Shown here one piece after another: positions 1-16,375 of a stretch of 16,375 nt of DNA (positions within the stretch are counted from its first letter, which is position 1; each line of letters begins with the position of its first letter). The stretch comes from an uncultured Gemmatimonadota bacterium. Its GTDB lineage: Bacteria; SM23-81; DAOVCL01. The position numbers and the translations under genes are program-made. Location of the stretch: NCBI GenBank assembly GCA_964626665.1, contig CAZVGK010000049.1, positions 1 through 16,375 on the forward strand, read 5' to 3'. The notes under the pieces were generated by a model. It ran no database searches and had not been told where the DNA came from. It saw only the letters and a list, made by a program, of their open reading frames with translations.

Positions 1-50
1 GTCAAGAGAAATGTCGTTTAATTTCCTTTATATTACAATTTAGCCGATAG

Positions 51-728
51 TCATGCAATAGCAGAAACGTAATCGCCTTTGTAGATGCGCAGTCCGTTCG
101 ATGGTTGGAGTTCATAGGGGCCGGAGAGCGCGCCATTAGGCCAGGTGCGGATCACAGGACAGTCGTCCCAGGGATCCAGAAAAAGTAAATCGGTCATTTC
201 ATTCCCATCACCCCCGTATCCGATGAAAACCATAAAATGCCCCGATGTGCCATATATTACATGCCCAATAACAGGATGACCATCATCTATTTCTTCCCGT
301 ATTTTCTGGAGATATTCGCCTCCTGGACATTGACTTGGAGACAGGGCATGGTAAGTGAAATCTAAATGTGTGTAATTGGAGGCCTCTTCCCAATCTAAAC
401 AACAACCCCCACCGCACCAGTTGAAATGTGGTAACCATGCATTTAGTTGCCCTGGGTCATGGTTAGGATTATTTTGCGTTGGCGCTTCTGTGACTCCGTA
501 GGCTGCAAAAATCATGCTTGCAGATGTAATGGCACACCCAATATCCCACATATACTCATTACACGTTCCTTCAGGATGCGCGGAAGGATTAACCAATACA
601 TTGCCCCAGTCCCACCCATGCTGCGAGAAAAATGGGACGGGCAATATCTTACCCGCTGTAGCGGTGTTAGCCGACATAAGTAAACAGGCAATCCCAACAG
701 CGAGAGCCAACAGTTTTCTTTCCTTCAT
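51..728 (-). CDS. Secreted C39-like (papain-fold) cysteine peptidase family protein
   Basis: N-terminal signal peptide (MKERKLLALAVGIACLLMSANTATA); VPFFSQ, GCAITSASM (catalytic Cys), GHFMV (His) and DPW (Asp) motifs typical of Peptidase_C39_2; SD GAAGGAGG upstream. Confidence 0.75.
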   Translation of the reverse strand: MKERKLLALAVGIACLLMSANTATAGKILPVPFFSQHGWDWGNVLVNPSAHPEGTCNEYMWDIGCAITSASMIFAAYGVTEAPTQNNPNHDPGQLNAWLPHFNWCGGGCCLDWEEASNYTHLDFTYHALSPSQCPGGEYLQKIREEIDDGHPVIGHVIYGTSGHFMVFIGYGGDGNEMTDLLFLDPWDDCPVIRTWPNGALSGPYELQPSNGLRIYKGDYVSAIA

Positions 729-953
729 AACACCTCCTTCTCATTAAAAAGCATGAAAACCCCTCAAATATCTACACTTATGTTATCTTGCGTTCGTAGC
801 ACCTCTTTCAAAACAAAAGCCACCTGTTACCCTTCTAATTACGACTTGCAAATGGATGGTGAAAAATGGGTCAAAGGGGGTCAGATCTACACATTTGACA
901 AACCGACCCTTTTCTCCCATTCTTCACGGAGCCAGCAGGTAGGCAAGTTTCCG

Positions 954-1385
954 TTATGTGCGCTCCAATAGAACTTCTCCGACGCCATAATCATAGGTAA
1001 GGCGAAAGCGGTTGATAACATCGCGGCCCAAGACCGAGGGAAGCCGCAAGATCCGAGAAACTTCCTCAGGGGGTAACTGATCAAGGTCATGTTGGGTGGC
1101 CCAAATGTTCTGCTGAAGCAAAAAGTCGCCTTCACTTGTGGCAAATGCTATCTTTACATCCCGTAAAACGAATGAACGGACGCTCCCTCCGATTCCAACA
1201 ATGGACATCTCCGCTGGCACCAGTGCCTCCAGAGGAATCCCCAGATGTCTTATATCACGATCAAGAAGCGTAGTTCTCGCTGCCCCCGTATCAGCCAAAA
1301 GCCAACTTATTCCTTCAAACCACACTGACCGAAGATGAACTGCAAAATATGGTGCATCGGCAACGAAATGGCCACGGATAATCAA
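954..1385 (-). CDS. Retropepsin-like (clan AA) aspartyl protease
   Basis: LADTGAARTTL catalytic motif, GIGG flap, VLGRDVI motif; TTG start overlaps the upstream TGA stop (TTGA). Confidence 0.8.
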   Translation of the reverse strand: MIIRGHFVADAPYFAVHLRSVWFEGISWLLADTGAARTTLLDRDIRHLGIPLEALVPAEMSIVGIGGSVRSFVLRDVKIAFATSEGDFLLQQNIWATQHDLDQLPPEEVSRILRLPSVLGRDVINRFRLTYDYGVGEVLLERT

Positions 1386-1612
1386 AGGATCATCTCCAAA
1401 TGCTCTCGCGTTATAAACTCTATACAGGTATTTGTAGGATCTGACAACTTATTCCTCAATACCATTAAATCTGGGTCACTTGCAATAACTTGATGATTCT
1501 TTACCCCAATCCACTGGTCAGCATATTTTTCAAACAAATCATCGAAATTCTCATGTACCCAAATATGATCACTTTCAAAATCAAGAATCTCCTTAGTTAA
1601 TTGCTCAGCCAT
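1382..1612 (-). CDS. DUF5678-like small protein, translationally coupled to the aspartyl protease
   Basis: 76 aa; W..ENFDDLFEKYADQWIGVKNHQVIASDPDL pattern; SD AAGGAGG; 4-nt overlap with the downstream protease gene. Confidence 0.7.
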   Translation of the reverse strand: MAEQLTKEILDFESDHIWVHENFDDLFEKYADQWIGVKNHQVIASDPDLMVLRNKLSDPTNTCIEFITREHLEMIL

Positions 1613-1660
1613 GCTAATCCTCCTTACTTTGAGTGCACACCCCTAATATAGGGGAAATAG

Positions 1661-1799
1661 GAAAATAGGGACACTTCCTATTTTCCATAGCAACCCGACT
1701 AGGCAAATGGTGAGGACAGGGCTAAAGCTCTGTCCCTACAAGGTCGATCATCGGCATCAGGAGATACCTCCCACAACTTCTACCCAGCTTTAGCTGGGG
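1661..1799. repeat. Copy 1 of a ~140-bp direct repeat built from several REP-like hairpins
   Basis: gaaaatagggacacttcctatttt...ggacagggctaaagctctgtcc...atcggcatcaggagatacctcccacaacttctacccagctttagctgggg is nearly identical to 1993-2136. Confidence 0.9.
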
Positions 1800-1869
1800 T
1801 AACCTCCTCTGGGCTTTAGCCCCATAGAGGGCCTGAAGGCCCTTGACCCGCACTAAAGTGCGGTAGAAG
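1777..1869. repeat. REPIN-like element with inverted CTTCTACC/GGTAGAAG ends
   Basis: Terminal 8-bp IR enclosing hairpins cccagctttagctggg, ggcctgaaggcc and cgcactaaagtgcg; partial copies at 1940-1985, 2114-2136, 2943-2952, 3208-3247 and 3915-3937. Confidence 0.7.
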
Positions 1870-1874
1870 CCATG

Positions 1875-1900
1875 GCTGTCAGGAGGTAACTCCTGACAGC
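1875..1900. repeat. Palindromic REP-like hairpin (GTCAG...CTGAC family)
   Basis: Perfect 11-bp stem GCTGTCAGGAG-GTAA-CTCCTGACAGC; related hairpins at 2184-2209, 3260-3283, 3856-3879, 5363-5388 and 5394-5429. Confidence 0.75.
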
Positions 1901-1992
1901 ACATTTTTATATCTGCGTAAATCTGTGGTTCGCTGTTCCCTTCTACCCAGCTTTAGCTGGGGTATCCTCTGCTTGGCCTTAGCCCTTTTGGA

Positions 1993-2136
1993 GAAAATAG
2001 GGACACTTCCTATTTTTCATAGCAACCCGACTACGCAAGCGGTGAGGACAGGGCTAAAGCTCTGTCCCAAAAGGTCGATCATCGGCATCGGGAGATGCCT
2101 CCCACAACATACACTTCTACCCGGCTTTAGCTGGGG
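1993..2136. repeat. Copy 2 of the ~140-bp mosaic direct repeat
   Basis: Aligns to 1661-1799 with a few substitutions, a 1-nt deletion and a 6-nt insertion (atacac). Confidence 0.9.
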
Positions 2137-2328
2137 GCTCCCGTTAGGTGGCAGAAACCCTCTTCTGCCCCAGTCCCCTTTTTGCTGTCAGAATCGGGGT
2201 TCTGACGGCTCAGCGGTCTGGATGTAAGTACAAACATTTAGGTCTGTCCTCTCTCTTCGGACTCCGATAAATCGAAGCCCCCACAGCCAATGGATTGAAC
2301 GGATGATCCAATTCCTTCCCGGATAGGG

Positions 2329-2688
2329 TCATTTCTTCTTTCCAGTTCGCCATATGCTTTGAATCGTATCCCGCATCACAAGTATCATACCCGGCCATTT
2401 CTCCGCTTTGAACTGGCTAATGCCTTACATTATCCTCTGATGAATTTTGATTCGATTCGGCTTCCGGAGACGCACAATCAAAATACCATGATGTAGCTGG
2501 TCACGGTATTGGGCAAATCCCTTATCAGTCGTAATTAACACTCGCCTCTCCCGCTGAACTCTCTGCCAAAGAATATCATCGAGCATACCTTCATCCTCTG
2601 TTCCTCGAATATCAAGTACATTATGGCCCTGTTTCCGTAGGGCGCTCACAGTCATCAAAGGAATATTCTCATCCACGAAGATGTTCAT
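2329..2688 (-). pseudogene. DUF5615 PIN-like (VapC45-type) toxin interrupted by an in-frame TAA at 2425-2427
   Basis: MNIFVDENIP...ITTDKGF motifs; past the stop the frame continues GISQFKAEKWPGMILVMRDTIQSIWRTGKKK* to 2329, restoring a family-typical 119 codons. Confidence 0.75.
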
Positions 2689-2690
2689 AC

Positions 2691-2912
2691 TCAGTGTTCA
2701 ATGGGGATGATTTGCTCTTCAGCAAGAGCTGCAGCATAGTTAAGACAGGCTAAAATGTCATTTCTGCTAAGCGAAGGATATTCCTTGAGAAGGTCATCAA
2801 TTTGGTCCCCGTTGGCCAGCATGCGAACAATCTGATGAACAGGAATGCGAGTGTCTTTTATACAGGCCTGTCCATGGCAGATTTTTGCATCTATTGAAAT
2901 TCGTTCATACAT
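2691..2912 (-). CDS. DUF433 putative antitoxin
   Basis: RISIDAKICHGQACIKDTRIPV...LLKEYPSL...DILACLNYAA; SD GGAGG; directly upstream of the PIN-like gene. Confidence 0.9.
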   Translation of the reverse strand: MYERISIDAKICHGQACIKDTRIPVHQIVRMLANGDQIDDLLKEYPSLSRNDILACLNYAAALAEEQIIPIEH

Positions 2913-2966
2913 ACTGCACCTCCCGGAAAGTACAGGATAAAAGCGGTAGAAGTTTCTGATACAGCC

Positions 2967-3012
2967 AAAGAAAAACCGACCTGCTCAGCTTTGACATTAT
3001 GACAGATCGGCT
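2967..3012 (-). terminator. Rho-independent terminator of unit A
   Basis: Stem AGCCGATCTG / CAGGTCGGTT followed by TTTCTTT on the minus strand. Confidence 0.65.
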
Positions 3013-3143
3013 GTTTTTTTCTTGGACTCCAGCTCTAAAATAACTGCTAAAGAGCTATCGCTTTTTGCCTCCCGATTCTCCTCCACCCAATCCTGTTTTT
3101 TTAGAAAGGCAAGGTTTTTCGGCATCAGGAGTTTCCTTAAGGA
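2967..3143 (-). ncRNA. Structured leader/ncRNA unit A, divergent c-di-GMP-I (GEMM-I)-like, ending in an intrinsic terminator
   Basis: Minus strand CTGATGCCGAAAA...GGAGGCAAAAAGCGATAGCTC...ACAGCCGATCTGTC...GCAGGTCGGTTTTT; stems TTGCCTTTC/GGGAGGCAA, AGCTCT/AGAGCT and TGG-AGT-CCA; paralogous to 3305-3475. Confidence 0.45.
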
Positions 3144-3149
3144 CACTTA

Positions 3150-3178
3150 AAGATAATGAATCACACCTCACCTGTCAA
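3150..3178 (-). promoter_or_regulatory. Sigma70-type promoter driving unit A
   Basis: TTGACA (3178-3173), 17-nt spacer, TATCTT (3155-3150). Confidence 0.7.
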
Positions 3179-3304
3179 GACCTTTCTCCCTGCCGACCTT
3201 GGTAAAGGCCCTAAAGACCCTCAACCTGCATTAAAGTGTGGTAGAATCTAAGTCCTAAACCGTCAAGCGGGAGCCCTGACGGCACTGAGCCTTGCGATGC
3301 GACC

Positions 3305-3352
3305 AAAAACAAAAACCGACCTGCTTTAAATTAGTCCTTCGGCAGCTCGGCT
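3305..3352 (-). terminator. Rho-independent terminator of unit B overlapping the aptamer-like 3' strand
   Basis: Stem AGCCGAGCTGC / GCAGGTCGGTT (one mismatch) followed by TTTGTTTTT. Confidence 0.65.
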
Positions 3353-3475
3353 GTCTCGGTTATTGAACTTCAACTCAAGAATGCATCCTTGAGCACCGTG
3401 GCTTCGTCCTTCTTCATTCCCTTTCACTACACCTCGTTTTGCAAGGGAATTCCTCGTCTTTATCATCAGAATCTG
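3305..3475 (-). ncRNA. Structured leader/ncRNA unit B, c-di-GMP-I (GEMM-I)-like P3 with a remodelled P2, ending in an intrinsic terminator
   Basis: GGACGAAGCCACGGTGCTC ... GAGACAGCCGAGCTGCCGAA resembles the GEMM-I 3' half and self-pairs; further stems ATTCCCTT/AAGGGAAT, CTCAAG/CTTGAG and TTGA-AGT-TCAA. Confidence 0.55.
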
Positions 3476-3481
3476 ATATTG

Positions 3482-3509
3482 AAGATAGCAAATCTTTCTG
3501 CTTTGTCAA
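3482..3509 (-). promoter_or_regulatory. Sigma70-type promoter driving unit B
   Basis: TTGACA (3509-3504), 16-nt spacer ending in TGC (extended -10 TGn), TATCTT (3487-3482). Confidence 0.65.
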
Positions 3510-3534
3510 GGTTTTTTTATGACTGAGCCAACAA

Positions 3535-3722
3535 GCTCGAATTATTCATAAATTCGCCTAACATCTCGAATCGTCAATAATTTTTTATTGTAGGAACTCC
3601 GCCTTAGCGGAGTCTGAAGGAAGCGGACAGACCTGAAGGTCTGTCCCTACAGGGTAAATACATAAACCCCTAAAACTGAAAAGGTTATACCAATTGGTTA
3701 TCAGTTTGTGAACAATCCGGGC
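3535..3722. mobile_element. MITE-like segment bounded by imperfect 18-bp inverted repeats
   Basis: gctcgaattattcataaa (3535-3552) matches the reverse complement of tttgtgaacaatccgggc (3705-3722) at 14/18; a related solo end lies at 5274-5291. Confidence 0.45.
3590..3650. repeat. Inverted pair of GTAG-type REP sequences (REPIN-like)
   Basis: GTAGGA-ACTCCGC-ctta-GCGGAGT on plus and GTAG-GGACAGACC-ttca-GGTCTGTCC on minus; related hairpins at 1714-1739 and 2046-2067. Confidence 0.75.
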
Positions 3723-3738
3723 AAGGTTGCCATAGTTG

Positions 3739-3818
3739 GAGAAGGGAGAGGGTTAGGATAAGGGGGAATCAACAGAATTTTCACCCTCTCCTTAGTCCTC
3801 CCCCATCAAGGGGGAGGA
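3739..3818. repeat. Degenerate inverted pair of ccctctcc...gggagaggg-type palindromic repeats
   Basis: gagaagggagagggttaggataaggggg and tcaccctctccttagtcctcccccatcaagggggagg. Confidence 0.5.
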
Positions 3819-3940
3819 AATTGTTCGGAGAGCATTGGTAGTCATCACTTTCCTCCGTCAGAACAGGGGTTCTGACGGCTCGGAGAGAGGACCTGACCGC
3901 TCAGCCGGTGTAACCACGCACTAAAGTGCGGTAGAAGTTG

Positions 3941-4028
3941 GAGATTGCTTCGCCCCGATTTTCATCGGGACTCGCAATGACCGGTAAGAGAATCGCCATT
4001 GCGAGGAGTGAAGCGATCAGACAACCTT
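3941..4028. repeat. Inverted pair of GTCATTGCGAG...GCAATCTC-type palindromic elements
   Basis: gagattgcttcgccccgattttcatcgggactcgcaatgac followed by gccattgcgaggagtgaagcgatcagacaacct. Confidence 0.6.
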
Positions 4029-4170
4029 TTCGTCATTGGGATTGCGGCATTGGCTTAAGGCCCACCCCAAAGTGCGACAGAATCTTCGTCCGTCTGCGTG
4101 AATCAGCGTTGATCTGCGGTCCCCTTCGTCATTCGGATTTCGTCAATCTCTCTGTCTCCCTTCCATAGCC

Positions 4171-5148
4171 TTAACGAAGCTTAGTCAGCTCATCCTGGGG
4201 AAAGAGGGGGAGATCACCTCCATCCTCCCATCTTACCCTTTCCCCCTCTACCCTTCCAATAACTGCGCAGGGAATACCCTCATCCTCTAAGGCATCAATT
4301 ACCCCAGGGGCATCCTGGGGGGAGAGGGCGACAAGCAGGGAGCCGGAGGCAATGAGGCCCAATGGGTCAAGCCCAAATTCCTGGCAGAGAAGCCTGGTCT
4401 CCTCCAGAATGGGCAATGCTTCCCTCTGCACCTTTATCCCCACCTGAGAGGCCGAGGAGAGTTCCCAAAGTGCTGTGGCTATCCCTCCCTCCGTGGGGTC
4501 GTGCATAGCGTGAACCCGAGCAACCTTGGAGACCAGCCGTGCCTCCTTAACGATGCTTATCCCCGGCTCTACCAAGAAGTTTTGGCATCTGTGGACAAAT
4601 TCCTCCCCATATTTCCCCTCTAACTCTGCCTCTCTCTCCCTGGCAATTATGGCCGTGCCCTCGATGGCTATCCCCTTGGTCAAGAGGAGGAGGTCGCCTT
4701 CCTCTGCCCCAGAGGAGGTAACCAGCTTATCCTTAGCCACTTCCCCCAACATCTGGCCGATGAGAATAGGCCTTTTTACCCCGTCGGTGATCTCCGTATG
4801 GCCGCCGCAGAGGACCACTCCTAACCTCTGGCCTGCTTCATAAACCTGGGAGAATATCCTCTCGGCCATCCCTTCAACCTCGGCCACCTGCGGCAGGAGA
4901 AGGGTGGCCAGAAACCACCTCGGCTCTGCCCCCATCACCGCCACATCGTTGGCATTGACCTCCACCCCATAGGTCCCTAGCTCCCCCGTGGTCAAGGTCA
5001 CCGGATCGGTGGCGGCCACCAAGAACCTATCACCCATATCGATTACCGCGGCATCCTCCCCGATCCGGGGGCCCACCACCACCCGAGGATCTGGGGGACA
5101 AAACTTCTTGAGGAGGCCAGCCAAGACCTGGGGATCGAGCTTCCCCAA
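4171..5148 (-). CDS. AIR synthase-related (PurM/HypE-like) family protein
   Basis: LGKL, GPRIGEDAAV, TDP, NANDVAVMGAEPRW, GGHTE, MHDPTEGG and GSLL motifs; start reassigned to TTG 5148 behind GGAGG (ORF track start 5262 looks over-extended). Confidence 0.85.
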   Translation of the reverse strand: MGKLDPQVLAGLLKKFCPPDPRVVVGPRIGEDAAVIDMGDRFLVAATDPVTLTTGELGTYGVEVNANDVAVMGAEPRWFLATLLLPQVAEVEGMAERIFSQVYEAGQRLGVVLCGGHTEITDGVKRPILIGQMLGEVAKDKLVTSSGAEEGDLLLLTKGIAIEGTAIIAREREAELEGKYGEEFVHRCQNFLVEPGISIVKEARLVSKVARVHAMHDPTEGGIATALWELSSASQVGIKVQREALPILEETRLLCQEFGLDPLGLIASGSLLVALSPQDAPGVIDALEDEGIPCAVIGRVEGERVRWEDGGDLPLFPQDELTKLR

Positions 5149-5162
5149 TTTAGGCCTCCGCC

Positions 5163-5258
5163 CTACAGCCCCAGGGGAACCTGCTTTCCCTCTTCTCCTT
5201 TGGGAACCCAAACCTTCCCCCTTTCGATGATGTGCACCACCTCCCAACCTTCCCTCCT
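5163..5258 (-). pseudogene. C-terminal remnant of a probable DUF488-family gene
   Basis: A different frame reads RREGWEVVHIIERGKVWVPKGEEGKQVPLGL*, with no start codon; it is truncated next to the repeat cluster at 5274-5429. Confidence 0.4.
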
Positions 5259-5393
5259 TCAACCCCGAACTTAGCCCGCATTATTCATAAGTTCGTACTC
5301 AGATCCTGCGACTCGCCAATGACTGAACGGCCAGATACCCTCATCTGACTGGCCCCACACGAGCCGTCAGGTGCCCCCATCTGACGGCAAGAG

Positions 5394-5429
5394 AGCGAGG
5401 TGGCAGAATCGGGGTTCTGCCACCTCGCT
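5394..5429. repeat. Perfect 15-bp-stem hairpin downstream of polX (REP-like; may also act as a terminator)
   Basis: agcgaggtggcagaa-tcgggg-ttctgccacctcgct. Confidence 0.7.
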
Positions 5430-5523
5430 TTGATTTAATAGCCGCTCCGATAAATTCTTTCTTTCACTTTGCATTTTTCAATTCGTATTCTGCATTTTGC
5501 ATTAAGCCATTGCGCTTACCCTC

Positions 5524-7242
5524 TTATCCACCTCTGGTCTTCAGCCAGGCCAAAAGCCTCTCCAACGGCCAGGTATTTAAAAGCTGAGCAGGGCCTACCC
5601 ATCCTCTCCTAGCCACGGCCACTCCCAGCTTCATCATCCAAAGCTGGTCGATATGGTGGGCATCCGTGCCGATAGAGAGCTTCACTCCCTGTTCCTGGGC
5701 CCTGCGGCAGTTGACATCACTCAGATCCAACCTATCATAGTAGGCGTTGATCTCTAAGGCAGTCCCGGTCTCCGCGGCCACCGAGAAAACCTCCCCCAAA
5801 TCTAAGCTGTATCCCTCCCGGCTGGAGATAAGCCTTCCTGTGGGATGGGCGATGATGTCCACATTAGGGTTCTCTAAGGCGGCCACTATCCTCCTGGTGA
5901 TTAGCTCCTCGGGCTGCTTAAACCCGGTGTGCACCGCGGCCACCACCAGATCCAACCTCTCCAAGAGCTCATCGGGATAGTCTAAGCTTCCATCTGTTTT
6001 TATATCCACCTCCGTACCGGAGAGGGTCCTAACCCCCTCGACCTCCCGGTTTACCCTCTCTATCTCCTCCAACTTCTTGGCCATATCCTCCAGGGAGACC
6101 CCCCCAGCGAACTTCAAGGACTGGGAGTGATCGCAGATGGCTATATACTCATAGTCCATCTCCCGGGCCCTGAGGGCAAGCTCCCTAATGGTGGCCGTGC
6201 CATCGCTCCACCTGGAGTGAACATGTAAATCCCCTTTGATCTGCTCCCCCTCCACCAACTGCGGGATCTTCCCTTCCTGGGCAGCTTCTATCTCCCCCCG
6301 ATCCTCCCGCAACTCCGGAGGAATATAGCTCAAACCCAGGATGGAGTAAATATCCTCCTCCCTCTCTCCCCCCAACCTCTCCTCCCCGCGGAAGATGCCA
6401 TACTCAGATATTTTCATCCCCCGCGATTTGGCTATCTCCCTCAGGTGGATGTTGTGGGCCTTGGAGCCGGTGAAATACTGCAAAGCCGAGCCATAGGAGT
6501 TCTGGGGCACAACCCTCAGGTCAACCTGAATCCCGCCCTCGGCGATGATGCTCCCCTTGGTCTCCCCCCTGGCCAGCACATCCCTCACCCCGGGGCTGGA
6601 GGTAAAGGCCTCGATTATCCTCCCTCCATCAGTGCCTGTGGTCAAGATGTCGATGTCCCCCACCGTCTCCTTCCTGCGGCGGAGGCTGCCGGCTGGATAT
6701 ATCTGGTTTACCTGCGCCCTCTCCTGCAGATCAGCGACGACCCTTTCCACCAGAGGGAGAGCCACGCCCAGGGGGATCCTCTTGCCCGCTTCCCGCAATA
6801 GCTTTATCCCTCTGAGAATATTCTCCTCCTTCTTTGCCCCCAACCCGGGAAGGTCCCGCAGCCTGCCCTCCTGCACCGCCTTCTCCAGGTCCTCTATGTT
6901 CTCAATCCCCAATTTCTTATAGACCAGGGCTGTGGTCTTGGGCCCCATCCCCGGGATGCCCAGCAACCTGATGAGGTCGTCAGGGATATCCTTCCTCACC
7001 TCCTCATACTTGGTCATCTTGCCCGTCTCCAGGTATTCGGCGATCTTCTTGGCAATGCCCTCCCCCACACCGGGGATGGAGCGCAATCTCCCCTCCTGAT
7101 GGATGATCTCAATATCCTCGGTGAGATCCTGCAGCACCCTGGCGGCCTTGCGATAGGCATTCACCCGAAAGCTGCTATCCCCCTTAAACTCTAAGATATC
7201 ACCTATTTTCTCAAATATCTCGGAGAGCTCCCTGTTCTTCAT
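5524..7242 (-). CDS. polX: DNA polymerase X / PHP 3'-5' exonuclease
   Basis: FRVNAYRKAA, HhH motifs, AGSLRRRKETVGDIDIL (DxD intact), YFTGSKAHN; PHP motifs DLHVHS, DHS, AHPTGR, GTDAH. Confidence 0.97.
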   Translation of the reverse strand: MKNRELSEIFEKIGDILEFKGDSSFRVNAYRKAARVLQDLTEDIEIIHQEGRLRSIPGVGEGIAKKIAEYLETGKMTKYEEVRKDIPDDLIRLLGIPGMGPKTTALVYKKLGIENIEDLEKAVQEGRLRDLPGLGAKKEENILRGIKLLREAGKRIPLGVALPLVERVVADLQERAQVNQIYPAGSLRRRKETVGDIDILTTGTDGGRIIEAFTSSPGVRDVLARGETKGSIIAEGGIQVDLRVVPQNSYGSALQYFTGSKAHNIHLREIAKSRGMKISEYGIFRGEERLGGEREEDIYSILGLSYIPPELREDRGEIEAAQEGKIPQLVEGEQIKGDLHVHSRWSDGTATIRELALRAREMDYEYIAICDHSQSLKFAGGVSLEDMAKKLEEIERVNREVEGVRTLSGTEVDIKTDGSLDYPDELLERLDLVVAAVHTGFKQPEELITRRIVAALENPNVDIIAHPTGRLISSREGYSLDLGEVFSVAAETGTALEINAYYDRLDLSDVNCRRAQEQGVKLSIGTDAHHIDQLWMMKLGVAVARRGWVGPAQLLNTWPLERLLAWLKTRGG

Positions 7243-7302
7243 AGCATCTCCCCTGCCGCGGACTTCCCCTAAATCCGCGGCATCAACTCAAATAATGTGC
7301 AG

Positions 7303-7406
7303 AAACACCGAAATTACCGAAATATCAGGAAGCTATAAAAACGGTAGTCCATTTTTTAAATGAACATCTGGGGGCTTGTGTAATTTTTCAGTGATCTTCG
7401 GTGTTT
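7303..7406. repeat. Short element bounded by a 10-bp inverted repeat
   Basis: aaacaccgaa (7303-7312) / ttcggtgttt (7397-7406), with degenerate inner repeats of the same unit. Confidence 0.5.
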
Positions 7407-7421
7407 AATCATAATCTATGG

Positions 7422-8558
7422 TCAGCTATCCCATCTCTCCTCCACCCTTATCCCCATCCTGCCCAGCTCCTGGCAGAACTCCTCAGGGGGGACGGAGAGC
7501 TCCTGGGGGAGCACCCCCATCTGGTTTATCCGGCCAGAGCCGAGCATCTGGGCCACTATCGAGGCCGAGAAGGCGGTTGTCCGCATCATCGCCGAGAGGC
7601 CGGTCTGAGGGTCAAAAAGATCAACCATCTCATAGCTAAGCTTCTTCCCCTTCCCCTGCAGGGTTACCCTCAAAAGCACCACATCGGGCCCGGAGGTGGG
7701 CAGATGGGAAAAGAGTAAGGTTTCCAGCAAGTCCCTGGGGATAACCTCTCGGCCATCGACTATAACTGGCTCTGAGCTTGCCAATCCCAAATCAGTCATT
7801 GCTTTCATTATCTGGCAGTGGCCGGGATACCTGATGGTTTTGTAATCAAGCTTTCTTATCCTTCCCTGATAGGTAAAGGGGAGGGTTGATGTTCCCCCCG
7901 ATGTCTGGAAGGCCTCCAACCTCCCCCAGGGGGGTGGAAAGTTAATCTCCTCAACCTCGGTAAGGGGCGCAACCTGGATGAGTTGGCCATCCCTGAGGAC
8001 AAGACAGGGCTCTATATACTCGTTTATCAGACCAGAAACGGCAAAGCTGAGCATATAATTTAGGGGAGGCAATGGGTTCTGGGGGAGGCCGCCAACTCTG
8101 ATGTGCACCTCAGCAACCTCTTTAAGCCTCTCCATCCCTAAGGCCACTAGGATGCTGACCATCCCTGGGGCCAGACCGCAATCGGGGACTATGGTCACCC
8201 CCGCCTTCTTGGCCTCGGCAGAAAGGGCCAGCTCCCCTTTTACCACCTCTATATTTCCCCCCAGATCACAGAGGTTAGTCCTGGCCTGAATGGCATACTT
8301 GGCAACCATTAGGTTAAACCTATAGGGCAAGCAAGATATTGCCGCGTCACAATCTCTAAGCAACCCAACCATCTCCTCGGAGCTCTCAGCATCTGCCATA
8401 ACCGGTTTCACCTTAGGGCTCTTTAACCACTCAGCCAGATCCTGGGCCTGGCCCCTTCGGTTGTCCACAAGCAAAACCTCCTCTACCTGCGGGGAGCGCA
8501 CCAGGTCAAAGGCAGCCCCCCTCCCCATAAGTCCACTCCCCAAAACGGCTATCCTCAA
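7422..8558 (-). CDS. Saccharopine dehydrogenase / lysine 6-dehydrogenase-like oxidoreductase
   Basis: VLGSGLMG Rossmann motif, LCDLGGN, PDCGLAPG, VGGLPQNP, GLINEY, KTIRYPGH, SAMMRTT; SD GAGGAGG before TTG. Confidence 0.9.
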   Translation of the reverse strand: MRIAVLGSGLMGRGAAFDLVRSPQVEEVLLVDNRRGQAQDLAEWLKSPKVKPVMADAESSEEMVGLLRDCDAAISCLPYRFNLMVAKYAIQARTNLCDLGGNIEVVKGELALSAEAKKAGVTIVPDCGLAPGMVSILVALGMERLKEVAEVHIRVGGLPQNPLPPLNYMLSFAVSGLINEYIEPCLVLRDGQLIQVAPLTEVEEINFPPPWGRLEAFQTSGGTSTLPFTYQGRIRKLDYKTIRYPGHCQIMKAMTDLGLASSEPVIVDGREVIPRDLLETLLFSHLPTSGPDVVLLRVTLQGKGKKLSYEMVDLFDPQTGLSAMMRTTAFSASIVAQMLGSGRINQMGVLPQELSVPPEEFCQELGRMGIRVEERWDS

Positions 8559-8654
8559 ATCTCCTCCTCTTTAATATTTTTAAGCCACCAATGGTGAATT
8601 CTTACCATTGATAATTGCTCATCTTGCCTTGCCAATTGATAATTTTGTTTCCCC

Positions 8655-8960
8655 TTACCACTGGCTCTTCTTCCCATGCCTGTAAGGCCTTCCCTTGTTC
8701 ACCTCCATCTTCCTCCTTATCTCCCCCTCTATATCCAGGCCTATGCTGCCGCAGATGTCCAAAAGCCTAATAAAGGTGTCGGCCACCTCCTCGGCAAAAC
8801 CCTCTCTGTTCTCCTCCCGCACCGCCTCAGCGGCCTCGGCCACCTCGGTAACTACCAGCATAAGCTTAGCCAACATCCCCTCCCAGTTGGTCACAAACCC
8901 CTTCTCCTCCCGCCAACGGGCAACCTCCTGGGCCAAACTGTTCAGCTCACCCAAATTCAC
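8655..8960 (-). CDS. MazG-like nucleotide pyrophosphohydrolase (all-alpha NTP-PPase)
   Basis: TEVAEAAEA...EEVAD acidic motifs and KMEVNKGRPYRHGK tail; SD GAGGAGG before GTG. Confidence 0.85.
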   Translation of the reverse strand: MNLGELNSLAQEVARWREEKGFVTNWEGMLAKLMLVVTEVAEAAEAVREENREGFAEEVADTFIRLLDICGSIGLDIEGEIRRKMEVNKGRPYRHGKKSQW

Positions 8961-9011
8961 ACCTCCTCAGAATTCCATGGCCGGCCTCATCAGGCACGGT
9001 TAGGGAAGAGC

Positions 9012-9989
9012 CTATTGCCTCCGCACCTTTTCGACATACTCCCCCGCGGAAACTGCGGCCACTGCCCCATCGCCGATTGCCGTGGCCACCTGCCGTATCT
9101 CCTTCTCCCGCACATCGCCGGCGGCGAAGACCCCGGGGACAGAAGCCTGCAGTTTCTCATCAACAACCACATACCCCCAATCATTGAGCTTGAGCTCACT
9201 TTTCAAAAATTCGATATTGGGGATCAACCCCACATAGACGAAGACCCCGCTGACCGGTATCTCCTTGCGCTGACCGCTCTCTCTATCCTTCACCGTAACA
9301 CTTTGAACGGTCATCTCCCCATTGATAGAGAGAAGCTGATGGTTGAGGTAAAAACTTACATTTTTATAGTCCTTTATCCGAGCCTGCAGAATCTTCTCGG
9401 CCTGGATGGTGGGCAAAAACTCCACAAACGAGAGCGACTTGACAAACTTCAGGATGAAAAGCCCCTCTTGCAGGCCTGAATTGCCGCAGCCGATAACGGC
9501 AATGTCCTGTCCAGAGAAGATGGGTCCATCACAGGTGGCACAATAAGAGACCCCTCTCCCCTTGAACTCCCTCTCCCCGGGGACACCCAATGACTTGGGG
9601 GAGGTGCCTGTAGCTACAATCACGGAAGTCGCCTCTATCCCCTTTCCATCTACAACAACCTTTTTCGGATTTCCCTTTAACTCCACCCGGTCAATAGCCC
9701 CTTGGTATATCTGGGCACCGAACTTCTTGGTCTGTTCTTCCATCCTTTGGGCAAGAACCGCCCCACTTACCCCCTCCGGGAACCCCGGGTAGTTCTCCAC
9801 AACATCAGTGGAAGCTATCTCCCCCCCAATGACCTCCTTTTCCACCACCAAGGTCTTCAGATGGGCCCTGGCCCCATAGATGGCTGAGGTCAACCCCGCT
9901 GGCCCAGCGCCCAGGATGACCAGATCATATTGGTCCTCAAGTTCTGTGGGGCCTGACTCCTTTTTTACTGAAAAAGAGAATTCCTCCAT
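9012..9989 (-). CDS. trxB: Thioredoxin-disulfide reductase
   Basis: GAGPAG FAD motif, VENYPGF, GVSYCATCDG (CxxC), GVFAAGD; start reassigned to ATG 9989 behind AGGAGG. Confidence 0.9.
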   Translation of the reverse strand: MEEFSFSVKKESGPTELEDQYDLVILGAGPAGLTSAIYGARAHLKTLVVEKEVIGGEIASTDVVENYPGFPEGVSGAVLAQRMEEQTKKFGAQIYQGAIDRVELKGNPKKVVVDGKGIEATSVIVATGTSPKSLGVPGEREFKGRGVSYCATCDGPIFSGQDIAVIGCGNSGLQEGLFILKFVKSLSFVEFLPTIQAEKILQARIKDYKNVSFYLNHQLLSINGEMTVQSVTVKDRESGQRKEIPVSGVFVYVGLIPNIEFLKSELKLNDWGYVVVDEKLQASVPGVFAAGDVREKEIRQVATAIGDGAVAAVSAGEYVEKVRRQ

Positions 9990-10040
9990 TGTTCCTCCTA
10001 TCTTGGATACAAGTTTTCCTTTCACATCTTTTAATTTAGC

Positions 10041-10110
10041 GAAGCTTCGCCTTCCCGGCCCGGGACGGGCAAACCGTCCAGCTACGGCAGTATAAACTGG
10101 GCGAAGCTTC
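10041..10110. repeat. 11-bp inverted repeat enclosing a GTAG-type REP hairpin
   Basis: gaagcttcgcc / ggcgaagcttc flank ggacgg-gcaaa-ccgtcc-agctac. Confidence 0.6.
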
Positions 10111-10120
10111 GAATGTAAAA

Positions 10121-10226
10121 TTCACCCCGTTAAATATTTGCTTGTTTCCAAAGGTTGAAGCCTTCTTCTAATGACCTTGTTTCACTTCTAATTTCTTTGC
10201 TTGGACTCACTATTTAACGGGGTGAA
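10121..10226. mobile_element. 106-bp MITE-like element with perfect 16-bp terminal inverted repeats
   Basis: ttcaccccgttaaata (10121-10136) / tatttaacggggtgaa (10211-10226); gaatgta lies on both sides (10111-10117, 10227-10233). Confidence 0.7.
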
Positions 10227-10462
10227 GAATGTAGAATTAAGAATGAAAAAACCTAAAGCCAAGGGGCCTGGGACTAAGCTCATAGGCTACATCTTTCTTC
10301 CTGCCCCCAAAACTTGACACAAATTTTAAGATCTTGCCTTATGAAGACGGCTAGAGCCAGATCAGGATGAGGCTTATCTGGTATCGCTTACCTACTGTAG
10401 GCTGATGCAGTGTTAGCCCCAAGAACGGGTTGCTCCTTAAGCAAGTTTATCTACCCTTTCCA

Positions 10463-11209
10463 TCAAACTCCCCTTTTCTCTGCAACCAGATAAAGCCTCG
10501 GCGATCCCAGTTTGAATGGTTCCCGATTCAATGAGCCATACCCTTCACAGATCGCAAAGCCAACTTCTTCAAACAACTGGCAAAGCTGGCGGTAGGTGTA
10601 TATCCGCACTGAACTCGCTCTCTTCGTAGTTCTGCCTGACTTAACCAATGTCATTTCCACATCAACCCGACTATGTAGGTGATCATAGCATCGCTCTTGG
10701 AACATTAGGATATCCCCCACTCGCTGCCAGTCGCGCCCCTGAAATCTGGGAAGAAGTGATTCGGCGATGTGGATATCTAAAAGAAACCTGGCCCCTGGTT
10801 GGAGAGCGCGGGCAACAGCCTGCAAAAAACCTCGGTTGCCGATCTCATCGAAGTAGCCAAAGCTTCCCCAAAAGCAAAAAGCGTCATCGAATTCCTCTTG
10901 CCAGGGGAGATCACGCATATCCCGATGTTCCCACACAACTTCCAATTGTTGTTTAGCCGCCTTGCGTCGCGCATCGTTCAGTAAAGGCAGTGTGATGTCC
11001 ACCCCCGTAACTTGATAACCACGCGAGGCCAATTCAAGGGAGAGCCTGCCATTGCCACAGGGCACATCGAGTATTTTGGCCCGTGGGCTAAGCCGCAGCA
11101 CCTTCTGGATAAAATCTGCCTCAGCACCTGTCTGCCCCTCAGTCTTGCCCTGTCGGAGAACATCCAAAAAAAGACCCGAGAAGTAACTTTCCCACCACTC
11201 TGTACGCAT
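10463..11209 (-). CDS. Class I SAM-dependent methyltransferase
   Basis: ILDVPCGNGR motif I, VTGVD, DMRDLP, GSFGYF, ALQPGARFLLD, VRIYT. Confidence 0.92.
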   Translation of the reverse strand: MRTEWWESYFSGLFLDVLRQGKTEGQTGAEADFIQKVLRLSPRAKILDVPCGNGRLSLELASRGYQVTGVDITLPLLNDARRKAAKQQLEVVWEHRDMRDLPWQEEFDDAFCFWGSFGYFDEIGNRGFLQAVARALQPGARFLLDIHIAESLLPRFQGRDWQRVGDILMFQERCYDHLHSRVDVEMTLVKSGRTTKRASSVRIYTYRQLCQLFEEVGFAICEGYGSLNREPFKLGSPRLYLVAEKRGV

Positions 11210-11302
11210 TTTTATTAGCCAAGATAGACGGGATGATCAAGATAAATAAAAATCCTGTTCATCCTGTCAGAAAAGTCCCGCGGATTACAGCTAAGTTTGT
11301 CT

Positions 11303-11785
11303 TTATTCAGGGACATAGGAAAAGTGCCCATGGATGATCCTCCACTCATCTCCTTTTTTCAGGTAGATGAGGGTAACTCGACTTGGTATGGCCTTTTCCC
11401 CTTCATATTCGTCACGCATAGAGACGCTATATGCTACCTCTGGTGAAAGGATGTATACTTTCGTTTCGTAAAACCGCTGTTTATTCCCAGGTTTTCCCTG
11501 CATTCGCATCCAGTTGCCAATTGCGGTAAAAGTCTGGGCTCCAAAGGGTTTAGGCCTGTCGTTCTCGATCTCGGAGAAATGGGGATCATCCTTCCAGAAC
11601 AGACTATCCAGCAGATCAGCATCAGCGGCCCCGACGGCCTGAACATATGTATCGATGATCTTCAGAATCTTGCTTTGCTCCTCTCGTACATCCACTTTTC
11701 CCCCTACTTTGTCAGACTGACACCCAACGAGCAAACCCCCCATTAATACTATCACCGCCACAAACACTTTCCAACTCTGAATCAT
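11303..11785 (-). CDS. NTF2/SnoaL-like domain lipoprotein
   Basis: Lipobox LLVGC; SRVTLIYLKKGDEWRIIHGHFS C-terminus typical of NTF2-like folds; SD AAGGAGG. Confidence 0.8.
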   Translation of the reverse strand: MIQSWKVFVAVIVLMGGLLVGCQSDKVGGKVDVREEQSKILKIIDTYVQAVGAADADLLDSLFWKDDPHFSEIENDRPKPFGAQTFTAIGNWMRMQGKPGNKQRFYETKVYILSPEVAYSVSMRDEYEGEKAIPSRVTLIYLKKGDEWRIIHGHFSYVPE

Positions 11786-11907
11786 GTTTTCCTCCTTCTG
11801 AGAGATCGTCTGTTAACCCTCCTCAGTTACATAACCCGCTTGACGAAGGGGGGTATCTCCCTGGTCTGGGATTCTATTGCAGTAACCATCGGGTCGCCGG
11901 TCGGTTG

Positions 11908-12641
11908 CTACTCGCAAAACAAATATGGTAGCACGCATCCTGTGATGAATCTCCCAGCCTCAGAGCACAGGAAGGCAACGCCTTCAGTAACATCCTGGGG
12001 CGAAATATTAGTCCGTTTTTGCCAGGCCGCTCCGTGGTGACACTGCTCAATGGCTCCCTTTAAGCCTTTGATCGCAGGTACAGGACCGGGGGCGATGATG
12101 TTGATGGTCACTTCGTTACGCCACGCTTGATCCTGAGCCAGTAGCATCGCCTGCACCCTGGCTGCTTTACCAACATTGTAGGAGTAAGCCGGCGGCAGTT
12201 TTGTCGGATGCAGAGCTATACCAATAAGCCTTCCCCATCTCCGCCTATACATACCCGACAGGACAAGAGGCATCAAGTAGAAAAGCGGTGCAATCTCGTG
12301 GTGAAGATCCTCAATTGCGGCGGCTGGATCAAGTCTGTCGATCGGTTCTGGATGCCAGCCGCCGCCAGGACCAATGATATAGATATCGATTTGCCCAAAC
12401 CGTTGGCTGGCTGCATTAACCAGCTTTTTACACCCGTCGGCTTCAAAGACATCAGCCTCTATGGCGATTGCACTGCCGCCACTACTCTTGATGTGGTCAA
12501 CAATCGCCTTGGCGCTCTCCTCGCTCTGCGATAGTTTACAATGATCTTTGCCCCTTCACGAGCCAGTGTAAGTGCGATGCTGCGGCCCATACCACTGCCC
12601 GCAGCTCCTGTGGCAATTGCTACCTTGCCCTCACATGTCAT
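11908..12641 (-). pseudogene. Short-chain dehydrogenase/reductase split by a 1-nt frameshift near 12527
   Basis: MTCEGKVAIATGAAGSGMGRSIA...VNYR; after the shift SEESAKAIVDHIKSSGGSAIAIEADVF...GQIDI runs into the 11908-12276 ORF, which has YNVGK (YxxxK), INIIAPG and FITG. Confidence 0.85.
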
Positions 12642-12867
12642 GCTCACATCTTCCTTCACATCTTCTTTTCGGATCTTGAAAATTGGTTTTGCTGTTGGCT
12701 TGCACCGAAAAGCAAGCTTAACTACACCTTGGCTCAGGGGCATACCAGCGGCATTCAACTCATCGTTCTTCGGGATACATCACTTATCCGATAAAAGGAT
12801 GGCATATCTGAAAGAGCTGGGTAAGGCCCGTTTATACCCCTAATGTCAGATGAAGTCAAAAACCATT

Positions 12868-13587
12868 CTATCCAATGGGCACATTCTCGGACGTCTCTTT
12901 TGTCATAACAACTGCATGATAGAGGGAAGCGGAGGCCAGGCCAATCCACATATTTGCCACAATGATCCCCACCCCAAAACAGAGCAGTCCTGCTATAGAA
13001 ATGGGAATTGCCAATAAGCCAATGAGAAATATCCTCCCAGCATACCCTCTGGTCATCTCCCAACTCGCCTTGACTGCCTCAATGGCCTCCATCTTCCCTT
13101 CTACAACCAGGTAGGGCACAAAGGCCAGCTTGCAGGCGAATATGATGCCAGGCACTATGAGAAAAACAACTCCTATCCCCACAATCACAGCAACAAGTAA
13201 ATTTGCTAAGATGGCGTTTAGCCAATTTTGAAAAACATCAAACATATCCTTGACTTTTAGATTGTCACCTCTCGCTGCTTTAAGGTAGGCAAACGAAACA
13301 CCATACTCTATGGGCCAGGCAAGCAAAATGACATAAGGCAAGGCCAAGATAATAAAGAATATAGCCCCAATACCACCCTTTCTGGCGACAGAAAATGCAT
13401 AAATGGGGAGATAGATGAGGAAAGAGATGATGGTTATGAGCAGTAACTCTAAGATGTATTTCCATAGTTTCTGCCACCCATTCCGGTAACACGCACCCAC
13501 TTCAGGCGCCCATCCGGGAGCTACTTGACCGATCTGTTCATTCGTTTCAGCCGGTTTCACCTCCTCTGGTTTAACAAAATTAACCAC
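12868..13587 (-). CDS. Multi-pass membrane protein (DUF975-like); start uncertain
   Basis: Several hydrophobic helices; FLIVPGII...FVPYLVVE...AIEAVKASWEMTRG...GLLCFGVG pattern. Confidence 0.75.
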   Translation of the reverse strand: MVNFVKPEEVKPAETNEQIGQVAPGWAPEVGACYRNGWQKLWKYILELLLITIISFLIYLPIYAFSVARKGGIGAIFFIILALPYVILLAWPIEYGVSFAYLKAARGDNLKVKDMFDVFQNWLNAILANLLVAVIVGIGVVFLIVPGIIFACKLAFVPYLVVEGKMEAIEAVKASWEMTRGYAGRIFLIGLLAIPISIAGLLCFGVGIIVANMWIGLASASLYHAVVMTKETSENVPIG

Positions 13588-13689
13588 TTTTTATGTCTGA
13601 TAGACTAAATGCCCTTCCTATTCGTGTAATCATCCTCGGAGAGGACCGAGCAACCTCAGGGTCTTGAACCCGCTCCCACAGCCTCCCCG

Positions 13690-13986
13690 TTAACCAGGTA
13701 TCCAGATCTTCTTCGCTAAAATCAGTTCCACGCTCGGCCTAAACGAAAGCTCAGAGGGAGATTTCGTATAAAAAATAAGTCCCTTATATGCTGTAAGGTA
13801 TTTATAGCCCTTGGATAAAAAACCCCCTACGGCCCGCACTACCAATGGCGCATCCACCTTAGCAGCGATTTTCTGGAAGGCATCTGGCTCCACCTTCACA
13901 ATCGCTCCGCTTGCCTTAATTGCATTGGCAATAGCCGCCCCCACAGCTCCGGCCCCGGCTGCTCCTGCATAAGCCCCGTTACTCAT
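13690..13986 (-). CDS. Hypothetical protein (98 aa, Ala/Gly-rich N-terminus)
   Basis: ATG 13986 behind GGAGGTGAG; AIANAIKASGAIVKVEP...YKYLTAYKGLIFYTKS...AKKIWIPG. Confidence 0.75.
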   Translation of the reverse strand: MSNGAYAGAAGAGAVGAAIANAIKASGAIVKVEPDAFQKIAAKVDAPLVVRAVGGFLSKGYKYLTAYKGLIFYTKSPSELSFRPSVELILAKKIWIPG

Positions 13987-14124
13987 AAAGCTCACCTCCC
14001 ATCGTTGTCTTGAATATGGCGATCTATAACTATGTGCATTGCTAAAGTGACCGAAAGCCAATTCAGCAGGTGCTCTAACCCCGAACCTGCATTGCACCAT
14101 TAGGTTTATCTATCCAATTGCAGC

Positions 14125-14284
14125 TTATTTCATATTCTCTCTCCACCTCCGAGGATCTCTGCAGATTAAGAAGGCCCAGCGGCCAAATTCACCGTGATGA
14201 TTCACTGTTCGTATCCACCGCTTTACCACCCCTTCTTTCTGCCGATCCTGCTCTGTCTCAAATCTTCTTCACCTCCAGAACGAG
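14125..14284 (-). pseudogene. 3'-terminal fragment of a type III restriction endonuclease (Res-like) gene, copy 1, frameshifted
   Basis: LVLEVK/(1-nt insertion)/FETEQDRQKEGVVKRWIRTVNHHGEFGRWAFLICRDPRRWRENMK*; direct repeat of 15914-16087. Confidence 0.7.
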
Positions 14285-14319
14285 CCTATTTCGCCAACCT
14301 CGCCACCGCGTGAAGAGAT

Positions 14320-15117
14320 TTAAGCTCCACTTCCCCAAGCAAGCCAAATCAAAACTAACGGCTTGTTGCCTTCTGTCCAAACAACATGGTCTGAGTCTGG
14401 GGGAATGTAATAAGACTCTCCCGCTTTTACCTTGATAGTTTTGTCTCCGATCTTTGCAAAACCTTCACCTTCTATGAAAATAAAGGCCTGAGGGAAGGGG
14501 TTGGTATCTCCCGGTTCATTTAATTTCTCCCTCTTTTTCAAGAGATACCAACCACTGCGGGATCCCGGATGATAATATAAAGGTATAACATGTCCACCGT
14601 GCACAACACGAGAGTACTCCTCTCCCAATAAGATCTTTTCTGGGACCGATGGATTGAAAAAGTGATAAAGAAAGGTGTAAAGCTGTGTTCTAACTTCTGG
14701 AGTGAATTCCAATCCCTCAGCCAATTTTAGGTCTAAGGGAGGAAGATCAGAACCCCTTGCTTTACCTGCTGCTGTCATTGCCGTTATCTTACCATCGTAG
14801 ATAAGACGTAGTGTGTCAATGGTGGTAACAAAGAAGAGACGAGCCTGTTTGTGTGGGCCTTGACCGACGACAACTCTCCGTCCCTTTTCAACAATCACGT
14901 GCCAAGATTCTTCCCTGTCCTTGATGTCAAACTGGACTATCAGTGAGAACTCCTCATCAATCTTATTCTTGAAGTTTCCTCCCATCATGCGAAGCATCTT
15001 ACCCGCATCAAGCATTTCGAGATTTGTAGATTGTCCGCAAGTTATTACCACAAAGAAAAACTGAGATACAAACAACAGTAAAGCTAATTGCAAAACATAT
15101 ATAAGGGACAACTTCAT
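14320..15117 (-). CDS. Exported protein with SCP2-like N-terminal domain and C-terminal cupin domain
   Basis: Hydrophobic signal; IVQFDIKD..SWHV...LRLIYDGKITAMTA (SCP2-like); FIFIEGEG...VKAGESYYIPPDSDHVVW...LVLIW (cupin). Confidence 0.75.
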   Translation of the reverse strand: MKLSLIYVLQLALLLFVSQFFFVVITCGQSTNLEMLDAGKMLRMMGGNFKNKIDEEFSLIVQFDIKDREESWHVIVEKGRRVVVGQGPHKQARLFFVTTIDTLRLIYDGKITAMTAAGKARGSDLPPLDLKLAEGLEFTPEVRTQLYTFLYHFFNPSVPEKILLGEEYSRVVHGGHVIPLYYHPGSRSGWYLLKKREKLNEPGDTNPFPQAFIFIEGEGFAKIGDKTIKVKAGESYYIPPDSDHVVWTEGNKPLVLIWLAWGSGA

Positions 15118-15158
15118 TGGTCCCCCTTTCCAGTAATTTCGGCCAATGTGTCGCCAAC

Positions 15159-15533
15159 TTACTCTCCGCCAAAGGGAAGCGCACGAATGCGGATTCTGGT
15201 ATGTTCAAAGCCAACAACACTCCCTTTCTCGAGAGACTTGTTGATGGCAGGAAGGTTAGCCAACAGTAGAGCCAACTGCTGCTTAGGATGTCGCTCTGTA
15301 CCTCGGCGGAAAAGAATGAGGGACGGTTTGCTTTCTCTTGGCAACGCCAGTAGCGTCCCAAAGTCAGTGTCCGCGGAGATAAGAACCCGATCCTCTGTCA
15401 GGGCTCTGGCAAAGACTACCTCATCTTCTGCTGCCTGCATTTTGTAATCGCGCACTTGTGCCGAATCATACCCGGCTTGCCTTAAGCCTTCTGCCACCAT
15501 AGGGGATAAGGCACTGTCCACCAAGAATTTCAC
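15159..15533 (-). CDS. DUF5615 PIN-like (VapC45-type) putative toxin
   Basis: [11 protein letters not shown]...[13 protein letters not shown]...PSLILFR...IRIRALP; GTGA overlap with DUF433. Confidence 0.9.
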
Positions 15534-15760
15534 GATGCTGTTACCAAGGGTAGTTCACGCTCCCGCACAGCTGCTGCGGCGTATTGAAGCGCCTCGCGAA
15601 TGTCCTCGCGTTTCAGGTCAGGAAATGTCCTGAGAATCTCCCCTTCGGTCATCCCCTCAGCCACCATGCCCACAACCGTTGCCACGGGGACACGCAACCC
15701 GCGAATACAGGGCACACCTCCCATTTGCTTAGGATTGATAGTAATCCTTGTAAATTTTAC
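15530..15760 (-). CDS. DUF433 putative antitoxin; the expected start codon position reads GTA
   Basis: AGGAGG-8nt-GTA AAA TTT ACA AGG ATT ([26 protein letters not shown]...EALQYAA); first ATG is at 15724. Confidence 0.8.
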
Positions 15761-15913
15761 TTCGTTTACCTCCTGTTTGAATAGATACTTTTGTAATGCT
15801 ATCGTTCCACCACTTCATTCCCCCCAAAATCTATTCGTGCGTGCTGACCTTGAACGAAGCTCAGTCTCTCTAACTACATCAGGTTTTAGAATGGCTGAGC
15901 CCTCAGCAATATC

Positions 15914-16087
15914 CTATGCTGACTCTATCCCTCTCAGATTCTCCTTCAACCTCCGTGGATCTCTGCGGATCGCCAAGGCCCAGCGGCCAAATTCGCCGTG
16001 ATGATTTAAGGCTTGTATCCACCGCTTTGCCGCCCCTTCTTTCTGCCGATCCTGTTCCCTCTCCAAGCCTTTTACTTCCAGAATAAT
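15914..16087 (-). pseudogene. 3'-terminal fragment of a type III restriction endonuclease (Res-like) gene, copy 2
   Basis: IILEVKGLEREQDRQKEGAAKRWIQALNHHGEFGRWALAIRRDPRRLKENLRGIESA*; preceded in frame by TAA, no start codon. Confidence 0.75.
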
Positions 16088-16121
16088 TTATGGCCCATAA
16101 CTCTTCTCTCCCCACTTGACC

Positions 16122-16280
16122 TCACTCACTACCTCGTCCCTCCAACACTTCTCCCGGTGTTTTCCGCCCTCGTTCGGTTCGGTCAAAGTCCACATCGAAA
16201 CTTACAATGGTCAGGTCGTATTTCTCAGCGACAGCATATTGGTAAGCATCATCAAAGTCGAGATTAAATTTTTTGGTGGC
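16122..16280 (-). pseudogene. C-terminal part of a PIN-domain (VapC-like) toxin
   Basis: ATKKFNLDFDDAYQYAVAEKYDLTIVSFDVDFDRTERGRKTP; the frame is open to the window edge but the upstream residues do not look PIN-like. Confidence 0.7.
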
Positions 16281-16375
16281 GTAGTCAAAATTGTTGCTAA
16301 CGGGCCTTCTGGCTGAAGCCGATCCAGTTGATATTTTGAGTATCCACTTTGGATAGCTGGAGTGGACTTTTGCCG

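Follow-up and report, generated by a model that had tools for sequence, protein, structure and literature searches.

The two tandem units on the minus strand of the window, which is the whole stretch of 16,375 nucleotides analysed here, may be free-standing small RNA (sRNA) genes derived from a c-di-GMP-I riboswitch and its terminator, an explanation to which we give about an even chance. They are not canonical riboswitches, and the proposal of a new ligand-sensing class has no support so far. Judged by sequence, the units form a small RNA family without an Rfam entry, and one member, unit B, shows a partial match to the c-di-GMP-I (GEMM-I) elements.

Both units are on the minus strand, unit B upstream and unit A downstream, with a spacing of 331 nt, and each comprises a promoter of its own, a body of some 165-175 nt and a terminator made of a hairpin and a U-tract. 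The motifs named in the initial annotation were all found on the minus strand at the positions given there; in the list below, the positions of single motifs come from this coordinate check.

3482..3509, minus strand: unit B promoter, TTGACA (3509-3504), 16 nt, TG-TATCTT (TATCTT 3487-3482); 10/12, TG precedes the -10
3311..3476, minus strand: unit B predicted transcript, about 165 nt, with the start placed 6-7 nt past the -10 hexamer
3469-3464, minus strand: unit B CTGATG
3450-3443 and 3423-3416, minus strand: unit B stem arms ATTCCCTT and AAGGGAAT
3416..3450, minus strand: unit B hairpin AUUCCCUU / AAGGGAAU, 8 bp with a 19-nt loop (folding, shuffles)
3337..3418, minus strand: unit B putative c-di-GMP-I (GGC-type) aptamer remnant without P2 (RF03167 match; alignment to L015)
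3393-3388 and 3379-3374, minus strand: unit B CTCAAG and CTTGAG
3372-3364, minus strand: unit B TGAAGTTCA
3311..3354, minus strand: unit B intrinsic terminator, 5' arm ACAGCCGAGCUGCC, 3' arm GCAGGUCGG then U5, -14.7 kcal/mol folded alone; contains ACAGCCGAGCTGCC (3354-3341) and GCAGGTCGGTTTTT (3324-3311)
3179..3310, minus strand: spacer between B and A, made of REP-like hairpins, homologous to DNA downstream of the L004 unit
3150..3178, minus strand: unit A promoter, TTGACA (3178-3173), 17 nt, TATCTT (3155-3150); 10/12
2971..3143, minus strand: unit A predicted transcript, about 173 nt, "A-type" (profile search; homologues in L011, two copies, and L004)
3128-3123, minus strand: unit A CTGATG
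3112-3104 and 3073-3065, minus strand: unit A stem arms TTGCCTTTC and GGGAGGCAA
3065..3112, minus strand: unit A long-range stem UUGCCUUUC / GGGAGGCAA, 9 bp with G-U pairs (four A-type units, shuffles)
3056-3051 and 3036-3031, minus strand: unit A AGCTCT and AGAGCT
3027..3052, minus strand: unit A hairpin CUUUAGC / GCUGGAG, 96.4% paired in A-types
3031-3023, minus strand: unit A TGGAGTCCA
2971..3014, minus strand: unit A intrinsic terminator ACAGCCGAUCUG ... GCAGGUCGG then U5, -14.9 kcal/mol folded alone; contains ACAGCCGATCTG (3014-3003) and GCAGGTCGGTTTTT (2984-2971)
2912-2691, minus strand: DUF433 antitoxin-like gene, first gene of a toxin-antitoxin (TA) operon
2688-2425, minus strand: DUF5615/PIN-like toxin-like gene, second gene of the operon

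The DNA around the units is rich in repeats and TA modules and contains an IS element.

Homologues were sought in reference genomes, one per species, with the exact ACAGCCGANCTG...CAGNTCGGTTT terminator pattern required. Three further units are found in two MAG contigs of uncultured Anaerolineae-type bacteria, one in L004 and two in L011, and the family comprises five units in three contigs. The L011 units (L011_1 and L011_2) are also in tandem, 333 nt apart, each with a promoter. An nhmmer profile of the five units recovers all of them at E <= 2e-45 and, with filters off, finds no further copies in the window or in 16 loci, the weak extra matches falling only at terminators which the search pattern had itself selected. 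A blastn search of the plasmid and phage collections with 2960-3520 ("distant" mode) gives no match. The body-only profile of the four A-type units, which lacks promoter and terminator, matches the body of B colinearly at E=0.0054, and their full-length profile matches unit B at E=1.6e-11; these profile comparisons establish A and B as paralogues.

The promoters, described in the initial annotation as TTGACA-16/17-TATCTT, are present in both units and are the top two among six promoter-like sites in 2400-4200, a region that has 1.9 +/- 1.4 such sites when shuffled. Both hexamers occur in four of the five family members, the exception being L011_1, which has TTGAGG with TATCTT; the promoters of L004 and L011_2 are 10/12 each. 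Exact terminator motifs occur in the window only at units A and B, which are missing from the list of the terminator scan because its loop limit is 8 nt. All five units have terminators of -14.7 to -18.7 kcal/mol followed by a U-tract, a conservation that is partly built in for L004 and L011_1, which were picked by the exact-terminator pattern; L011_2, which was located by position only, has one change within the 12-nt terminator 5' motif. The units thus have the features of free-standing sRNA genes, namely an own promoter, an intrinsic terminator, an intergenic position and conservation in related genomes.

A rather unlikely alternative is that the units are decaying or selfish duplicates without function, left over from a riboswitch leader and copied along with REP-like hairpin repeats. 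The repeats, TA modules and IS element of the surroundings fit such an origin, and B and the L004 unit remain homologous beyond the terminator, in the adjoining hairpin repeats (L004 210-373 aligned with window 3375-3209). Two more copies of the 5' segment of unit A (CTCCTGATGCCGA...ACCTTG) lie within the window, without promoter. Units in different genomes share 71-83% identity, which does not exceed the 75-92% of the adjacent REP-like repeats, so the identity gives no sign of purifying selection on the RNA body. The absence of covariation and of unusual stability, given below, also agrees with relics. However, loss of signals would then be expected in some copies, and the terminator hairpin and the -10 hexamer are intact in all five copies and the -35 hexamer in four of them, despite bodies that have diverged to 71-86% identity among the A-types and far further in B. 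Two genomes also retain the tandem pairs at the same spacing.

The relationship to c-di-GMP-I riboswitches comes from unit B. The window has no Rfam match at gathering thresholds, and Infernal with RF01051 and all of Rfam, the check that the initial annotation had proposed, gives no full-score canonical match. Among all 4227 Rfam families the top match of unit B is RF03167, c-di-GMP-I-GGC, with 20.6 bits (threshold 59) and E=0.053. This match spans the P1/P2 junction GAAGAAGG, the P3 5' strand ACGAAGCCACGG and the P3/P1 3' strand AGACAGCCGAGCUGCCGAAG, and the putative remnant also keeps an inner hairpin, CUCAAG/CUUGAG. The posterior probability is high for the alignment of the junction and the 3' strand to the consensus columns, and P1 has two of its three pairs. 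In the alignment, 1 nt takes the place of the 24 model positions that form the P2 hairpin, in agreement with the earlier remark that the canonical P2 is absent, and a purine-rich upstream stretch without complementary arms is found instead of the P2 (P1a) stem-loop with its tetraloop. Unit A has no GEMM match at E up to 10 in cmscan, and the L004 and L011 units have none at E up to 1; the suggested link to GEMM-I is supported for unit B. The conserved P3 strands AGCCACGG ... ACAGCCGnGCUGCC are present in unit B only, while unit A keeps ACAGCCGAUCUG without a complementary 5' strand.

The terminator pattern also retrieved 14 loci outside the family, three of which are c-di-GMP-I clan riboswitches above threshold: L015, which has two RF03167 matches 144 nt apart (68.6 and 64.9 bits), L010 (59.2 bits) and L005 (RF01051, 42.4 bits). 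The body of unit B aligns to a canonical riboswitch in L015 at AGGACG--AAGCCACGG, with a score that 1/300 shuffles reaches. In the nascent-RNA fold of unit B, the terminator 5' arm pairs with AGCCACGG in an anti-terminator-like manner, with a probability of 0.68-1.0 over 10/12 nt.

The initial annotation describes stems that differ in sequence and keep pairing, which is not borne out as structural evidence. Whole-unit folding gives ordinary energies (z values of -0.91 and -0.92), and stems as long as those of unit A occur in 446/1000 shuffles; the pair of stems of unit B is rarer (10/1000). In the profile alignment of B with the A-types, the 3' arms of the "5' stem" are not in homologous columns. 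Among the four A-type units, none of the 25 pairs of the structure first proposed is changed on both sides, and 500/500 shuffles reach the observed values. The long-range stem of unit A is 88.9% paired over the four A-types and no pair is changed on both sides, and CUUUAGC/GCUGGAG, in general form CU(Y)(Y)AGC/GCUG(R)AG, has one-sided changes only. Two hairpins of the earlier structure conflict with the latter and share one base with each other: AGCUCU/AGAGCU is paired in 80% of the A-type cells, with only one of four sequences pairing at one of its five pairs, and UGG-AGU-CCA is 91.7% paired, less than the 96.4% of the alternative hairpin. Outside the terminator, no A-type helix of either the earlier or the alternative structures has a compensatory change. 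A long-range helix CUCCUGAU/AUCGGGAG, which RNAalifold predicts from the five sequences, is not kept in L004 and L011_2, and a 5-nt anti-terminator (A/G)UCGG:CCGAU in the A-types is too short to be distinguished from chance.

The preferred reading, that the units are riboswitch-derived sRNA genes, would work as follows. The ancestor would have been a c-di-GMP-I (GEMM-I, GGC-type) "ON" riboswitch, in which the 3' strand of the aptamer, ACAGCCGAnCUGCC, was also the 5' arm of the terminator. The P2 hairpin would have been lost before the duplication of the unit; B would then have kept the junction and both P3 strands, and A and its MAG relatives just the 3' strand and the terminator. Since the absence of P2 removes both the tetraloop that would dock into P3 and the three-way junction, the canonical ligand pocket is not expected to form; the terminator would then be expected to fold by default and release a discrete small RNA. 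Each unit would be one sRNA gene, transcribed from a housekeeping-type promoter (TTGACA-16/17-TATCTT) as far as the intrinsic terminator to give an RNA of about 165-175 nt. The lack of compensatory helices outside the terminator, together with z values of about -0.9, fits a loosely structured sRNA better than an aptamer. We infer transcription, termination, the direction of evolution and a function of the RNA itself, by base-pairing in trans or otherwise.

The surroundings of the units bear on whether they could act in cis. The TA operon that the initial annotation placed downstream of the units is borne out, and the DUF433 start codon is 58 nt past the U-tract of unit A. The promoter scan of 2400-4200 finds no promoter-like site between the terminator of unit A and this start. 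The window's other DUF433/DUF5615 pair is not preceded by such a unit and has its own promoter-like site. The next feature after two of the five units (B and L011_1) is the promoter of another unit, and the genes after the other three are unrelated: the DUF433/DUF5615 pair, an IS110 transposase and, at a distance of 240 nt, a gene for an RCC1-repeat protein. None of the homologous units precedes a TA operon, which suggests that the one here is an incidental neighbour. The five units do not share a class of downstream gene, and do not match the position of a c-di-GMP-I riboswitch in the 5' leader of a regulated gene. A minor effect in cis is possible, as transcription past the terminator of unit A may reach the TA operon, which has no promoter-like site of its own.

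Of the two readings put forward in the initial annotation, riboswitch-derived sRNAs agree with a promoter and a terminator in every unit, with the units that precede just another unit and with the unrelated genes downstream. The variant riboswitch class is opposed by a score far under the threshold, by the lack of GEMM matches in A and the homologues, by the lack of compensatory changes and by the inconsistent downstream genes.

It is unlikely that the units are cis-acting attenuators, in the form of a tandem variant "ON" riboswitch built on a remodelled two-helix aptamer without P2 in B and perhaps in the A-types. A ligand would hold ACAGCCGAnCUGCC off the terminator, so that transcription would proceed through the following unit to the DUF433/DUF5615 operon. 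Unit B still has the consensus junction and the two strands of P3, its two stems are rare among shuffles and its terminator 5' arm has the alternative pairing partner described above, yet with the duplicated CCGAG in full-length B the terminator can form alongside the inner P3 hairpin. The gap between unit A and DUF433, without a promoter-like site, would suit transcription through the units. Complete c-di-GMP-I tandems are known from L015 and, as the available text of PMC4759541 describes, from the triple-tandem Bc3-5; however, a promoter for every unit would be superfluous for riboswitches in tandem within one leader. Without P2, the tetraloop, its receptor contact and the interhelical C-G pair between P2 and P3 cannot form, all of which are hallmarks of the class in the available text of PMC4744006.

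A related and distinctly unlikely possibility is that unit B is a working minimal sensor of cyclic dinucleotides without P2, whose pocket would consist of the junction, P3 and the upstream hairpin and which would switch "ON" via the anti-terminator, the A-types being descendants turned into pure sRNAs. The ligand contacts of the c-di-GMP-I riboswitch Vc2 are G20, A47 and C92.

Very small protein genes of 31-46 residues, for which the conserved CTGATG would be the context of the start codon, are a very unlikely explanation. An ATG ORF of 31-46 codons is present in all five units at a near-identical starting place and in the same frame relative to CTT-(G/A)CC, the ATG itself being shifted, and ORFs of this length occur in 64-388 of 2000 shuffles per unit. 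L004, L011_1 and L011_2 share the final TAG and an end in ...A(G/E)VQ, the A-types have AAGGA or AAAGG 8-11 nt before the ATG, and a gene caller predicts the ORF of unit A (P0001, on 4 contigs). However, substitutions are flat over codon positions 1/2/3 (e.g. 7/8/4, 7/6/3 and 3/4/4), B has no Shine-Dalgarno-like sequence, and the peptides have a hydrophilic, low-complexity composition. After ...SS the frame of unit A departs from that of the other A-types by a frameshift, which places the conserved GCUGGAGUCCAA and ACAGCCGA in different reading frames. Among 5.8 billion predicted proteins, the ORF of A matches itself alone (1/1 candidates) and that of B matches none; neither a coding signature nor a protein homologue was found.

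Three other known types of RNA element were considered and rejected. A hammerhead or kink-turn for CUGAUGA in unit B does not appear among its 10 Rfam matches at E <=10, and this motif is not kept in the homologues. A sponge of the CsrA/RsmA type is not indicated by GGA, whose count is reached by 66-872/1000 shuffles per unit; A.GGA is enriched in unit B only (42/1000 shuffles). In type III TA systems, short ToxI-like RNA repeats in tandem and a terminator lie immediately upstream of an endoribonuclease toxin gene, whereas the units are about 330 nt apart with their own promoters, the downstream operon is a two-protein DUF433/DUF5615 pair and the homologous units do not precede toxins.

Among known systems, unit B is closest to the c-di-GMP-I riboswitches (clan CL00126, nearest RF03167), as it matches the junction GAAGAAGG, the P3 5' strand CGAAGCCACGG and the 3' strand AGACAGCCGAGCUGCCGAAG, and in B as in the canonical L015, L010 and L005 the aptamer 3' strand doubles as the terminator 5' arm. 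Unlike these riboswitches, B lacks P2 and reaches 20.6 instead of 59 bits, A and its three MAG homologues are not detected, the units have individual promoters, and the genes after them are not consistent. SreA and SreB of Listeria are terminated SAM riboswitches which act in trans as sRNAs and still work before their genes. The predicted transcripts would resemble them in joining a riboswitch-derived part and a terminator in an RNA with a life of its own as sRNA; in contrast, SreA and SreB are working SAM riboswitches, and the units here are candidates drawn from sequence. Tandem c-di-GMP-I riboswitches, such as Bc3-5 of Bacillus thuringiensis (PMC4759541; review PMC9481103), also repeat whole units of aptamer and terminator head to tail, as does L015. 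These tandems have complete aptamers in a single 5' UTR with one promoter, whereas the units here have a promoter each and truncated aptamers. The merRNA ("massively expressed riboswitch RNA") of Bdellovibrio bacteriovorus is described in the available text of PMC3627812 as a 445-nt RNA with a recognisable aptamer, proposed to soak up c-di-GMP. As presented there, it shares with the units a c-di-GMP-I-type element in a free-standing sRNA without a conserved downstream ORF, and differs from them in its length and its aptamer, as the units are about 170 nt, lack P2 and have predicted transcripts only. It is a precedent for c-di-GMP-I elements that exist outside classical cis-regulation (PMC3627812).

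If the units are inert relics, they are a warning that paralogues with seemingly compensating stems can arise without structural selection. To our knowledge, hardly any small RNAs are known from uncultured Anaerolineae-type bacteria, and RNA regulators are almost unexplored in Chloroflexota/Anaerolineae. The locus is a natural experiment on the c-di-GMP-I fold, which asks whether a junction and P3 without P2 bind any ligand, and if unit B is a working sensor, it would capture the transition from riboswitch to sRNA in tandem. If the units are expressed, they would be a documented case in which an aptamer was cut down and its promoter-to-terminator cassette was reused as a family of free-standing sRNA genes.

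Units B (upstream) and A (downstream) both lie on the minus strand of the window at a spacing of 331 nt, and each is built by a promoter, an RNA body and a terminator.

Features of the two units and of the genes near them
TTGACA at 3509-3504, 16 nt, TG-TATCTT at 3487-3482, minus strand: unit B promoter
about 165 nt between promoter and terminator, minus strand: unit B body
ACAGCCGAGCTGCC at 3354-3341 and GCAGGTCGGTTTTT at 3324-3311, minus strand: unit B terminator motifs
TTGACA at 3178-3173, 17 nt, TATCTT at 3155-3150, minus strand: unit A promoter
about 173 nt, minus strand: unit A body
ACAGCCGATCTG at 3014-3003 and GCAGGTCGGTTTTT at 2984-2971, minus strand: unit A terminator motifs
2912-2691: DUF433 gene downstream of unit A, start codon 58 nt past the U-tract
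2688-2425: DUF5615/PIN-like gene, after the DUF433 gene
15724-15159: second DUF433/DUF5615 pair, with no unit and with its own promoter-like site

All motifs listed in the initial annotation are confirmed. The two promoters are the top two of six promoter-like sites in 2400-4200, with 10/12 each (shuffles have 1.9 ± 1.4 sites), and exact copies of both terminator motifs occur in the window in these two places only. The 3’ ends, folded alone, form hairpins with a U5 tract behind them (A, -14.9 kcal/mol; B, -14.7 kcal/mol), and they are absent from the terminator scan because that scan is limited to loops of 3-8 nt.

Relatives of the units were searched in the reference-genome collection with the pattern ACAGCCGANCTG-N8-38-CAGNTCGGTTT, which requires the exact terminator sequence. 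This gives 16 loci: two with unit A homologues, three of the c-di-GMP-I clan and 11 others. The clear unit A homologues are in L004, an Anaerolineae MAG contig of 1509 bp, and in L011, a contig of 2682 bp from an unclassified bacterial MAG; L011 has two tandem units with a promoter each, at a spacing of 333 nt. Since the terminator pattern itself picked out L004 and the first L011 unit, the identity of their terminators is partly a product of the selection; the second L011 unit was found by position only, and its terminator motif has one change (ACAACCGATCTG). The promoter hexamers of L004 and of the second L011 unit are the same as in the window (10/12), and the first L011 unit has TTGAGG. 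The family in hand thus has five members, namely units A and B, L004 and the two L011 units; an nhmmer profile gives no further copies in the window and all scan loci, and the plasmid and phage collections have no match. A profile of the four A-type bodies (unit A, L004 and both L011 units, without promoter and terminator) matches the unit B body colinearly with E=0.0054, and the full-length A-type profile matches unit B with E=1.6e-11. By these profiles, units A and B are paralogues.

The three clan loci score above threshold as L015 (RF03167, c-di-GMP-I-GGC, twice, 68.6 and 64.9 bits), L010 (59.2 bits) and L005 (RF01051, 42.4 bits). L015, from an unclassified MAG, has at 3744-4046 two complete c-di-GMP-I-GGC riboswitches in tandem, the terminator of each being built on ACAGCCGAGCTGCC, and serves as the canonical comparison. 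Upstream of the pattern, the other 11 loci have no similarity to the units, with local alignment scores inside the shuffle range (at least 17/300 shuffles score as high against A and at least 18/300 against B). The ACAGCCGAnCUG-based terminator outside this family is therefore mostly a c-di-GMP-I feature.

At curated thresholds, no Rfam model matches the window, and the family of these units is absent from Rfam. A permissive search of 2600-4000 gives 10 matches, of which RF03167 on unit B (3418-3337) is the best, with 20.6 bits against a threshold of 59 and E=0.053 over all 4227 families. The consensus is matched by AAUGAAGAAGG, CGAAGCCACGG and AGACAGCCGAGCUGCCGAAG of unit B with high posterior probability, and one base stands in place of the 24 positions that the P2 hairpin has in the model. 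On this alignment, the match looks like descent from the c-di-GMP-I class. The A-type units have no GEMM (c-di-GMP-I) match with the Rfam models, and the only match of unit A in the permissive search, to the model of an unrelated Staphylococcus sRNA (E=2.2), is at chance level. In the profile alignment, the GEMM-like stretch GAAGAAGGACGAAGCCACGG of unit B corresponds to cgggaggcaaaaagcgatag of the A-types. The sequences suggest that loss of P2 predates the divergence of the units, with a later drift of the A-types further from the riboswitch. A literature search on c-di-GMP riboswitches in Anaerolineae retrieved no relevant paper by title or abstract.

The hallmarks of the c-di-GMP-I class, as PMC4744006 presents them, are P1, the adjacent stem-loops P2 and P3, a tetraloop-receptor contact and an interhelical C-G pair, with ligand contacts at the three-helix junction. 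Unit B, in contrast, lacks P2 and all features depending on it, and is therefore not a member of this class. That unit B is a P2-less ligand sensor is favoured by its retained consensus junction and by the predicted fold of its nascent RNA, before the terminator 3’ arm, in which the 5’ arm would pair with AGCCACGG as in P3 (probability 0.68-1.0 for 10/12 nt); such a sensor is nevertheless rather improbable. The interpretation in the initial annotation, a variant riboswitch class or riboswitch-derived sRNAs, is supported in part: in its descent from a riboswitch, though not in a new class of ligand sensor.

The promoters, terminators and paralogy go beyond chance, but the internal stems described together with them do not. 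Whole-unit folding energies are ordinary (z -0.91 and -0.92), and stems of unit A length occur in 446/1000 dinucleotide shuffles, those two of unit B being rarer (10/1000). The proposed structure is 91% paired on the four A-types, with a change on both sides in 0/25 pairs, and 500/500 shuffles do at least as well in every measure. In the A-types, only 80% of cells preserve the AGCUCU/AGAGCU hairpin, which shares one base with the UGG/CCA mini-hairpin; a rival, CU(Y)(Y)AGC/GCUG(R)AG, is better preserved (96.4%), with one-sided changes only (U-G to C-G). The 3’ arms of the long 5’ stem lie in non-homologous columns, about 75-83 in A and 64-72 in B, so the claim of different sequence with the same pairing is not strict covariation. 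A pyrimidine-rich arm opposite several purine-rich stretches can adopt more than one pairing register. With three lineages only, the terminator is the only helix that the data can establish.

It is also unlikely that the units encode a small protein: an ATG-started ORF of 31-46 codons begins at nearly the same place in 5/5 units, which explains the CTGATG element, and ends at the same TAG in three A-types, but substitutions are even over codon positions (e.g. 7/8/4, 7/6/3, 3/4/4), a frameshift sets unit A apart from the other A-types and puts the conserved GCUGGAGUCCAA and ACAGCCGA in different reading frames, and in a 5.8-billion-protein collection the unit A ORF retrieves only the query itself (1/1 candidates) and the unit B ORF nothing. 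Depending on the unit, 64 to 388 of 2000 shuffles contain an ORF that long. The 42-codon ORF of unit A (3000-3125, minus strand) is a predicted protein on four contigs (the longest of 83,100 nt) with no relatives, and is probably a gene-caller artefact.

After two of the five units (unit B and the first of L011) comes the next unit's promoter, and no gene. The L004 unit is followed at 240 nt by the start of an RCC1-repeat protein that looks secreted, and the L011 units lie between an AbiEii-like nucleotidyltransferase gene upstream and an IS110 transposase downstream. With unrelated genes after other units and a second DUF433/DUF5615 pair without a unit, the TA operon appears to be an incidental neighbour. 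The promoter scan of 2400-4200 lists no site between the unit A terminator and the DUF433 start, and read-through from unit A may therefore feed the operon. The window is rich in TA-like modules, including a DUF5678-like ORF (1612-1382) and a PIN-domain gene (16122-16373) that runs past the window end; the promoter-like site of the pair at 15159-15724 is at 15754-15781. A 140-nt repeat of 82% identity is found at 14130-14269 and 15934-16073.

The region has a mosaic, repeat-driven look. Short REP-like intergenic hairpins are found at about 1660-2260, 3190-3300, 3590-3660, 3850-3940, 4060-4085 and 5390-5430, and in both MAG contigs (L004 290-500; L011 1460-1530 and 1795-1860). Examples are GGGACAGAGCTTTAGCCCTGTCC, CCCAGCTAAAGCTGGGTAGAAG and CCGTCAGAAC..GTTCTGACGG; their stems differ, and loops (CTTTAG/CTAAAG type) and flanks (GTAG(AAG)/CTTCTAC) recur. 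The presence of these hairpins in both contigs suggests a related, Anaerolineae-type source for the window. A tandem duplication at 1661-2108 has a period of 331-332 nt and 91-95% identity (D3, D8, D10), and the closeness of this period to the unit spacing (331 in the window, 333 in L011) may be coincidence. The 5’ segment of unit A (3119-3137, CTCCTGATGCCGA, with ACCTTG a few bases on) recurs without a promoter at 1751-1769 and 2082-2100 in these repeats (D13). Such recurrence suggests that the units are mosaics of short elements. The perfect palindrome AAAATAGG-N7-CCTATTTT is present at 1662-1685, 1994-2016 and L004 473-496; the first and last copies are just upstream of the RBS of unrelated genes, and it could be an operator or a 5’-UTR hairpin.

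Some function is favoured by the terminator hairpins and -10 hexamers, intact in 5/5 units on three contigs, and by the -35 hexamers (4/5), despite bodies of only 71-86% identity among the A-types, as well as by the tandem spacing kept in two genomes. Against it, the adjacent REP-like repeats are about as conserved (75-92%), and the unit A 5’ segment occurs twice more without a promoter. A CsrA sponge signature was looked for in the units and none was found.

The canonical relatives L015, L010 and L005 read as ‘ON’ designs, in which the aptamer 3’ strand ACAGCCGAGCUGCC doubles as the terminator 5’ arm and ligand binding would prevent termination. With the aptamer truncated in unit B and unrecognisable in unit A, terminator formation would be the expected default, and transcription from each promoter would give a separate RNA of about 165-175 nt. 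Among precedents the closest is merRNA of Bdellovibrio, which PMC3627812 describes as a c-di-GMP riboswitch within an abundant small RNA that no conserved ORF follows; merRNA, unlike the units, keeps its aptamer in that account. Judged from their sequences, the units are most likely free-standing small RNA genes from a riboswitch cassette.
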